Source of the DNA: an uncultured Nitrososphaerota archaeon
GTDB lineage: Archaea > Thermoproteota > Nitrososphaeria > Nitrososphaerales > CADDZS01
Direction of reading: 5' to 3'
Assembly (NCBI GenBank): GCA_963799845.1
Contig: CAWCYI010000004.1
Span: 1,568,001-1,632,000, forward strand
DNA length: 64,000 nucleotides
Shown in pieces: positions 1 through 64,000 of the stretch. Under the pieces are notes generated by a model. That model saw only the letters and a list, made by a program, of their open reading frames with translations, was not told the DNA's origin and did no database searches. The stretch's first letter is position 1. Every line of letters begins with the position of its first letter. A program made the position numbers and the translations under genes.

Positions 1-320
1 AGGGGTTCTGGGACCTCCGGAGCAAGATACCAAATCCGGATAAAGTGTTTTCAGACCCGGAGGGAGTAAAAATCCCCGACGATCTTTCGCTCCAGCACGT
101 GATGGCGGCGATGGTTGCAGAGAGGGCGATGCAGAAGAGAGACCCGAAGACGGTTGACGCGGCCTGCGCGATAATCTCGAAGCTTCCTCCAGAGCTTGGC
201 ATGATGTCGTTGAAGATGATCGTTTCCACGAAAGGCCTCACAGAGCTCGTCTTCAAATCGCGACACTGGAAGCAAAACCTAGCGCCAAAGTGGGGAAAGT
301 ACCTGCTGAACGCAAATTAA
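1..320 (+). CDS. C-terminal part of a MoxR-like AAA+ ATPase (5' end outside the window)
   Basis: The frame is open from base 3 (GFWDLRSKIPNPDKVFSDPEGVKIPDDLS...) and resembles the C-terminal lid of phage/mobile-element MoxR-type ATPases. It lies directly upstream of a vWA/peptidase gene, the usual partner. The Walker motifs are outside the window. Confidence 0.55.
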   Translation, partial: GFWDLRSKIPNPDKVFSDPEGVKIPDDLSLQHVMAAMVAERAMQKRDPKTVDAACAIISKLPPELGMMSLKMIVSTKGLTELVFKSRHWKQNLAPKWGKYLLNAN

Positions 321-385
321 TTAGCAGCCGTCCGCTATTGTGCCTAACTAACTAGTTTCCGAGCGAAGTAAGAGGGTCATCACGA

Positions 386-1567
386 ATGACTGAACTTTCA
401 CCGGAAGATAAAATGATCAAGGCGCGCGTACAGCTCCTAATCAATCACCCATTCTTTGGATATTTCCTCACCCACCTGCGGTTCAAAAGCACCGACACGG
501 CGACCGAAACTGCAGCTGTCCAGTACGATCGAAAAAAGAACGAATACCTCGATTTGCTTTACTACAATCCGGAGTTCGTCTTAAAGCTGAACACAAATGA
601 AGTGATGGGACTGCAAGTCCATGAGATGCTCCACATCCTACTACAGCAAGAACAGCGAAGAGGCGAGAGAGAAGAGCGAAGATGGTACACGGCATCGGAG
701 ATAGGAGTCAATGACACCGCTCTAAAATCAGGTTTCACTCTTCCAGGAGAAACTGATGAGAGGCTCAGAGGCATACTTCCAGACAATAAAACGGAAGGCA
801 AATCTGTGGAAGAGATCTACGATCTCCTTCCTCCAACTTTCGAAATCGAGATCCCCGTGCACCTTATCTGTATCAAGGAAGAAGAAAACCGGAGCGAAGT
901 TGGAACTTCAAACCAAAGTTCGGAAGGCACCGTTCAAGTCATTCCAAACCCCATAAGCCAGAAGGATCTGAAGTCGATAATCTCAGAGTCGGCCGCATAC
1001 GCAAAAATGTACGGGAGGATGCCTGCCGGCCTCGAGCTGCTCGTGGACGATCTACTGACACCGAAACTAAGCTGGCGGGAGCTCCTGTGGCGATACGTGA
1101 CGCAGGAATTCATTTCTGACTATACTTGGGCTTCCCCCAACAGGAGATACGTTCAGCACGGAGTCTATCTGCCGGGAGTCGTTAGGGGAGGGCTCGATCT
1201 TGCAGTTTGCGTGGACACATCAGGAAGCATAGATCTGAACACACTCTCTGAGTTCTTCGCGGAGATCAGAGCAATCGCAGCATCTTATGAAAATGCCAGA
1301 GTTCACCTGATTGAATGCGACGCCGAGGTGACCGGAGTTTATGAAATTGACGAGCGAAACATCAAAGACATCAAATTCAGAGGAGGAGGGGGTACGCTCT
1401 TCACTCCCGCCTTGAAGAAAGCATCAGAATTCAACCCGAGAGTGTGCGTCTACCTGACTGATGGATGCGGTGACTTCCCCACGGACGAACCGCCATTCCC
1501 CGTGATATGGACGCTCACGAACCGGGATACAGAAACGCCATTTGGTATTTGCGTCGTCATTGGATAA
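386..1567 (+). CDS. DUF2201-type putative metallopeptidase with C-terminal vWA domain
   Basis: N-terminal HPFFG..L and LYYNPEF, a zincin HEMLH motif, and a C-terminal MIDAS motif VDTSGS...GGGT...YLTDG. Confidence 0.85.
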   Translation: MTELSPEDKMIKARVQLLINHPFFGYFLTHLRFKSTDTATETAAVQYDRKKNEYLDLLYYNPEFVLKLNTNEVMGLQVHEMLHILLQQEQRRGEREERRWYTASEIGVNDTALKSGFTLPGETDERLRGILPDNKTEGKSVEEIYDLLPPTFEIEIPVHLICIKEEENRSEVGTSNQSSEGTVQVIPNPISQKDLKSIISESAAYAKMYGRMPAGLELLVDDLLTPKLSWRELLWRYVTQEFISDYTWASPNRRYVQHGVYLPGVVRGGLDLAVCVDTSGSIDLNTLSEFFAEIRAIAASYENARVHLIECDAEVTGVYEIDERNIKDIKFRGGGGTLFTPALKKASEFNPRVCVYLTDGCGDFPTDEPPFPVIWTLTNRDTETPFGICVVIG

Positions 1568-1721
1568 ACTGCGAGTGTTTTTTTCCAGAATCCAATATCA
1601 AAATGATGTTGGGAACGTCTTCCTGGGATTGGTGACCCATTCGAAACAATGAGTCACAAAGAGCTTGAATGGCCGGGACTTCCATTGGTTTGCTCTTTTT
1701 GGAAAATCAGGTGAAATACAG

Positions 1722-2093
1722 ATGTCTGTGGTCAGATGCAAATATTGCGACCAACTCCTTGGCGAGAAAGGTCTCAAAAAGCACGAAGAAAAGTGCGGAA
1801 CGCTCTTCTCTTTCTGGGTTAACGTCAGGGATGGCGAGCACGAGTACTCTCACTTCGAGCTTGTCAAAGCAAAGACGCAAAGCGAGGCAGACGCCCGCGC
1901 AAGGATGTACGCAAAGAGCTTTCTTGGCTGCAAGATGAAACCGCGCGAGTGGACGCATGACGAGAAAGGGAGGCAGCTCTTCGCCATCGCCTGGGAGCCA
2001 GCGGGTGGAGGAGAGTACCGCATAGTCGAAATGGAAGGGACGGACCCGACGACCCCTGAGAAGGTGATCTCGACATTTTTGAGACTTGACTAG
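1722..2093 (+). CDS. hypothetical protein with N-terminal C2HC zinc finger
   Basis: The ORF track starts it at 1665; ATG 1722 (MSVVRCKYC...KHEEKC) is the more plausible start. Contains CxxC...H...C. Confidence 0.6.
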   Translation: MSVVRCKYCDQLLGEKGLKKHEEKCGTLFSFWVNVRDGEHEYSHFELVKAKTQSEADARARMYAKSFLGCKMKPREWTHDEKGRQLFAIAWEPAGGGEYRIVEMEGTDPTTPEKVISTFLRLD

Positions 2094-2128
2094 TTAAGGC
2101 ACAAGGCTCAACAGGCGGTGAAGAGTAA

Positions 2129-2422
2129 ATGCCTGGTGAAACGATTCCCGAACTATATGAGACGGAGAAGGTTCCCATCGAAAAGAAGGTGATTCATCGC
2201 AGGTATCATATCAAGCAAATCGGTTTCTACTGGCTCGTCTCAGAACTCGACAAAGAAGAAAATCTCGCATTCGGTTACGCTAACCTCAACGATGACAGAT
2301 TCGCAGAGTGGGGTTACATTAGCATCCAAGAGCTACTCGAGAATGGAGCAGAGCTTGATAGAGAGTGGAAACCATGTACCTTTGCTGAAGCTATGGAGAG
2401 AATTAGGAAAGAGACATCATAA
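2129..2422 (+). CDS. DUF2958-like protein
   Basis: P.LYETE...WLVSELD....AFGY..L....EWGYISI.EL pattern typical of DUF2958. Confidence 0.75.
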   Translation: MPGETIPELYETEKVPIEKKVIHRRYHIKQIGFYWLVSELDKEENLAFGYANLNDDRFAEWGYISIQELLENGAELDREWKPCTFAEAMERIRKETS

Positions 2423-2538
2423 TCCAAAACAGACCGTCCGAATTTGTGATGGCTGCGGTAACGAGCTTGCGGAGAAGTTGGGATTCTTCACATGGCAGCA
2501 AGTCGAGTTAGGTCGAAGTGAAGAAGGGGGAATAATCC

Positions 2539-2925
2539 ATGACTGGCGAGATGACAAAGCCGAAGAACGCCGAGCGGGGAGAGGAGTACTGGAAGGGAAG
2601 ATCAACCTCTTGGGGCAGCATTATAGGAGACGAAGGAGTACTCATACGCCCTAACTACCCCGATATTTTCGCGCTTTCAGATAAACTCACAGCTCTCGGA
2701 ATCAAGAACGAAGTGCGTCCCTTCGATGTCTATCAGGGGCCGTACATTGAATTCGCCGCTCTCTCGTCATTCCATCATCCACTGCAGATCTGGTATAGCG
2801 AGGACTATCCGCTGACCAAGTGGTCTATAGTGTCTGAACTGAAACCTGTGTACGCTAGAGATGACGAAGAAACGCTCGAGGTGATTTCATCGATCCTCCC
2901 GCTCCTTTGCATCAGACAATCCTGA
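2539..2925 (+). CDS. hypothetical protein
   Basis: 128-aa ORF co-oriented within the run of small genes, with a purine-rich upstream stretch. No recognisable motif. Confidence 0.55.
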   Translation: MTGEMTKPKNAERGEEYWKGRSTSWGSIIGDEGVLIRPNYPDIFALSDKLTALGIKNEVRPFDVYQGPYIEFAALSSFHHPLQIWYSEDYPLTKWSIVSELKPVYARDDEETLEVISSILPLLCIRQS

Positions 2926-2950
2926 TCGAATTGTAGGGGCTGATCTAAAA

Positions 2951-3643
2951 ATGATTAGCACAGGAAGTTACCCGGCAAGACGTTTCAGCAGAGAACGCAT
3001 ACTGAAAAGCGTGGAATCTGTACTCAAGACTAGAGACATCAGTCGATTGAGTCAGGAAGCGTACGAATTCATAACCTTCTACTGTGGGACTGCATCCCAC
3101 TACAGCATAAGCGGGTGGAAAGATGTGCACAGAGACGTGCGCGACTTTGTCAATCTCTTTCTGAAGAGTAATGAGTATGGGATAAATCTCGAAAGGGAGT
3201 AAAGGAGAACTCTGGAAAAGATCCACCAAATGAGTTTGGGACGGTCAGTGGAATAGTCGAGCTCTGCAGAACGTACAAGGAAGAGGTTTTCAGAGCTCTC
3301 TGATCTTTCCGAAAGAAGGGAAAGCATCAAGATCGCGAACCGCCTTCTGCAGGGAACCATCTCCCTGAAAGATCTTTTTGGAGCTCGGACCTTCCCAATG
3401 CACTCCTTATCCCATTACAATGCGGGAACGAACAGTGCAAAAAACGTACGCGAGCTAGTCGAGGAGGTGAACAGGCTGATTTACGTTATGGACATAGATG
3501 GAATAAAGGAACTGGCGAGGATGTATCCCAAGGAAGTCATGGTGGCTGGCAACTACGTCAACGCGAAGGTCAGATACGTCGTGCAGTCAATCATCGCTTC
3601 GGAAGTGGGACAACTGAAACAGGAGAAAAATGAGCAGTCGTAA
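2951..3643 (+). pseudogene. hypothetical protein split by two small frameshifts (or assembly errors)
   Basis: ORFs 2951-3202 and 3398-3643 are joined by protein-like sequence (VKENSGKDPPNEFGTVSGIVELCRTYKEEVFRAL / SDLSERRESIKIANRLLQGTISLKDLFGARTFP) if 1 nt is added near 3196 (G run) and 2 nt near 3299 (TC repeat). Confidence 0.5.
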
Positions 3644-3721
3644 CAGCATCACTCGGGAAAATGCTCCACCCGGCAGAAATTTGGTGTTAAATTAGCTTCG
3701 AACGAGGTATGATCGATAGAA

Positions 3722-4285
3722 TTGGATCCGCCGTACGCCATGATAAATGAGCTGACAGAGAGGACTTCCGTCGCTGAGGCAAACGAGCTTCTGAATGAAG
3801 GCTGGGTCCTGATCAAATCAGCCGAGCTTCTGCGTGTGGATGACCAGGGCCACCAGATAACGACCATAACTTACATTCTTGGACATATTAAAGAAAAACG
3901 AAGATCCAGCACTATCAAGCCCAGGGTTGTCGCAGCAGCTTCCTCCATCAAACAACAACAGGGTGGTGACGGAAGCATCAAGGCCGTTCCTTCAAGCCAA
4001 GCTTCGACCGAGTCAGTTGATACTCCGCCCACTCCTCCTCCACCAAACATACTTTCCCTACCCATACGGTGGAGGCAGAAGAAAGACCTGAATCCAAACT
4101 TTTTCTATGCGTTCACGTACGGACTCGATGGTGAGCTGGATCCTACAGTGGGATCAGTAGTTGACGCTCTCAAGCTGAGCAGTACCGGATCTATTGAGCA
4201 GGATGGCTGGAAATTCACCGTGAGCAAAGACGGTAAATTTCTCCAAAGAAGCAGGCATGCACAAGTGAAAGTGGTGAACAAATAG
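3722..4285 (+). CDS. hypothetical protein with Pro/Ser-rich linker
   Basis: 187-aa ORF with two globular-looking segments separated by a low-complexity linker (QQQGG...TPPTPPPP). Last gene of the co-oriented run. Confidence 0.65.
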   Translation: MDPPYAMINELTERTSVAEANELLNEGWVLIKSAELLRVDDQGHQITTITYILGHIKEKRRSSTIKPRVVAAASSIKQQQGGDGSIKAVPSSQASTESVDTPPTPPPPNILSLPIRWRQKKDLNPNFFYAFTYGLDGELDPTVGSVVDALKLSSTGSIEQDGWKFTVSKDGKFLQRSRHAQVKVVNK

Positions 4286-4806
4286 TCTCAGGATGCAGCG
4301 ATTGCTAATTCTAAGAGAAACCATGAGTCGTTTAATTTTCGTGACGGATGCCGAAAACTAAGGGAAGAATAAGAAAATTCCCTCTGCGAAAAGCAAGTTT
4401 GCAGAGGACGTTAATCCCTTCCTACCGGAAGAAGAATACCCCTGACGATCCCGACCTAGGGATGAACGCATGTTTGTCAAACTAGACGACGGGTGCTTTC
4501 AAAAAGTCTCTCTAACAAGAATCACTTTGCGAAGGTTGGCCTTTTCTACACTGTAGAAGGCCGAAACTGATTTCCTGTGAAGCTGCTTGGCTAACCCCGC
4601 CGCGTGAACGAGGATGTCTAGTAGCAGAGGAACAGTTGGGCCGTCGATAAATCAAATCTTTGAACTGTGAGAGCTTTGTAGGGCTTCGCTAGTAAGCAGT
4701 TGAAAGAGGTTTATTTCTTATTGTTCATCTGTTCCTAATTGTTCGTAAACAGACGCGAACAGACGAAAATTCACAGAGGGAGTTCAAATATTCTAAGTTT
4801 TGTAAG

Positions 4807-5068
4807 TTACAAACTTTGTAAGGAATGGGTGGTCCTGAGCCACTCCGCAAACAGGTTATCCGTAAACTGATAGACACCTCGTGAGGGCCTCATGATCATT
4901 CCGCGGTTGTATAGCATGTTGAATGCTCTGTTCACTGTATCATTCTCCATGTATTCCTCTTTTGCAATGTCAACAGGCTTGGCATTAGGTATTCGCGATA
5001 ATGCCGCCAAGGTCTTTATTTCAGAGAGACTTAGATCATTCATGAATTCCATAAAATTGAGATAGCCG
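4807..5068 (-). pseudogene. C-terminal winged-helix fragment of an archaeal ATPase-domain protein
   Basis: LS..E..TL....L...L...GMI.....G.YQFTDNLFAEWL matches the C-terminal wHTH tail of archaeal ATPases. The ATPase domain is absent. Confidence 0.55.
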
Positions 5069-6126
5069 GGTCAGGAAAGGCATTCACCATTGACCTCCCA
5101 GGCGCGAATCTATACGACATTGCGAGCAGGGGTGCATGGTTGGACAATAATACACTCACTTCCATCATACCCGGCGTGTCGCTTTATGGACCGTATCCAT
5201 TCTTTGCTAGCTATATCGTCGAATTCGGAATGAACACAACGAACCAGCAAACCTGAAGCTATTACACGTTCCAGCTTTTTGCCGACTTGAGGTTCAGGTT
5301 AGCCTTCGCTGATGCCGTCAACATGACCGAAGTGAATATTGACGTGAATAACAAGCTCGGGGTTGTGGGAAATGGTGCCATACCTCCCGGACTACCTCCA
5401 TCAGGATCTTACAATCCCGATACAACAACAAGATACAGCTACAACCTAACAGGCGTCCAAGATAATCTGCTCGCAGCCATGCTCCACCCGATAACGAGTT
5501 TTACATTCAAAAACGGAACCGCGGCTCCCCAGGGAACCTTCAACAATACTTTCGGATGCGCAACTCTTCCGACTTCGGGAACTTGCTCAAATCCTGTAGC
5601 TCGGACAATCAACATGTACTACGGTACGGGTGAAACTTTATCGCAGACTGTTATGGAAGACATAGCCGCGGCAGTAAACAATGTCAGTTCGACGTACAAT
5701 ATGGGTCTGACCGTTGACGTCGTTCCTCTTCCGTCTGGTCAAGAGACATCTCTCTACGAAGCGGGTTATCTGCAGTGCTTCACGACTGCTTGGACATTCG
5801 ATTATCCGTGGGCCACCGACTTTCTAGTCGGATTGTACACGCCAGGCGGCCCATCGAATGCATTCGGCTGGAACTTTACACAGATGGCTACCCTTTCAAA
5901 CCAGATGCTGAAGGCCGATTCGAGTGATAACGTCAGCGGCCTAATAGAACTGACTAACGAGATGAACCAATTCGCAAATAGTGAGGTTCAGTACCTTTGG
6001 ACAGTATACCCGTCGCTTGTCTCAGCTAACTCGGCAATAGGAGTATTTACTTCCAATGTACATGGGTATTACTTCAACCCATCACTGAACGGTCCCTATT
6101 TCGCTGATATGTACGTCACGAGTTAG
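5066..6126 (+). pseudogene. 5'-truncated family-5 ABC substrate-binding protein
   Basis: FADLRFRLAFADAVN, W.FDYP and GYYFNPS motifs. The frame extends upstream of 5287 through an in-frame TGA at 5254-5256 to about 5066 (AGSGKAFTIDLPG...). There is no signal peptide or N-terminal half. Confidence 0.75.
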
Positions 6127-6232
6127 CTCTGATTCATCCCGAATATCGCCTGTGAACCTGTGCTTATGATATTCAAGCTTGGGATGAGGATCGCTGAGGG
6201 TTTTAACCACTTACTAACTGGATGGTTTCTTG

Positions 6233-7096
6233 TTACGATGAATCGTACCATAGGGTTGCAAACGACTTTCCGTTCTGCAACGCAGAAGGGACTGCCAGTG
6301 GATAAGTGGGCGAGTTTGATGAATACATAGTCACATCATAAACAGAGTCCCCTTTCACAGACGCGAAGGAAGATATCGATCCCGTTTTGCCAGATATCGT
6401 TGCAGTATCAGTCAGCTTTGACGAAAGCTTGGTGTATACAGGACCCGAGAACACATTCCCAAAATTGGACAAAGAAGCAAGGCTGCATCCAAACAATATA
6501 CTGCAAAGTGTCGGCCTTTCAATGATCCATTCCGCGGTGGATTCCTGCGCTCCGCTGACTGTTCCGCTGGCCTGGAAAACCCAGTTCTGAGCGTGGTCGG
6601 TGATCTTCAATGTGTAAAGTTCGGTTAGTGAGGAAAAGATTACCTGCGCGGAGATTACATCGCCTGATGATACCTTGTCTGATATAGTGACCGAATTTTG
6701 CGGATAGAATTCATACCAGGCATAATAGCTGGCTCCGAGTATGCCGCAATTAGAATCTGTTCCAATTTGTTCAACAGTATTTGTTCCCGCTCCGTCGATC
6801 CCGACCCAAACAGCCGCATAAGTCCCGCTAAGGAAGGAACAGCTCACAGTCGGAACGATCCAAGACATCTGAACATCCGAAATTTTCCCAGCTGGAGCTT
6901 CTATCACATAACCAGCCCAGTTGGTGCTGCCAGACGGTGATATCGAATTTTTCACGGCTGGCTGAGCAGAAGGTATGGTTATCTCCGGCGCTCCAATGCT
7001 CTTTGAGAAACTAGTTATCCCTACACCAAATATTGACGCGAAAGCAAGTATCGCCGCCACTCCGAATGTAAGGACCAAATTCGATCGGGCTCTCAT
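6233..7096 (-). CDS. secreted glutamic peptidase, family G1 (eqolisin-like)
   Basis: Signal peptide plus STNWAGY, WVGIDG, VEQIGT (catalytic Gln), WYEFYP and AEWIIERP (catalytic Glu). Confidence 0.9.
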   Translation of the reverse strand: MRARSNLVLTFGVAAILAFASIFGVGITSFSKSIGAPEITIPSAQPAVKNSISPSGSTNWAGYVIEAPAGKISDVQMSWIVPTVSCSFLSGTYAAVWVGIDGAGTNTVEQIGTDSNCGILGASYYAWYEFYPQNSVTISDKVSSGDVISAQVIFSSLTELYTLKITDHAQNWVFQASGTVSGAQESTAEWIIERPTLCSILFGCSLASLSNFGNVFSGPVYTKLSSKLTDTATISGKTGSISSFASVKGDSVYDVTMYSSNSPTYPLAVPSALQNGKSFATLWYDSS

Positions 7097-7197
7097 GCAA
7101 AAGTCACTTCGAGCGAGCGAACGTCAATATTTATTCTTTGAAACATTTTTGATTCAATTGATATAGCACAGTCATTTGCTACCGTGAATTCATTCTG

Positions 7198-7650
7198 GTG
7201 AGATTGTTGAGTCTATTCTACGAGGACTTTACCATTGGACAAAAATTTGTTTCTGGAGAGAGGGAACTCCAGAGCGATGACATCTTGAGATTCGCGGAGC
7301 TTACTGGCGATTTTAACAAGCTCCATTTCGACCGCAATTTCTCGACAAGCAGCGGATTCAAAGACGTAATTGTTCACGGGATGCTCACGCTGTCGATAAT
7401 GCTTGGACTGTGGCACTCGCTCGACCTGACCAATGGTACTATTTTTGCCTTTGCAGGATTGAACGAAGTATCATTCAAGAATCCGGTGTATGTTGGAGAC
7501 AAGCTCCACTTAACCTCCGAGATAGCTTCGAAAAGAGAGTTACGATCTCGGAAGAACGCGGGACTCGTTACCGTGAAGCTACAGGGAATTAACCAAAAGA
7601 ATGAAACAGTCCTAGAAGCAGAACTTGTATTGATTATCAAAAGGAAATAG
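7198..7650 (+). CDS. MaoC/PaaZ-like hotdog-fold dehydratase
   Basis: FYEDF.IG, FAELTGDFNKLH (D..N..H), IVHGML and F..PVYVGD. Confidence 0.9.
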   Translation: MRLLSLFYEDFTIGQKFVSGERELQSDDILRFAELTGDFNKLHFDRNFSTSSGFKDVIVHGMLTLSIMLGLWHSLDLTNGTIFAFAGLNEVSFKNPVYVGDKLHLTSEIASKRELRSRKNAGLVTVKLQGINQKNETVLEAELVLIIKRK

Positions 7651-7651
7651 T

Positions 7652-7892
7652 AAACATTCCCTTGTTGATAAGTTCCCTAGCTTTACCTCGGGAAATTATG
7701 GCGCTTACCAAGACGTTTGTATCCAGCAGGACTTTCAGAATCGGGCGGATCGTCATCATCATTTGTTACTGCGTTTCTCCTTTCTGCTTGCTTCAATCTC
7801 TTATAGAACTTCCTTTTCAGAAATTCGCAATTTCTTCTTGTCCATCACCTTGAATATTTCCCTCCATTCTTTTCCAGGTTCTCCCATGGGAT
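7652..7892 (-). pseudogene. remnant of a toxin-antitoxin pair (antitoxin C-terminus plus N-terminus of a PIN/VapC toxin)
   Basis: From ATG 7762 the minus strand reads MMMTIRPILKVLLDTNVLVSAIISRGKARELIN (PIN DTNV motif) and then breaks off. An overlapping upstream frame reads ...KLRISEKEVL*EIEASRKEK with an internal TAA at 7801-7803. Confidence 0.65.
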
Positions 7893-8900
7893 TTACATCC
7901 TGACGATTGCCTTGATCGCTTCCCCGCTTTTGCTCAGGGCAAAAGCCCTGCCAATCTCTTCCAGCGGAACCTCGTGGGTTACTATGACATCAGTCGGAAT
8001 AAAACCGGCGTCGAGCATCTCTATTGCAGGCCTGAACGTCGCATTCTGGGTGAAAGTGCCTAAAATCTCCCTTTCATAGCGCATGATCGCGGAGGGTGAA
8101 AATCTTGCCTCGGCGCCTCCCCTGACAGTTCCCATGAGTACCGCCCTGCCACCCCTTCCCAACGACCTGATCGCCGCTTCCACGGTCTCCACCTTGCCTA
8201 TCACCTCCACAGCTACATCGGCCCCGCCGGTTTCTTCCAGCACCCTCTTTATCGGATCTTCCGTAGTGGGATCAATTCCCATGTCAGCTCCAACCTTGAT
8301 CGCCGCCGCTCTTCTTTTCGGTGCGATCTCGACAGACAGTATACGCCGCAGTCCCGCCCGCCGGAAAAGGCTGATCCAAAACAGTCCCATCGGCCCCGCG
8401 CCGTAAACAACCGCGCTCTCGGATGGTTTAACCCCCGCCCGTCGAAAGCCGTTGATTACGCAGGAGAAAGGTTCGGTTAGAGCAGCGGTCTTCCAATCCA
8501 TCCTGTCGGGAACTTTGTATACCGCCTTTTCTGGCGCGACCACATACGTCGCGAATCCTCCATCGATATCCTCGCCAATACTGACGAGGTTTTCACACAG
8601 GTTCGGTTTCTCAGACCGGCATGAAGGGCAGGTACCGCACCGCAAATTCGGATCTACCACGACGTGATCTCCAATTGACACGCTCTTCACACTGGTTCCC
8701 ACCTCTGAAACTTCTCCGGCACATTCGTGTCCAAGGATCACCGGTGCCTTTGCTGGGACGCGCCCTTCCAGGATCCCAAGATCAGTTCCGCAAGTACCGC
8801 AGGCGCGCATCCTCACTAATACATCGCTCGGCTGCGAAATACGCGGTTGCTCGACCTCGACCACGTTGACAGTTCTTCCATCGAAGACCGCGCCCATCAT
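7893..8900 (-). CDS. zinc-dependent alcohol/polyol dehydrogenase (MDR family)
   Basis: CGTD, GHE.AG.V, structural Zn motif CGTCPSC...NLC and Rossmann GAGPMG. Likely start is ATG 8900 (the ORF track extends to 9002). Confidence 0.92.
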   Translation of the reverse strand: MMGAVFDGRTVNVVEVEQPRISQPSDVLVRMRACGTCGTDLGILEGRVPAKAPVILGHECAGEVSEVGTSVKSVSIGDHVVVDPNLRCGTCPSCRSEKPNLCENLVSIGEDIDGGFATYVVAPEKAVYKVPDRMDWKTAALTEPFSCVINGFRRAGVKPSESAVVYGAGPMGLFWISLFRRAGLRRILSVEIAPKRRAAAIKVGADMGIDPTTEDPIKRVLEETGGADVAVEVIGKVETVEAAIRSLGRGGRAVLMGTVRGGAEARFSPSAIMRYEREILGTFTQNATFRPAIEMLDAGFIPTDVIVTHEVPLEEIGRAFALSKSGEAIKAIVRM

Positions 8901-9070
8901 CTTGTCCAATTCAAAAATCAGTTGAACTTTTGATAACGAAAAATAAGAATTTCGTTCGTTGGTTCGGAATCTTTCAAAAAAGTTTGGCGTCCTCTCTTCC
9001 ACAATATATTCTCAGAAGGCGAATTTGCTTTTGAAACAATAAATAGGAAGTAAGACCTGGTTGCAGCAAG

Positions 9071-9889
9071 TTGAGCAAGCTAGCATGCTCCATTCTGCAC
9101 TACGACATCGTCAGGTACGTGTATGAGGATGCGATAGAGAACATCGCCAAACTCGGGTACGGGGGAGTCGAACTGCACCTGCCGCCTCCACCCCACCAGA
9201 ACGAGAAAGCCCCGGTTCGCAAGTTGTTAAGGCGCCTCGAGTTGGAACCCGCTTCGGTCAGCTGTCAGAGGTGGGAGTGGGCAAGCAAGAATCCTGACAG
9301 GACCAAGGAGACGATAGCAGCTTTCAAACAAACTGTCCTTCTCGCAGAATATCTGGAAGCCGGTAGGGTGTTGACAGAAACTGGGGCGATACCGAAGAGC
9401 ATGGCTTCCAGGCGGGCCTTCAAGATGGCCGCGGAAAATATTGCGCTCGCTTGCGACTATGCTTCTGATCATGGAATCAAAATCGTCCTTCTTGAATCCG
9501 TTCCTCCGCCGTTCAACTACGTCGTCGACAACTCGAAAAAGTTCCTTGATTTCAGAAAACTGTGTGGAGCAAGCAATCTGTTTGCAAACGTCGACGCGAG
9601 CAATTACCTGATGTCGGGAGAGGACCCCTCCAAAGTTCTGGAGTCGCTTGGCTCTCTCGTGAAAGGGATCCACATCAAGGACGGAACACGCATTGGCGGG
9701 CAGTGGACTCCGATCGGCGAAGGCGAGGTGAACTGGCACGATTTCTTGAGTTCGGCGAAAAATATCGGATATGACGACTGGCTCGTGGTCGAGTACGAAG
9801 GTGGCCTCACTGGAAAATACTATGCAGACCCCGAAAAGGCGTCGCGTGATTCGATAAAGTATCTCAGGAAGATTCTGCGAAAAAACTAG
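9071..9889 (+). CDS. sugar phosphate isomerase/epimerase (xylose isomerase-like TIM barrel)
   Basis: GY.GVEL, LLE, NVD..N, IHIKD, GEGEVNW and GY...LVVE metal-ligand pattern. Divergent from the dehydrogenase. Confidence 0.85.
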   Translation: MSKLACSILHYDIVRYVYEDAIENIAKLGYGGVELHLPPPPHQNEKAPVRKLLRRLELEPASVSCQRWEWASKNPDRTKETIAAFKQTVLLAEYLEAGRVLTETGAIPKSMASRRAFKMAAENIALACDYASDHGIKIVLLESVPPPFNYVVDNSKKFLDFRKLCGASNLFANVDASNYLMSGEDPSKVLESLGSLVKGIHIKDGTRIGGQWTPIGEGEVNWHDFLSSAKNIGYDDWLVVEYEGGLTGKYYADPEKASRDSIKYLRKILRKN

Positions 9890-10165
9890 AAACTTTCAGT
9901 GCGTTGTTCAGAGCAGTGCTCTGTTCTTACTAATTTTGAATAAGTAAAGAGAAAGACAATTTCAGATATGGTTCTTAATCGCGTACGCTGTTACATCTAT
10001 AAACCATATTTCTAATTAGCAAATGTTTGTTAGCTTCTATGAAATAGGCTTTATGTTAACACTGCAGAGAACGATCTCATCTACTAAAACGAAAAGTTAG
10101 GCAAGAAGATGTCACCATGGCGATCAAGTGGGCGAGACGAGAATAATTTCCAAAAATTATAGTTT

Positions 10166-10633
10166 TCAGGATGTTGATCTGCGGATCTTTTCGCGGTAAT
10201 CGTCTTCAAGCGCTCGTGTGAATACCTTCATCTCGCTAACAAATACGTGCTTGACAAACGGCTTCACTACCGGCGAGAAAATCTTCGTCAAGAATCCCTT
10301 CGGCTCGATCCGCGTACGATAGGAAAGCAACGTCGTCCCGTCCTTTTCCGATATCAAAGAATATTCCGATCTCGCCCGGGCATCCTTCCCGTCGTATTCC
10401 GAGATCCATCTATCAGGTCTCTCCAGCGTGACTTTCACATCGAACGTCATCCTCTTGAAGTACATCTCCTCCTCGTCTCGAAGCACTATCAAGTTAGGCG
10501 TCCTTGAAATGATCTGCCTGTTCTTCAGCGGTTTCACGAGTCGAGAGTCCTCGGGCGATAAATCCGTCCACCAGTCAAACACAAACTCCCTGTCGGCGCT
10601 GATAGAACGCGTAAGAGAGATCTCGAATGCCAA
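10166..10633 (-). CDS. SRPBCC/START-fold protein
   Basis: I.ADREFVFDWWTD and the GTTLL.Y strand with a C-terminal helix; 155 aa. Confidence 0.65.
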   Translation of the reverse strand: MAFEISLTRSISADREFVFDWWTDLSPEDSRLVKPLKNRQIISRTPNLIVLRDEEEMYFKRMTFDVKVTLERPDRWISEYDGKDARARSEYSLISEKDGTTLLSYRTRIEPKGFLTKIFSPVVKPFVKHVFVSEMKVFTRALEDDYREKIRRSTS

Positions 10634-10685
10634 AACCTTCTCTCCCTATTCTGTAAATAAACCCAGAGTGTACTTCAATTGGGCA

Positions 10686-11687
10686 TCATTGAGGAGGAAC
10701 GATTGATGCGTCGACACTCATCGATCCTGTCCCGACCGACAGACTTACTTCAAACGAAGCAATCGAGCTTTCATCCGCCGCTGCTGTGAGCTGGCCGTTG
10801 GATGAATGCGATATAGTAAATCCCTGAAGATTTCTCGATATCGTTCCAAATCCGTTCGAGGCGCTGAGGCCGACCCCTACATTACTCGGTATCATCGCGT
10901 TAAAATCGACGCTGCCAGTCCCTGTCGATACGGTAATTGGAATGTGCACCCCATTGGTTGAAAGATAATTCGAATTGAAATTCACACTGCCCGTGCCTCC
11001 CTGCAGGTTGAGGTAGGAAATGCTCAGCGTGTCGATCCGCGCGTTGATGCTCCCCGTTCCCGTTGAAATCGAAACGGCTCCAAATTTTTGCCCCAAAGAT
11101 GTGGAAACTATACTGACACTTCCAGTGTCGGCAGTCGCATTCAGGTCTACGAGGTAACCGGAACCCAGCGTTATCGTGATATCTGTGACGGAGGAGCTGG
11201 CGTTTAGGAAGAACACCCCACCACGCGTGAAGTTCGAGAACGATGTCGATTGGTTTACCAGCGGGATTGAGAACGGGAATGCGATCGTCCTCCCGAAAAC
11301 CACTTGATAGGCGAGGTCTGCGTTGTTGGAGAATCTCAGCGTGATACTCCCGAAGCTCGTGGTTGCATCGATTGCGATATGCGATGTGACTACCTGCGTC
11401 TTTGTTGCAGAGTAAGTGTGCTCCGCTCCCGTAGCAAAATTGTAACTGCTAGCAACTCCGGCAAGAACTATGAGGCTTATGATAAAGAGCGCGATATCCC
11501 CGGCCCTTGCTCTATGCCCTAACAGTCCGAACAAAACGACTGCGGCACCCGCCGCAATGAATAGCAGAGCGAAGGAGAATCCAAGGTTAACTTGGAAGTA
11601 GAATAGAAGGCCGGCCGCTACGAAGACAAGTCCGGCGAAGAGCCGGAGAATAGGGAAGGACGATCCGGCGGATGAATCAGAGGTCAA
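10686..11687 (-). CDS. membrane protein with DUF4097/Toastrack-like beta-repeat domain
   Basis: Three N-terminal TM helices followed by repeated T/S-G-T-G-S-V/I units (TSFGSI, DTGSV, TGTGSI, GGTGSV, TGTGSV, GFGTI, GTGSM). Confidence 0.65.
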   Translation of the reverse strand: MTSDSSAGSSFPILRLFAGLVFVAAGLLFYFQVNLGFSFALLFIAAGAAVVLFGLLGHRARAGDIALFIISLIVLAGVASSYNFATGAEHTYSATKTQVVTSHIAIDATTSFGSITLRFSNNADLAYQVVFGRTIAFPFSIPLVNQSTSFSNFTRGGVFFLNASSSVTDITITLGSGYLVDLNATADTGSVSIVSTSLGQKFGAVSISTGTGSINARIDTLSISYLNLQGGTGSVNFNSNYLSTNGVHIPITVSTGTGSVDFNAMIPSNVGVGLSASNGFGTISRNLQGFTISHSSNGQLTAAADESSIASFEVSLSVGTGSMSVDASIVPPQ

Positions 11688-11832
11688 AGTCGATCTTCAT
11701 CCCTTCTTTCCAAACGCGTGTCACTTATTGGTTTATTGCGAAATCTTTACCGTCCTATTAATGTGAGGATACAATTCCCACGCATGAAGATCGCTTGCAT
11801 GCTTTAAATCACAGCTCCCGCAAACAATTCCC

Positions 11833-12426
11833 GTGTCGAGCCCCACCAAGTATTGCTATAACTGCGGATCGGAGCTGCCTCCGGGCGCGACTTTCTGCCC
11901 CAAATGCGGCACTTCAGTTTATGTTTCACCGCCTCCTTCTGCCAGCACACCCCCTCCATCTACCGGCGCACCGCCCCCGTCCTACTACGACAGCAGAGAT
12001 TACAGGAGGCAACGCAGAAGGCAGGAAAAGCAAGAGAAGCAGGAGAAAAATGAGAAACATGAGAAGGGAGAAAAGGGAGAGAAGGGCGGCGGCGGGATCA
12101 TCGGGGCGATCATTGGCGGAGCTATTCTAATCTGGATCGGCATCACCTTCTATCTGCAGCAGTTTGGATATTTTATCGGCAACTGGTGGGCGTTTTTGAT
12201 CGTCGGCATCGGTCTCATTCTGATCGTTCAGGGCATCCTCCTCTACTCGCGGCACAAGAGAGTAATTATCGGACCCCTCATCGGCGGTGGCATCCTATTC
12301 CTGGTCGGGTTGAGTTTCCTTTACAATTTTCTGGGATTCATCTGGCCGCTGATTCTCGTTGTTGTTGGTTTGGCCATCTTAGCCTCCGCGCTAACCGCCA
12401 GGAGACGAACGCCAAACCCGGTCTAG
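11833..12426 (+). CDS. zinc-ribbon membrane protein (LiaI/LiaF-TM-like C-terminus)
   Basis: CYNCG...FCPKCG zinc ribbon, Pro-rich linker, xEK repeats and four TM helices with WWAF/WPLIL motifs. Confidence 0.75.
   Translation: MSSPTKYCYNCGSELPPGATFCPKCGTSVYVSPPPSASTPPPSTGAPPPSYYDSRDYRRQRRRQEKQEKQEKNEKHEKGEKGEKGGGGIIGAIIGGAILIWIGITFYLQQFGYFIGNWWAFLIVGIGLILIVQGILLYSRHKRVIIGPLIGGGILFLVGLSFLYNFLGFIWPLILVVVGLAILASALTARRRTPNPV
12022..12084 (+). repeat. imperfect 9-bp coding tandem repeat, 7 units (xEK)
   Basis: CAGGAAAAG CAAGAGAAG CAGGAGAAA AATGAGAAA CATGAGAAG GGAGAAAAG GGAGAGAAG encodes QEKQEKQEKNEKHEKGEKGEK. Confidence 0.85.
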
Positions 12427-13566
12427 CGCCTTCCCGTGAACGCGTTGTAAAGAGAATGCTCCAGTACGGTTTGAAATTTGTCCCTGCCGAACACGCGAAA
12501 GTAGCCTCTTCCGAGTGATTCGACGAGGTCTCCGATTTCATACCGGGGGAAGAGAACGGACGACACGACGAGCCTCCCCCACTCATTCTTGCGCAATTCG
12601 TGTAGCAGTTTGATCTTGTTTCCCACCCTGACCTCGAACAGGTAGATATCATAATTGGGGCACACGTATGGATTTTCATCCAGCTGCTGCGCAAATACTC
12701 CTTCAGTTGCGGTATACATCTCCACCACCGGGGCGGCTCCGAAAAAATATTTCAACTCGGGGGCATACTTCGTCTGTATCTTCGCAACGCTCGTGCAAAA
12801 CAGCGCATCCATCTTCCACACGTTCTTGGGGAGCACGTGGTATTTTTTCCTGACAAATCGGACAAACTCGAGTAAAACTGGAGTCACTCCCATCACACAA
12901 CCGATGTCCCCGCCGCTTGCCCTCTCGTAGACGAGTTCAAACCTCCTCTCCCAGTCTTTCCTTGTTATCCCCGCGCCCAGCGAGTCGATCTCCTCCTGCC
13001 TCGGGACGAGGTTCGCCGCATCCAGCGACGGATGGAGTCTCGCATACGTGCCGGAACTGTAACCGTACCTTTGCTCACCTGAGGGAGAGGAGATGACGGA
13101 GACGTCTGACGGAAAATTCAGGTTGAGCACGTCCCGCTTGATAATTCGAATGTCGTTTTTGAGGGCAAAATTGACTATCGCCCTAGCTCCAGCGAAAAGT
13201 ATCTGGGAGAGGTGCGTTTCGTTGGTAGGGATGACCTTGGATCGCCCCGTCAGTACCCCGGGTCATCACCCAGGTTGCGACCGGTTCGGGGAACAGGCAT
13301 TCGAATCCTCTCTTCCCGCTCTGGATATCATCAAAGTACGGTTTTAGAGATCCGTAATTTGATACCGGGAACCTTGATTGAAAATCGCTTATCGAGCTGA
13401 CAGATTCCACGCCAAACTTCTTCCCATACTCAGTCTGAGCGTATCTTTCGATCAAGTAGTCAAGTGTATCAGTCTGCGCCTTGCTTGGATCTCGAAGGGA
13501 AGCGTACCACGGGTCAACGAAACTTTTCAGAGCAGATGAAAGCTCCAGAGAGTCCAAATTCAACAC
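12423..13566 (-). CDS. GH3-family acyl-adenylate-forming protein (one frameshift near 13252)
   Basis: ORFs 13183-13566 and 12423-13130 join if one base is removed at about 13252, restoring TRGTTGRSK. Also contains TEYGKK, EMYTATEG and RYEIGDLV. Confidence 0.8.
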
Positions 13567-13706
13567 AGTAGAACTTCGAGTTCTTTCTGGCTATGATATT
13601 TGCTTTCTTTCGGATTGAGAACGAATTTGATCGCCTCAAAAAATCATACATCGAAAACTAGGTAATTATTTGTTGTGGCGATAAATTGTCGTGATGTTCA
13701 GATTTC

Positions 13707-13958
13707 CTAATTACCCCAGCCTCGCCACTTGCCTCTTGGGAGCAACCAGACAATCCACATCAATCCGATCACCAGGCCAGTAATCGCCAGTGAAACTACT
13801 GTTACAATAACATTCTGAAACAGACTGAACCCCTTCGACCAGAAGAGCGCGTAGAGCAGGATGAAGACCAGCCATCCAATTACACCAACGATCGATACGA
13901 TAATTGATGCCACCGGAGGACCTTGCGCAGTTTTATCAGTCAAAGTTTGATCCGTCAA
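13707..13958 (-). CDS. small two-TM membrane protein
   Basis: 83 aa with two hydrophobic helices flanking FSLFQN. Confidence 0.7.
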   Translation of the reverse strand: MTDQTLTDKTAQGPPVASIIVSIVGVIGWLVFILLYALFWSKGFSLFQNVIVTVVSLAITGLVIGLMWIVWLLPRGKWRGWGN

Positions 13959-14110
13959 ATCAAATCATCCGAAATGTATGGATGCGACCACCCCTCTTTT
14001 AAGATGCGAATACGATTCCCAAGAATGAGAACATCCGTAATCTCCCACTCAGAGAGCAGGATTCATAATCGTCTAGACGAGGTCGGAAGGAAGAACTATC
14101 TGATCGCTTT

Positions 14111-14698
14111 CTACTCTTCCTGAAATTCCTGCTTTTCTTCGAGCTCTAGGTAGAGAGTTTCTTTGTGCATGATATCAATGTGGGCGAGGAGTTCTTTTCT
14201 GGTTCGAAAGTTGGAATTACAGTACGGACACTGGTGTCCCTTCAGCGACTCGACTATCGGAAGCGGGGATGAACGCCTTCTTCTGTTTCCGATGATTTGA
14301 GACTGCGTGAGGGTTCCGACAAAAACACCGTCCTCCATCACCGCTAGTCTCCTCATACCGCGGTTGATCATTATTCGCAACGCGTCTTGGATGTCGGCAT
14401 CAGAGTTGATTTTAACGAGCGGTGAAGACATCACTTCCCTGACCCTAGTTCTTGCGACGTCTCGCCCCGCAGCAAGGACCCTTGCGAGCAGGTCCCACTC
14501 CGTCAAGATGCCGATCGGATCGCCGCCGGTTTCGGCAACAATCACGCTTCCCACCTGCTTGTCACGCATTAATTTTGCCGCATCGCGAACGGCATCGTCC
14601 GCATAAACGATCACCGAAGGCTGGACAAATTTGGAAACCGGAAAACGTTGAGTGGAGACCTTTGTTTTCTTCTTCGGCGATTTGTTTCGGACTACCAA
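14111..14698 (-). CDS. CBS-pair protein with C-terminal C2H2 zinc finger
   Basis: Tandem CBS motifs (AAKLM...VGSVIV...GILTEWD; VREVMS.P...MRRLAV...GTLT) followed by CPYC-x12-H-x4-H. Confidence 0.85.
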   Translation of the reverse strand: MVVRNKSPKKKTKVSTQRFPVSKFVQPSVIVYADDAVRDAAKLMRDKQVGSVIVAETGGDPIGILTEWDLLARVLAAGRDVARTRVREVMSSPLVKINSDADIQDALRIMINRGMRRLAVMEDGVFVGTLTQSQIIGNRRRRSSPLPIVESLKGHQCPYCNSNFRTRKELLAHIDIMHKETLYLELEEKQEFQEE

Positions 14699-14814
14699 TT
14701 CAGATCTATAACGTCTTGTCCATTGAATTATTTAACAAAGATAGACGTTTATCATAATTGATAAGAGGACTGTAGAGAAGAACTTGTACATCGTGTAGGT
14801 ATAGGCATCCTAAC

Positions 14815-14839
14815 CAGGATTCATAACATTAGAATCCTG
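14815..14839. terminator. inverted repeat just downstream of the AAA-Lon gene
   Basis: CAGGATTC-ataacatta-GAATCCTG, an 8-bp perfect stem about 25 nt past the stop codon at 14863. Confidence 0.35.
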
Positions 14840-14862
14840 TCGCTGTGAAAGTCGAGTGGCTG

Positions 14863-17625
14863 CTACGAGACGGGCAGATTACCGGCTTCGAGGAACTTTG
14901 CAGCCTGCTCTTTGAGCTTCCTGATCGCTGCGTCCTTCTCGGGATGTGAAACCAGTGCAATCTTCGCTACGTCCCAGAAATCTCTGGCCGGCACTATCTT
15001 CAGGCCCTGCTTTTCAAAGAACGCCTTGTCTTCGGTGCTCACTCCTGAAAAGTTCGCCTCCGGTATGATTATCGTGTCGACTCCATCGGTGTTTAACGCT
15101 GCGACGAACTTGCCCATCCCCTTAAAGTCGAGACCTCCGACCTGAACGAGCTCGCCCTTTGGAGTCACTCCCCCCGTAATCACTACGTTCGGAAGTACTT
15201 TCTCCTTCGCGGCCACAGAGTACTGAGCAAGGGTGATTGCGGCTCCGGCGCTGGGTCCCTGGATCACCTGCGTGTCGAGACCCTTGGCAAACGTGATAAA
15301 GTCAAGGAAGAACTCGTGGTTTCGCATCGACCAGTCGCACTCCTCGTTCAAGAATACTCTTGCGTGCTCGGCACTCGCCCGGACAGATTTCGCGATTTCG
15401 CTTCCGATGACAAGAGATCTCCCTCTCTTTCCATACGGGTTGCACACGCATTCGATTACCGCGACGGTTCCCTCCGAGGCCATCCCGCCACTCCCGGTGC
15501 TAGCCAGAGCGGCCAGACCGTAGACCTTTCCCACTGCCGGAACCGGGTTTGGACCCCTTAGGGCGGAAGCGATCTTCTGGATCTCCTCGACCGATTCATC
15601 CCTCATTGAGGCGACCGCCGCCTGAAAGTGCGAAATCGTAAGCTTATACGATTCGGGGGTGATATCTTTCAGATTGTCGAAATTCTGCGGGGCAAGGGGT
15701 GACTGCGGCGCGAACCCGAGGTTTGCCCTGACCCTCGTCAAATCATCTTCGTAGATCTTCCGCAGTTTATTGAGCTGAGTTCCATCATCTGAAGGAACGT
15801 GCGAAATCTTGTAAGCCGCATTGAGCTCCTTGAGCCGAAGCTCAATCGCGTCGCTGATCACCCTTTCGATTTTTGCAGGAGTGAATGTCCGCTTTCCAAA
15901 TAGCTCCAGTATTTTTTCCTCGGTAACGGAGGCATCGATGAACGACCTGCACTTGTTGAGGTGCACCTTAATTATCTCGAGTCTTTCGGTATCATTTCGT
16001 GGAGGCGGTACCTCCACGATTCTGTCAAATCGACCCGCGCGGAGAAACGCCTCATCGACGAGCTGCAGCTTGTTCGTGGTTCCTATTACGACGACGCCTT
16101 CGAGGGGTTTCAATCCACCCATCTCGGAGAGGAGGGTTGTCACCGCGCCCAGGCTTCCGCCCAACTCCCTTTTCAGTGTCAGAGCGTCAAGCTCATCGAT
16201 TATGATGATCGACGGCGCGTTCTTTCGCGCTTCATCGAAGATGTCGATGATGATTTTCTCGGTCTGACCATGATACGGCTTTACTATCTGCGCGCCGCGG
16301 ATCATGTACATCGTAGCTTGCAGCTCGCCGCCGATTGCCTGCACCAGCCACGTCTTGCCGGTTCCCGGATGTCCATGGAGAAGCACTCCCCTGATCGGAG
16401 TTGCACCGGCGCGCCTGGACATTTCCGGATTTAGCGAAACTTCGATATCTTTCAGGAGGTTTTCCTTGATTCCAGAAAGACCGCCGACGTCGTCCAGAGT
16501 AATCTTCGGCTTGATGCGCGTGACGATGTGACGCATTTCGTCGCTCCGCTTGTCCTCGTTGTATTCCTTGAGACGGCTTATCTCCCTGAAATCTTCCAGA
16601 GTAACGCTCAGCTTCGGACTCTCATCCTTGCCGAGGGCGCTCGAGAGTTTTTTCAGGTACGAAGACCTGACGAGCTTTGTCTTGTTCTCCATGACGATCT
16701 GGAACGCGTTCGAAATATCGGCGGGGGTGACAGTGCCGTGCCCCAGCGCGCGTACTTTCGCCTCGATTGTTTGCAGCACGCTGTTTGCGTCGAGGTTCAC
16801 CTGATACTTTTCGAGGTTCTTTCTCGTGATCTCTACCAGCGTCGGTCGATCAATTTCCGAATCGAGATCTATCGTCCCGGAACTGCCGCGACGCCTCACT
16901 GCCTCGATGACCGAACCGAATTCATTTGTTGCGAGTATCAATATGCATCTGCGATCCTGGTAGACCATTTCGTTGATCTTCTCCAGCAAGGTAGTTTGAA
17001 CGCCCCTGAACGCCTGAACGCCGCTGTCGGGAGCGCCGGATGAATCTCCCTGTTCCCTTGCGAGAGTCTGGGCTTCGTCTATGAACAGTATTGTGGGACG
17101 TTTGAAAGCTTCGTCAAAAACCTGCGCGATCTTTTTCTCGGACTCGCCGAGCCATTTGTCAAAAATCTTGTGGGGCGAAACGAGCTGCGCGTAGACCGGA
17201 ACTTCCTTTTCGGCTCCCTTGTTGTACGCCTCGACCATAACCGAGTGCACCAGCGAGGTTTTTCCCGTGCCAGAGGATCCTTTAACGATGAACACCTGCG
17301 GCGGTGCCGTGGGGCAGATTTTCCGAAAGCCCTCGTCCCTTACTACCCAGTACTGGGCGGCTGAAAGAATTTCATCTTTGACTTCGTTGTAACCGACATT
17401 ATTTTCGCACAGCTTGGAGAACGGGGCGACGGTCGAGTGCGCGTCTAGCATCTGCTGCCGGAGCATCTTCCTCGAAAGTTTCTTTTTGGACCTCGTGGAT
17501 TCGAGGTACCATTTTCTGTACTCCGAGTCGGACGCCATCAGAAGCGGATGGTACGCTGTCCTGAGTATCCTGGATTTCTTCCACCAGCTGTCGTCTTCCG
17601 AGTCTCTCGATGGTATTACGCTCAT
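14863..17625 (-). CDS. tandem classical AAA+ ATPase fused to a C-terminal Lon (S16) protease domain
   Basis: D1: GSSGTGKT, KWLGE, ILFIDE, ATN...RRR. D2: DDVGGL, GHPGTGKT, PYHG, IIIDELD, TTN....DEAFLRAGRFD. C-terminus: GKVYGLA, QGPSAGAAI, ITGGVTPKGELVQVGGLDFK, IIIPEAN. Confidence 0.92.
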   Translation of the reverse strand: MSVIPSRDSEDDSWWKKSRILRTAYHPLLMASDSEYRKWYLESTRSKKKLSRKMLRQQMLDAHSTVAPFSKLCENNVGYNEVKDEILSAAQYWVVRDEGFRKICPTAPPQVFIVKGSSGTGKTSLVHSVMVEAYNKGAEKEVPVYAQLVSPHKIFDKWLGESEKKIAQVFDEAFKRPTILFIDEAQTLAREQGDSSGAPDSGVQAFRGVQTTLLEKINEMVYQDRRCILILATNEFGSVIEAVRRRGSSGTIDLDSEIDRPTLVEITRKNLEKYQVNLDANSVLQTIEAKVRALGHGTVTPADISNAFQIVMENKTKLVRSSYLKKLSSALGKDESPKLSVTLEDFREISRLKEYNEDKRSDEMRHIVTRIKPKITLDDVGGLSGIKENLLKDIEVSLNPEMSRRAGATPIRGVLLHGHPGTGKTWLVQAIGGELQATMYMIRGAQIVKPYHGQTEKIIIDIFDEARKNAPSIIIIDELDALTLKRELGGSLGAVTTLLSEMGGLKPLEGVVVIGTTNKLQLVDEAFLRAGRFDRIVEVPPPRNDTERLEIIKVHLNKCRSFIDASVTEEKILELFGKRTFTPAKIERVISDAIELRLKELNAAYKISHVPSDDGTQLNKLRKIYEDDLTRVRANLGFAPQSPLAPQNFDNLKDITPESYKLTISHFQAAVASMRDESVEEIQKIASALRGPNPVPAVGKVYGLAALASTGSGGMASEGTVAVIECVCNPYGKRGRSLVIGSEIAKSVRASAEHARVFLNEECDWSMRNHEFFLDFITFAKGLDTQVIQGPSAGAAITLAQYSVAAKEKVLPNVVITGGVTPKGELVQVGGLDFKGMGKFVAALNTDGVDTIIIPEANFSGVSTEDKAFFEKQGLKIVPARDFWDVAKIALVSHPEKDAAIRKLKEQAAKFLEAGNLPVS

Positions 17626-17642
17626 TTCAAATTCACCAAATG

Positions 17643-18386
17643 CTACGGCTTTTGCCTTCTTGACCTGAACCCGAAGTAGGACTTGATGACTGCAAATCCC
17701 GCAAAATACGACACGATCACTACACCGACGAACAGGATTCCAACTTCAATCATAGCGATTATCGACAAAAAGAACAGCCCTCCGTAGACCAGTTTCTTGC
17801 TAAATTTCATGCCGGCAATCAGCAGCACGACCGAGAACACCGCAAAAATTGCAAGGAAGTCGGTCGCGTTGATTGTGATGCCTCCGAGGCTTATCCCCGT
17901 GAATCCGAAGAGAGGGTTCCAGCCAGAGGCCTCCGATACTGGTTGCGGGAGAACCGTAACTGCAATATCCAAGATCAGATTTCCCGTGCCCGTGACGTTC
18001 TTCATCCAGGAATCTGCAGGCGAGCTCAAAACGTCCATGTCAGCATAGTTCAGAGTCGAGGAAGAAACGTTCACGACCATCGAGTAATTCGCGGTTTGGA
18101 CCGGAGTGAACAGAAGATCGGCCCTAGTGCCCGATTTGTAGAGCCCGAGATCATACTGGCCACCGGTAAGGGAAAGCACACTAACGTTGGACGTCGCGGG
18201 GACTATAATCCTCAATACCTGCGAGGATGTGAGGTTGACGCTAATTACCGGTGATTCAGGCGGCAGGTAAGTACTCGAACTCCCGAATGCAAAATGAGCG
18301 GGCATTGAGGGAAAAACCAGCACTGCCCCAAAAATTAGTATCAGTGATGCAAAATTCCGGTTGTTTTTTGGAAAAATTGCGTTCAC
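17643..18386 (-). CDS. exported, membrane-anchored hypothetical protein
   Basis: Signal-like N-terminus (likely start GTG 18386; ORF track gives 18500), a beta-rich S/T/N-rich domain and C-terminal TM helices. Ends 17 nt before the AAA-Lon start. Confidence 0.7.
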   Translation of the reverse strand: MNAIFPKNNRNFASLILIFGAVLVFPSMPAHFAFGSSSTYLPPESPVISVNLTSSQVLRIIVPATSNVSVLSLTGGQYDLGLYKSGTRADLLFTPVQTANYSMVVNVSSSTLNYADMDVLSSPADSWMKNVTGTGNLILDIAVTVLPQPVSEASGWNPLFGFTGISLGGITINATDFLAIFAVFSVVLLIAGMKFSKKLVYGGLFFLSIIAMIEVGILFVGVVIVSYFAGFAVIKSYFGFRSRRQKP

Positions 18387-18538
18387 AGATGGAGCAGCAG
18401 TCTCACAACTCGCTATATCGAAATATATAGTTACTTCACTTTGAATCCAGATCTCAGCTCCGAATCGTTTCGCTGCCATCTTAATATAATTCAGATCCAA
18501 TTTTCGACCAGACCTTTCGCGAAGCTGGTTTCGTCAAC

Positions 18539-19186
18539 TTGGTTGATCTTTTTACAATTCTTGATCTTACCAGCGCGTTTGCAGTAATCATTCCCGGAGT
18601 AGTGCTGCTCACTCTGATCCGGGGAGTAAAAGTCGCATCCCTCCGGAACATGACAATAATGCTCGCGGCGTTCGGAATACTGCACGGATTCTATCATTTA
18701 TCATACCTGACACCATACTACGATTACGCGCCTTACCTCGACCTCGCAACTGCTCTAATTCTCGTAATGCTCGGGATGTACTACAGCAACCGCACGATTG
18801 CATTCTCTCTATTCCTTTTGACGCTTCCCGAGACGGCAACCTACCTCGTCCCGGTGACACTCATCGTCGCTTTCATCCTATTTGCAAGACTCGCGCTAAT
18901 CTCCAAGAGCATGAGGACCCTCCAGGCCCAACTTTCAATCTTCATCATTATCTGGATCGTGGCGGAGCTTTTGAGGTCTCTGCTGCTGTTGAACGTATTT
19001 TCCGCATCTGCATGGCTTCAGACCCTGGGGCTAGAAATCCACACCGCGGCGATGCTCGCGTTCGGTATCTTCATGCTGTCCCGATACTACAAAGCCACCA
19101 CAAGCTCGAGCAACAATTCTCCGGAATGGCTCGCCAAAGAAAACACCATCCCGCCGAAAAAAGATGGGGGCAAGAGCCCGCATTGA
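18539..19186 (+). CDS. multi-pass membrane protein
   Basis: About six hydrophobic helices with intramembrane His residues (LHGFYHL, EIH). No recognised family. Confidence 0.75.
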   Translation: MVDLFTILDLTSAFAVIIPGVVLLTLIRGVKVASLRNMTIMLAAFGILHGFYHLSYLTPYYDYAPYLDLATALILVMLGMYYSNRTIAFSLFLLTLPETATYLVPVTLIVAFILFARLALISKSMRTLQAQLSIFIIIWIVAELLRSLLLLNVFSASAWLQTLGLEIHTAAMLAFGIFMLSRYYKATTSSSNNSPEWLAKENTIPPKKDGGKSPH

Positions 19187-19506
19187 GCCAGGAAAAGTCC
19201 GGAGAAACCTTCAACACCGTTCTGAAAAGATCCGTCCAGGAGGGCATCGCGAGCGTCGTGGGACGCCAGACGGCAATCTCGGTCGAGTTTTACCTCGATC
19301 CATCCATGGCTTCGAAAGATATTGCGCGATACACTCTATCCCTTGAGAAGATGTTCACGCTCGGCGCGAAACTCATCGAGGAGCGGTGCGCTCAGGTTCT
19401 TTACCACAACATGGGACTCAATTTCCAAAAACGCGACGACTATAAGCTCAACGACTATGTCGAAGACGCAAAGAAAAAATGGTTGCTCGGCGAGAGCGCA
19501 AGGTAA
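19183..19506 (+). CDS. small all-helical archaeal protein (NitrOD5/DUF3227-like)
   Basis: TTG 19183 overlaps the upstream stop. Pattern F...L..SV.EG...VG....LEKMF..GAKLIE......LY..MGL.F......L.DYV. Confidence 0.55.
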   Translation: MSQEKSGETFNTVLKRSVQEGIASVVGRQTAISVEFYLDPSMASKDIARYTLSLEKMFTLGAKLIEERCAQVLYHNMGLNFQKRDDYKLNDYVEDAKKKWLLGESAR

Positions 19507-19579
19507 CTTTCTCATCCAAAATTAAGAAATACTCTTTTCAGAACCTTGTCCCTATCCTAGGTTATCAGGTGCTGGACAG

Positions 19580-20188
19580 TTGTCACAACCGTCGAAATCC
19601 AGATTGCGACACCTTCGGGTACTGATCTATTTCATTCCGATATTCGCAATCATTGCGGGTTACGGCGTTATTGTTGTCGCAACTCAGGAGAACTCACCAT
19701 TCACGATAGTGACCGGAACGAGCATGCAACCGACGATCCTGCCCGGCACAATCGCGCTGATCGATAAGGTTCCGTTCGATCAGCTGAAGCTGGGGGACGT
19801 AATCGTTCACACTACGCAGCTTTCCCTGCAGTCTCCGTGCGACAGCTCGCCGGCCTCTACCCTAACCGGGGAGGTATCCAATCCGTGCTATGTGATCCAC
19901 AGGATAGTCAACATAGGTACTGATGCCAGCGGCAACAGAATCGTGACGACGAAGGGCGACGACAATTCCTACTCGATTCCGGAGATTGACACCGGCATCA
20001 ACCAGTCGATGTACCTCGGGAAGGTCATACTCCAATTCCCGCTCTTGGGCTACGTCACCGAGCAGCCATACAACGAGGTTATCGCCCTCATAATATTCAT
20101 CGCATTGATAGCCGAACTTTTCTTCGAGAGAAGACAGATGTCTTCGAAAAAGACAGAGACCGAAATTCGTCCTGACCCTGCGAGTTAA
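19580..20188 (+). CDS. sec11: signal peptidase I, archaeal/ER type (S26B)
   Basis: TM helix, then VTGTSMQPT (Ser), GDVIV, VIHRIV (His), TKGDDN and P.LGY. Confidence 0.9.
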   Translation: MSQPSKSRLRHLRVLIYFIPIFAIIAGYGVIVVATQENSPFTIVTGTSMQPTILPGTIALIDKVPFDQLKLGDVIVHTTQLSLQSPCDSSPASTLTGEVSNPCYVIHRIVNIGTDASGNRIVTTKGDDNSYSIPEIDTGINQSMYLGKVILQFPLLGYVTEQPYNEVIALIIFIALIAELFFERRQMSSKKTETEIRPDPAS

Positions 20189-20227
20189 CTTCGATAAATC
20201 GTTTGTTACAGTAACATAAACAGGGCA

Positions 20228-20287
20228 TGAAACGAGCTGTCCTGAGCTTACAGAGCTTGAAACGAGCTGTCCGAATTGAACAGAGCT
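20228..20287. repeat. two imperfect 30-bp tandem units in a convergent intergenic region
   Basis: TGAAACGAGCTGTCCtgagcttACAGAGCT / TGAAACGAGCTGTCCgaattgaACAGAGCT. Confidence 0.8.
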
Positions 20288-20492
20288 CGAACGTAACTCT
20301 TCGGCCAAAAAGTACGCCCGTGTGTGAAACGCAGAAAATTTTTTTCTTAATGAATCAACGGGAACTAGTATTTGAACGAAAAAGAAGTTCTCCTACAAAT
20401 TCTGGATAGTTTATACAGAAGATACACGTCGCGACAATAGAAACTCGGCTGTCTGCTGGCCGGTAGAAGAGTGCTTGCCACAGCCTCGTAGT

Positions 20493-21932
20493 TCACATCA
20501 CTTTCGATCGCCTACGCATTCTCACGACAAGGCTTCCCGAAATTAGTAGGAGTATCACCATCACCGCCAATATGCTTCCAAGTTGAATCGACGAAGCAGG
20601 AGAGCTTGATAGACCGCTTGTCGTCGACGAGAGAAAAGTTGTGTTGGGTGATTCCCTCGAAGTTGCGGATTGAGTTGTAGCAATCGACGATGAGGCGAGA
20701 ACGATAGAGGACGATCCTGACCTAGAGTACGGAAGATTACTTATCGGTATCTGGAATGGAAGCGGAAAACGGGCGGATTGTGGTACAACGATAGACGCTC
20801 TAATTAGAGATCCACCGGGATAGCTCTGGTCAAAGTCGAACATGTCAAGAGGAATGTTCGAACTTCCGACAAAGCTGTTTAGGGCGGGAAGCCCCCAGTC
20901 ATACTCGATGAAAGCAAGGATCGAATCGTGGTTCAGTAGGGTTGACGAAACATAATCCTCTTTTGCGTACGGCGATATGACAAGGAACGGCACCCGAAAG
21001 CCGAGCTGCGTTCCATCAACGACGGGCGGGGGAACCTGATCGTAGTATCCGCCTCCCTCGTCATAGGTTATGAAAATTGCAGTGCTATTCCAGTAGGGAC
21101 TTTGCATTACCGAATTTACTACGTTTGCAAGCCAGAGCTCGCCGTCAGTAACGTTTTGTGGCGGATGCTGGCTCACGTCCGGCTCCCCGCCACCGACCGG
21201 CATGACCCATGAGACGGAAGGAAGAGTCCCATTTTGAAGACCGGAAAAGAAACTCGTCCAGCTCTGAATGTTCTGGGAGTATTCGTTGATTCCGGAAAAA
21301 TAGTTTAGCGGATACCAGTCTCCAACCGGATTATCGATGTAGTAGCCCCAGCTCACCCCGCTGTTAGAAAGCTGATACATTATCGATTGGTTCACAGGTA
21401 AGTACGGCGGAGGTCCATAGTCGCCGGTAACGGGCGTCTGTCCCGCCATGGACATGAGACGGTTTGGAACGGTATCGCTGAGTACGCTTGAGAAGTACAT
21501 GTCGCCGAGGGAGTACTCCTCCGCCCAGTCCCACTCGATCGCGAGCTGAGCCGAGGTGAAATACGTCATTGCCTGCGCGCCGGAATACTGGGCGAAACCG
21601 TCCATCTTTCCGCTGTCCCAGTCCGCGTGGTAGGTATCGAGGCCCTCGTTCGGGTCCTCGGTCGAATAATTGCCGTTTGGAATCTGAACTAGGCTCGGCT
21701 TGTTTGCGAGATTCAAGAGGTTGACTGGAGTCTCGATCTGAGAATTATTCGCGCCGTTTGCAGCAGGATACGTCTCGAAAAAGTTGTCGAAGCTGTGGTT
21801 TTCCATCATCACAAAGACAACGTGGGATATGGGGGTCCGCGTTCCTGTCATTCCTCTGGACAGAGGAAGGAGACCGGGCGAGACGAGCAAGAGTATTAGA
21901 AACAATATTGCTAAAAGAAATCTCCGGCGCAA
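20493..21932 (-). CDS. exported phosphoesterase (phospholipase C/acid phosphatase family), C-terminally anchored
   Basis: ISHVVFVMMENHSFDNFF, TVPNR, SQHPP, TYDEGGGYYD.V.PP and GFRVPFLVISPYAK, followed by a Ser/Thr linker, TM helix and basic tail. Confidence 0.92.
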   Translation of the reverse strand: MRRRFLLAILFLILLLVSPGLLPLSRGMTGTRTPISHVVFVMMENHSFDNFFETYPAANGANNSQIETPVNLLNLANKPSLVQIPNGNYSTEDPNEGLDTYHADWDSGKMDGFAQYSGAQAMTYFTSAQLAIEWDWAEEYSLGDMYFSSVLSDTVPNRLMSMAGQTPVTGDYGPPPYLPVNQSIMYQLSNSGVSWGYYIDNPVGDWYPLNYFSGINEYSQNIQSWTSFFSGLQNGTLPSVSWVMPVGGGEPDVSQHPPQNVTDGELWLANVVNSVMQSPYWNSTAIFITYDEGGGYYDQVPPPVVDGTQLGFRVPFLVISPYAKEDYVSSTLLNHDSILAFIEYDWGLPALNSFVGSSNIPLDMFDFDQSYPGGSLIRASIVVPQSARFPLPFQIPISNLPYSRSGSSSIVLASSSIATTQSATSRESPNTTFLSSTTSGLSSSPASSIQLGSILAVMVILLLISGSLVVRMRRRSKVM

Positions 21933-21939
21933 GAGATCA

Positions 21940-22953
21940 CTACGGATTTGTTAGAACATCCCTCAGCAGAGTCGGGTTCGCATTTCCGCCGCTTATCACG
22001 GAGACTATCTTGCCCTTTGACGAAACTTTCTTGTTGAGGATGGCAGCGACCGGCGCCGCTCCCGCGGGTTCAACCATTATGTGCAGGTCGTTCAGCATGA
22101 ATCTCATCGATTGTTTGATTTCATCATCGCTCACAAGAACCATCTCGTCGACGAGATCCAGCATCAATTTCAGATTCAGCGGCTCTGTCGTGGATGCAGA
22201 CATGCCGTCCGAGATCGTGTTAGGCGCCTGCGAAACGATTCTCTTCTCCACAAACGAATTGTAGGCTGCCGGCGCGCCCTCGGCGCAAACGCCAATGATT
22301 TTGGTGGGATGAGTATTCCTAGCCTTGATTGCAACCGCGATTCCGCTGATCAACCCGCCTCCTCCGACCGGGACGAGAACGGCATCTGTATCGGGCAGAT
22401 CTTCATTTATTTCCAATCCAATTGTTCCCTGCCCGCAGATCACGTCAGGATCGCCGAAAGGATGAACCAGGATAGCGCCCTCCTTCTCCGCGATCTCATT
22501 AGCATAAGCGGAAAGTTCATGCACGGTCTTCCCTGCTTTGATCAGCTTGACGTTCTTGTACTCCCTTATTGCCCTAACTTTCGCTTCGTTCGCCGTGACC
22601 GGTACGATGATTGTCGCGCTTATCCCGACCATCTCGGAAACGTATGCGACGGCGAGGCCGTGGTTTCCGGCAGAAAATGCGACGATGGATTTCTTGGAAC
22701 CGCTTTCGGCGAGCCGGAGTATCTTATTCAGTGCTCCGCGGATCTTGAAGACGCGAATCGGTTGGTAGCATTCGAGCTTCAGGTACGAATCAGTGGAAGA
22801 AAGCGAGGAGAGAGTCCTCGAATAGTAAAGCGGGGTCCTGTAATAGTATTTGGAAGCTTTGCTCGCTGCTTCTTCAATTGACTTTAGGTTTATTCTTTTC
22901 AGGGCATCTTCCTGGGCCTGTGTCAGATTCAGTTGCGATGACACTTGATTCAC
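21940..22953 (-). CDS. PLP-dependent threonine/serine dehydratase
   Basis: LKLEC.Q....FKIRGA, SAGNHG, GQGTIGLE, VGGGGLISG, EPAGA and SGGN. Confidence 0.92.
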   Translation of the reverse strand: MNQVSSQLNLTQAQEDALKRINLKSIEEAASKASKYYYRTPLYYSRTLSSLSSTDSYLKLECYQPIRVFKIRGALNKILRLAESGSKKSIVAFSAGNHGLAVAYVSEMVGISATIIVPVTANEAKVRAIREYKNVKLIKAGKTVHELSAYANEIAEKEGAILVHPFGDPDVICGQGTIGLEINEDLPDTDAVLVPVGGGGLISGIAVAIKARNTHPTKIIGVCAEGAPAAYNSFVEKRIVSQAPNTISDGMSASTTEPLNLKLMLDLVDEMVLVSDDEIKQSMRFMLNDLHIMVEPAGAAPVAAILNKKVSSKGKIVSVISGGNANPTLLRDVLTNP

Positions 22954-23955
22954 CTATTCGCGCCTTTCGGCAACAAAATCGATCCACGTTCCCATGCCAC
23001 TTGCACGTGCTTTCAGGTAGACTTGCTGCGCGGCCGCGAGGTCTTCGATTGCCAGACCAAGAGATTTGAAAATCGTGATTTCATCATCACTCGTCCTGCC
23101 CTTTTTGGCACCTATCAGAATCTCCCCGATCTCGCCCCTGATGTGGTTATCATTTATCAGACCTTCGCCTTTCGGGATTCTGAAATCGTCTGCCTCTTCA
23201 ATTGCGGACTCACGGCGGTCTACGAAAAAGCTGCTCTTCGCCACCGCGTTTGAGTCTAGCTCGCGGAACGGAGGAACCGATGCCCCTACGGCGTTAACGT
23301 GCGCACCTCTCGAAATCCAATCTCCCTTCAGGATCGGCGAAGTTGCCGCCGTTGTCGTGCAAATAATGTCCGCGCCTTTTGCAGCATCCTCGGCACTCTC
23401 GAATGCTTTCACTCCCAGTTTGGAAGAGGCGCTTTTCGCAAATTTTAGGGCATGGTCATGGTTTCGAGACCATACCCGCACTTCATCGATGGAGCTCCTT
23501 ACTACGGGCATCGCCTCAAGGTGCATCCTTGCTTGAGTCCCGGATCCAAAAATGGCCAGCCTGCGCGAATCTTTCTTTGCAAGGAGGTCAGTTGCGACCG
23601 CGCTTACCGCAGCCGTGCGGATGGCGGTAATCGATCCCGCATCGATGATCGCCTGCAACTGGCCGTTATCGATTTCGAATAATTGAATCGCGCCCTGGTG
23701 TGAGTCAAATTTCGTGCGGTGATTTCCGGGGAAAACCGTGACCACTTTGATACCTACGACCGGCGGGGTTCCACCGAAATACGCAGGCATCATACCCAGA
23801 ATGCCCTTTTTGTTCGGCAGTCGAACGGCTTGTCTCAGAGGTAAAACCACGTCTCCCTTTGCCAGCGTAATCATGGCATTCCGCATTGCAAGCGCACAAT
23901 CTTCCATGGGGAGGAGCGTTCTTACTTCATCCGAGCCGACAATCAGGGTCTTCAA
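22954..23955 (-). CDS. ornithine cyclodeaminase/mu-crystallin family protein
   Basis: GIKVVTVFPGN, ITAIRTAAVSAVAT, GSGTQA, HVNAVG and FKSLGLAIEDL. Confidence 0.93.
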   Translation of the reverse strand: MKTLIVGSDEVRTLLPMEDCALAMRNAMITLAKGDVVLPLRQAVRLPNKKGILGMMPAYFGGTPPVVGIKVVTVFPGNHRTKFDSHQGAIQLFEIDNGQLQAIIDAGSITAIRTAAVSAVATDLLAKKDSRRLAIFGSGTQARMHLEAMPVVRSSIDEVRVWSRNHDHALKFAKSASSKLGVKAFESAEDAAKGADIICTTTAATSPILKGDWISRGAHVNAVGASVPPFRELDSNAVAKSSFFVDRRESAIEEADDFRIPKGEGLINDNHIRGEIGEILIGAKKGRTSDDEITIFKSLGLAIEDLAAAQQVYLKARASGMGTWIDFVAERRE

Positions 23956-24164
23956 TTATTCCACGATCTGATCTGCTAGAGTTTCCCCGGAGTATGAATT
24001 TATTTCGATTGGTGGCAGAATCGGGTATAGTTTTTGATTGCAAGATGATTTGCTCTAATCAGAAAATCCATCGAGAACAACTTTTACTCCATGACTGCAA
24101 TCTTAGCGGCTGAATTGGTTTGAAAAAGATAAATACAATCCGTCAATCCGACACGATCTGAAAT

Positions 24165-25220
24165 ATGAAATTTAGCATTTCACTCATTCCGGAAGTTCCA
24201 CCACAGCGTGCAGCCGCTATCGCCAAGTCTGCTGAAACAAATGGCGTTTACGGTTTATGGGCTGTCGATCAGATATACGACAGGGATGTTTGGATGACGC
24301 TTGCTGCATGTGCGATGGAAACAAAGAAGATTCGCCTCGGCACGGGAGTCACTAACGTTACGCTACGCGATCCGACTTTGGTAGCGCAAGCAATCGGCAC
24401 TCTAGATCAGATGGCTCCGCGCAGAACATTCTGCGGAATAAGCATTGGCGATCCCAGCGTATTGCGCCATTATGGTCAACTACCTCCGCTGAAAGAGCTG
24501 AAACCGTTTGCCAGGCTACGGGAATCGATGGAAGTGATTCGCGCCCTAATTCACGATGGAAAGTGCAATTTCGACGGCCAGTTCCTAAAATATTCAAACA
24601 TTATGACTTCGGCTACCACGAAAAACATAGTACCATTCTACCTGGGGGGAATGGGAGGACCGAAATCATTCCAGCTGGCGGGGGAGATCGGTGATGGAGT
24701 AACTTCGGCATTTGGTTGCTCACGAAAATATCACGAATACGTCGTTCAAAATACGGCTCTCGGGGCAAAGAAAGCAAACCGTGGAAACAAAAAACTTCCA
24801 TATGCAGCCTGGACGGTTTTTTGCTGCGCTCCCAAGTCGGAAGACGCGTTGGAAGCTGCGCGGAACCTCGTGGCCTTGTTCATCCCATCCATGCCATCAC
24901 AAGAGATCAAACTGAACGGAGTTGCTCCAGAAGCCGTTCAGCCAGTCCTCGACGCTATTGCGAAAGGTGACTTCAAAACTGCAATCAAGCTCACTACTGA
25001 TGAATTTGTTGAAAAGTTCTCAGTCTCCGGTTCGCCGGACGAAGTTATCGAAAAGCTAGAGAAAAACTTCGTTGCAGGAGGGGTAGACGAGTTCGCTGCT
25101 TGTATTGTTGACCCGGTAACGATTGCCTCGATGCTCGGGGTAAAAATCAAGAATGTCGCAGGTTATCCGGAGAATTTGAGACTGATCAAGAGAAGGGTCA
25201 TGCCTCATATCTGGTCTTAA
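24165..25220 (+). CDS. LLM-class flavin/F420-dependent oxidoreductase (Mer-like)
   Basis: TKKIRLGTGVTN...R.P...AQ..GTLD, YLGGMGGPKSFQLAGEIGDG and SGSPDEV. Confidence 0.88.
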   Translation: MKFSISLIPEVPPQRAAAIAKSAETNGVYGLWAVDQIYDRDVWMTLAACAMETKKIRLGTGVTNVTLRDPTLVAQAIGTLDQMAPRRTFCGISIGDPSVLRHYGQLPPLKELKPFARLRESMEVIRALIHDGKCNFDGQFLKYSNIMTSATTKNIVPFYLGGMGGPKSFQLAGEIGDGVTSAFGCSRKYHEYVVQNTALGAKKANRGNKKLPYAAWTVFCCAPKSEDALEAARNLVALFIPSMPSQEIKLNGVAPEAVQPVLDAIAKGDFKTAIKLTTDEFVEKFSVSGSPDEVIEKLEKNFVAGGVDEFAACIVDPVTIASMLGVKIKNVAGYPENLRLIKRRVMPHIWS

Positions 25221-25270
25221 GATCTAATTCAGCTTGCAACCTACCGGTCGTTATCATCCGAAGAGGAAGC

Positions 25271-25747
25271 TCACCTCACGACGAGCACCCCGCAGTGCGC
25301 GTGCGAGACCAGACCGCTCGAGACGCTTCCCAACAGCATTTTCTCGAAACCGCCCAGGCCTCGCGTTCCGGCAACTATCAAATCGACGCCCTCTTCTTCA
25401 GCGTACTCCAGTATCACCTTGACAGGCGAACCACCTTTATCCAAGACTTCGCCTTTCGCATCCACCCCGTCAGTCCTAGCCTGAAGTGCCAAACTGTCGA
25501 CTTTGGTTTTTGCGTCGTCCATCGCGTACTCGCGAGCCGCAGATATGCCTGCAGGGGCAACTCTCGGCACCAAGTACGGGAACGGGAGTTCCACCGCGTT
25601 CAAAACGACCAGTTGCGCATGATACCTCTTCGCCAGTTCTTCCGCCGCTGTGAAAGCGTTCATCGCGTGGTCAGAACCATCAAAAGCGATCAGCACTTTC
25701 TTGAAGCCTGATGCGATGGGTCTATTCGGCCCAGCTGGGTTACTCAT
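25271..25747 (-). CDS. universal stress protein (UspA family)
   Basis: KKVLIAFDGS, DLIVAGTRGLGG...LLGSVS and AHCGVLVVR. Confidence 0.93.
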   Translation of the reverse strand: MSNPAGPNRPIASGFKKVLIAFDGSDHAMNAFTAAEELAKRYHAQLVVLNAVELPFPYLVPRVAPAGISAAREYAMDDAKTKVDSLALQARTDGVDAKGEVLDKGGSPVKVILEYAEEEGVDLIVAGTRGLGGFEKMLLGSVSSGLVSHAHCGVLVVR

Positions 25748-25773
25748 CGTTCAAACCCTGTCGTAGTTTGTTA

Positions 25774-27111
25774 TCATATGCTGGTGACGATCAGGGCAAT
25801 GTTCAGTGCTATTATGGCAATTCCGACGAACAGCGCCATGATGATCGTTGACCTCCGGTTTACAAACGAGCCCATTATTTTCTTCTTGCTCGTGTACCAG
25901 ATCAACGGAATCATGGGGAGAGGAATCAGTATACTCAGGAAAACCTGGCTATAGAAAAGCAGCGCCAGTGGACTTATCCCTATGAGGATACAGACCGTGG
26001 TAGGAAAAACGTTGACAACCCGAGTGATAACTCGCCTCAGGTACGGGTTCACCTTGACTCCGAGCATGCTGGTCATGAGTTCCTGCCCCGCCAGAGTCCC
26101 GACGACGGATGAGGCGATCCCAGAAGCAAGAAGGGTTATCGCAAAGATAACTGCCGCCATAGCACCGAATAGTGGCTTCAGTATATCGAATGCTTGATTT
26201 ATCTGCTGGATGTTGGTGTATCCGTGGCCATAGAAAGCAGCGGCGGCCATGACGAGAATCGCCACATTCACGCAACCGGCAATCGTCAAGATACCGATGT
26301 TCTCCCGGAGGTGAAGCCTGAGTAGCTTTTTCTTCTGTGCTTGTTCGCCCTCTTTGATTCCCCACCTGCTCAGCTTGGTCGAGGTCAATGAGGAGTGAAG
26401 CCAGAGGACGTGAGGCATGACCGTCGCGCCGACTATCCCCACGACAACAAGGACAGTGGCGCTGGATATCGATGGCGAGATCGAGTGAATGGCGATCTGT
26501 GAAAGATTCGGCCCGACAATAAGAAGCTCGTAGAGGAAACCTATGGCTATTATTGAAACAAAGACCATGAAAAAGTACTCTATGATACGGAAGCGATTGC
26601 TTGTCAGCGCGAGCAGAATGATGACATCCAAAGCTCCGAAGATAGCCGCGTACAGAAGAGGAATGTTGAAGAGGATATTCAGCGCGATGACGGTTCCAAG
26701 ATACTCCGCCAAATCGGTCGCCGCTATGGCAATTTCACCCGCGAGCCAATACGGAATGATGCGCGTTCTGGTCTTCAGCGAACCTTTGAGTAGTTGCGCA
26801 AGGCTATTTCCCGTTGCGATCCCGAGCTTGCCCGACATGTACTGCAGCACCATCGCGAAAGCACTTGCCATCCAGACAGCCCAGATCAAGTCGTAGTTGA
26901 AGACGCTCCCTCCCGCTATATCCGTCCCGAAGTTGCCGGGATCGATGTACGCCAGGCTCACTATGAGAGTCGGGCCCAGATATGTGATAAAGTCCCGCAG
27001 GGAAATGTGAGGGTTGTTCTTTTGATGCTCCGACACTTCCGGTTTCTGTGATGGGTCCGGCTGTTTGAGGCTCCGATCAGGCGATGTGCTTCGTTTCCAA
27101 GGAGCAATCAT
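25774..27111 (-). CDS. mntH: Nramp-family Mn2+/Fe2+ transporter
   Basis: AYIDPGN, ATDLAE, GATVMPH.LWLHS and GTLAGQ. Confidence 0.93.
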   Translation of the reverse strand: MIAPWKRSTSPDRSLKQPDPSQKPEVSEHQKNNPHISLRDFITYLGPTLIVSLAYIDPGNFGTDIAGGSVFNYDLIWAVWMASAFAMVLQYMSGKLGIATGNSLAQLLKGSLKTRTRIIPYWLAGEIAIAATDLAEYLGTVIALNILFNIPLLYAAIFGALDVIILLALTSNRFRIIEYFFMVFVSIIAIGFLYELLIVGPNLSQIAIHSISPSISSATVLVVVGIVGATVMPHVLWLHSSLTSTKLSRWGIKEGEQAQKKKLLRLHLRENIGILTIAGCVNVAILVMAAAAFYGHGYTNIQQINQAFDILKPLFGAMAAVIFAITLLASGIASSVVGTLAGQELMTSMLGVKVNPYLRRVITRVVNVFPTTVCILIGISPLALLFYSQVFLSILIPLPMIPLIWYTSKKKIMGSFVNRRSTIIMALFVGIAIIALNIALIVTSI

Positions 27112-27137
27112 AGTATAGGTGTGATATTAATCACTGG

Positions 27138-27161
27138 GTATATAAGTTAGGTGTATCTAAC
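27138..27161 (-). promoter_or_regulatory. mntH TATA box plus DtxR/MntR-type operator
   Basis: The minus strand has TTATATAC (27138-27145) about 27 nt upstream of the mntH ATG. The abutting palindrome GTTAGGTGTATCTAAC (27146-27161) has the TTAG...CTAA arms of DtxR-family boxes. Confidence 0.65.
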
Positions 27162-27362
27162 ATAATTATAATGTCATAATGTTTTTGGACCGCTCAAATT
27201 CCTTAATAGAGGTCTAATTTCATTAACCGCATTATTTTATAAATGAAGATCCAGCTTGAACGGCCTCTTGATGCAGGTGAACGACTTAATAACAGTCCCA
27301 GAGATAGAGCTACAAACACCTCCGAACTAGTGGTATCAAGAAGCTGGACAGTGAATAACAAA

Positions 27363-27794
27363 ATGACCCAAGAGCAGAAGGTTGTCACTCCAAGGGCCTC
27401 GGCTGAGGCAAGAGAAGACTATCTTGAAATGATAGGCGAGTTGATTAGAACGAAGGGCTTTGCATCTGTCTCGGATATCGCCGAGAAGATGAATGTGTCA
27501 AAGCCGAGTGCTACTTCGATCATAAAAAAACTTGACAAAGAAGGATACGTTGTCCATGTAAGGTACCGCGGTCTCGCCCTAACAGATTCAGGCAAGAATC
27601 TCGCTTCAAAGATGAAGCACTATCACGAGACCCTGACCCGCCTGCTACTAGCTCTTGGAATACCCGAAAAAATCGCGAGGGAGGACGCCGAAAAGATCGA
27701 GCATGGATTGCACAACCGTTCATTACTCAAATTGCAAGAGCTCGCCGTTTATCTGGAAGCAAATCCCGAAACAGTTCAGAAATTGAATACATAA
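27363..27794 (+). CDS. DtxR/MntR-family metal-dependent repressor
   Basis: EDYLE.I, DIAEKMNVSKPSAT, Y.GL.LT..G, H..L..L and DAEKIEH. Divergent from mntH. Likely start ATG 27363. Confidence 0.9.
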   Translation: MTQEQKVVTPRASAEAREDYLEMIGELIRTKGFASVSDIAEKMNVSKPSATSIIKKLDKEGYVVHVRYRGLALTDSGKNLASKMKHYHETLTRLLLALGIPEKIAREDAEKIEHGLHNRSLLKLQELAVYLEANPETVQKLNT

Positions 27795-27863
27795 TAGTCT
27801 CTTGACTAATCCAAGAATACGCAAAAAGAATCTTAATCGGTCTTGACCCAATATAACCTAGAT

Positions 27864-28150
27864 CTACGCATCGCTTTCAACTGTCTTAATTTCAGTCCAT
27901 TCGTGCCCGCAATGTTTGCACTTGTAATGGTACCTGTATCTAGAAAATTCCTTCCTAACATAATATGGCTGCCAACCACTGCCAACCACTGCTTCCCCGC
28001 ATAGACACGTCTCCGCCTGGCACCATTGCAAAGTCGTGATTCACAAATTCTTTTTCTTCAAGTTCTTTTGTGAATAACCGATGACATTGTGGACAAATTA
28101 TGTCAAAAGGGCAAAGGTTGGATTTTTTCTTATGAGGGATTAGAATAGCA
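27864..28150 (-). pseudogene. small zinc-ribbon protein gene broken by a 10-bp duplication
   Basis: The minus strand reads ...CPQCHRLF...GSSGWQ. Deleting one copy of GCCAACCACT (27971-27990) restores PYYVRKEFSRYRYHYKCKHCGHEWTEIKTVESDA*. I found no clean start codon. Confidence 0.6.
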
Positions 28151-28290
28151 TGGATTTACGCTTTCTCCAAGGTTCGTTCGAATAGTTCTAGTCCTGACCA
28201 GAAATCTCCGATTTTCGATATGATTGATAATTAGGGATGATTTTACCAAAAAGGCCCTCGAAACGACGCGATGTGGAGCAGCTAATAAGG

Positions 28291-29161
28291 TTAGTTGCTA
28301 TTGGTTCCATATTCTCTGGTATTTCTTTGAATGGAATCTCCAACCAGAGGACTCGTATCCCATCCAACGAAGAAAAGCACTCTGAACATCTCAACGATTG
28401 AATGACTTGTAATCAGAATCGCAGTTTCCTCTGACGGGTGAGTCATCGGATTGTCATTCGACTCAGGAATGATCATTACTTCCTTTCTATCGACCACGCA
28501 CACCCCTGCGGAACTAGTACTCGGTAGATGCCTTACCTCCGAGGTCACTTCTTTGAACTGTTCAGTGTTTGACTGAGTAATCGGCGTGAATATTCTGACC
28601 CTCACGCCCGCCTTCATTTTCTTCGATATTTCGCCCATCGCTCGCATGAGCAACACCTTTGCAGACCCCTTGTCTATCGCCGCGACAAGTATCTCACTTT
28701 CCGCATGTGTCAGCAAATGAGTCCATTTCTCATTGATTGACTTTCTGCCGGATATGATCTGAAATCTGTCTCCCCAACGCCCATCTTTTTGCTTGTCGTA
28801 TTGACGTTCTTGAGCTGAGCTTCTCACTGATTCTGCCTAGATCCGAGAGCACATCAGTTCTCGCCCTAATCAACTCACGATCGTTGCCTCTCACGACCTC
28901 CAAAACATCATCTAATAGGACAGCCTTGAATTTCATCGGTTTGCTTATGGTCGCTTCGACCATATCCCTTGATTGCAAACTCTTAAGGTCATGATACACG
29001 TCGAGCCTATGCATCCCCAGCTTGGTCGCGAGCTCCCCCGCCTTGGACTCTCCAATGACTAGGAGAGCGAAATAGATAGACGCCTCTCGCTCGGGTATTC
29101 CGAAAAGCACGAGCTCGTCCCTCGCCTTCTTGTAATCGCTGGGGAGTATGGAATCTTCCAA
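28291..29161 (-). CDS. TrmB-family transcriptional regulator (frameshift near 28800)
   Basis: N-terminal LV.FG....EA.IY.ALL..GE..A.EL.......VY..L..L...MVE....P..F HTH, then a PLD-like effector domain (AESEI, GVRVRI, VVDRKEV) in the adjacent frame. Confidence 0.82.
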
Positions 29162-29360
29162 TTTCCATAATCACGCTAGCTCAATGGCATCGTTACAGGG
29201 CACAGAGCATATCTGCAGTTTGATAAGGATTGCACGCTCAGTTCTTCTTGGATAGAGCTGAGGATCTATTCAGATCGATACGGCTTCTCTCGGACTCCTG
29301 TACATCAGAGATATTCGAGGCAATACCTCGAAACGTTAGGCGACGCAAACAGGACTGGAG

Positions 29361-29612
29361 TCATCGATTGGTAAAATTGTTTTTCAGATATATTTTCTGA
29401 CTCATCGCAGACGAGAAATCAATGTCTCGTCCGCACCTCAAACACATGTAAACACTCTCGCCTTTGACATTTTTCGAGAGCACGTGCTCTGTCCATAATT
29501 TGCAATCGTTACAATTTATTTTCAAGACTGGTTCTGCAATCATCTTGAGACTATCATAGTTTAGAGAAGATAAGCCTCCTAAAAGCTCTCGTTTGTTCAA
29601 TTTTACACGCAA
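29361..29612 (-). CDS. hypothetical small zinc-ribbon protein
   Basis: CNDC...H...CLRCG. Start uncertain. Confidence 0.45.
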   Translation of the reverse strand: MRVKLNKRELLGGLSSLNYDSLKMIAEPVLKINCNDCKLWTEHVLSKNVKGESVYMCLRCGRDIDFSSAMSQKIYLKNNFTNR

Positions 29613-29621
29613 ATCACGAGC

Positions 29622-29927
29622 ATGATAACCGCTGTAACGGAAGGTGTAAATCTCACGAAAAGTTCTGGGAGCTATCTTATGGTAATCAAGAATCCAGACG
29701 ATTCCGAAATTAGATGGTTTAACAGAAAGTTCGCCGAATCAGACAATGATCAACTGAAAACTCAGCTTCAAAATTGCAAAGAACAGCTTGCAGTAATAGA
29801 AGCCAGCATAGCGAAGAGTACCAAGTTAACTCCTCGCGGCCTCGAACTCTTGATAACGCCTAGAAATCAGCTACGACTTCGAATAGGCGAAATCGAAACG
29901 GAATTAGAAATGAGAAGTAGACATTAG
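29622..29927 (+). CDS. hypothetical coiled-coil protein
   Basis: 101-aa ORF with heptad-like helices. No motif. Confidence 0.45.
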   Translation: MITAVTEGVNLTKSSGSYLMVIKNPDDSEIRWFNRKFAESDNDQLKTQLQNCKEQLAVIEASIAKSTKLTPRGLELLITPRNQLRLRIGEIETELEMRSRH

Positions 29928-29982
29928 ATTCAGCTCTATTAAATTTGTGAGTGAGACTAGGAAAACAAGATCGCCGTGCTGC

Positions 29983-31167
29983 TCATTTTGCAATGACTTC
30001 TAGTCGTCTACCAACTCTTGCAAACGCGCTTAAACAAAAATCGAGATCTTCTCTAGTGTGAGCAGAGGATATAATGGTCCGCAATTTCGCTTTGCCTTTA
30101 GGCACTATAGGATACCCAAATGCCTGTGTATACACTCCTTCGTCGATCAATGATTTCCTGAATTGAGCTGTAGTTGATTCACCGCCTATGACAACAGGCA
30201 CGATCGGTGTCTCACTATTTCCGGTATCAAACCCTAGTGCCCCTATCGAATCTCGGAAATATTTTGCATTGCTCCACAGTCTCTCCAGCAAGAATTTTTC
30301 TTTCTGCAATACTTCTAACGCGGCGATCGCAGCAGCTGCGGAAGCTGGTGCTATGTGTCCTGTACTCTGCGAGAACGGCCTAGCTTTTCTGAACAGATAT
30401 TCTCTTAACTCTCGACTCCCAGTGACATATCCTCCGACACTCGCGAGTGCTTTCGATAGCGTACCAACTTGAATTTCCACTTTTCCATGGAGCTGGAAAT
30501 GCTCCACGCTGCCCGCTCCAGTTTCGCCGAGTACTCCTACAGCGTGAGAGTCATCGACGTAAACAATCGCAGAGTACCTTTCAGCAAGTTCAACAATTTC
30601 CGGAATGGGAGCAATATCTCCCTCCAGTGGAAACACGCTGGGAGTGATGACAAAAAGGCGACGTGCATCCTTCAATTTCTGTAAGAGGTTCTCAAGAGCT
30701 TTCATATCTCTATGCGGATAGACTTCCTGTTTAGCAGAGCTCAACTTTAGTCCGTCAAATACGCTGGCATGGTTGAATTCGTCACAGATGCAGACGTCGC
30801 CTTCCCCGGACAGTGCCCAGACAGCAGAAAGATTTGTGTCGTAGCCAGTCTGAAACGCAAGGGTGGATTCGGTTCGCTTGAATTCGGAGATCTTGTCTTC
30901 GAGTTCAAGCTGTATCTTCATTGATGCGAGGGCCCTTCCCGACCCTAGACCAGAACCGTATTTATCGAGCACCTCTTTCGCCTTTGCGATCACATATGGA
31001 TGCGTAGTCAGTCCGTGATAATTGTTTGAGCAAAGCATGATCACGTCTTTTCCGTCGACCATAGATCTACTGGCCGAAGGCCCTCCTAGCACGCCCGGCC
31101 GAGTAAAGAGGGGATTCGATGTCATCTGTTCCAATTCGTTCGCAATAGTCGGACCCAATGAATTCAT
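29983..31167 (-). CDS. class II PLP enzyme (glycine C-acetyltransferase/8-amino-7-oxononanoate synthase family)
   Basis: CSNNY.GL, DEFNHAS..DG, DDSHAVGVLG..G.G and GTLSKA (PLP Lys). Confidence 0.9.
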   Translation of the reverse strand: MNSLGPTIANELEQMTSNPLFTRPGVLGGPSASRSMVDGKDVIMLCSNNYHGLTTHPYVIAKAKEVLDKYGSGLGSGRALASMKIQLELEDKISEFKRTESTLAFQTGYDTNLSAVWALSGEGDVCICDEFNHASVFDGLKLSSAKQEVYPHRDMKALENLLQKLKDARRLFVITPSVFPLEGDIAPIPEIVELAERYSAIVYVDDSHAVGVLGETGAGSVEHFQLHGKVEIQVGTLSKALASVGGYVTGSRELREYLFRKARPFSQSTGHIAPASAAAAIAALEVLQKEKFLLERLWSNAKYFRDSIGALGFDTGNSETPIVPVVIGGESTTAQFRKSLIDEGVYTQAFGYPIVPKGKAKLRTIISSAHTREDLDFCLSAFARVGRRLEVIAK

Positions 31168-31277
31168 GATTTGGCAATTCGATTTTCACAATAAAAGAAG
31201 TTAGTGCAAAAAACCAGTTGCACAAGATGTGAGCTCGGAACTTAAACTAAAATACACAAACTTCTTCATGGGTACCG

Positions 31278-31922
31278 ATGCCAACCATAGATCTTTCACT
31301 GGATGAATTACTGACCACCACAAGGGCTGTTAGAAAGCGGCTTGATCTTACGAGACCAGTTGAGCGAAAAGTAATCGAAGAGTGCGTAAGAATTGCAACG
31401 CAAGCTCCGAGCGGTTCCAACAGTCAGGGCTGGCACTTTGTCATCGTGACCGATCCAAAATCGCGGGAAGAAATCGGAAAACTGTACAAGAAGGGTGCGG
31501 CCGAATATTTTTCGAGCGGCCCCGGTAAGATGCCAACAGAAAATAATCCAAAGTCGAGTTTATCCCGTCTAAGGGATTCCGCGATTTATCTCGTGGAAAA
31601 CATCGATAAAGTTCCGGTGCTCGTGATTCCCTGTCAGAGGGGGCGACCGGATCGACAACCAGCTTCTGAGCAGGCGGGCTTTTGGTTGTCGATAATCCCA
31701 GCGGCGTGGAGTTTTGCCCTAGCGGCGAGAGCAAGAGGACTGGGGACGGCGATAACAACATTTCACCTCGAATTCGAGGAAGAGGCTGCAAAGATACTCG
31801 GGATACCCTACAAGGAAGTGACGCAAGCTGCGCTAATACCGCTCGCGTACACGAAGGGAACCAAATTTAGACTTGGGCCACGAAAGGAAGTGACTTCCGT
31901 CATACACTGGGATCACTGGTAG
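31278..31922 (+). CDS. nitroreductase family protein
   Basis: LLTTTRAVRKRLD, QAPSGSNSQGWHF, LAARARGLG and IPLAY. Confidence 0.9.
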   Translation: MPTIDLSLDELLTTTRAVRKRLDLTRPVERKVIEECVRIATQAPSGSNSQGWHFVIVTDPKSREEIGKLYKKGAAEYFSSGPGKMPTENNPKSSLSRLRDSAIYLVENIDKVPVLVIPCQRGRPDRQPASEQAGFWLSIIPAAWSFALAARARGLGTAITTFHLEFEEEAAKILGIPYKEVTQAALIPLAYTKGTKFRLGPRKEVTSVIHWDHW

Positions 31923-31968
31923 TCACGATGAAGTCAATATAAGGCACGAAAGCAATTTCGATCGTCGG

Positions 31969-32688
31969 ATGCCAATTCCCTGCGCCAGCTGCAAGAAGGA
32001 ATGCCTTGCAGAACTCCTCGGGACCTATGTGCTCGTCACGGTCGGTCCCGGTTCCGTGATAGTCGCTTCTCTTTTTCCAAGCCTGGGCACAATAGACTCT
32101 TTGCTGTTTGTCGCGTCGGCATTCGGCACTACAGTCGGGTTGATGATTTTGCTCCTCGGAAGACACTCCGGAGCTGTGATAAATCCCGCGATCACGTTCG
32201 GCGCAACGGTTGCCAGGATTCTCAATTCGAAATATTTTGTTCCCTATCTGTTCTTTCAAGCTGTGGGAGGATTACTCGCAGGCCTTACGTTGAAAGAGTT
32301 ATTCTCTTCGACAAATACCTCGACTTTCTTGGGTTCCACGAGACTCGCAAATGGAATCACTCCTATCTTAGGAATCGTACTTGAAGCAGCTGGGACATTT
32401 GTCCTGGCACTGTCTGCTTTGATTGCATCCACCCGTCTGAAGAAGCCCGTATACCAGGGAGTTATGGTGGGTTCAACGCTTTTTATCTTGATCCTCCTTA
32501 TCGGCCCACTTACCGGCGCCGGGTTCAATCCGGCGAGAAGCCTCGGGCCGTCAGTTGCATCCGGCTATTACGAAAATCTAGGAATTTATATCGCGGGGCC
32601 GATACTGGGAGCGATGTTGGCTGGGCTTTTGTTCAGGGCAATGAAAAGCAATGTCAAGAAATCAACAAATATTATTTGTCTGTGTTGA
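31969..32688 (+). CDS. MIP-family aquaporin/aquaglyceroporin, probably As(III)-related
   Basis: AELLGT, SGAVINPAIT and TGAGFNPARSLGP (two NPA boxes). Overlaps arsC. Confidence 0.9.
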   Translation: MPIPCASCKKECLAELLGTYVLVTVGPGSVIVASLFPSLGTIDSLLFVASAFGTTVGLMILLLGRHSGAVINPAITFGATVARILNSKYFVPYLFFQAVGGLLAGLTLKELFSSTNTSTFLGSTRLANGITPILGIVLEAAGTFVLALSALIASTRLKKPVYQGVMVGSTLFILILLIGPLTGAGFNPARSLGPSVASGYYENLGIYIAGPILGAMLAGLLFRAMKSNVKKSTNIICLC

Positions 32689-33067
32689 AAACGCCGGGAG
32701 GAGCCAGATGGCTCAGGCTTTCGCAAAGAAGTACGGTTTGAACTCTTTTAGCGCGGGAACCATGCCTTCAGAGAAGGTCAACGATACCGTCGTCATGGCG
32801 ATGAAGGAAAAGGGAATTGACCTAACATCAAACAAACCCAAACTCCTCACGACCGAAATGATCAACCAGGCTACCCTCGTGATTACTATGGGCTGTTCCG
32901 TCGCTGATGTCTGCCCAAAGCCGATGCTTGCTCAAATGCAGAAAAAGTTGATCGACTGGGAACTGGAAGATCCCAAGGGAAAGCCCATAGAGAAAGTGAG
33001 TCAGATCAGGGATGACATCGAGAGAAAAGTCAAAGAACTGGCTGGGAAAGAGGCTTTCTCGCCTTGA
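32651..33067 (+). CDS. arsC: arsenate reductase (LMW-PTP type)
   Basis: LFVCVENAGRSQMA (Cx5R), SAGT, MGC....CP and W.LEDP.G. Confidence 0.9.
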   Translation: MSRNQQILFVCVENAGRSQMAQAFAKKYGLNSFSAGTMPSEKVNDTVVMAMKEKGIDLTSNKPKLLTTEMINQATLVITMGCSVADVCPKPMLAQMQKKLIDWELEDPKGKPIEKVSQIRDDIERKVKELAGKEAFSP

Positions 33068-33806
33068 TGTGGCTGCTGAAAGTCTTGAACGCATACTCGT
33101 GCGAATCGGAGTTTTCTCGTACGCTGGAATCCTGAAGCGCTTCAATCTGAACATCCGAAAATCCGGCGGAAGTTAGAAGATCTCTGTACTTTGCGGTTGA
33201 AATCGCGCCGCTGACGCAGGCAGACCAGGAATCCATGTTTGCCCTGGCAGTATCCGGAATTTCTTCATCCACCGTAATGTCAGCTACTGCAAGAATTCCG
33301 TTTGGCTTCAACACCCTGAAGACTTCCTCGAACACCCTTCTCTTGTCAGGCGAGAGATTGATCACGCAGTTTGAGACGACATAATCGATGCTGTTAGATT
33401 GAATCGGGAGATTTTCGATCTCGCCCAGTCTAAATTCCACGTTCCTGTATTTTCCTCCATACTTTCCGGCAGTCTCCCGCGCGCGCAAGATCATTTCGGG
33501 AGTTGCGTCAACCCCAATCGCCCTTCCCGATTCACCAACAAGCTGGGATGCCCTAAACACATCTATCCCCCCGCCGCTACCCAGGTCCAGCACCGTGTCT
33601 CCTTCCTTTGGATTTATGAGAAGCAGTGGAGATCCGCACCCGGCATTTATCGACACTGCCTCAGCTGGAATACTCTCTCCAATCGAGATTAACTGCGAAC
33701 CGCCGCAACAACCATCATCGCCACAAGTGGAATCATCGGACATCGCCAATCTGCCATATCTTTCTCTGACTGCCTTCCTCACGTCCAGTTCAGAATTATC
33801 CGGCAT
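33030..33806 (-). CDS. arsM: arsenite S-adenosylmethyltransferase
   Basis: VRERY, N-terminal C...CC, GCGSP, VLDLGSGGGID, GEIENLP, SNCVINLSPDK and WSACVSGA. Confidence 0.92.
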   Translation of the reverse strand: MPDNSELDVRKAVRERYGRLAMSDDSTCGDDGCCGGSQLISIGESIPAEAVSINAGCGSPLLLINPKEGDTVLDLGSGGGIDVFRASQLVGESGRAIGVDATPEMILRARETAGKYGGKYRNVEFRLGEIENLPIQSNSIDYVVSNCVINLSPDKRRVFEEVFRVLKPNGILAVADITVDEEIPDTARANMDSWSACVSGAISTAKYRDLLTSAGFSDVQIEALQDSSVRENSDSHEYAFKTFSSHIKARKPLSQPVL

Positions 33807-33837
33807 TTTCTACACCTAACTAACGCGAACAGGGCTC

Positions 33838-34071
33838 TTATTGACTACCAGAAAATCCCGCGTATTTGCCGTCTTTCAATTTCTCGATGACTCGATGCAC
33901 TGCGAGCCTTCGCAGAATCCGGGATAGCACCTCCTGATGCAGCTCCGAATTGCGCTTCAGCTCGGAAAAAGAAACTGGCGTTGAATTTGTGCAAATATCA
34001 TTGCAGACTTCGTATTCCCTGTCAGTCAGCTCGACGCAATTTCCGGTAATTGAGTTGCAGCAAAATGGCAT
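33838..34071 (-). CDS. small Cys-rich winged-HTH protein
   Basis: FCC...C N-terminus, then SFSELKR...LHQEVLSRILRRL....IEK..GKY. Lies immediately upstream of arsM. Confidence 0.65.
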   Translation of the reverse strand: MPFCCNSITGNCVELTDREYEVCNDICTNSTPVSFSELKRNSELHQEVLSRILRRLAVHRVIEKLKDGKYAGFSGSQ

Positions 34072-34375
34072 TGAACTTACTCGGTGCTGACTGATATTTA
34101 TTGACTACATTAATGATCTTCCAGAGGCTGATAGGGCGCTTGGCTGGCCAGATTCTCCCAGTTCTCTCCGCAATTCTGTCAAAACCGCCTTCAAGAATCG
34201 AGTTATTTTCTTGCAAGATCTTTGGCAGTTTTTAAAACTAGTTCCCTTTGATTCTTAAACGAAGGAGCGATTAACATGCGTCTGGTTTCTAAAAATTACT
34301 CGGTAGCATGATTTAGTCTTATGAGACGATTTTGCAAAAGATGCAAACCCTGCCTACTCTCACGTGGGAAGTCGA

Positions 34376-34404
34376 AAGGGGGAGATAACTTGAATCTCCC
34401 TCTT
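34376..34404. terminator. stem-loop downstream of the Asp-box protein gene
   Basis: AAGGGGGAGAT-aacttga-ATCTCCCTCTT, an 11-bp stem with one imperfect pair, 18 nt past the stop codon at 34422. Confidence 0.45.
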
Positions 34405-34421
34405 ACCTTACGAGTCTCCTA

Positions 34422-35912
34422 TTAGGAAGATGAGAAGTATATCTGCGAGTTTGCAGTTGAGGAAGGCTGATACTGCCAACAGGCGAATGCGGCGGAGCCG
34501 AAGCTCATTACCCAGCCCGTCGAAACATCATTGGCGTTTGCCGCAGTTCCCGTTGGATTGTTCGAGATATTAATCCCTGGCGCCGCTACAAAACTGGAAC
34601 CGTTGTTGGTGCTGTACGAAGCATAAGTTACCCAGTGGCCGTTTGAGACTTCCCTTCCCCAGATTGCGAAAACGTCGTTGCCCGCTGATGCTACGTTCAA
34701 TGATGTGCCGATGTCTGTCGAAGTACCGCTGATGGCTATCGGGCTTCCGAAAGTAGTGGCTTGATTATTCGAGACGTAGACATAGTTCTGCGCTGAGCCG
34801 CTGGCCGGGTGAACTGTCACCGTGATGTAAACATTGTTACCCCAAGCAGCTATCTTTGGCCCCCACGTGTCCGTCAGTGTTTTACTTAGTTCTGTCGCCG
34901 CACTGAATGTGGCGCCAGAGTCCCTGCTTACCACGTATTGAACCATGCTCGCACTAGTCTTCGTCTCCCAGGCGGCGTACACATTGTTGCCCCACGCTGC
35001 TATCCATGACTCGGACATCGTCACTGGCAGGCCGCCGGGGTTACCGGAGTTTCCTGGTATGGTTCTATCTGACCACGTCAGACCATTGTTGTTACTAACA
35101 ACGAGTCCCTGGTTCGAGATGCCGTAAGCGTTCGAACCCCACGCCGCAAGCTGCGGCTCGTGGAATAAACCGTAGTTGAACGTTGGATACCAACTTACGC
35201 CCGCGTTGCTGCTGCCCTCCACGTATGATAAGCTGCCGCATGCTTCAGCTACGTAGACATCATTCCCCCACGATGCGATGACGGGCGTTAGACACTGAAG
35301 CGATGCCTCGCCGTCAATGTCCTTGGGTGTGCTGAACGTTGCACCATAATTGGTGCTGACAGTGAAGAATATTTGCTGAACGGCACCGACGTTTTGGGTC
35401 CACGCGACATACACGTTCGAACCGTTTGCAGAAATTACAGGATATTGTCGACCACCCGTACCCGAACTGATTTTGAGCGATGGAGAGGCTAGCGGGGGAC
35501 TCCAACTCCCACTGGTGCCATTATCGGAGCCTGCCCTAAAGAATATGCCTCCCTTTCCTTCGGTCCAAACTACGTACACGTGACTTCCCACATTGGCGTC
35601 CATGGGCTCTATCGCGCTTCCCTTATCGTTACTCAAATTAAATGCAGATGAAAAGACAGGAGCGGCAATAGCTGAAACAGACGACGAGGCATATGCCGAT
35701 CCAAGAAATAAGAGGGACAAAACGAGAAAAAGTGATGCCAAACTTGCCGATAGTGGGGCTGAAAATCGTGGTTCCATATGTTTCACTTGTACTAACCGCA
35801 ACATTTTCTCTTTTCTCATCCATTGACTTTCATCGGACAACTTTAGCGGTAAAGAACCGGACATAACTTTTGATATCCCGTCTCGACCGACAAATGAGCT
35901 CGTATTTATCAT
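34422..35912 (-). CDS. exported BNR/Asp-box repeat (sialidase-like propeller) protein
   Basis: Repeated NVYVAW and SxD/NxGxTF/W motifs (STNYGATFS, SSNAGVSW, SNNNGLTW, SRDSGATFS, STNNGSSF) after a signal-like segment. The true start is probably nearer 35777. Confidence 0.85.
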   Translation of the reverse strand: MINTSSFVGRDGISKVMSGSLPLKLSDESQWMRKEKMLRLVQVKHMEPRFSAPLSASLASLFLVLSLLFLGSAYASSSVSAIAAPVFSSAFNLSNDKGSAIEPMDANVGSHVYVVWTEGKGGIFFRAGSDNGTSGSWSPPLASPSLKISSGTGGRQYPVISANGSNVYVAWTQNVGAVQQIFFTVSTNYGATFSTPKDIDGEASLQCLTPVIASWGNDVYVAEACGSLSYVEGSSNAGVSWYPTFNYGLFHEPQLAAWGSNAYGISNQGLVVSNNNGLTWSDRTIPGNSGNPGGLPVTMSESWIAAWGNNVYAAWETKTSASMVQYVVSRDSGATFSAATELSKTLTDTWGPKIAAWGNNVYITVTVHPASGSAQNYVYVSNNQATTFGSPIAISGTSTDIGTSLNVASAGNDVFAIWGREVSNGHWVTYASYSTNNGSSFVAAPGINISNNPTGTAANANDVSTGWVMSFGSAAFACWQYQPSSTANSQIYFSSS

Positions 35913-36074
35913 GGCCTATCGAAATACGATACTTATCTAGATCAACCGTCACCGGATCCTAGTCGTGGTTTATTGCCAAGGCATCTCCAACGCAAGAGAA
36001 AAAAGATCTAGCCGCCTTCAAAGGATGTGGACTGTTCTCTTCTGCATCTCTTCATCTATACCTCGATCCATATC

Positions 36075-36425
36075 TCACTTTGGAAGAGAATCACCGGGAA
36101 AACTTCGTGTTGGATGAATTTCGTAGACGAAGATGCCAGCTTTCACGCCCAGGTCATCGTCGTATATCCTTCTTGTCTCCTCCAGATCCGTCGCGAAAAC
36201 GCCGACACCGCTTACGTCGCTCTCGTCCCTGATGGCGCAAATCACGCAGAGTTTCCCGTCTCTGCGCAGCTCAAAGTTCCTGCGACCGTGCTCGCGGACG
36301 ATTTTGTCCATGCCAGGCTCGCTAAACTTGGCAGTCTTGTGCAAAATCATGACAGTGAACGGCCTGGTCTTCCCCAGCATTTCCTGCATGTAGGCGTCGG
36401 TGATTGGCTGAGGTGTAGCGGACAA
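36075..36425 (-). CDS. YCII-related domain protein
   Basis: EH......LR.DGKL, GVGVF and DD.GVKAGIF.YEIHP. Confidence 0.7.
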   Translation of the reverse strand: MSATPQPITDAYMQEMLGKTRPFTVMILHKTAKFSEPGMDKIVREHGRRNFELRRDGKLCVICAIRDESDVSGVGVFATDLEETRRIYDDDLGVKAGIFVYEIHPTRSFPGDSLPK

Positions 36426-36441
36426 GTTGTTTGAAACGCTC

Positions 36442-36843
36442 CTAAGCCAGTTGCGAGAACTCCCCCATGATGATTGGGTGCTCGGTTGTCAACTGCGAAA
36501 GTTCTCCCCACAGAGGCCCAGCTTCTGCATCATTCCCAATTTCAGCGACGATTCTCGCGAATTCACTCGCGTCTTGGTAGGAATCCACTTCGATCCAGAC
36601 TTCTTCGTCCGCCGTTGTGCCCAGAGGTTTCTCGAAGCTGGAGAATCCCTCAAAGACGTTTGTCTTACCCAACTGGTAGATTCTCGATCCCAGCATTCCG
36701 TGCCTCTTGTATATCCTGCGCAGTTTTTCTTGCAGGTCCAGCAAGGCTTTGTGATTTCTCTTCGATATTCTGTACACGAAGATCTGCGAGTAGGTGCCGC
36801 TTTCTATTTTCTCGTTCTTCAATCCTGTGCTTGATTGAGTCAT
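36442..36843 (-). CDS. DUF1428-like dimeric alpha/beta barrel protein
   Basis: Y.QIFVYRI.K.NH, HG.L, EEVW....SY and GEF. Confidence 0.6.
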   Translation of the reverse strand: MTQSSTGLKNEKIESGTYSQIFVYRISKRNHKALLDLQEKLRRIYKRHGMLGSRIYQLGKTNVFEGFSSFEKPLGTTADEEVWIEVDSYQDASEFARIVAEIGNDAEAGPLWGELSQLTTEHPIIMGEFSQLA

Positions 36844-36875
36844 GGTCCCCAGTATACAAATGATATTAGTTAAAT

Positions 36876-37340
36876 ATGGAAGGAACCAAAAGTATAGCGG
36901 TATTTAATTTGGACGATCTTGAATCGCGGGATGAAGAACCGCCTCTCCTTCCGTCGGTCAAATTCCAGAACTGTCCAATAAGGACAAGCCTCGGGGTGCT
37001 GGGAAAGAAATGGACGCTCCTCGTACTCCGAGACATTGCTTTTCTGAAGATTCAGAGGTTCAACCAGATTCTGCGTTCGCTACCGGGACTGACCCCGAGG
37101 GTCCTTATTATGAGACTCAACGAGCTCGAAGAGACGGGACTAATCGAGCCTGTAATCATCCAACGCAGACCCAAATTGGTGCGCTGGGTTCTGACGCAAA
37201 AGGGGAAAGACACCGTTCCAATCCTCATGAGCTTTATCTCTTACGGTGTGAAGTGGTATCCGGATGTCGTGTTTGAGGATAAGCAGGCGCGCACTGTGAA
37301 GGAACTATTCCCAAAGATGCCCTCGATCAAGATCAATTGA
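36876..37340 (+). CDS. HxlR-family transcriptional regulator
   Basis: CPI..SLGVLGKKWTLLVLR, RFN.I..SLPGLTPRVL..RL.ELE..GLI and LT.KG. Confidence 0.9.
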   Translation: MEGTKSIAVFNLDDLESRDEEPPLLPSVKFQNCPIRTSLGVLGKKWTLLVLRDIAFLKIQRFNQILRSLPGLTPRVLIMRLNELEETGLIEPVIIQRRPKLVRWVLTQKGKDTVPILMSFISYGVKWYPDVVFEDKQARTVKELFPKMPSIKIN

Positions 37341-37401
37341 ATGAGTTCGAAGAAGAGTTCGTAGCTTCAGGATCTAACAATTACGATCCAGTATTGTTGC
37401 A

Positions 37402-38679
37402 TCAAGTCTTCGGTACTCTTGCACTTCGAGTTAATCTGAGTCTCAAAAATCTGAGTGAAAGGCCGACAATCAATGTCGCGATCCCGATCGCCAGTTCTAT
37501 TGGTGCCAAGGAAAAAGCGAGTGCGAGGCAGCCGATCAATCCTGCCACCGATAGCGCTTGGGGAAATGTCCTTTGATCTTTTTTCAAGCGGAGTGCAGAT
37601 AGGTTGGCGATAGTGTAGTATAGCAGCGTCCCGAAGCTGGAAATAGCGACCGCACCTGCAAATGGAGCAAACGCTGCGACTATTATCGCAACCACTCCGA
37701 CAAGAAGAACGCTCCGCCACGGATTCTGATCTGCGCCCAGCTTTGAGAAATTCCTGGGCAGATCGCTCTGCCTGCTCATTGCAAATGCCACACGGGAAAC
37801 GCCTAACAGGTCGGACAACCCCTCGTTGAAAGTCGTGAGCAGCGCTCCGGCAGCGATTATCACGATACCGATTCCGCTACCAACGGCAATCATGGTGGCT
37901 TCAAGTGGAGAGGTCGACTTGGCGAGAGCCGGCGCACCCAAGACTCCCAGGGCAGTTATTGCGACAAGGATGTAGAGTGTAGTCGCCGTTCCGAGTGCCG
38001 CGACCGTGGCCCGCGGGATAGTGTATCTCGGATTATGAACTTCCTCGACGAGAGTCGCAATTCGGCTGTACCCGGTATATGCAAAGAAGAGTAGTGCAGT
38101 CGCGCGCAAAATACCTCTGATACCATAAGGCGCGAAAGGCGATAGATTGGAAGAAAGGTGTGTCTGCGGTAGTCCGATGACGACAAACGCCAGGAGCGAT
38201 AGAATCGAAAGGATCACAACGACGTCAGTGATGCGAACCGAGCGACGGATTCCCGCTGCGTTGATCGAGGTCATGACGAGCGCCGCGATGACTGCCGCCA
38301 CCCGCGCCGGAACAATCCCCCAGACCGCATTCACGTAACCTCCGAATGCCAGAGCAATCACTCCTGGCCCTACGGTATTTGCGACCAGGAACATCCAGCC
38401 GGCGCTGTATCCCCACCATTCGCCGAGCAGTCTCCTCCCAAATTCGTACGTTCCGCCTGTTCTGGGAAGTACCGCTGCCATCTGGGCGGATGAAATAGCA
38501 TTGCAGAATGCCACGAATGCTGCAATCACCAGTGAAATCAAAAGGGCAGGCCCAGCGATCCCGGCAGCCGGAGCAATCACGGCGAAAATCCCCGCGCCAA
38601 GGATGGCTGCAAGGCCGGTTGCAATTGCATCAAAAAAATTGAGCTGGGGCTTGAGAACGGGCTCCTTATTTTCCCCCAT
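37402..38679 (-). CDS. APC-family amino acid permease
   Basis: ILGAGIF, P.TGG.Y, FFAYTGY..IATL.EEV.NP...IPRA and SRVAFAM; about 12 TM helices. Confidence 0.92.
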   Translation of the reverse strand: MGENKEPVLKPQLNFFDAIATGLAAILGAGIFAVIAPAAGIAGPALLISLVIAAFVAFCNAISSAQMAAVLPRTGGTYEFGRRLLGEWWGYSAGWMFLVANTVGPGVIALAFGGYVNAVWGIVPARVAAVIAALVMTSINAAGIRRSVRITDVVVILSILSLLAFVVIGLPQTHLSSNLSPFAPYGIRGILRATALLFFAYTGYSRIATLVEEVHNPRYTIPRATVAALGTATTLYILVAITALGVLGAPALAKSTSPLEATMIAVGSGIGIVIIAAGALLTTFNEGLSDLLGVSRVAFAMSRQSDLPRNFSKLGADQNPWRSVLLVGVVAIIVAAFAPFAGAVAISSFGTLLYYTIANLSALRLKKDQRTFPQALSVAGLIGCLALAFSLAPIELAIGIATLIVGLSLRFLRLRLTRSARVPKT

Positions 38680-38724
38680 GGCCTGTCCAGCAGGCTTGCC
38701 GATTGAAACTAAAAGATATCGTTC

Positions 38725-39156
38725 TTACGGACGTTTGCGATAACTTGGGATGACCTGTTCTTCGAGCAGCCTGTCAATATAGCTGCTTTCGCCCGAACGC
38801 TTGGGATTGGAATATTGGTTCACAAGAATTCCAGAAAATACCGTTCCCGGCAAAACTACTGCTAGGGATTTTGGAAACTTCAATATCCGTCTAATCAGGC
38901 GAGAGACGAAATTCAGCTTTGACAAGTCAACTACTTTCATTGGAATGCCGGAAGAATGAGCAAACCTTTCAGCATGCTCGAGTACCAATTTTTGAATTTC
39001 ATCAAGTCGATCTTCAAACTGTATTGAGCTTCTCGAAGATTTCACAAATCCAACAATCGACGGAGAATAATATTCCAAGAGGACGGCTCGACTGGGTACT
39101 TTCCTCGATTTGATGTAGACCTTTATGAAATCTTTAGATTTGCTCATTTTTTCCAC
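38725..39156 (-). CDS. hypothetical protein
   Basis: 143-aa ORF co-oriented with the permease. No motif. Confidence 0.5.
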   Translation of the reverse strand: MEKMSKSKDFIKVYIKSRKVPSRAVLLEYYSPSIVGFVKSSRSSIQFEDRLDEIQKLVLEHAERFAHSSGIPMKVVDLSKLNFVSRLIRRILKFPKSLAVVLPGTVFSGILVNQYSNPKRSGESSYIDRLLEEQVIPSYRKRP

Positions 39157-39312
39157 TAGAACCCAACGTGAACTTCTTTCACACTAGTCTTTTGCGCCGT
39201 CTTATGTCGGCGAAATCAAGTCAATCTAATGACAAATCTCTGTCCAGCGTACGCCGATATCAGTGATATATACTGAAAATCGGAATCAAAACATAACCAA
39301 GGGATTGATTCC

Positions 39313-40073
39313 GTGACTCTTTACGAAATCGCCTTCAAACTGCAGCATGACTGCCCCTACAATGATCTGAGCAGGAAGTTGCCGGAGATTACCTTCGCGC
39401 ACTGGTGCAACCGCGAAAGAGACGTCATAGAGATCTCGTGCGAAGATGAGGATCTCGCTGCATTTGAGGAGTTGCAAAAGGATCTACGGAGCCTTGAGCG
39501 TTCGCTCTCCGTCAAGATTATGGGAAAGTCCTTCGGCATCCGGAGCGCTCAACTCGTCACTGGGAGCTGTCACTGCAACGAGATAAGAAAGAGCGTCTCG
39601 CCCGCCATTGAAAGGCACAACTGCCTCCGGATGGAACCGCTTCTATACAAACACGGATGGGAGTGGTACCGAATCATTGTGTTCAAGCAGCGAGACATCA
39701 AGGAACTCTTTGAAGAGCTCGAAGGTTTCACGAATTTTCAGATAATTTCGAGGAGAACAATCGAGGAGACCACGTCAAAGAGTCATTCGTTCTTTCGCCG
39801 GGGAGTATATTGGGGCAGCTCACGAAAAAGCAATCATACGCTCTAATTACCGCGCTTTCTCGCGGATACTACGAGATTCCGAAGAAAGTTTCGACGGACG
39901 AAATTACAAAGAGCCTGGATCTTCCTCGCACGACATTTGAAGAGCACCTGCGAAAGGCGGAGAGCAAGGTTATGAAGGCCCTTGCCCCACTTCTGGAACT
40001 TGCGAGCTTCAACGATTTTTCGAGAGCAAATCCAAAGAAGTTAGAAATGTTCATTCCGGAATTGACAGAGTAA
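39313..40073 (+). CDS. bacterio-opsin activator (Bat)-type HTH regulator (frameshift near 39768)
   Basis: N-terminal HDCP...WCN domain and C-terminal LT.KQ...L..AL..GYYEIPKK.....I...L.....T..EHLRKAE.K in the adjacent frame. Confidence 0.85.
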
Positions 40074-40141
40074 TCCAAAGCCCGTCTTAAGACGGCAGTA
40101 TACGTATCCCTAGAGGATCGCAAGAATACCTCAGAACGAAT

Positions 40142-40357
40142 ATGGAGACAATTCAAAAAATGGGACCGCCACCGCTCACCAAATCCCAGGAAGAGCTGCT
40201 GCAAATTGTGATGAATTCACGTTCGGTCTCCGTTTCTGAATTCCCGGATAGAGTTGAAGACATGCGGGAGCTGATTGCAAAGGGATGTGTCAAGCTAAGG
40301 ATAGTCGCTTATACATGGGGTGTGGACTATGAATTGATCCCAAATCTTAGGATGTAG
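40142..40357 (+). CDS. hypothetical small winged-helix-like protein
   Basis: 71 aa with LT..Q..LL and L..KG.V. Confidence 0.4.
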   Translation: METIQKMGPPPLTKSQEELLQIVMNSRSVSVSEFPDRVEDMRELIAKGCVKLRIVAYTWGVDYELIPNLRM

Positions 40358-40512
40358 CTTTAAGGAATTTGAAATATTCTTTCCTATATCAGAGATCTTC
40401 ATTTTCATCTTGTGATGAATCGATAGGTTTGGACTGATCTCGACCTCTAGACGACAAATTCCAACGAAATGCTTTAACGAAAGCTAATCCGTTGATACCC
40501 CGCGAGTAATTC

Positions 40513-40750
40513 TTGACCGCCAAAGCATTCTTGCTGATCAGTGCTGAGCTGAGGACGTGAAAGAGATGTCGTTATGGAGTTGCAATCGATCCAAAACGTA
40601 CGGGAGGTGCACGTAACCTATGGAGTCTACGATGTCATTGCGAAAGTAGAGGCCGAAAGCCCGCAAAAGCTCAAGGACACAATTACCAACCAAATTAGGT
40701 CATTGGAGTACATCAAATCGACCCTTACAATGGTAGTCGTGGAAGAATGA
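40513..40750 (+). CDS. stand-alone Lrp/AsnC ligand-binding-domain protein (one extra base near 40550; absent from the ORF track)
   Basis: Removing one base gives MTAKAFLLISAELGRERDVVMELQSIQNVREVHVTYGVYDVIAKVEAESPQKLKDTITNQIRSLEYIKSTLTMVVVEE*, with the YG.YD and STLT motifs. Confidence 0.85.
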
Positions 40751-40897
40751 TTGTTAACCCCTAAGTAGGTTCTAGTTTAGTGATGTAAGGGGAATCGATT
40801 CTAATGCCAAGTCTATTTTAACGATGCCACCAACCTACACGTCGATTTGCAATAGAGATATGGAAGCAAGTTCGAGAATCAACCAGACCTAATGTAA

Positions 40898-41299
40898 ATG
40901 AGCAGCACAGACTCGACAAGCCTCTACATTGCTATTATCGCTTTATTGATAGGAGTCCTAGGACTGCCTCCGCTTTACAAAGAGATGTTCGACCGCAGGA
41001 AGGAACGAAATAAAGTCACTTTTACATTTGAGAAATTCATGGAAAATGGTGACACTTTCCTCCGTGTGCATAACCCCGACAAACTGATCAGGCACCTGAT
41101 CATATTTTGCGATGGGACACCATGTCTACCCAAAGATAACCCATCTAAATCAGGAAGATTTGACATTCAGATTGTTGTTGGAGGCGGAGCAAATTTCGCA
41201 CTGCCTAATTATTTCAACTCTCAATCAAAAATAGTTGTAAAAGACGGCGACAAAAAACTAGAGGAGTTTATTTTCAAGAATATTCCAGAAGCACGGTAA
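40898..41299 (+). CDS. hypothetical protein with N-terminal TM anchor
   Basis: One hydrophobic helix followed by a beta-rich domain; locally AT-richer. Confidence 0.6.
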   Translation: MSSTDSTSLYIAIIALLIGVLGLPPLYKEMFDRRKERNKVTFTFEKFMENGDTFLRVHNPDKLIRHLIIFCDGTPCLPKDNPSKSGRFDIQIVVGGGANFALPNYFNSQSKIVVKDGDKKLEEFIFKNIPEAR

Positions 41300-41560
41300 A
41301 ATCATGGCTACAAAAAAGAAGACTGAAGAAGGTATCAGGATTCAACATTGGGATTTAATTAACTCACAATTAGGGATGCTTTGATTAATGCCAACGTCTC
41401 CGAGAACGGACTTGCAGAAAATGATTTAGGAAATCGAAGATAATTTTCAAAACGAATTCATGTCAAGTTTTGAATCGGGTAATCTGGTTGAAAAGACAAA
41501 GACTTGAGAGCTTAATGGATATCCGTTTAGGGCTTAGTTAATTCATTGAGGTACAAAAGC

Positions 41561-42550
41561 ATGGCAGATGCAGTTATTGAGGATAAAGAAGTAACATGGA
41601 AAGTTCTTGATATTCCTGTATACGGAACCATAACGGCGCCAGCAGACAAAGAAGCGCGTTCAGCAGTCATCTTAGTAGCGGGTAGCGGTCCAACCGACAG
41701 GAACTGGTGCTCGCCTCTCTTGCCGGGAACAAACGGAAGCGCCAAATTATTGGCTGAAGCACTCGCAAGTCAAGGGTTTGTTACGTTGCGTTACGATAAA
41801 CTTGCCTCTGGCCCGCACGTCAAAGAGAACTTGTCCAAATTTGCTGGCAAACTCAGCATGCAAACCCACATGGACGAACTAGCAGGTGCAGTCAAAACGG
41901 TAGTTTCTGAAAAGTACGTCAACAAGGATAGTCTTTTTGCCCTAACCAACAGCGAAGGCGCAATTCACGCCGTAAATTACCAACTGCAGGCAAATGGTAA
42001 CCGCTTCAAAGGACTGGTACTGACTGGAGCTCCTGGAAGAGCGATTGGTGAACTGAGTCGCAGCCAAATCTTCAACCAAGCCAAGTCTCTATCAAACGCA
42101 GAAATCCTCATGAAACATTACGATGAAGCCATCGCAGAGTTTCTAGCCAGTGAACCAATAGTCATGGACTCATCTCTTCCCGAAGCCATAAGGCCGTTGC
42201 TGCGAAGCTTGGAGAATCCAACAAACCTACCGTTTAGCAGGGAATTGTGGAATTACAGTCTCCCAGAATACATCACAAAAGTTAACGAGCCTATGCTCGT
42301 GGTAATCGGCAAAAAGGACCTCCAAATTGACTGGAAAATAGATGGAGGGGCGTTGGAAAATGCAACCGCCCGAAAAACTACAGTGACGTTTGCCTATCCA
42401 GAAAACGCCAATCACGTCCTGAAGCATGAAGAAATGCCTGTTGAAAAACTCACTGCCGAATATGTCGGTTCGCATTATAATGCGCCAGACGCAGAACTTG
42501 ACAAAGAAGCCGCGAATGCCATCTTTAACTGGCTGACGAGTCAATCATGA
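41561..42550 (+). CDS. alpha/beta hydrolase
   Basis: AGSGPTDR, LRYDK, nucleophile elbow TNSEG, G.KDLQI and ANHVLK. Start at ATG 41561 or TTG 41546. Confidence 0.85.
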   Translation: MADAVIEDKEVTWKVLDIPVYGTITAPADKEARSAVILVAGSGPTDRNWCSPLLPGTNGSAKLLAEALASQGFVTLRYDKLASGPHVKENLSKFAGKLSMQTHMDELAGAVKTVVSEKYVNKDSLFALTNSEGAIHAVNYQLQANGNRFKGLVLTGAPGRAIGELSRSQIFNQAKSLSNAEILMKHYDEAIAEFLASEPIVMDSSLPEAIRPLLRSLENPTNLPFSRELWNYSLPEYITKVNEPMLVVIGKKDLQIDWKIDGGALENATARKTTVTFAYPENANHVLKHEEMPVEKLTAEYVGSHYNAPDAELDKEAANAIFNWLTSQS

Positions 42551-42565
42551 AACGAATAAGCTACG

Positions 42566-42979
42566 TCACAATTCCTTTCCATGTTTTAGCAGAGTCCTGT
42601 CCATTTCATAACCCATTTTCTCAAAGAATTTCAGAGAACGATCATTCGACGCGTAAACCAGGGCGTTTACTTTCACGACCCCCTTTCTCTTCATCCTCCT
42701 CTCAACTTCTTTGACGAGCTTCGTCGCTACTCCAGATCTTTGATGGGAAGGGATAACTCCGAGATGATGTATCCAGCCTCTGCGGCCATCCCATCCGCCT
42801 AAAAGAGTACCGATTATTTTTCCATCACTATCCTCGGCAACAAGGAAGAGTTCAGGGTCTCGCCTGATCTTCATCCTTATATCGTCCCTGTCGTCGCCGA
42901 GAGTTTTCCTCAATCCGCTTTGCTTCCACACCGAGACTACCTCATCATAATCTTTAATGGAAAAATTTCTGATCTTCAA
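42566..42979 (-). CDS. GNAT acetyltransferase (YpeA-like)
   Basis: DPELFLVAE, GWDGRRGWI.HL.V.P.HQRSG.A and N....FF..MGY. Confidence 0.88.
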   Translation of the reverse strand: MKIRNFSIKDYDEVVSVWKQSGLRKTLGDDRDDIRMKIRRDPELFLVAEDSDGKIIGTLLGGWDGRRGWIHHLGVIPSHQRSGVATKLVKEVERRMKRKGVVKVNALVYASNDRSLKFFEKMGYEMDRTLLKHGKEL

Positions 42980-43041
42980 TTGACTTTCTAGAGAATGAGT
43001 TTATTTCGGGTCTGCTTTGCTCAGTTCGCGAAGGACAAAAA

Positions 43042-43974
43042 CTACTGAGAGGTAATTGCCGCCATCATCACGTGCTGAATCTTCAATGCCTCCTGTATAA
43101 TGATGGTCTTTATTGGTTCCTCGAACGCGCTTTTTGCCCAAACTATCATTACGATCTGGTACGTTAAGCTCCCCACGTCGACCGTCTCCACGTTCGATTT
43201 TTCAGAGTCGATTATGTCATACTTTTTCATCGATTCCAAGAATTTGGACTTGAAGATGTTGAAGTCCAGCCTCTTGTCGAGATCCATCCTCGCCCTAACT
43301 GTACGGAGATCAATCTTGGTGTGGTTGATCGCCATCGAGCCGATCACCACTGAATTCGAGAATACAGCTGGGGTGCCATCGTCCAGCGTCATTTTCATAT
43401 AAAAAACGCCGATGTCCCTGACAACTCCCGTAAAGCCGTTGATCATACTCTCGCGATTGTAAGTCCCGCCCATCAAGCTGTACGATGCCGTTGCGAGAGT
43501 TATCCTGTCCCCAATCTCGAAGGGCCTCGCAGCCAGTAAAGAAAGGCCGGCAAAGATGTTCCCGAGCACCTGTTGGGCAGCGAGTCCCAGGACGATTCCC
43601 GCAAAACCCGCACTTACAAGTACTCCAGTAAGGTTGAGTCCGTAGAGCGAAGAGATGATTGCTACGACAACTATCGCAGCGATAATGTAAAACAGATTCT
43701 TGATTCCGTGAGTCTTGGTGATTCCAATGGTCGGTTCGACTAATTTCTCCAGAATCGCCGTGAAGATCCTCACCCAGGCATAGCCGGCGATCACGACGAT
43801 GACGGCGTATAGTGGAAACAGATACGATGATGGGATGTACTCCTTGTTTCCCATGAAGTTAACGATTAAAGCAGTCGCTACGGCAAACGCGACAACCACT
43901 GCAAAGCCGGTGAGTTCCATTCGAATGGATTTCTTTGGTGCGCTCAACTTGTGAATAGTTTGAAAAGAGCTCAT
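43042..43974 (-). CDS. mscS: small-conductance mechanosensitive channel
   Basis: AG.AGIVLGLAAQ..LGN..AG......PF.IGDRI and G.V.DIG. Confidence 0.9.
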   Translation of the reverse strand: MSSFQTIHKLSAPKKSIRMELTGFAVVVAFAVATALIVNFMGNKEYIPSSYLFPLYAVIVVIAGYAWVRIFTAILEKLVEPTIGITKTHGIKNLFYIIAAIVVVAIISSLYGLNLTGVLVSAGFAGIVLGLAAQQVLGNIFAGLSLLAARPFEIGDRITLATASYSLMGGTYNRESMINGFTGVVRDIGVFYMKMTLDDGTPAVFSNSVVIGSMAINHTKIDLRTVRARMDLDKRLDFNIFKSKFLESMKKYDIIDSEKSNVETVDVGSLTYQIVMIVWAKSAFEEPIKTIIIQEALKIQHVMMAAITSQ

Positions 43975-44084
43975 AAAAAATATGATGCAAAAAATCCCCA
44001 GCTATATCGTGCTCCTTCTCGGTGCTGGCCTAGTCTCTGAGCAAAACTAATTTTAGAGGGGGATGTCACTCGAGTTACATTCCG

Positions 44085-45047
44085 ATGACCACAAACTCAG
44101 GAGCGTCTAATTCTCCACAGATCATCCCACAGCCCGTTGCTGCTCCGCTGACGCGCGCCGCGATCTTTCTGGTGGTAATGATAAAACTAGGTGACGAAAA
44201 CCGTGCGGCCGTGCGATCGTTGTGCAAGGATCTCGCCGGGCTCTTGCGGGCTGTGGGATTTCGCGATCTTGGAGGAAGCCTTTCCTGCGTGATGGGGTTT
44301 GGGTCCAACGCATGGGACCAATTATTTGGAGAGCCCCGACCTGCAGAATTACACGTTTTCCGGGAATTTCAAAGTGGAACTCGTTATGCCGTCTCCACGC
44401 CGGGCGACTTGCTTTTTCACATCCGCGCACAACACATGGATCTTTGCTTTGAGCTGGCGACTCAGATCATGGCTCGGCTCGGTGGCGCAGTTTCGCCCCA
44501 GGACGAGGTGCATGGCTTCCGATATTTTGACAGCCGCGATCTCATGGGCTTCGTAGATGGAACTGAGAATCCCAAAGATCAGGCAGCGATTGACGCTACT
44601 ATCGTAGGCGAGGAGGATGCCAGCTTTGCCGGCGGAAGCTACGTAATAGTGCAGAAGTATCTGCACGATCTTACCGCGTGGAATGCACTATCGACTGAAG
44701 CGCAAGAACGAGTCATCGGCCGCAAGAAGCTGTCTGACATTGAGCTGGACGACGCGGTCAAGCCAACCTCGGCGCACAGTGCTCTAACCACAATCAAAAA
44801 GGACGGCAAAGAAATCAAGATCCTCCGCGATAACATGCCCTTCGGTAACGTTGCCGTGGGTGATTTCGGCACTTACTTCATCGGTTACGCTCGCTCGCCC
44901 GGTACCACCGAACAAATGATAGAGAACATGTTCGTTGGCCGTCCGCCCGGCAACTACGATCGCATCTTGGATTATAGCCACGCAGTCACGGGCAATCTTT
45001 TTTTCGTTCCATCGGCAACATTCTTGGAAAAAGTGAATGGCGACTAG
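44085..45047 (+). CDS. dye-decolorizing peroxidase (DyP, bacterial class B-like)
   Basis: TPGDLLFHIRA, GFVDGTENP (GxxDG), GGSYVIVQKY.HD, proximal His in SAH and ILRDNMPFG. Confidence 0.95.
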   Translation: MTTNSGASNSPQIIPQPVAAPLTRAAIFLVVMIKLGDENRAAVRSLCKDLAGLLRAVGFRDLGGSLSCVMGFGSNAWDQLFGEPRPAELHVFREFQSGTRYAVSTPGDLLFHIRAQHMDLCFELATQIMARLGGAVSPQDEVHGFRYFDSRDLMGFVDGTENPKDQAAIDATIVGEEDASFAGGSYVIVQKYLHDLTAWNALSTEAQERVIGRKKLSDIELDDAVKPTSAHSALTTIKKDGKEIKILRDNMPFGNVAVGDFGTYFIGYARSPGTTEQMIENMFVGRPPGNYDRILDYSHAVTGNLFFVPSATFLEKVNGD

Positions 45048-45049
45048 GA

Positions 45050-45508
45050 TTATTTTGCAAGTCTGATCGGTACAAATTTCCATTTGATCTTCGGCGGCCG
45101 GACCGACGAACAAAGTGGTCCTCCCCTTTCATCCGTCAGACCAAGAACTCCTTCCAACACCAAGCCCTTCGAAATTGCGCACTTCACAGCATCAGGGTCA
45201 AGCGCTGACAAGTGAAGCTTTGCACGGCGAAACATTTCGAAGCTACCCTTAGTCCTGACCTCGCCCCAGCTCAGATAGAGGAACCTCTCTCCTTTTTTCC
45301 CGTGAACGAAGGGGCCTCGGTAATCTATATCTTCCGAATTCACCACATCTATCTTGAACTCGAATACCACTTCATTGGAATCACCCTGCACCGGATCGAC
45401 GACCTCTGTTTTGTCTTGCATCCCGACATACACGGGCTTTCGCTCCGCAAATCTAAGACCCGGTAAGTGATTACCAATGATCCGGACATTCAATTCTGAT
45501 TTATCCAA
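45050..45508 (-). CDS. DUF5990-like protein
   Basis: GPFVHG..GERFLYLSWG, MFRRAKL and TD..GGP.C.SVRPP.I.W. Confidence 0.7.
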   Translation of the reverse strand: MDKSELNVRIIGNHLPGLRFAERKPVYVGMQDKTEVVDPVQGDSNEVVFEFKIDVVNSEDIDYRGPFVHGKKGERFLYLSWGEVRTKGSFEMFRRAKLHLSALDPDAVKCAISKGLVLEGVLGLTDERGGPLCSSVRPPKIKWKFVPIRLAK

Positions 45509-45664
45509 ATGCGATACCTCACCACCATGAAGAATGATTATCTGAAAAAACTAATTGGTGAGGAGTGTTCGATTCCTACATATCTTTAGCCTTCTACGGG
45601 AGGCGAATCAGGTAGCAATTTTAAGTCTTGGAAGAGTGCTTTCGACGAGGTGCAATAGACGGCA

Positions 45665-47293
45665 GTGCGATCTGGGGGAATCAAACCACAACGGCTCTGG
45701 GACATCTTGGAAAACGCTGCTTCTTCCCACGGGGATCGCATCGCAATTATCGAGCCGCGAGAAGACAAATCACCCGTCAGTATCAGTTACTCGGACCTCC
45801 TCTCCAAATCTAAGAGTCTCGCGCAGGGGCTCGCGTCTTTTGGTGTCAAAGGAGGTTCGCGGGTTGGGTGTTTTCTTTACAATGGCGCGGAGTTTGTCGA
45901 ACTCTGGTTTGCCGTGTCACTGCTCGGCGGAATCCTCGTACCTTTCAACACCGCCCTGAAAGGACTCTTGTTGGAGTATCAGATCAACGATAGTGAGATC
46001 TCGTTGTTGTTCGTTGATGCGAGGCTGAGCGGTTCAGTCCAAAATATCGGAACGAATACGATTCTTAGGAAGTTGATCTGGGTTGAGAAAGGAATCACGC
46101 AGCCGGGTACCTTCCACCGGACCGACTCAACATCATTTTCCGAGCTCCTTATTCATGGGGAAATCAGCCCCGCGCAGTTCGAACCAAATTTGTTGGATGA
46201 CATCCTGACCATCCTCTACACTTCGGGGACGACGGGAGATCCGAAAGGCGTCACTTTATCCCACAGGGCCTACTTGAATAGAACGAAAGAGATCTCAGAT
46301 CTTTTTGGGGCGCTCGACGGGGACATTTTCTTTAACGCACTCCCTTTGTTTCACACGTCGGGCCAGGTGATGACAACTCTTCCGGCCATCTGGAACTCGG
46401 GAACAGTGATAATTGAAGAATGGTTTCACGCCAGCAGGTATTGGAAGGATGCCGCTGCATTTGATGCAAAGTACTCTTTCCTCCTCATGACGATGATCAA
46501 CGTGCTGTTGAAGAGAAAGGAGGAATTTGTCCCCAACAAGCTGAAGCTCATGCTTTGCGGAGGGGCGACCGCCGAGATGTGGTCGGACTTTGAAAGAGCA
46601 TTTTCGATCAGGCTGTTCGAGGGGTACGGGATGACGGAAACCTGCGGGGTCGCTATATTCAATTCCAGGAAGGATTTTCGATCGGGCTCGATCGGGAAAC
46701 CTCTTCCCAGCGTGGACGTCGCAATTGAAGGCGAAGAAGATCATGAGTCGAAAAAACCAGATCTGAGGGGAGAAATCCTACTGCGCCCCATCATTCCAGG
46801 CACCATGATGATAGAGTACCTGAAGAAAAAAGAAGAAACGAGGAACGCCTGGAGAAACGGGTGGCTGCACACTGGAGACCTAGGTTACTTTGATCAAGAT
46901 GGGTTTGTTTATTTCATAGAAAGAAAGAAAGACATCATCAGGAGAAAGGGAGAAAACATCTCGCCCAGCGACATAGAGAAAGTGGTATCGACCCATGACA
47001 ATGTGTTGGAGTCAAGCGCTGTTGGAATAACCTCCGATCTTGGTGAGGAGGAGATAGCTCTCTTTCTCGTCGTGAGAGAAAAGTTTTCGGATATTGCTCC
47101 CTTTTTGAAGTGGCTCGATTCGCAGCTTCCCTATTACATGATGCCTTCAAAATTGAATTTCGTCGAGTCTCTTCCAAAGACGGCAAACTTCAAGATCCAG
47201 AGGAATCGGCTGCGCGAGGGCAGAATTCCGATAATCTTCAGCGTGGATGTTGCAAAAACAGGTTTCAAGGCAACGAAACCACTCGGACAGTAA
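45665..47293 (+). CDS. AMP-forming acyl-CoA ligase (CaiC-like)
   Basis: LYTSGTTGDPKGV, LPLFH, EGYGMTE, WLHTGD, RKKDIIRRKGENIS and LPKT. Confidence 0.92.
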   Translation: MRSGGIKPQRLWDILENAASSHGDRIAIIEPREDKSPVSISYSDLLSKSKSLAQGLASFGVKGGSRVGCFLYNGAEFVELWFAVSLLGGILVPFNTALKGLLLEYQINDSEISLLFVDARLSGSVQNIGTNTILRKLIWVEKGITQPGTFHRTDSTSFSELLIHGEISPAQFEPNLLDDILTILYTSGTTGDPKGVTLSHRAYLNRTKEISDLFGALDGDIFFNALPLFHTSGQVMTTLPAIWNSGTVIIEEWFHASRYWKDAAAFDAKYSFLLMTMINVLLKRKEEFVPNKLKLMLCGGATAEMWSDFERAFSIRLFEGYGMTETCGVAIFNSRKDFRSGSIGKPLPSVDVAIEGEEDHESKKPDLRGEILLRPIIPGTMMIEYLKKKEETRNAWRNGWLHTGDLGYFDQDGFVYFIERKKDIIRRKGENISPSDIEKVVSTHDNVLESSAVGITSDLGEEEIALFLVVREKFSDIAPFLKWLDSQLPYYMMPSKLNFVESLPKTANFKIQRNRLREGRIPIIFSVDVAKTGFKATKPLGQ

Positions 47294-47328
47294 GTTAAGA
47301 TTGCCAAAAGCAGATCTTCGGTGAACCA

Positions 47329-48325
47329 TTGAATCAAGAATTGCTCATGGTCGAGGGGATAAGAATCGTCTTTCCCTCCAAAAAGGGCGAACTTGTAGTC
47401 TGTTGATAACATTGACCTAGATGTTGGAAAAGCTCAGACCGTCGGATTGGTTGGGGAATCCGGCTCCGGGAAGACGATCACAGGAAGGGCTGTCCTCAAC
47501 CTCGTTCCCAGTCCGGGCCAGATTAGGAATGGAAAAGTGATGTTCAAAGGAAGAAATTTACTCGAGCTCGGGCCCGATGAAATGCGACAAATCCGGGGCA
47601 AGGAGATCACTGCTGTCCAGCAAGATCCCTTGTCCGCACTGAATCCAGCATTCAAGGTCGAAACGCAGATGACCGACATTTTGATGCTCCACAAGAACCT
47701 CGACAAGTCTCATGCGGTTTCCGAATCAATAGACATACTTCGCGAGCTGGGAATAAATAATCCCGAGCTGGTCCTCAGGAAATATCCCCACCAGCTGAGC
47801 GGCGGCATGGCGCAAAGGATAATGATAGGAATCGCTTTCTCCTGCGGGCCCTCCCTTGTGATTGCTGACGAGCCAACGACCGCACTCGATGTGATCACAC
47901 AAGCTGGGGTGATTGAGCTCATGAGAAAGTTCCAGAAAAGATTGAATACTTCGATCCTCTTCATCACGCACAATCTGGGTCTCGCAGCAAAAGTCTGCGA
48001 CAAGATCGCCGTAATGTATGCGGGCAAGATAGTAGAGTTTGCCGACGCGGATGAGATTTTTCGTAACCCTAGTCACCCATACACACGAAATCTCCTCGCT
48101 TCAGTCCCCAAGATAACCGACCGCTCTAAAAAAATCCCTTCGATCCAAGGTGGAATGCCAGATCTGACCCATCCGCCAAAGGGATGCCGATTCTATTCGC
48201 GGTGTTCGATAAGGATGGACGCCTGCGCTGCATCCGAAATAAAGTTCGAAGAACTGGGTTCCATAGATAGCCCCCATAGAGCTCTATGCTTGAGGGCGCG
48301 TGAAGTTGGTGAGCTGATAGCTTGA
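47329..48325 (+). CDS. oligo/dipeptide ABC transporter ATPase (OppD/DppD-like; frameshift near 47399)
   Basis: GESGSGKT, LSGGMAQR, IADEPTTALD, HPYT and GCRF..RC. The N-terminus MNQELLMVEG...VDNIDL is recovered from TTG 47329 by removing one base. Confidence 0.9.
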
Positions 48326-49329
48326 GCGAGGCCCTCGTGGAAGTTCAGGGACTCAAGAAGTACTTCTATGCAAATACGGGAAAATTTCAAGACTTTTTCC
48401 TCAGAAAACGGAACGTGGTCAAGGCCGTAGACGGCGTAGATCTGAAGATTGGAAAAGGTGAATCATTTGGAATAGTCGGCGAAAGCGGTTGTGGTAAGAG
48501 CACGCTGGGCAGGACTGTGCTCAGGTTGTTAGAACCCACGGAAGGGAAAATATTCTTTCAGGGAAAGGAAATCACAAACATTTCCCAGAGCGAGATGCGT
48601 ACATACCGGAAAGACATGCAGCTCGTCCTGCAAAACCCTTACTCGTCGCTCAACCCCAGAAAGCGAGTGAAAGATATCCTGAGCGAGACATTGAAGTTTC
48701 ACGGATTCAGGGACACGACTGAAAAGTCAACGAGTGTCCTCGAGCTAGTCGGTCTGGAACCTGAATTCGGAGAGCGCTACCCTCACGAGATGAGCGGCGG
48801 GCAGCGACAGAGGATAGCGATCGCTAGGGCGATCTGCATCGAGCCTGAGCTTGTCGTGCTGGACGAAGTTACCTCGTCCCTCGATGTCTCCGTGCAGGGA
48901 CAGATAATCAACCTCCTCATTGACCTGAAGGACAAACTGGGTCTTTCGTACCTTTTCATATCACACGACCTTGCGGTCGTAAGGCACATCTGCGATCAAG
49001 TCGGGGTGATGTACCTCGGAAAGATCGTTGAAGAAGCTCCTTCGGATTCAATATTTTCAAAGACTCTGCACCCTTACACCCAGTCGCTGGTCTCCTCAAT
49101 CCCCTCTCCGGAAGTCGATTCCGAGTGGAATCCAACTCTTCCCAAAACGGAGCTTGAAAGCTCTCTCGGCGAAATAACTGGCTGCCGATTCAATCCGAGA
49201 TGCCCTTACGCTTTCGACAAGTGCAAGATCGAAGAACCTGAACTGACAACGAAAGGAGCCGACCATCCGGTATCGTGCCATCTATATACCAGCGGCCGAG
49301 TTCCGCCAATGAAACAGGAAGCGAACTGA
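48322..49329 (+). CDS. oligo/dipeptide ABC transporter ATPase (OppF/DppF-like)
   Basis: KAVDGV, GESGCGKST, MSGGQRQR, LDE, HPYT and GCRFNPRC. Confidence 0.93.
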   Translation: MSEALVEVQGLKKYFYANTGKFQDFFLRKRNVVKAVDGVDLKIGKGESFGIVGESGCGKSTLGRTVLRLLEPTEGKIFFQGKEITNISQSEMRTYRKDMQLVLQNPYSSLNPRKRVKDILSETLKFHGFRDTTEKSTSVLELVGLEPEFGERYPHEMSGGQRQRIAIARAICIEPELVVLDEVTSSLDVSVQGQIINLLIDLKDKLGLSYLFISHDLAVVRHICDQVGVMYLGKIVEEAPSDSIFSKTLHPYTQSLVSSIPSPEVDSEWNPTLPKTELESSLGEITGCRFNPRCPYAFDKCKIEEPELTTKGADHPVSCHLYTSGRVPPMKQEAN

Positions 49330-49334
49330 ATGCT

Positions 49335-50134
49335 CTAACGATTGAGAAATCCCAGAACTACCTTCGAGAATTCATCGGGCATTTGATCGACCATCGGGAC
49401 CATTCCGCCGGGGATCTCGACCATCTCGCATCCACTGATCCCGTTCACAATCTTCTTCAGATCGGGTAGCTGTACGGATCTTTCGTGCCGCACAGTGCGA
49501 GCGTAGGTGCTTTGATCAACGAAAGTTTCTCGGGAACGGGATACAAGGCAACGACGTGATGTCCCAACTCGATGTTTTCTTTCGCTTTTAGAGCATCTGT
49601 AACAAATCTGGTGAGAAGATCCGATCTATTCTTGGGATAAAAGGCCATCCTGATCTGCCACATTTCGGTCAGGTGCGAGCCGTCCTGTTTCAGTTCGACT
49701 TTATCAACGGGAGGTCTCGTGAGAATTTCGTTTCGGCGTTCTTCATCAACGTACGGGGCGGCAGAGAGTACCAGTTTATTCACACGCTCTGGATGCGAGG
49801 CTGCGATTTCAATTGCGATGACTGCCCCGGTATGATGGCCAACAACGTGAGCCCGCCTTATTCCAAGCGCATCCAGCAATTCAACGGCTGCTGTCCCAAA
49901 ATCCTCGACAGTTGTGTCGTTTGCAAGAGGCCTGTATGAATCTCCATAGCCTACTGTGTCCATTGCAACAACGCGAAAGTGTCTCGCAAATTCCGGTATG
50001 ACGTCCAGGAATTCGTCTGACGATCTTGGAGTCTGGTGCAGCATCAGGACGGCTTCTCCGCGACCAGCGGTCCGATAATGGATCTGGCCCGAAGGAGTGT
50101 CCGCAAAAGCGCGTTTTATTTCTACATGCGGCAT
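49335..50134 (-). CDS. alpha/beta-hydrolase-fold protein with non-canonical GHHTG elbow (frameshift near 49463)
   Basis: LHQTPRS, MDT.GYG.S, VVGHHTG and G.KD. Adding one C near 49463 extends the frame to DLKKIVNGISGCEMVEIPGGMVPMVDQMPDEFSKVVLGFLNR*. Confidence 0.85.
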
Positions 50135-50190
50135 TTTGATTCACCCGTTATAGCCCAACTATTAAGCTGATTTTAAGCGGGAGCCAAACA

Positions 50191-51105
50191 CTACCGCACA
50201 GTCTGAAGTCTCGGATCAAGCTGTTCCCTAATCCCGTCGCCAAAAAGATTCAGACCGACAATCACAGTCGCAACTACGACGAGTGTGATGAGTACAGGCC
50301 AGGGATCAAACTGCAGGTAAGGCAGCCCCTCTGCGATCATCGCTCCCCAGGAGACAACGCTGGTGGGAATCCCGATCCCCACAAAACTCAGCAACACCTC
50401 AACATAAATTGCGATGCTGATCTCAAGTGTTACGAGAACGGTAATGAGCGGCACCGTATTTGGCAGGACTTCGGATCTAATTATCTTGAATTTGCTGTAA
50501 CCGACCGATTCGGCTGCTGTGATGAAATCTTTTTCCCTTATGTTGAAAACTTCTCCGCGCACGACGCGAGCAAATCTCGTCCAGTCCACCACGACTATCG
50601 CGAGTATAACGTTGTTAATCGAGCTACCCAGGATCAGAATTAGAGCAATCGCGAGCAAAACGGGTGGTATCGACATCCACATGTCGACGACTCTCATCAC
50701 GACCGCGTCCAGGCGGCCCCTGAAGTATCCAGAAATGAGGCCTATGGGGGTTCCGATCAGGGCGACGAAAAACGCGCTTATAAGACCGATGTATGCCGCA
50801 ATCTGAAAGCCGTAAAGCAATCGGCTATAAATGTCCCTGCCCAGGCTATCCGTACCCAACGGATGGGCGCTTTGTCCGCCAGCCCATATTGGCAGCTTGT
50901 AGCTGTTCGTGAGATCTTGATGACTGGGATTCGTGCTTGCCAAAAGTGGACCGATGAGCGCCATGATCAATAATACCACCAGAACTATAAAGCCAAACGT
51001 AGTTCTCTTGTTACCTCTGATGAGCCCCAATAGGAAATCGAGTCTTGGAGTCGCCTTGTTTCGAGGCTTTTCCTTGCTCATTTCTTGCGCATCCGATTCC
51101 ATCAA
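50191..51105 (-). CDS. peptide ABC transporter permease (OppC/DppC-like)
   Basis: HPLGTD.LGRD..SR, F..AA...G.S EAA loop, LPN and GDG.R..LDPR. Confidence 0.93.
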   Translation of the reverse strand: MMESDAQEMSKEKPRNKATPRLDFLLGLIRGNKRTTFGFIVLVVLLIMALIGPLLASTNPSHQDLTNSYKLPIWAGGQSAHPLGTDSLGRDIYSRLLYGFQIAAYIGLISAFFVALIGTPIGLISGYFRGRLDAVVMRVVDMWMSIPPVLLAIALILILGSSINNVILAIVVVDWTRFARVVRGEVFNIREKDFITAAESVGYSKFKIIRSEVLPNTVPLITVLVTLEISIAIYVEVLLSFVGIGIPTSVVSWGAMIAEGLPYLQFDPWPVLITLVVVATVIVGLNLFGDGIREQLDPRLQTVR

Positions 51106-51130
51106 ATTATGTCCAGCTCTCCTTCACAAA

Positions 51131-52138
51131 TTAACTTCCGTAACGGATCTTCGGATTGAAGTAAGAGTATAGCAAATCTACCACAAGATTGACAATAACG
51201 ACGACGAGCGCGTAAAACATCACCACCGCCTGGACCAGCGGAAGATCTTTGTAGGAGATCGCCGTGAATATCATGCTGCCCAATCCAGGCCATCCGAAGA
51301 TCAACTCGATAACAATGCTTCCTCCCATCAGAAAGGTGAACTGGACGCCGAGAATAGTCAGCGCCGGTATCATCGCGTTCTTTAGGGCACGTACGTAGAC
51401 GATATACGCTTCGCTCAGGCCCTTCATACGATCGGTCACGATATAGTCTTCATGCAGGACGTCGATCATACTAGATCTGACAGTCCTCTGAATGATCGCG
51501 GTCAGAACGAGGGCAAGGGCGAGAGCGGGGAGGATGAGGTGTTGAAGAACCGAGAAGAGAGCAGGAAGATTTCCGGTGATGATGCTATCAATTATCAGAT
51601 AACCCGTCACCTGATGCAAGTTGATGAATGGATCAATCTCGCCAGAAACCGGGAGGATCCGGAGATATGCCCCAAAAACCAGAATGAAAATTAGCCCCCA
51701 GACAAAATCGGGGATACCAAAAGCGAGGTACGAGAAAGATCTGGCAACGGTGTCTGATTTCGAGTTTTCCCTGAGAGCGGATAACACTCCTATTCCGACC
51801 CCAAGAATTAGGGCAATGACCACGGCTGAGATTACGAGCTCGATAGTCGCGGGAAGCTTTTCCAAGATTACATTCACGACCGGTTGGTTGTAGTACAGGG
51901 AAGTGCCGAAATTTCCCGACAGAACATCCTTGAGCCAGATGAAGTACTGTTGATAAAGCGGCAGATTTTCCCCGAGAGCTATTCTTTCAGCTTGTATCTG
52001 AGCCTGCGTCGCTCCGACCCCGACCATAAGCAGGGCAGGATCGCCCGGCATTACCCTGAAGAGAACGAAACCGATGATCGAGACGCCGAACAGGGGGAAG
52101 ATGCTGAACAGGATCCGCTTCAGGATATAGGTCAGCAT
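51131..52138 (-). CDS. peptide ABC transporter permease (OppB/DppB-like)
   Basis: MPGDP, G.FG.S, LPAT.EL, HLILPA, RSSM..VL.EDY, E.IFGWPGLG and D.P.VQ. Confidence 0.93.
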   Translation of the reverse strand: MLTYILKRILFSIFPLFGVSIIGFVLFRVMPGDPALLMVGVGATQAQIQAERIALGENLPLYQQYFIWLKDVLSGNFGTSLYYNQPVVNVILEKLPATIELVISAVVIALILGVGIGVLSALRENSKSDTVARSFSYLAFGIPDFVWGLIFILVFGAYLRILPVSGEIDPFINLHQVTGYLIIDSIITGNLPALFSVLQHLILPALALALVLTAIIQRTVRSSMIDVLHEDYIVTDRMKGLSEAYIVYVRALKNAMIPALTILGVQFTFLMGGSIVIELIFGWPGLGSMIFTAISYKDLPLVQAVVMFYALVVVIVNLVVDLLYSYFNPKIRYGS

Positions 52139-52234
52139 CTTCGGTCACTTAGGCAGCAGATCAGCTCTTTCAGAGAGGTTTAGCCTCCATCCTTCCACTG
52201 CAGAATTTTTTGGAAAGAGGAAAGCCCCTTGATA

Positions 52235-53911
52235 TCAGGACCAGGACATGCTGTATGGCCTCATCCAGCCCTGCGGCCACGGAGTGAAATTGAGAGTGCT
52301 CTTCTGTATGATCGGAACGTATTCCTGATAGAGCGGTATCAACATACCGTTGGTTACGGCCCATTCGGCTGCCGCCTTTCCAGCAGCATAGCGTGTGGGG
52401 TTGTCCGGGGAAGTGAAAACGGGCGCTAGCATCTGATTTGCGGTCGCCATCAAGCCGGTGACATCGGTCGCTTTGGACGCGGTCAGCCCTGCCCACATTG
52501 AGAAGGGACTGCTCGGCGACATGATATAGCCAATGTCATCCTCGGGATCTCCCGTGGAATTCGACCAGTCGTTAAACAACAAAGCTGCTTGGGTACCCAT
52601 ATCCCTGTAATCAAAGTACTGAGCCTGTGTCATCGTAGTCAATTCCACGTTGATTGCATTCGTGTTTTCCCACATTTGCTGGCACGCCTGAGCGATGTTG
52701 TAATCTCCGGATATTGCGCCGTTCGTAGTGTAGACGGGTAGTGTTAATTTATTGCCCGAGTTGTAACCAGCGGCGGATAGCAGGGACTGGGCTTGACTCA
52801 GGTTAAACGGGGTGGAAAAGTTCGGATCCCAAGATTGGTATCCAGGTTCTTCTGGAAGATAGTCGATTTCACCAATTCCTCCTAGAACGTTTGTAACCAG
52901 ACTATTCCTGTCCAGTGCCAAGTTCAGGGCTTGTCTCACTCCCGCATTAGAGAACGCGGGGAAGTAAGGAGAGACAAAAAAGCATGCGACTGCGGAGACC
53001 GATCCAGTTTGGCCCAGTAGTCCGTTCGTCGTTGAAAGCTGCTTGTAAACAGAGGTGTCGATCGATTGCGTAATGTCTGAAGTTCCCGATTGAACTTCCG
53101 AAGCCCTTGAAGAGGGATCAGTAATCTCCTTAAAAACTGCGTTGGGTATCGGCGCTACCCCTTGCCAGTAGTTGTCAAACGCCTGCAATTTTAGAATCCC
53201 GTTTTGATGGCTGACGAACTTGTAAGGGCCACAAGATATTGGATTTGCGGCAAATCCGTCGGCGCCCTGCGCTGTGTAGTAAGCTTTCGGAATTATGAAG
53301 GCGTCCAGAAAACCGAACCAGACCGGAAATCCTGGATCGAATCTGGAGAGCTGCAACGTCAGTGAAGTGCTGCTGTTGACCGTGAAATTCGAAATGATAT
53401 TCCAAACTCCTGCATAAGCGAAGCCAGAAGTGGCTGCGGTCTGCATTGAAAACGCGATGTCATCCGCAGTCAGGTCAGTCCCATCGTGAAAGGTCACTCC
53501 GCTCCTCACAGTCAGGTTGAGGACCGGATTGGAGGACGGATTGGGACCCCACGACCAAGCTGAAACAACACCCGGCTGGAAATTCAGGTTTCGGTCTTGG
53601 AGCTCGTATCTCTCGTAAATCGCGTCGAGGGGTGATTCCTGGATGCCGTTGTTATTCAACCGATACGGATGTAAGTCGGTGATTTGATAAGGCCACGCAA
53701 TCGTAACTGTGTCTGGCTTGCTTGAGGACTTTGAGCTCAAGTAATAGTAGGCTCCTCCGCCTACCGCAGCAACCACGACAACACCTGCCACAGCATACTT
53801 TAGGAAACCTCTTCGAGAAACTTTCATTTTCGGCTGAGCCGCCGGAGCATTAGGATCGGTAGTTGGACTTTCAGGATTTGGAGGATTTGGATTTGGATTT
53901 GGAGTCGACAA
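52235..53911 (-). CDS. family-5 ABC substrate-binding protein with twin-arginine signal
   Basis: SRRGFLK followed by a hydrophobic helix, then R.GVTFHDG..LTADD..FS, GPYK and VRQAL..ALDR. Pro/Asn-rich N-terminus. Confidence 0.92.
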   Translation of the reverse strand: MSTPNPNPNPPNPESPTTDPNAPAAQPKMKVSRRGFLKYAVAGVVVVAAVGGGAYYYLSSKSSSKPDTVTIAWPYQITDLHPYRLNNNGIQESPLDAIYERYELQDRNLNFQPGVVSAWSWGPNPSSNPVLNLTVRSGVTFHDGTDLTADDIAFSMQTAATSGFAYAGVWNIISNFTVNSSTSLTLQLSRFDPGFPVWFGFLDAFIIPKAYYTAQGADGFAANPISCGPYKFVSHQNGILKLQAFDNYWQGVAPIPNAVFKEITDPSSRASEVQSGTSDITQSIDTSVYKQLSTTNGLLGQTGSVSAVACFFVSPYFPAFSNAGVRQALNLALDRNSLVTNVLGGIGEIDYLPEEPGYQSWDPNFSTPFNLSQAQSLLSAAGYNSGNKLTLPVYTTNGAISGDYNIAQACQQMWENTNAINVELTTMTQAQYFDYRDMGTQAALLFNDWSNSTGDPEDDIGYIMSPSSPFSMWAGLTASKATDVTGLMATANQMLAPVFTSPDNPTRYAAGKAAAEWAVTNGMLIPLYQEYVPIIQKSTLNFTPWPQGWMRPYSMSWS

Positions 53912-54021
53912 ACTAGTCTCCGCAAAATTGACGCGTCTATTTATCCTTTACAGTGAATTTGGCGCTTTATTCAATTCACAAGTTCAAAAACGAGGCATTT
54001 TTTGTACCAAATAATTCGAAA

Positions 54022-54036
54022 AAATGTCGGACATTT
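54022..54036. promoter_or_regulatory. palindromic candidate operator in a divergent promoter
   Basis: AAATGTC-G-GACATTT, a perfect 7-1-7 inverted repeat between the SBP gene and amidase 1. Confidence 0.4.
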
Positions 54037-54096
54037 GGTCGATGAAACAATTTCACGCCGTCAATTCTTTTAACTTGAAATCGAGTTCGCCTCCCC

Positions 54097-55659
54097 ATGG
54101 ATGAAACTTACACCGTCAAGCGACCTCTTGTCAAGATCCGAAGACCCTCGCCGGAAAAATTGAGGGAGCTGGGCAGACAGCATTCGATGAACTTGAGCGA
54201 TGAAGAAGTTGAAGGAATCTCGCTCATTTGTGACGACATGCTAAAAGCTGTGGATCAGCTTGACAGGATCTCAGAGCCGGCAAAACAAGCCAAATATTTG
54301 GAAAGAGATCCGGGTCGAAGGCCCCACCTTGGGGAGGATCCGTTCAACGTTTTCATAACAAAATGTCACGTGAAAGGATCAGACTCTGGACTTCTGCTGG
54401 GAAAGAAGATAGGGCTCAAAGATAACATCTCGCTTAGAGGAGTACCGATGACCAACGCCTCTCGGCTTGGTGAACACTACATTCCAAACGTTGACGCTAC
54501 GGTTGTAACGAAGCTTCTGGATGCTGGGGGCGTGATAGTTGGAAAACTGAACATGGACGACTTTTCGTTCTCTGGAACTTCCGAGACCAGTTTTTTTGGG
54601 GCAGTCAGGAACCCCCTGAACCCCGAATACAGCCCTGGCGGGTCATCTTCGGCGTCGGGAGCAGCCGTCGCCGCAAATGAGGTAGATATTGCGCTAGGAG
54701 TTGATCAAGGCGGGAGTGCACGGACTCCGGCATCCTGTTGCGGGGTAGTTTCGATAAAACCAACGCACGGACTCGTGTCAAGTTACGGACTCGCGTACAT
54801 GGATTATACGATCGATCACATCTGTCCCATCGCGAGAACAGTTGAGGAGGTTGCGATGGCGCTCCAAGTGATGGCGGGTTTCGATCCAAAAGATCCCGAG
54901 TGGGTCAGATCGGAGGTACGTGCGGAAAACTACTACGATTTGCTCCTGAAATCCGATCTTAAGATCGACGGACTCCGAGTTGGCGTCATTAGGGAAACGC
55001 TGGCGTGGGATGGAGCTGATCCCGAGATTTTGGAATGTTTCGGCGTCGCTACGCAAAAATTGGAGGAGTTAGGCGCAAAGTGCTCAGAAGTCTCGATCCC
55101 GTCAATAGAAATAACGCCAGCCATCAGGATCGCTACCCTGGTTCACGCTACTGATGCGATGATAGATTCCTGCGGTGAAGGGTACTGGCATGGGGGTGAA
55201 TACAATCCGGCATGGAATGAATTCCTCGGGCGGGCAAAAAGCACCATGGCGGACTATCTTCCTCCACTGCTCAAGAGCACTCTGATTCTAGGCAGGTATC
55301 TGCGTACAGAGTTTTACAGCACGTATCATTCGAAGGCGATGAACCTCAAAAACGTGCTAGACTCGGAGGTCGAGAACGCCTTTGGAAAATTCGACGTCCT
55401 GGCCTGCCCAACCAATATCGTGAAGCCGCCCCGCCTCAAGGATAAGATCGAGTTTGCCGAGATAAATCGGAGGGGCTTCATGCTATCAAGCAACACGCAA
55501 CCGTTCAACATGACCGGAAATCCAGCGATCACCTTACCGTGCGGAATGAGGGGAGGACTGCCCGTCGCGCTTCAACTTGTGGCTAAGCACTGGAACGAAT
55601 CACTGCTGTTCAAGGTGGCGCGAGCTTTCGAAAAGAACTTTGACTGGAAAACGCTGTGA
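54097..55659 (+). CDS. amidase-signature family amidase (copy 1)
   Basis: GLKDN (Lys), PGGSSSASG (cis-Ser), DQGGSAR.PA (nucleophile Ser) and N.TG.PA..LPC. Confidence 0.93.
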   Translation: MDETYTVKRPLVKIRRPSPEKLRELGRQHSMNLSDEEVEGISLICDDMLKAVDQLDRISEPAKQAKYLERDPGRRPHLGEDPFNVFITKCHVKGSDSGLLLGKKIGLKDNISLRGVPMTNASRLGEHYIPNVDATVVTKLLDAGGVIVGKLNMDDFSFSGTSETSFFGAVRNPLNPEYSPGGSSSASGAAVAANEVDIALGVDQGGSARTPASCCGVVSIKPTHGLVSSYGLAYMDYTIDHICPIARTVEEVAMALQVMAGFDPKDPEWVRSEVRAENYYDLLLKSDLKIDGLRVGVIRETLAWDGADPEILECFGVATQKLEELGAKCSEVSIPSIEITPAIRIATLVHATDAMIDSCGEGYWHGGEYNPAWNEFLGRAKSTMADYLPPLLKSTLILGRYLRTEFYSTYHSKAMNLKNVLDSEVENAFGKFDVLACPTNIVKPPRLKDKIEFAEINRRGFMLSSNTQPFNMTGNPAITLPCGMRGGLPVALQLVAKHWNESLLFKVARAFEKNFDWKTL

Positions 55660-55664
55660 TCGGT

Positions 55665-56606
55665 TCATCCGAGTTTTCCGGCGACGAGACTTTCAATAAA
55701 GGTGGGATCGGTTCCAACAACGGGATATTCGACGCCTAATTTTTCCATAGACTTTAGGCGGTCGATCAACTTGTCCTTGTTACCCACGACTGCCATCGAT
55801 TCCACAATCTCATTTGTTACTCTGTCAAATGAGCCCTTCCTAACTTCTGATGCAATTTTAGGATCAAAGCCCGAATGCTCTAACAGCGTCTCTCCAATGC
55901 CGGGAAAAGAGAGAAATCGTTCTGCAAACGGTCGCGCGATTGACAATCCCTCCGATACATCGGTCGTGGGAACGTATGTGACATTGCACGCGACCTGAAA
56001 GCTCTTCGCTCCCAGCGTGCTCTTGACGAGGTTCATTGCATGGTTTATGTAACCGAGAGACGAAAAATTGGAAAGCGCGATACCGTCTCCGAAATTCGCC
56101 GCGAACTTTATCGCCTTATCTTGAATTCCTGGTATGAAGACTCGAAGGGAGTATTTCTTTTCGCGGATCGAGTTGATCCCGTGAATCTTGAAATACCTTC
56201 CATCAAGGCTCCATTCGTTTCCGGTAGAAACATTTCGTAATATCTTCACGACCTCTTGAAGTCTTTCTAGTGGCCTACTAGAATCGAGGCCGAGCGCGTC
56301 GGATGTTGAGGGCGAACCCGGTCCCACCCCAAGTATGAATCGATCGCCGAGGAGATCGATGCAGCTCAATGCTGCTCCCGCGAGTGCAACAGGATGGCGG
56401 GAGTACTGATTTACCACATCGGTCATGAAACCCATTTCTGGACATCTTTCCGAGAGAGCAGCAATTGTAACAAAAACATCGGGCCCAGAATTCTCCAAGT
56501 CTTCGGAGAGCGCGATACCCCAGAATCCGGCTTTACTCGCCCTTCTCGCGAGGTCTATCATTCTTGAAAAATCAGTCTGACCCCTAAGGCTGAGCAAGGG
56601 CTTCAA
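55665..56606 (-). CDS. LLM-class flavin-dependent oxidoreductase
   Basis: GFWG....E, VVN.YSRHP..LA, DRFILGVGPG and A..FGDG. Likely start TTG 56606 (ORF track gives 56693). Confidence 0.82.
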   Translation of the reverse strand: MKPLLSLRGQTDFSRMIDLARRASKAGFWGIALSEDLENSGPDVFVTIAALSERCPEMGFMTDVVNQYSRHPVALAGAALSCIDLLGDRFILGVGPGSPSTSDALGLDSSRPLERLQEVVKILRNVSTGNEWSLDGRYFKIHGINSIREKKYSLRVFIPGIQDKAIKFAANFGDGIALSNFSSLGYINHAMNLVKSTLGAKSFQVACNVTYVPTTDVSEGLSIARPFAERFLSFPGIGETLLEHSGFDPKIASEVRKGSFDRVTNEIVESMAVVGNKDKLIDRLKSMEKLGVEYPVVGTDPTFIESLVAGKLG

Positions 56607-56647
56607 GATTGTTTCAATGATTGCAATACACTTGAGGGTATTAGAAT

Positions 56648-56671
56648 ATTGATCATTGAAATTGATCATTG
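56648..56671. promoter_or_regulatory. direct repeat ATTGATCATTG x2 in a divergent promoter
   Basis: Copies at 56648-56658 and 56661-56671, each containing palindromic TGATCA, between the LLM gene and amidase 2. Confidence 0.4.
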
Positions 56672-56718
56672 CAAATTCTCCGAGAAACCTCATTAATCAG
56701 TGGAACCGGATAAATGGC

Positions 56719-58260
56719 GTGCATCTCATTCGCCCTAAAGGAAAAATTATCCGCCCATCGCTCGAAAAGATCAAGAGTATTGCAAATGAGCTTTACATGA
56801 GTCCCTCAGATCAGGAATTAAACGACATGCTTGATCTGTCCGATGGCTTGTTGAACGAGTTTGACAGGCTCGATGAACTCATAGAACCAGCTCCAGAGAC
56901 CGAGTTTCCGATCCGCGAATCGATCCACAGGCCTTCGAGGGAAGAAGATCCGTATAACTTGTTCATTACAAAGTGCTTGGTGCGCGGCGCAGAAAGCGGT
57001 CCGCTAAAAGGAAAGAAAGTTGGACTGAAAGATAACATCAGCCTGCGCGGAATCCCGATGACCAACGGGTCTAGGGCCTGCCAGGGTTACATCCCGAACG
57101 TCGATGCAACTGTTGCAACCAGATTGCTGAGAGCGGGGGCCGATATTGTGGGAAAATTGAACATGGATGACATGTCGTTTTCGGGGACTTCTGAATCTAG
57201 TTTCTACGGAGCTGTGAGGAATCCAAGGAATCCCGAGTACAGTCCTGGAGGCTCTTCATCTGCTTCTGGTGCCGCAGTTGCAAGTGGAGATATTGATATC
57301 GCAATTGCGGTAGACCAAGCAGGAAGCGCGCGCATGCCGGCCGCCTGGAGCGGAGTGACGAGCATAAAGGCAACGCACGGATTGGTTCCGAGTTTTGGTC
57401 TGACGTACATGGATCAGACAATCGACTTCGTATGTCCGATAACTAGGACAGTGGCTGAGCTCGCGCAAGCGCTCGAAGTAATAGCTGGAGACGATGACAA
57501 GGATCCCCAATGGGTCCGGGGGCCATTGAAGGTGGAGCAGTATACCAAACAACTGAAACGTGACATGAAAGGCTTGAGGGTTGCTCTCGTGAAGGAATCG
57601 ATGGAGTGGAGCGGCAGCGAGCCCGATGTCAGCGATGCGGTGAGAGACTCCCTCGCAAAGATGTCTGGAGTAGGAGCAAGCATAGAAGAGATCTCGATTC
57701 CAATGTTCAAAGATGCTCCCGCAATTTGGGCGGGAATCTTGATTTCCGGCTTTGCGGCGACAATCGAATCAAACGGAGAAGGCTACGGGCACGAAGGTTA
57801 CTATAACACGCACTGGAACGAGTTTTTCGGCAAAGCGAGAAAAACAATGAGCTCCGAGTTCCCTCCGCTCGTGAAGATCTCGCTAATAATTGCGAGGTAT
57901 CTCAGGAACGAATACTTCGGAGTCCACCATTCAAAAGCGCAGAACCTCAGGAGACTGCTTCGAGACGAGATCAACAAACAGTTTGAAAAGTACGATATTC
58001 TCGCGCTGCCGACGACTCCGATGAAGCCGACGAAGTTGAGAGACTCTATTTCATTCAAGGAGATGGCGATGACGGGGACGTTCGTGATAAACAATACCTG
58101 TCCGTTCAACGTCACGGGTAACCCGGCAATCAGCATACCATGTGCGACGCGCCTCGGTCTTCCGGTCGGATTGCAATTCGTATCAAAGCACTTCAACGAA
58201 GCTGTACTTTTCCACGCGGGGTATGCATTCGAACAGTCGTTTGATTGGAGGAAGCTCTAG
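56719..58260 (+). CDS. amidase-signature family amidase (copy 2)
   Basis: GLKDN, PGGSSSASG and DQAGSARMPA. Likely start GTG 56719 (ORF track gives 56656). Confidence 0.93.
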   Translation: MHLIRPKGKIIRPSLEKIKSIANELYMSPSDQELNDMLDLSDGLLNEFDRLDELIEPAPETEFPIRESIHRPSREEDPYNLFITKCLVRGAESGPLKGKKVGLKDNISLRGIPMTNGSRACQGYIPNVDATVATRLLRAGADIVGKLNMDDMSFSGTSESSFYGAVRNPRNPEYSPGGSSSASGAAVASGDIDIAIAVDQAGSARMPAAWSGVTSIKATHGLVPSFGLTYMDQTIDFVCPITRTVAELAQALEVIAGDDDKDPQWVRGPLKVEQYTKQLKRDMKGLRVALVKESMEWSGSEPDVSDAVRDSLAKMSGVGASIEEISIPMFKDAPAIWAGILISGFAATIESNGEGYGHEGYYNTHWNEFFGKARKTMSSEFPPLVKISLIIARYLRNEYFGVHHSKAQNLRRLLRDEINKQFEKYDILALPTTPMKPTKLRDSISFKEMAMTGTFVINNTCPFNVTGNPAISIPCATRLGLPVGLQFVSKHFNEAVLFHAGYAFEQSFDWRKL

Positions 58261-58294
58261 ACTGTGCGTCTCTGGAATTCTGTCTTAGTACGGG

Positions 58295-58894
58295 TTGTCT
58301 CCCAGTCCGACGTACAGATCAAGTAAGACGATCGAGTTGACCGTTCAATCGGCATTGCCGGTTACTGAACGTTGGGCCCAGTTCGGACCCCGAAAGAAAT
58401 CTTGGCTGATTAACATTCCCAAAGGAGGAGTCTGCCTCTCAACTTTCATAGTAGCTTCCAAGAATGATTCGATTCTTTTAGGGCTGCCGAGATCTAGGCT
58501 TGAATGGCCAGAGAAGGGAGGAGAACGTTTCTCCGGTGCCGTGGAACTAGAAAAAACTAACACCTGGATTCTCCCCGCGACCCACCTTCTGATCGGAGAA
58601 AATCCTGACGACGCTTCGAAAAGGATTTCGAAAGAGTTCACAGGGCTCAAGGGATTACCAAAATTTGCAATGATACAATCTCACACCCGTCCGGCGAAGA
58701 TCTGGTGGAAACACGTCGGGAATGCGGTTCACTGGGACTTGTGTTTTGTCTACAATCTGGAGATCGACGGAGTACCCAAAAAGCTGAAGCCTTGGTGGAA
58801 AGAAATGAAGATGTTCGGACGAGAGGAAATCCATAATCTTAAGATTGGAAGGGGCCACCGAGACATTTTAAAAGAAGGCGACTATATCGACTAG
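58295..58894 (+). CDS. NUDIX-like protein with degenerate box
   Basis: W.LPA.HL..GE.PD.A..RI..E resembles a NUDIX box. Also HWDLCFVY. Confidence 0.6.
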   Translation: MSPSPTYRSSKTIELTVQSALPVTERWAQFGPRKKSWLINIPKGGVCLSTFIVASKNDSILLGLPRSRLEWPEKGGERFSGAVELEKTNTWILPATHLLIGENPDDASKRISKEFTGLKGLPKFAMIQSHTRPAKIWWKHVGNAVHWDLCFVYNLEIDGVPKKLKPWWKEMKMFGREEIHNLKIGRGHRDILKEGDYID

Positions 58895-58902
58895 CCCTTG
58901 CT

Positions 58903-60432
58903 TTAGAGTTCTCGCCAGTTGAACTGTTGTTCGAAATGCCGCGCTAATTTGAATAGCGTGGCTTCGTCGAGACGTTTTCCGATCAATTGCAAACCAATTG
59001 GAAATCCTCCTCTCATACCACATGGGACCGTTATTGCCGGATGTCCAGTCAAGTTGAACGCCTCAGTATTGTTCAATAACAACACGCCCCTCGTCAAGGA
59101 TTCCGAGAAAGTGATTTTCTCTTTAAGTTTGGGCGGCTTTACTATCATGGTCGGAGTCACGAGGACGTCAACATGCCCAAGCGCTTCGTCTATATCATCT
59201 CTCAGCTTGTTACGAAGATTCTGCGCCATCGAGTGAAACGAGCTGTAATAATCTTCCCTGAGATATCGACCAATTAACATCGAGCCTTTCAACAACGGCG
59301 GATAGAGGTCGGACATCTCCTTCCTAGCCTTTCCGATGTGTTCGTTCCACTCAGGATTGTACCGGCCACCGTTCCAGTAACCACCGCCGCATGAATCAAA
59401 CATCGCATGCGTTGACTGGACGACGATGGTTATCCAGATTGATCCCGAATCTTTGAAAAGCGGAATCGAAATATCTGACGTCCTAACTCCGAGAGTACTC
59501 AACTTTCCAAGAGTTGCAAGAAAAGATTCTTTGATTTCTGGATCGGTCCCTTCCCAAGCCAGGGATTCGCTAATAGCGCCCACTCGTAAATCAGTTGGAA
59601 GGGGACCTGAGGCTTCTTCTCTGTAATCCACAGGAGATGAAAGAGTTGATCTTGACCACTGTGGGTCGTCTTTATCGGGACCGGAAATTACACCAAGAGT
59701 CGTCGCGGTATCATCGACAGTTCTAGCTATCGGGCAAATGTGGTCAAAGGAATGATCCATGTAAGTTAGTCCGAAAGTTGGAACAATCCCCTGAGTTGGT
59801 TTTATAGAAACTACTCCGCAGCAGCACGCCGGAACTCTGCTACTCCCTCCCTGGTCGACCCCGATCGCTATGTCGACCTGCCCGCTTGCGACTGCAGCTC
59901 CAGAACCTGACGAAGAGCCTCCAGGACTGTATTCGGGATTCATCGGGTTACGCACGGGACCAAAAATACTCGTCTCAGATGTTCCCGAGAATGAATAGTT
60001 GTCCATGTTCATCTTTCCAACAATGTCCCCGCCTGCCTCAAGTATGCGCGTCACTATTGTGGCGTCGTAATTCGGGACGAAATCTTTACTCAGGTCTGAC
60101 GCGTTCGTCATTGGAATTCCTCGTACAGCGATATTGTCTTTGATTCCTAGTTTCTTTCCCTTGAGCGGACCTTCGCCTGAGCCACGGATGAAAATTTTTC
60201 TGATAAAGGCATTGTAAGGATCTTCTTTCCGATCCGGCCTGTAGCCAGTCTCTCTCGCTGGATAGTTTGTGCGAGGCAATTTTTCCGTCAGCGAGCCCAC
60301 CACGTTAGCTTCGTGCATCAATTGTTGAAAGAGATCTTCGATTCCGTCCATCTCCTCATCTTTGAGGTGTATGTGTTCGCTGGTCGATAGTTCTTTGATT
60401 TTTTCTTTGCTTGGAACATTCGCGTGGAGCAT
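58903..60432 (-). CDS. amidase-signature family amidase (copy 3)
   Basis: GIKDN, PGGSSSGSG, DQGGSSRVPA and NLTGHPA. Confidence 0.93.
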   Translation of the reverse strand: MLHANVPSKEKIKELSTSEHIHLKDEEMDGIEDLFQQLMHEANVVGSLTEKLPRTNYPARETGYRPDRKEDPYNAFIRKIFIRGSGEGPLKGKKLGIKDNIAVRGIPMTNASDLSKDFVPNYDATIVTRILEAGGDIVGKMNMDNYSFSGTSETSIFGPVRNPMNPEYSPGGSSSGSGAAVASGQVDIAIGVDQGGSSRVPACCCGVVSIKPTQGIVPTFGLTYMDHSFDHICPIARTVDDTATTLGVISGPDKDDPQWSRSTLSSPVDYREEASGPLPTDLRVGAISESLAWEGTDPEIKESFLATLGKLSTLGVRTSDISIPLFKDSGSIWITIVVQSTHAMFDSCGGGYWNGGRYNPEWNEHIGKARKEMSDLYPPLLKGSMLIGRYLREDYYSSFHSMAQNLRNKLRDDIDEALGHVDVLVTPTMIVKPPKLKEKITFSESLTRGVLLLNNTEAFNLTGHPAITVPCGMRGGFPIGLQLIGKRLDEATLFKLARHFEQQFNWREL

Positions 60433-60515
60433 GTAATCGCTTTGGCGTTATCGAAGATTCATAAACAATTGGACAGCCTACTCGTTAAATAACTGAAAGA
60501 AAGAGCCGCATCCAA

Positions 60516-62531
60516 ATGGCTTCTCTATCTCGGCTCATGGAACCAATCGAGGTAGGGCCTGCCATTTTACGAAATAGGATAATTAGTTCCGCAAATTATT
60601 CGGCTATGGCAGAAAACGGTTTCTTTGGCGAGCGGCTCTCACTGTATCACGCCGAGAAAGCGAAGGGCGGCGTCGCCCTCACGATAACCGAAGAGTTGTC
60701 AGTGCACTTCTCCAGCGATTTTGGGCAACCGAGGAACGTGAGAGCTTACGATAAAGCTGCGACAACCGGATTCAATCTCTTCTCTTCCATGGTGCATGCT
60801 CAAGGAGCTTTAACTGTCGGGCAACTTTGGCACGGTGGAGTGAACCTCGCTAACAGAGATCCGTGGAATCTTAGGATCAATGTCCCACTCTCTGTCAGCC
60901 CGACGTCGAGCACCATGTTTCAGGATGGGACTACCTTTTCAAAAGAGATGACGCTGGAAGACATTTGCGACATACAAAATGGGTACATTGCTTCCGCGAG
61001 AAACCTCATCGAGGGCGGGTTCGATGGAATCGAGATTCACGCAACGCACGGATATCTTCCAAATCAATTTCTTTCACCCCTTTACAATCGAAGGACCGAC
61101 AAGTACGGCGGCTCGAAACAAAACAGGATGAGGTTTCTATCCGAGCTGGTTGAATCACTCGCGGAAGAAACCGCCCACGGGAAACTTCTCGGTATATCGA
61201 TTGTCGGTGACGAATATTTTCCGGGTGGTCTTGGATTGGACGAGACAATTCCAATTATACAAGAGTTGGATGCGACCGGCAAAGTGGATTACTTCATCGT
61301 TACCCCGGGAGGATTCGCTCTCCGATCGAATTTGAACAACCCGCCGATGTATTTTGACTATTCATTATTCAGGAGTACTTTCCCGGCAGTGAAAAAAGTA
61401 TTGAGAAATGCTAAGCTGTTCGCTGTCGGAAGGATCACGAGTCCTGTCCTCGCCGAAGAAATTCTTTCTCGCGGAGAGGCAGATGCCGTCATCATGATGC
61501 GTGCGCAGATCGCCGATCCTCATCTTGCGAACAAGGTGAAGCGAGATCAGCTTGAGGATATAATTCCGTGTGTTGGCTGCAATCAAGCCTGTTACGGCCA
61601 TGTAGTCGGATGGGCAAACCCGATTTCATGTATTCTCAACCCAACTGTCGGAAGAGAGAAGGAATGGGGGGAGGGCACGCTTCAATTGACTGCGAATCCC
61701 AAGAATATTGCAATCGTGGGAGGCGGCCCAGCAGGATGTGAAGCCGCAATAATTGCGTCCAAGCGGGGACACCATGTTACTTTATTCGAGAGGAGTGAAG
61801 CTCTTGGTGGACAGGTCTTGTTGGCTTCTTTCCTCCCGGGAAGATCCGATTTTGTTCTTGCGGTTCAATACTGGAAGAAACAGCTGAAGAAACACAGAGT
61901 AAACATGGTCCTGAACCATGAGGTCACATTGGAGGACATATCAAACAGCAGTTATGATCTTTTGATCATCGCAACAGGATCGAATCCCGACAAGATCGGC
62001 TTTTCTCCGATCTTTACGCTTCGACTAGGCATTCCGGGCGTGGCAGGAAACCCGATCGTAGTGACTCCGGATGAAATTCTACTCGGTTACAAGAATGCTG
62101 GGAGGAGAGTTGTTGTCTACGATGACCAGGGTGATTCAAAGGCTGCTGCGATCTCTGAATTCTTGGCGCAGGATGGGAGAGAGGTCGAGGTAATCTCTAG
62201 GCTTGGCATGCTCGCGCAGTTCTCCGACAATACAACTAGGATAGCTGCCCAATCCCGTGCATTTCAAAAATTTGTGAAATACACTCAGTTCAGCCTTATC
62301 AAAAAAGTCGAAAACAAAACTATCCATGTGACTAACATTTTCAACCAGGCTGACTCGATTCGCGAGAATGTCGACACACTGATACTGGTCACCTGGCGAT
62401 ATCAGGAAAACAAGCTCTACAATGCGCTCAAGCAAATGGGAAAGAAAGTGTTTGCAATCGGAGATTGCGTTTCCCCAAGAACTATCGAAGAAGCTGTATA
62501 CGAAGGCCACAAACTAGGCAGAGAAATTTAG
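60516..62531 (+). CDS. OYE/FadH-type FMN + 4Fe-4S + FAD oxidoreductase
   Basis: LRNRI, KGG..L.ITEE.SVH, GFDGIEIH..HGYL..QFLSP..N.RTD.YGGS, CVGCNQAC...C, GGGPAG and IGDC..PR. Confidence 0.92.
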   Translation: MASLSRLMEPIEVGPAILRNRIISSANYSAMAENGFFGERLSLYHAEKAKGGVALTITEELSVHFSSDFGQPRNVRAYDKAATTGFNLFSSMVHAQGALTVGQLWHGGVNLANRDPWNLRINVPLSVSPTSSTMFQDGTTFSKEMTLEDICDIQNGYIASARNLIEGGFDGIEIHATHGYLPNQFLSPLYNRRTDKYGGSKQNRMRFLSELVESLAEETAHGKLLGISIVGDEYFPGGLGLDETIPIIQELDATGKVDYFIVTPGGFALRSNLNNPPMYFDYSLFRSTFPAVKKVLRNAKLFAVGRITSPVLAEEILSRGEADAVIMMRAQIADPHLANKVKRDQLEDIIPCVGCNQACYGHVVGWANPISCILNPTVGREKEWGEGTLQLTANPKNIAIVGGGPAGCEAAIIASKRGHHVTLFERSEALGGQVLLASFLPGRSDFVLAVQYWKKQLKKHRVNMVLNHEVTLEDISNSSYDLLIIATGSNPDKIGFSPIFTLRLGIPGVAGNPIVVTPDEILLGYKNAGRRVVVYDDQGDSKAAAISEFLAQDGREVEVISRLGMLAQFSDNTTRIAAQSRAFQKFVKYTQFSLIKKVENKTIHVTNIFNQADSIRENVDTLILVTWRYQENKLYNALKQMGKKVFAIGDCVSPRTIEEAVYEGHKLGREI

Positions 62532-62610
62532 GGTTAACAGTCCAGTATGCCGTTTAGCAGAAAATTTCACCAAGCTCTGGCTATGGAGAAGCGCCACGAA
62601 AATAATCTGA

Positions 62611-63393
62611 CTATTCGTAGTACTCTGGAGAATGTTTCAATTTGTTGAACTCACTTTGGTCGTGACCATACAGAAGAGTGCACGTCCGGTGGGTTTTCGC
62701 TTTTGTACTGCGGACGAATTCACCGAGTCTCTCCAGAGATCTCATGTGGGATTTTGCGTCAAGAACTGGACTGCACGGCCACCCGAGGGGGGAAATTGAG
62801 GATTGTCCTGGGAAATTGTCCTTGCTCATGCTGGCATCTCCCGTGACGAGAAATACACCGGATTTCTCGGTCTCGATTGCAACAGACTGATGGCCAGCGG
62901 TGTGGCCCTGAGTGGAAAGGATTGAAACGCCCTTCGCAACCTCGTAATCGCCGTCGATCAACTTCTGAGTTAGACCGACATCAAAACAGGACTTGACGTA
63001 AGTTATCTCGTGAACCTCCGGAACGAGAGCTTCCATCAGTTCCTTTCTCTGAATTATCCAAGTTGCGTTTTTGAAAATTCTGTTGAAGCTGCAGTGATCC
63101 GCGTGGAGATGAGTGTTGATTACAATGTCCACTTCCTCAGGCTTTACTCCGATTCTCGCCAGAGCCCGATCGAGTCTTTGCTCTTCCGTCTGATGGGGAA
63201 CCAGTATCTGTTTTACGAACTCCGGCCAGATTGTAGAATCCATGCCGGTCTCGACGATAATTTTTGCTTCGGGATGATCGATAAAAACGCTCGAGACCTG
63301 CGAGCTGAACGGCTTGCCGATTCCAATCGCGAACGTAACGATGGACTGGTCCTGGACGAACGTACCACCGTCTATGAAATAGACCTTAGTCAT
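62611..63393 (-). CDS. metallo-beta-lactamase-fold hydrolase (AHL-lactonase-like)
   Basis: THLHADH, GHTAGH.S, TGDA and GHD. Confidence 0.88.
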   Translation of the reverse strand: MTKVYFIDGGTFVQDQSIVTFAIGIGKPFSSQVSSVFIDHPEAKIIVETGMDSTIWPEFVKQILVPHQTEEQRLDRALARIGVKPEEVDIVINTHLHADHCSFNRIFKNATWIIQRKELMEALVPEVHEITYVKSCFDVGLTQKLIDGDYEVAKGVSILSTQGHTAGHQSVAIETEKSGVFLVTGDASMSKDNFPGQSSISPLGWPCSPVLDAKSHMRSLERLGEFVRSTKAKTHRTCTLLYGHDQSEFNKLKHSPEYYE

Positions 63394-63473
63394 ATGAACT
63401 TATCACAGAATTCTTCGGATAATTATCTCTTTTCGGACTATATCGACACTAATTTACTTCTGTCTGTTTTAGA

Positions 63474-64000
63474 TTATAGAAATGCTCGGATTACCTCTGT
63501 AAAATTCTTGCCCACTGGGACTACTAGAGGATGCGTTACCCCTGCAGAACGGAATTCTTCAACCCTTCGAAGTACGTCCGATTTCGTCCCAGAAGCTGTT
63601 GTCATCTGGACGATTTGATCAGGGACTAGCTCATTTAGAAGCTCACTCTTTCCACCGTCAACCGCTTTTTTCATTTCCCCAATTGGCAGGTCGAATCCGG
63701 AAGCTTCCATGACCGGCCTCGCACCCGGGTGAATGAAGACCCTCCCCACGAGTTGCTTTGAGATTCTTATCGCCTTACTTCTGTCGGCATCCAAAGATAC
63801 AATTATTCTGGCCGAAAAATCGACGGATCCTTTCTTCCTGCGGTGGCTAGATTCCGACATTTCAATTCTTTTGATTACATCCTTAACATATGGAACAGTG
63901 CAGCAAAGGGTAATGAGAACTCCATCGCAAAGCTGCCCTGCAAGATCCATCATTTTTGGGCCTTGCTGTCCAAGGTAAATTGGAATGTTGTCTTGAATTG
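63474..64000 (-). CDS. LLM-class oxidoreductase, C-terminal part (runs off the window)
   Basis: The frame is open to the edge: IPIYLGQQGPKMMDLAGQLCDGV...AGVTHP. Confidence 0.85.
   Translation of the reverse strand, partial: IQDNIPIYLGQQGPKMMDLAGQLCDGVLITLCCTVPYVKDVIKRIEMSESSHRRKKGSVDFSARIIVSLDADRSKAIRISKQLVGRVFIHPGARPVMEASGFDLPIGEMKKAVDGGKSELLNELVPDQIVQMTTASGTKSDVLRRVEEFRSAGVTHPLVVPVGKNFTEVIRAFL

Follow-up and report, generated by a model that had tools for sequence, protein, structure and literature searches.

Which kind of machine is encoded when two AAA ATPase modules and a Lon-type peptidase share one polypeptide, and does such a chain work on its own? The question is raised by a gene at positions 14863..17625 on the minus strand of the window, the whole 64,000-nucleotide stretch of archaeal DNA analysed, for which a sequence-only reading had proposed a Cdc48-like double AAA ring fused to a Lon protease domain and acting as a self-contained ATP-dependent protease. 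The gene, stop codon included, corresponds to a 920-aa ORF (P0001) that starts with ATG and runs without interruption, and its product consists of an N-terminal helical region followed by AAA module D1, AAA module D2 and a Lon S16 peptidase domain. The Pfam scan returned the expected AAA + AAA + Lon_C order, with PF00004 (AAA) matched in two stretches (E = 1.2e-54) and PF05362 (Lon_C) at residues 698-892 (E = 4.4e-13; 49.7 bits against a cut-off of 21.1), and a script located all the D1, D2 and Lon motifs at the residues read earlier. Among the best 25 of 36 Pfam families there was no match to the Cdc48 N-domain (PF02359/PF02933), whose absence had already been claimed, nor to the LON substrate-binding N domain (PF02190), the Lon-type AAA+ lids (PF22667, Lon_lid; PF20436, LonB_AAA-LID), the M41 zinc peptidase, BrxL_ATPase (PF13337) or BrxL_N, the BrxL search being negative in PADLOC as well. 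As positive controls, Lon_lid and PF02190 were detected in a bacterial LonA (L043), LonB_AAA-LID in a true LonB (P0148) and the BrxL domains in P0163; true Cdc48 proteins among the listed protein clusters carried both PF02359 and PF02933. Also in agreement with the earlier reading, no transmembrane segment was found in the 920-aa protein by a simple Kyte-Doolittle window, as opposed to a dedicated predictor, the best 19-residue mean being 0.98.

Comparison of the whole protein with profile and structure collections placed its ATPase part close to the Cdc48 type. NCBIfam models for CDC48, PAN, FtsH and CdvC ranked on top, and the match to Lon models was confined to the C-terminal peptidase part. 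The score against TIGR01243 (CDC48) was 214.9 bits, below the 802.65 cut-off, and that against TIGR01241 (FtsH) was 172.7 bits (cut-off 600) and covered the AAA part only (model positions 152-376 of 598). The AF2 model had a mean pLDDT of 78.8, and its best Foldseek matches were p97/Cdc48 over ~635 columns (E = 8e-31). The N-terminal region (residues 1-75; 17401..17625, minus strand) is not a Cdc48 N-domain. It is helical, with helices at residues 19-73 in the AF2 model, and carries the motif WW..(x)..LR..YHPLL (W14, W15, R22, P27). In the 61-sequence family alignment to which all residue counts in this text refer, W15 was conserved in 55/61 sequences, R22 in 57/61 and P27 in 50/61. The WW motif marks the protein start in 12 further loci, and in the Asgard form it follows the fourth transmembrane helix.

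The classical AAA clade is marked by a second region of homology, made up of a sensor-1 polar residue and one or more arginine fingers. D1 (approximately residues 76-355; 16561..17400, minus strand) contains the motifs GSSGTGKT (116-123), KWLG (157-160), FIDE (181-184) and RRRG (244-247), which provide the Walker A K122, the pore loop K157-W158-L159-G160, the Walker B D183-E184 and the arginine cluster R244-R246; its lid motif is VTLEDF. The Walker residues were nearly invariant (K122 61/61, D183 60/61, E184 58/61), as were the aromatic at position 158 (57/61) and G160 (59/61), and in the second region of homology N234 was found in 44/61 and R245 and R246 in 59/61 each. D2 (approximately residues 373-675; 15601..16509, minus strand, with approximate limits taken from AF2 secondary structure) carries GHPGTGKT (418-425), YHG (451-453), IDELD (476-480) and DEAFLRAGRFD (524-534), that is, Walker A K424-T425, pore loop Y451-H452-G453, Walker B D477-E478, sensor-1 N518 and arginine finger R532. 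Residues K424, T425, G453, D477, E478, N518 and R532 were each conserved in 61/61, N518 and R532 lying in the second region of homology, within TTNKLQLVDEAFLRAGRFD. A helical stretch is inserted in the D2 lid. The best PF00004 stretch corresponded to D2 (residues 414-540). Among solved structures, VAT/Cdc48/p97 were the best relatives in the D2 and whole-protein search (E = 4e-77), and Cdc48/p97/VAT remained so when D1 was queried alone (E ~1e-21). These results indicated that both modules, judged from their sequences, belong to the classical clade and are nearer to classical AAA proteins than to the Lon, Clp or HslU types. A grouping with LonB- or BrxL-type ATPases, which the earlier reading had named as a result that would speak against it, was thus not observed, the best relatives being Cdc48/p97/VAT.

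The relationship of the two modules to Cdc48 was refined with a tree of 68 AAA modules, in which the host genome's own AAA proteins, and no named PAN, FtsH or Vps4 rows, were included alongside. The LonA AAA+ module formed an outgroup branch of length 4.5. Cdc48 D1, Cdc48 D2 and one other AAA protein of the host genome grouped together (SH-aLRT 92), the D1 modules of the family formed a separate, long-branched clade (SH-aLRT 100), and the D2 rows of the family fell outside the Cdc48 group. Hence, in the tree, D1 and D2 do not appear nested within the sampled archaeal Cdc48 D1 and D2 clades: "Cdc48-like" is apt only as a name for the design of two classical AAA modules in tandem. The same sub-clades were seen in both the D1 and the D2 parts of the tree.

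We then considered whether the protease stands alone. Directly upstream, on the same strand, lies a gene whose longest ORF encodes 285 aa (17643..18500, minus strand) and has no Pfam match; its true start is probably later, giving a protein of ~230-278 aa. In the predicted product, a hydrophobic segment at the N-terminus precedes a beta-sandwich ectodomain of ~100-140 aa, which is followed by hydrophobic C-terminal helices and a basic tail, transmembrane calls for this partner and for the Asgard proteins being made with a simple hydropathy window. Its AF2 model (pLDDT 76.8) shows strands at 46-145 and helices at 173-243. A specific fold was sought and discarded, since the structural matches were generic Ig-like/beta-sandwich and long-helix proteins (best Z 7.0) that reflect a common arrangement. 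Homologues of the partner fell into 31 clusters, all annotated as hypothetical and none with a Pfam family, and a Pfam search with five partner or neighbouring membrane ORFs returned no family. Between the partner stop and the protease ATG there are only 17 bases (17626..17642, minus strand), with a GGTGA 8 bases before the ATG that we take as a putative ribosome-binding site; this short spacer with its GGTGA suggests an operon. A homologous membrane ORF (28-59% identity) was directly upstream in 4/4 loci of the same family with upstream sequence available (L030, L031, L032 and L033). Elsewhere in the phylum, 12 more loci were examined; in 11 of them a same-strand upstream ORF with hydrophobic segments at both its N- and C-terminal ends lay at distances of -53 to +91 bases, L067 being the one without an adjacent partner. 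In some lineages a second peptidase domain (BSP) has been added to the same chain; a same-strand upstream membrane ORF was present in 4/4 loci of this BSP-fused clade, which brings the total to 19/20 related loci examined. In 2/2 full-length Asgard loci the protease itself carries about four hydrophobic helices at its start, and the WW motif comes next. The partners of the window's clade and of the BSP clade showed no sequence relation (hhalign probability 0.1%); position and topology, and not detectable sequence, thus appear to be what is conserved among the partners of different clades.

Taking these data together, we consider it probable that the gene encodes a membrane-tethered, three-tier ATP-dependent serine protease of an uncharacterised family, anchored by its upstream partner. 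The earlier view of a self-contained enzyme became doubtful because a membrane-protein gene is conserved directly upstream. Still, that view has a natural counterpart, in which a soluble, cytosolic ATP-dependent protease acts alone and the upstream membrane gene is an unrelated neighbour. The lack of a hydrophobic segment in the protease would fit it, as would the undetectable homology between partners across clades and the single locus (L067) lacking an adjacent one. We nevertheless regard it as unlikely, given that a membrane ORF occupies the upstream position in 19/20 loci, across clades ranging from those at 28-59% identity down to those at ~31-38% protease identity, that the spacers between partner and protease are short or overlapping, and that the Asgard chain has transmembrane helices directly before the WW motif.

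The tethered-protease reading also presupposes an active peptidase. The Lon S16 domain (PF05362; approximately residues 696-895; 14941..15540, minus strand) has a Pro-Ser (A-type) centre, and its best solved relative was the P domain of Methanocaldococcus jannaschii LonB (1xhk, E = 5.9e-07). In a Lon-domain tree the family formed one clade (42 rows, SH-aLRT 97), and 15 Asp-Ser rows made up a group apart from it (SH-aLRT 93). The predicted nucleophile Ser792 (codon 15250..15252, minus strand) lies in G-P-S-A-G (790-794) and was conserved in 61/61 sequences, P791 in 60/61. The sequence-only reading had paired it with a lysine exactly 43 residues later, and that lysine, K835, is indeed there (codon 15121..15123, minus strand; GGLDFK, 830-835). 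However, position 835 was K in only 22/61 sequences, R in 32/61 and another residue or a gap in 7/61, whereas K839 (codon 15109..15111, minus strand), in the motif (M)GK-(F/I)-(V/E)-AA, was conserved in 61/61. The catalytic lysine is therefore likely to be K839 and not K835, and the +43 spacing to K835 appears to be a coincidence of the window's clade. This assignment was drawn from conservation alone, because the catalytic-lysine loop (residues 831-840) was modelled by AF2 with low confidence (pLDDT 59). In phmmer pairwise alignments the gap was placed so that K835 faces the LonB lysine; at the same time, the GKIEAAL of distant family members echoes, in the alignment, the EKIEAA of M. jannaschii LonB. 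[quoted passage not shown] There are 46 residues between S792 and K839, and 42 between S792 and K835, yet the latter position is not a conserved lysine.

This unusual spacing, together with the modest Lon_C score of 49.7 bits, could be taken to mean that the domain does not cleave, and that the protein is an unfoldase or segregase whose Lon-like part serves only as an oligomerisation platform, as in RadA and ComM, which are reported to have Lon-like domains without protease activity. The conservation of the site makes this quite improbable: besides S792, K839 and P791, residues G830 and G831 (61/61 each) and T817 (60/61) were retained across sequences down to ~27% identity, which is the pattern expected from selection on catalysis.

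How the membrane-tethered protease might work can be outlined from its sequence and from better-known machines, and we infer hexamer formation, ATP-dependent proteolysis, partner binding and the nature of the substrates on those grounds. By analogy with Cdc48/VAT and Lon, six chains would assemble into three stacked rings. The aromatic pore loops, W158 in D1 and Y451 in D2, would pull substrate through the central channel, with ATP hydrolysis at both D1 and D2 powering the threading, and the unfolded chain would then enter the Lon chamber and be cleaved by the putative Ser792-Lys839 pair of the S16 domain. The protease is probably co-transcribed with the upstream membrane-protein gene, whose product may tether the D1 face to the membrane on its cytoplasmic side. 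Protease and partner could together control the quality of membrane and membrane-near proteins, or turn them over, much as FtsH or archaeal LonB do.

The architecture was not restricted to the window. Among the 120 protein clusters listed, 62, from several sources, share it, and full-length matches with 32-38% identity came from 57 genomes among the 401 of the phylum that were sampled, including 16/17 in one family; Asgard archaea encode 1010-aa forms of the same architecture. A search of 12 genomes from the host's own family did not detect the gene in 5 of them, one of these 5 being 96% complete. Given this wide spread, the matching sub-clades of D1 and D2 and the single clade formed by the Lon domains, the fusion appears to be old and inherited as a unit.

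This distribution, and the surroundings of the gene, also bear on whether the protein might belong to an anti-phage or conflict system, in the manner of BrxL of BREX or of an IetA ATPase working with a protease. PADLOC did report matches to IetA (E = 1.8e-36), TRIP13 and AbiO, and NCBIfam one to the anti-phage ATPase IteA (E = 5e-31), but all of them fell on the generic AAA core and ranked below CDC48, PAN and FtsH. PADLOC gave no match to BrxL or to any Lon-like defence protein, and BrxL (P0163) was a distinct protein type among distant Lon_C matches. The neighbours are of housekeeping type and syntenic in relatives (a signal-peptidase-like gene, a CBS protein and amino-acid metabolism genes), and near-universality in some families (16/17) is unlike the patchiness of defence islands, so that we hold a defence function to be very improbable. 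Finally, the chance that the gene is an assembly chimera of a Cdc48-type gene and a Lon gene, a concern raised in the earlier reading, is practically negligible, since a 4254-base contig from a separate assembler, which was built from soil metagenome DNA of one study and may come from the window's own sample, spans 14800-17790 without a single difference, joint or loose end, and since the fusion recurs as full-length single reading frames in many independently assembled genomes.

The proposed protease combines traits that in known systems occur apart. With archaeal Cdc48/VAT and eukaryotic p97 it shares the tandem of classical AAA modules, along with their Walker motifs (A and B), arginine fingers and aromatic pore loops; these proteins are also its best sequence and fold matches, and hexameric threading is presumed by analogy. 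It differs in lacking the double-psi-barrel N domain and in its C-terminus, which is a covalently fused Lon peptidase instead of a tail docking on a separate 20S proteasome. In such C-terminal tails the proteasome-docking motif is HbYX, on which the contrast between Cdc48 with 20S and the present chain is based; the 920-aa chain ends in ...AGNLPVS. ClpA and ClpC with ClpP offer another likeness, as two-tier (type II) AAA+ unfoldases feeding a serine protease chamber, but they belong to another AAA+ clade and their protease is a separate ClpP tetradecamer and not a fused Lon domain. LonA, the Lon of bacteria and mitochondria, has in common with it a soluble chain, a Pro-Ser (A-type) centre and a C-terminal S16 domain, and is set apart by a LON N domain, a single Lon-type AAA+ module and a Lon_lid, none of which was detected here. 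FtsH of bacteria and organelles resembles it in fusing a classical-clade AAA module to a peptidase that acts at the membrane (proposed for the present protein), and the FtsH order of helix, outside domain, helix, AAA module and protease is similar to that of partner and protease read jointly. In FtsH, however, one AAA module, an M41 zinc peptidase and the anchor form a single chain; the present protein has two AAA modules joined to a serine-lysine S16 peptidase, and in the window's clade the proposed anchor is encoded by a separate gene. According to PMC4343526, FtsH is absent from archaea and LonB, which is membrane-associated with its catalytic domains toward the cytoplasm, is thought to take the FtsH role. 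Archaeal LonB (MEROPS S16; M. jannaschii, A. fulgidus, T. onnurineus) likewise joins an ATPase to an S16 peptidase within one chain, and the membrane location we propose would be a further likeness. LonB nonetheless has a single AAA+ module, of Lon type, into which a membrane anchor is inserted, in contrast to two classical modules and no anchor in the chain; true LonB (P0148) has the LonB_AAA-LID, which had no match here; its centre is Asp-Ser instead of Pro-Ser, according to PMC9569914; and 42 residues, as against the 46 counted here, separate its Ser and Lys.

The earlier supposition that a hybrid of tandem classical AAA modules and a Lon domain is not a characterised family was borne out by a full-text search of open-access papers and bioRxiv, in which no published description of the architecture was found. 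Neither the Lon architectures listed in a 2008 survey (PMC2605481) nor the scheme of A, B, C and BA Lon subfamilies (PMC9569914) includes a combination of type II classical AAA with an S16 peptidase. Thus, by sequence criteria, the gene apparently represents an undescribed, conserved family of ATP-driven proteases in a soil archaeon. We lean, if only slightly, towards placing it next to the proteasome and LonB as a third class of energy-dependent protease in archaea, a counterpart of FtsH in which a ring of D1 modules, a ring of D2 modules and a Lon chamber make up three tiers docked to the membrane by an interchangeable anchor, which would be a separate upstream gene in Thermoproteota and fused transmembrane helices in Asgard archaea. 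The archaeal set of energy-dependent proteases would thereby gain a third kind, and the family's breadth in Thermoproteota (57/401) and reach into Asgard archaea would make it relevant to membrane proteostasis in the lineages nearest to eukaryotes. The family would also offer a natural experiment in which a Cdc48-type double motor is wired straight to a protease chamber, and the rule of exactly 42 residues between the Lon Ser and Lys would gain an exception if K839 is confirmed.

With respect to the other proteases of the host, the 920-aa gene was the only Lon_C match in its genome, and no canonical LonB was found there, the genome being 86.7% complete. Many complete genomes of the order lack Lon_C altogether, so replacement of LonB can be at most a partial account of the family. 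Alongside the 920-aa gene, the host genome retains four full Cdc48 genes and has five matches to proteasome subunits.

The 920-aa protein P0001 is encoded by a single ORF on the reverse strand (14863-17625), and a motif script placed every motif described by the sequence-only reading at the residues it had named. The first AAA module (D1) carries Walker A at residues 116-123, KWLG at 157-160, FIDE at 181-184 and RRRG at 244-247, and the second (D2) carries Walker A at 418-425, YHG at 451-453, IDELD at 476-480 and DEAFLRAGRFD at 524-534. In the C-terminal Lon S16 domain, GPSAG occupies residues 790-794 (Ser792, codon 15250-15252) and GGLDFK residues 830-835 (Lys835, codon 15121-15123), with another Lys at 839. 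A Pfam scan gave the expected AAA + AAA + Lon_C outcome, with two AAA stretches (E 1.2e-54) and, at residues 698-892, Lon_C (E 4.4e-13; 49.7 bits, cut-off 21.1), confirming one uninterrupted ORF with two AAA modules and a Lon domain. Two absences that had been proposed were also borne out: the scan revealed no Cdc48 N-domain in P0001, and no transmembrane segment was predicted by a simple hydropathy window, because the best 19-residue mean was only 0.98. In an alignment of 61 proteins sharing this architecture (hereafter, the family), the D1 ATPase residues K122 (61/61), D183 (60/61) and E184 (58/61), the arginines R245 and R246 (59/61 each) and the pore loop (position 158 aromatic in 57/61, G160 in 59/61) were well conserved, and K424, T425, G453, D477, E478, N518 and R532 of D2 were each present in all 61. 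From these patterns, both ATPase modules look active.

Misassembly of the fusion is contradicted by two observations. Positions 14800-17790, and hence the whole P0001 gene, are covered by a 4254-base Logan contig, assembled from a soil metagenome, with zero differences, joints or loose ends; as the window may itself derive from the sample behind this run, the match represents agreement of two assemblers, not an independent organism. The fusion also recurs, PF05362 and PF00004 being found together in 62 of the 120 clusters among the matches listed by a protein search (our own tally from the precomputed Pfam column). Nearly all of those 62 clusters have lengths of 850-1010 aa and identities of 28-96%; sources that name them say no more than 'AAA family ATPase' or 'SpoVK/Ycf46/Vps4 family', and the named sources are Nitrososphaerales, Thaumarchaeota, Bathyarchaeia or Thermoproteota.

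Grouping of the AAA modules with LonB- or BrxL-type ATPases, which would have spoken against a hybrid, was not observed. The best solved relatives of the whole protein (E 4e-77) and of D1 searched alone (E about 1e-21) were VAT/Cdc48/p97, and NCBIfam Lon models matched only the C-terminal part, arguing therefore against such a grouping; CDC48, PAN, FtsH and CdvC ranked on top among NCBIfam models, with no curated model attaining its cut-off on P0001, and PADLOC returned no BrxL for this protein, only generic AAA-core matches. An AF2 model built from a 44-sequence alignment (mean pLDDT 78.8, pTM 0.47) matched p97/Cdc48 chains in Foldseek over about 635 columns (E 8e-31). The top match of the peptidase part alone was the M. 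jannaschii LonB P domain (1xhk, E 5.9e-07), followed by human and bacterial LonA.

Separate trees were built for the AAA modules and the protease domain, and the family's D1 modules and Lon domains each fell in one clade. The AAA tree (quick IQ-TREE, 68 modules) comprised D1 and D2 of 16 family members and of 17 Cdc48 proteins (four from the window's genome), one other AAA protein of that genome and, to root the tree as outgroup, a bacterial LonA; its references, being Cdc48 and one LonA, include no named PAN, FtsH or Vps4 rows that would fix the nearest classical subfamily. Family D1 rows grouped as a single clade with SH-aLRT 100, its branch being long (2.54); Cdc48 D1 and D2 clustered together with the other AAA row (SH-aLRT 92), and family D2 rows lay outside the Cdc48 group, with no support either way for D2 monophyly. 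Thus 'Cdc48-like', as the protein had been called, holds for its design but not for its descent, as it is not a derived Cdc48. Since D1 and D2 show identical sub-clades (an Asgard pair, a pair with a second peptidase domain [BSP], P0057 + P0060 and a core group), the tree fits an old fusion passed on as one unit. The Lon-domain tree, for which near-identical family rows were thinned, had 151 rows (30 labelled family and 121 other Lon_C-bearing representatives). All 30 labelled rows lay inside one 42-row clade (SH-aLRT 97), of whose 12 additional rows most were either short fragments, proteins without a family label or P0142, which contains an intein. The 15 Asp-Ser (LonB-type) rows formed a separate group (SH-aLRT 93). 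The sister group of the family Lon domains consisted of P0168, P0183, P0189 and P0244, some of them 1027-1145 aa long; a scan of P0168 found no domain other than Lon_C at E <= 1e-6. These proteins may correspond to a bacterial AAA + Lon_C cluster of 1140-aa proteins in the ESM Atlas.

The proposed Ser-Lys pair was upheld for its serine but not for its first choice of lysine. S792 was invariant (61/61), with P791 and T817 in 60/61, whereas position 835, at +43, was Lys in only 22/61 (Arg in 32/61, another residue or a gap in 7/61), and the second lysine mentioned, K839, was present in 61/61. Distant members show GGLDYRGMGKIEAAL in the lysine region, where their GKIEAA echoes EKIEAA of M. jannaschii LonB. 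For these reasons, and from conservation only, we assign the catalytic role to K839, in front of which four residues would be inserted; the +43 spacing of K835 would then be a coincidence of the window's clade. A phmmer alignment places the gap the opposite way, so that K835 faces the LonB lysine, and the lysine loop has a pLDDT of 59 in the AF2 model. According to the accessible part of PMC9569914, Pro precedes the catalytic Ser in LonA and Asp does so in LonB, and exactly 42 residues separate Ser and Lys in each Lon subfamily. The family thus shares the Pro-Ser centre of LonA, but has 46 residues between Ser and K839 where LonA and LonB have 42.

By the tests that define them, P0001 is not a Cdc48, LonA, LonB, FtsH or BrxL protein, and it does belong to the classical AAA clade and carry an S16 peptidase domain. 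It is predicted to act in the manner of a self-compartmentalising AAA+ protease. The available portion of PMC4343526 names the proteasome and LonB as the only ATP-dependent proteases of archaea, AAA-AAA-Lon_C is absent from the list in the accessible text of PMC2605481, and a paper on Cdc48 family evolution (PMC5070193) does not mention Lon. A full-text search of open-access papers and bioRxiv found no description of this design, in agreement with the earlier suggestion that the architecture had not been characterised. The family is real and conserved, and apparently uncharacterised.

The suggested search for taxonomic spread found the gene in 7 of 12 genomes of the window's taxonomic family (6/11 without the unpublished G001), in one more family of the order (31% identity) and in 57 of 401 genomes of a phylum sample, the window's own included (E <= 1e-60; matches mostly full length, 32-38% identity). 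Within that sample, 16 of 17 genomes of one family were positive versus 0 of 56 of another family of the same order. Species representatives, four of them verified for domain content, belonged to Nitrososphaerales or Nitrososphaerota and to Promethearchaeota or Hodarchaeota. A search of 1.84 billion proteins with a linker + Lon profile retrieved 20 representatives at E <= 1e-30, 17 of 23 scanned profile matches having AAA twice plus Lon_C, and the ESM Atlas holds two archaeal AAA + Lon_C clusters (110 and 118 members) besides the bacterial one. Several variants were observed. A marine Nitrososphaerales clade (L036:4030-7389, L041:1256-4744, L039, L040, P0126) has an extra C-terminal BSP domain (PF04450; E 8e-15 and 4e-13), so that one double motor precedes two unlike peptidase domains in AAA-AAA-Lon_C-BSP chains 1120-1163 aa in length. 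The family member P0142 (1261 aa) bears an intein after the D2 AAA core (residues about 569-876; Intein_splicing, LAGLIDADG_3), and inteins also occur in the canonical LonB representatives P0148 and P0156. The orthologues G059:C13:78368-81052 and G001:C414 (unpublished genome) are each full length but for a single in-frame TAG, for which sequencing error, a pseudogene and read-through are possible explanations. Archaeon isolate B6 (G008; L033, L034) has two copies, with Lon parts 67% and 63% identical to P0001, the second interrupted by contig ends.

Directly upstream of the protease gene lies a membrane-protein gene, the partner (17643-18500, reverse strand), separated by a 17-base spacer with GGTGA before the ATG. 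A homologue (28-59% identity) occupies this position in all four same-family loci with upstream sequence (L030, L031, L032, L033), a count that excludes L035/L007 (genome G001, flagged unpublished), where the arrangement is identical. The partner has 31 homologous clusters, none of them named, and neither it nor they match a Pfam family; the partner is modelled (pLDDT 76.8) as an N-terminal helix, then a beta-sandwich (residues 46-145) and long C-terminal helices, with only generic fold matches (best Z 7.0). In L036, L039, L040 and L041, from a distant clade whose protease is 26-31% identical to P0001, the upstream ORF (423-441 aa) has an equal layout of hydrophobic segments, and that of L036, the one tested, has no detectable sequence similarity to window-clade partners. 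Eleven of 12 further phylum loci have a same-strand upstream ORF of 124-408 aa with hydrophobic segments at both termini, ending -53 to +91 bases from the protease start; L067 has no adjacent partner ORF. The full-length Asgard proteases, from two loci (L037, L038), have about four hydrophobic helices at their own N-terminus and, after these, KPWW...LR, the motif that opens P0001 (W14, W15, R22) and the protease in the 12 further phylum loci. The family protease is most likely membrane-tethered and ATP-dependent.

Partners from several other Thermoproteota clades (L069-L075) have a conserved tail, ...G(I/L)AKWRGW(Y/F)E(L/N)(I/V)DEE(E/D), kept in the 124-aa partner of L072, which has no outside domain; the window-clade partner has a basic tail instead. 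The acidic tail may be the peptide through which these partners dock to the protease. Just downstream of the protease gene (14111-14698, reverse strand), a 195-aa protein unusually combines a CBS pair (E 4.6e-23) with a C2H2 zinc finger, weakly matched at the C-terminus (E 7e-4); when related loci were compared, its gene was not found beside that of the protease. On the forward strand, a 215-aa hydrophobic ORF with no Pfam family (18539-19186) lies between the partner and a signal-peptidase-like ORF (19580-20188; weak S24, E 6e-4, and S26, E 3e-3) for which L030 (80% identity) and L031 (46%) have syntenic counterparts.

Apart from the P0001 gene, the window's 4.6-Mb genome (86.7% complete) gave no Lon_C match, and no canonical LonB was found in it. 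Across the order, Lon_C is patchy, being present in 16 of 41 genomes and missing from several complete ones, which makes the protease accessory, not universal. The window's genome (G000) has five proteasome-subunit matches and four full Cdc48 genes. Alongside three intact Cdc48 genes, it has a Cdc48 match with an in-frame TAG and a Cdc48-like gene divided between neighbouring frames of 354 and 471 aa; the TAG-bearing match and the split gene are G000:C6:86577-88599 and G000:C6:1183956-1185875.
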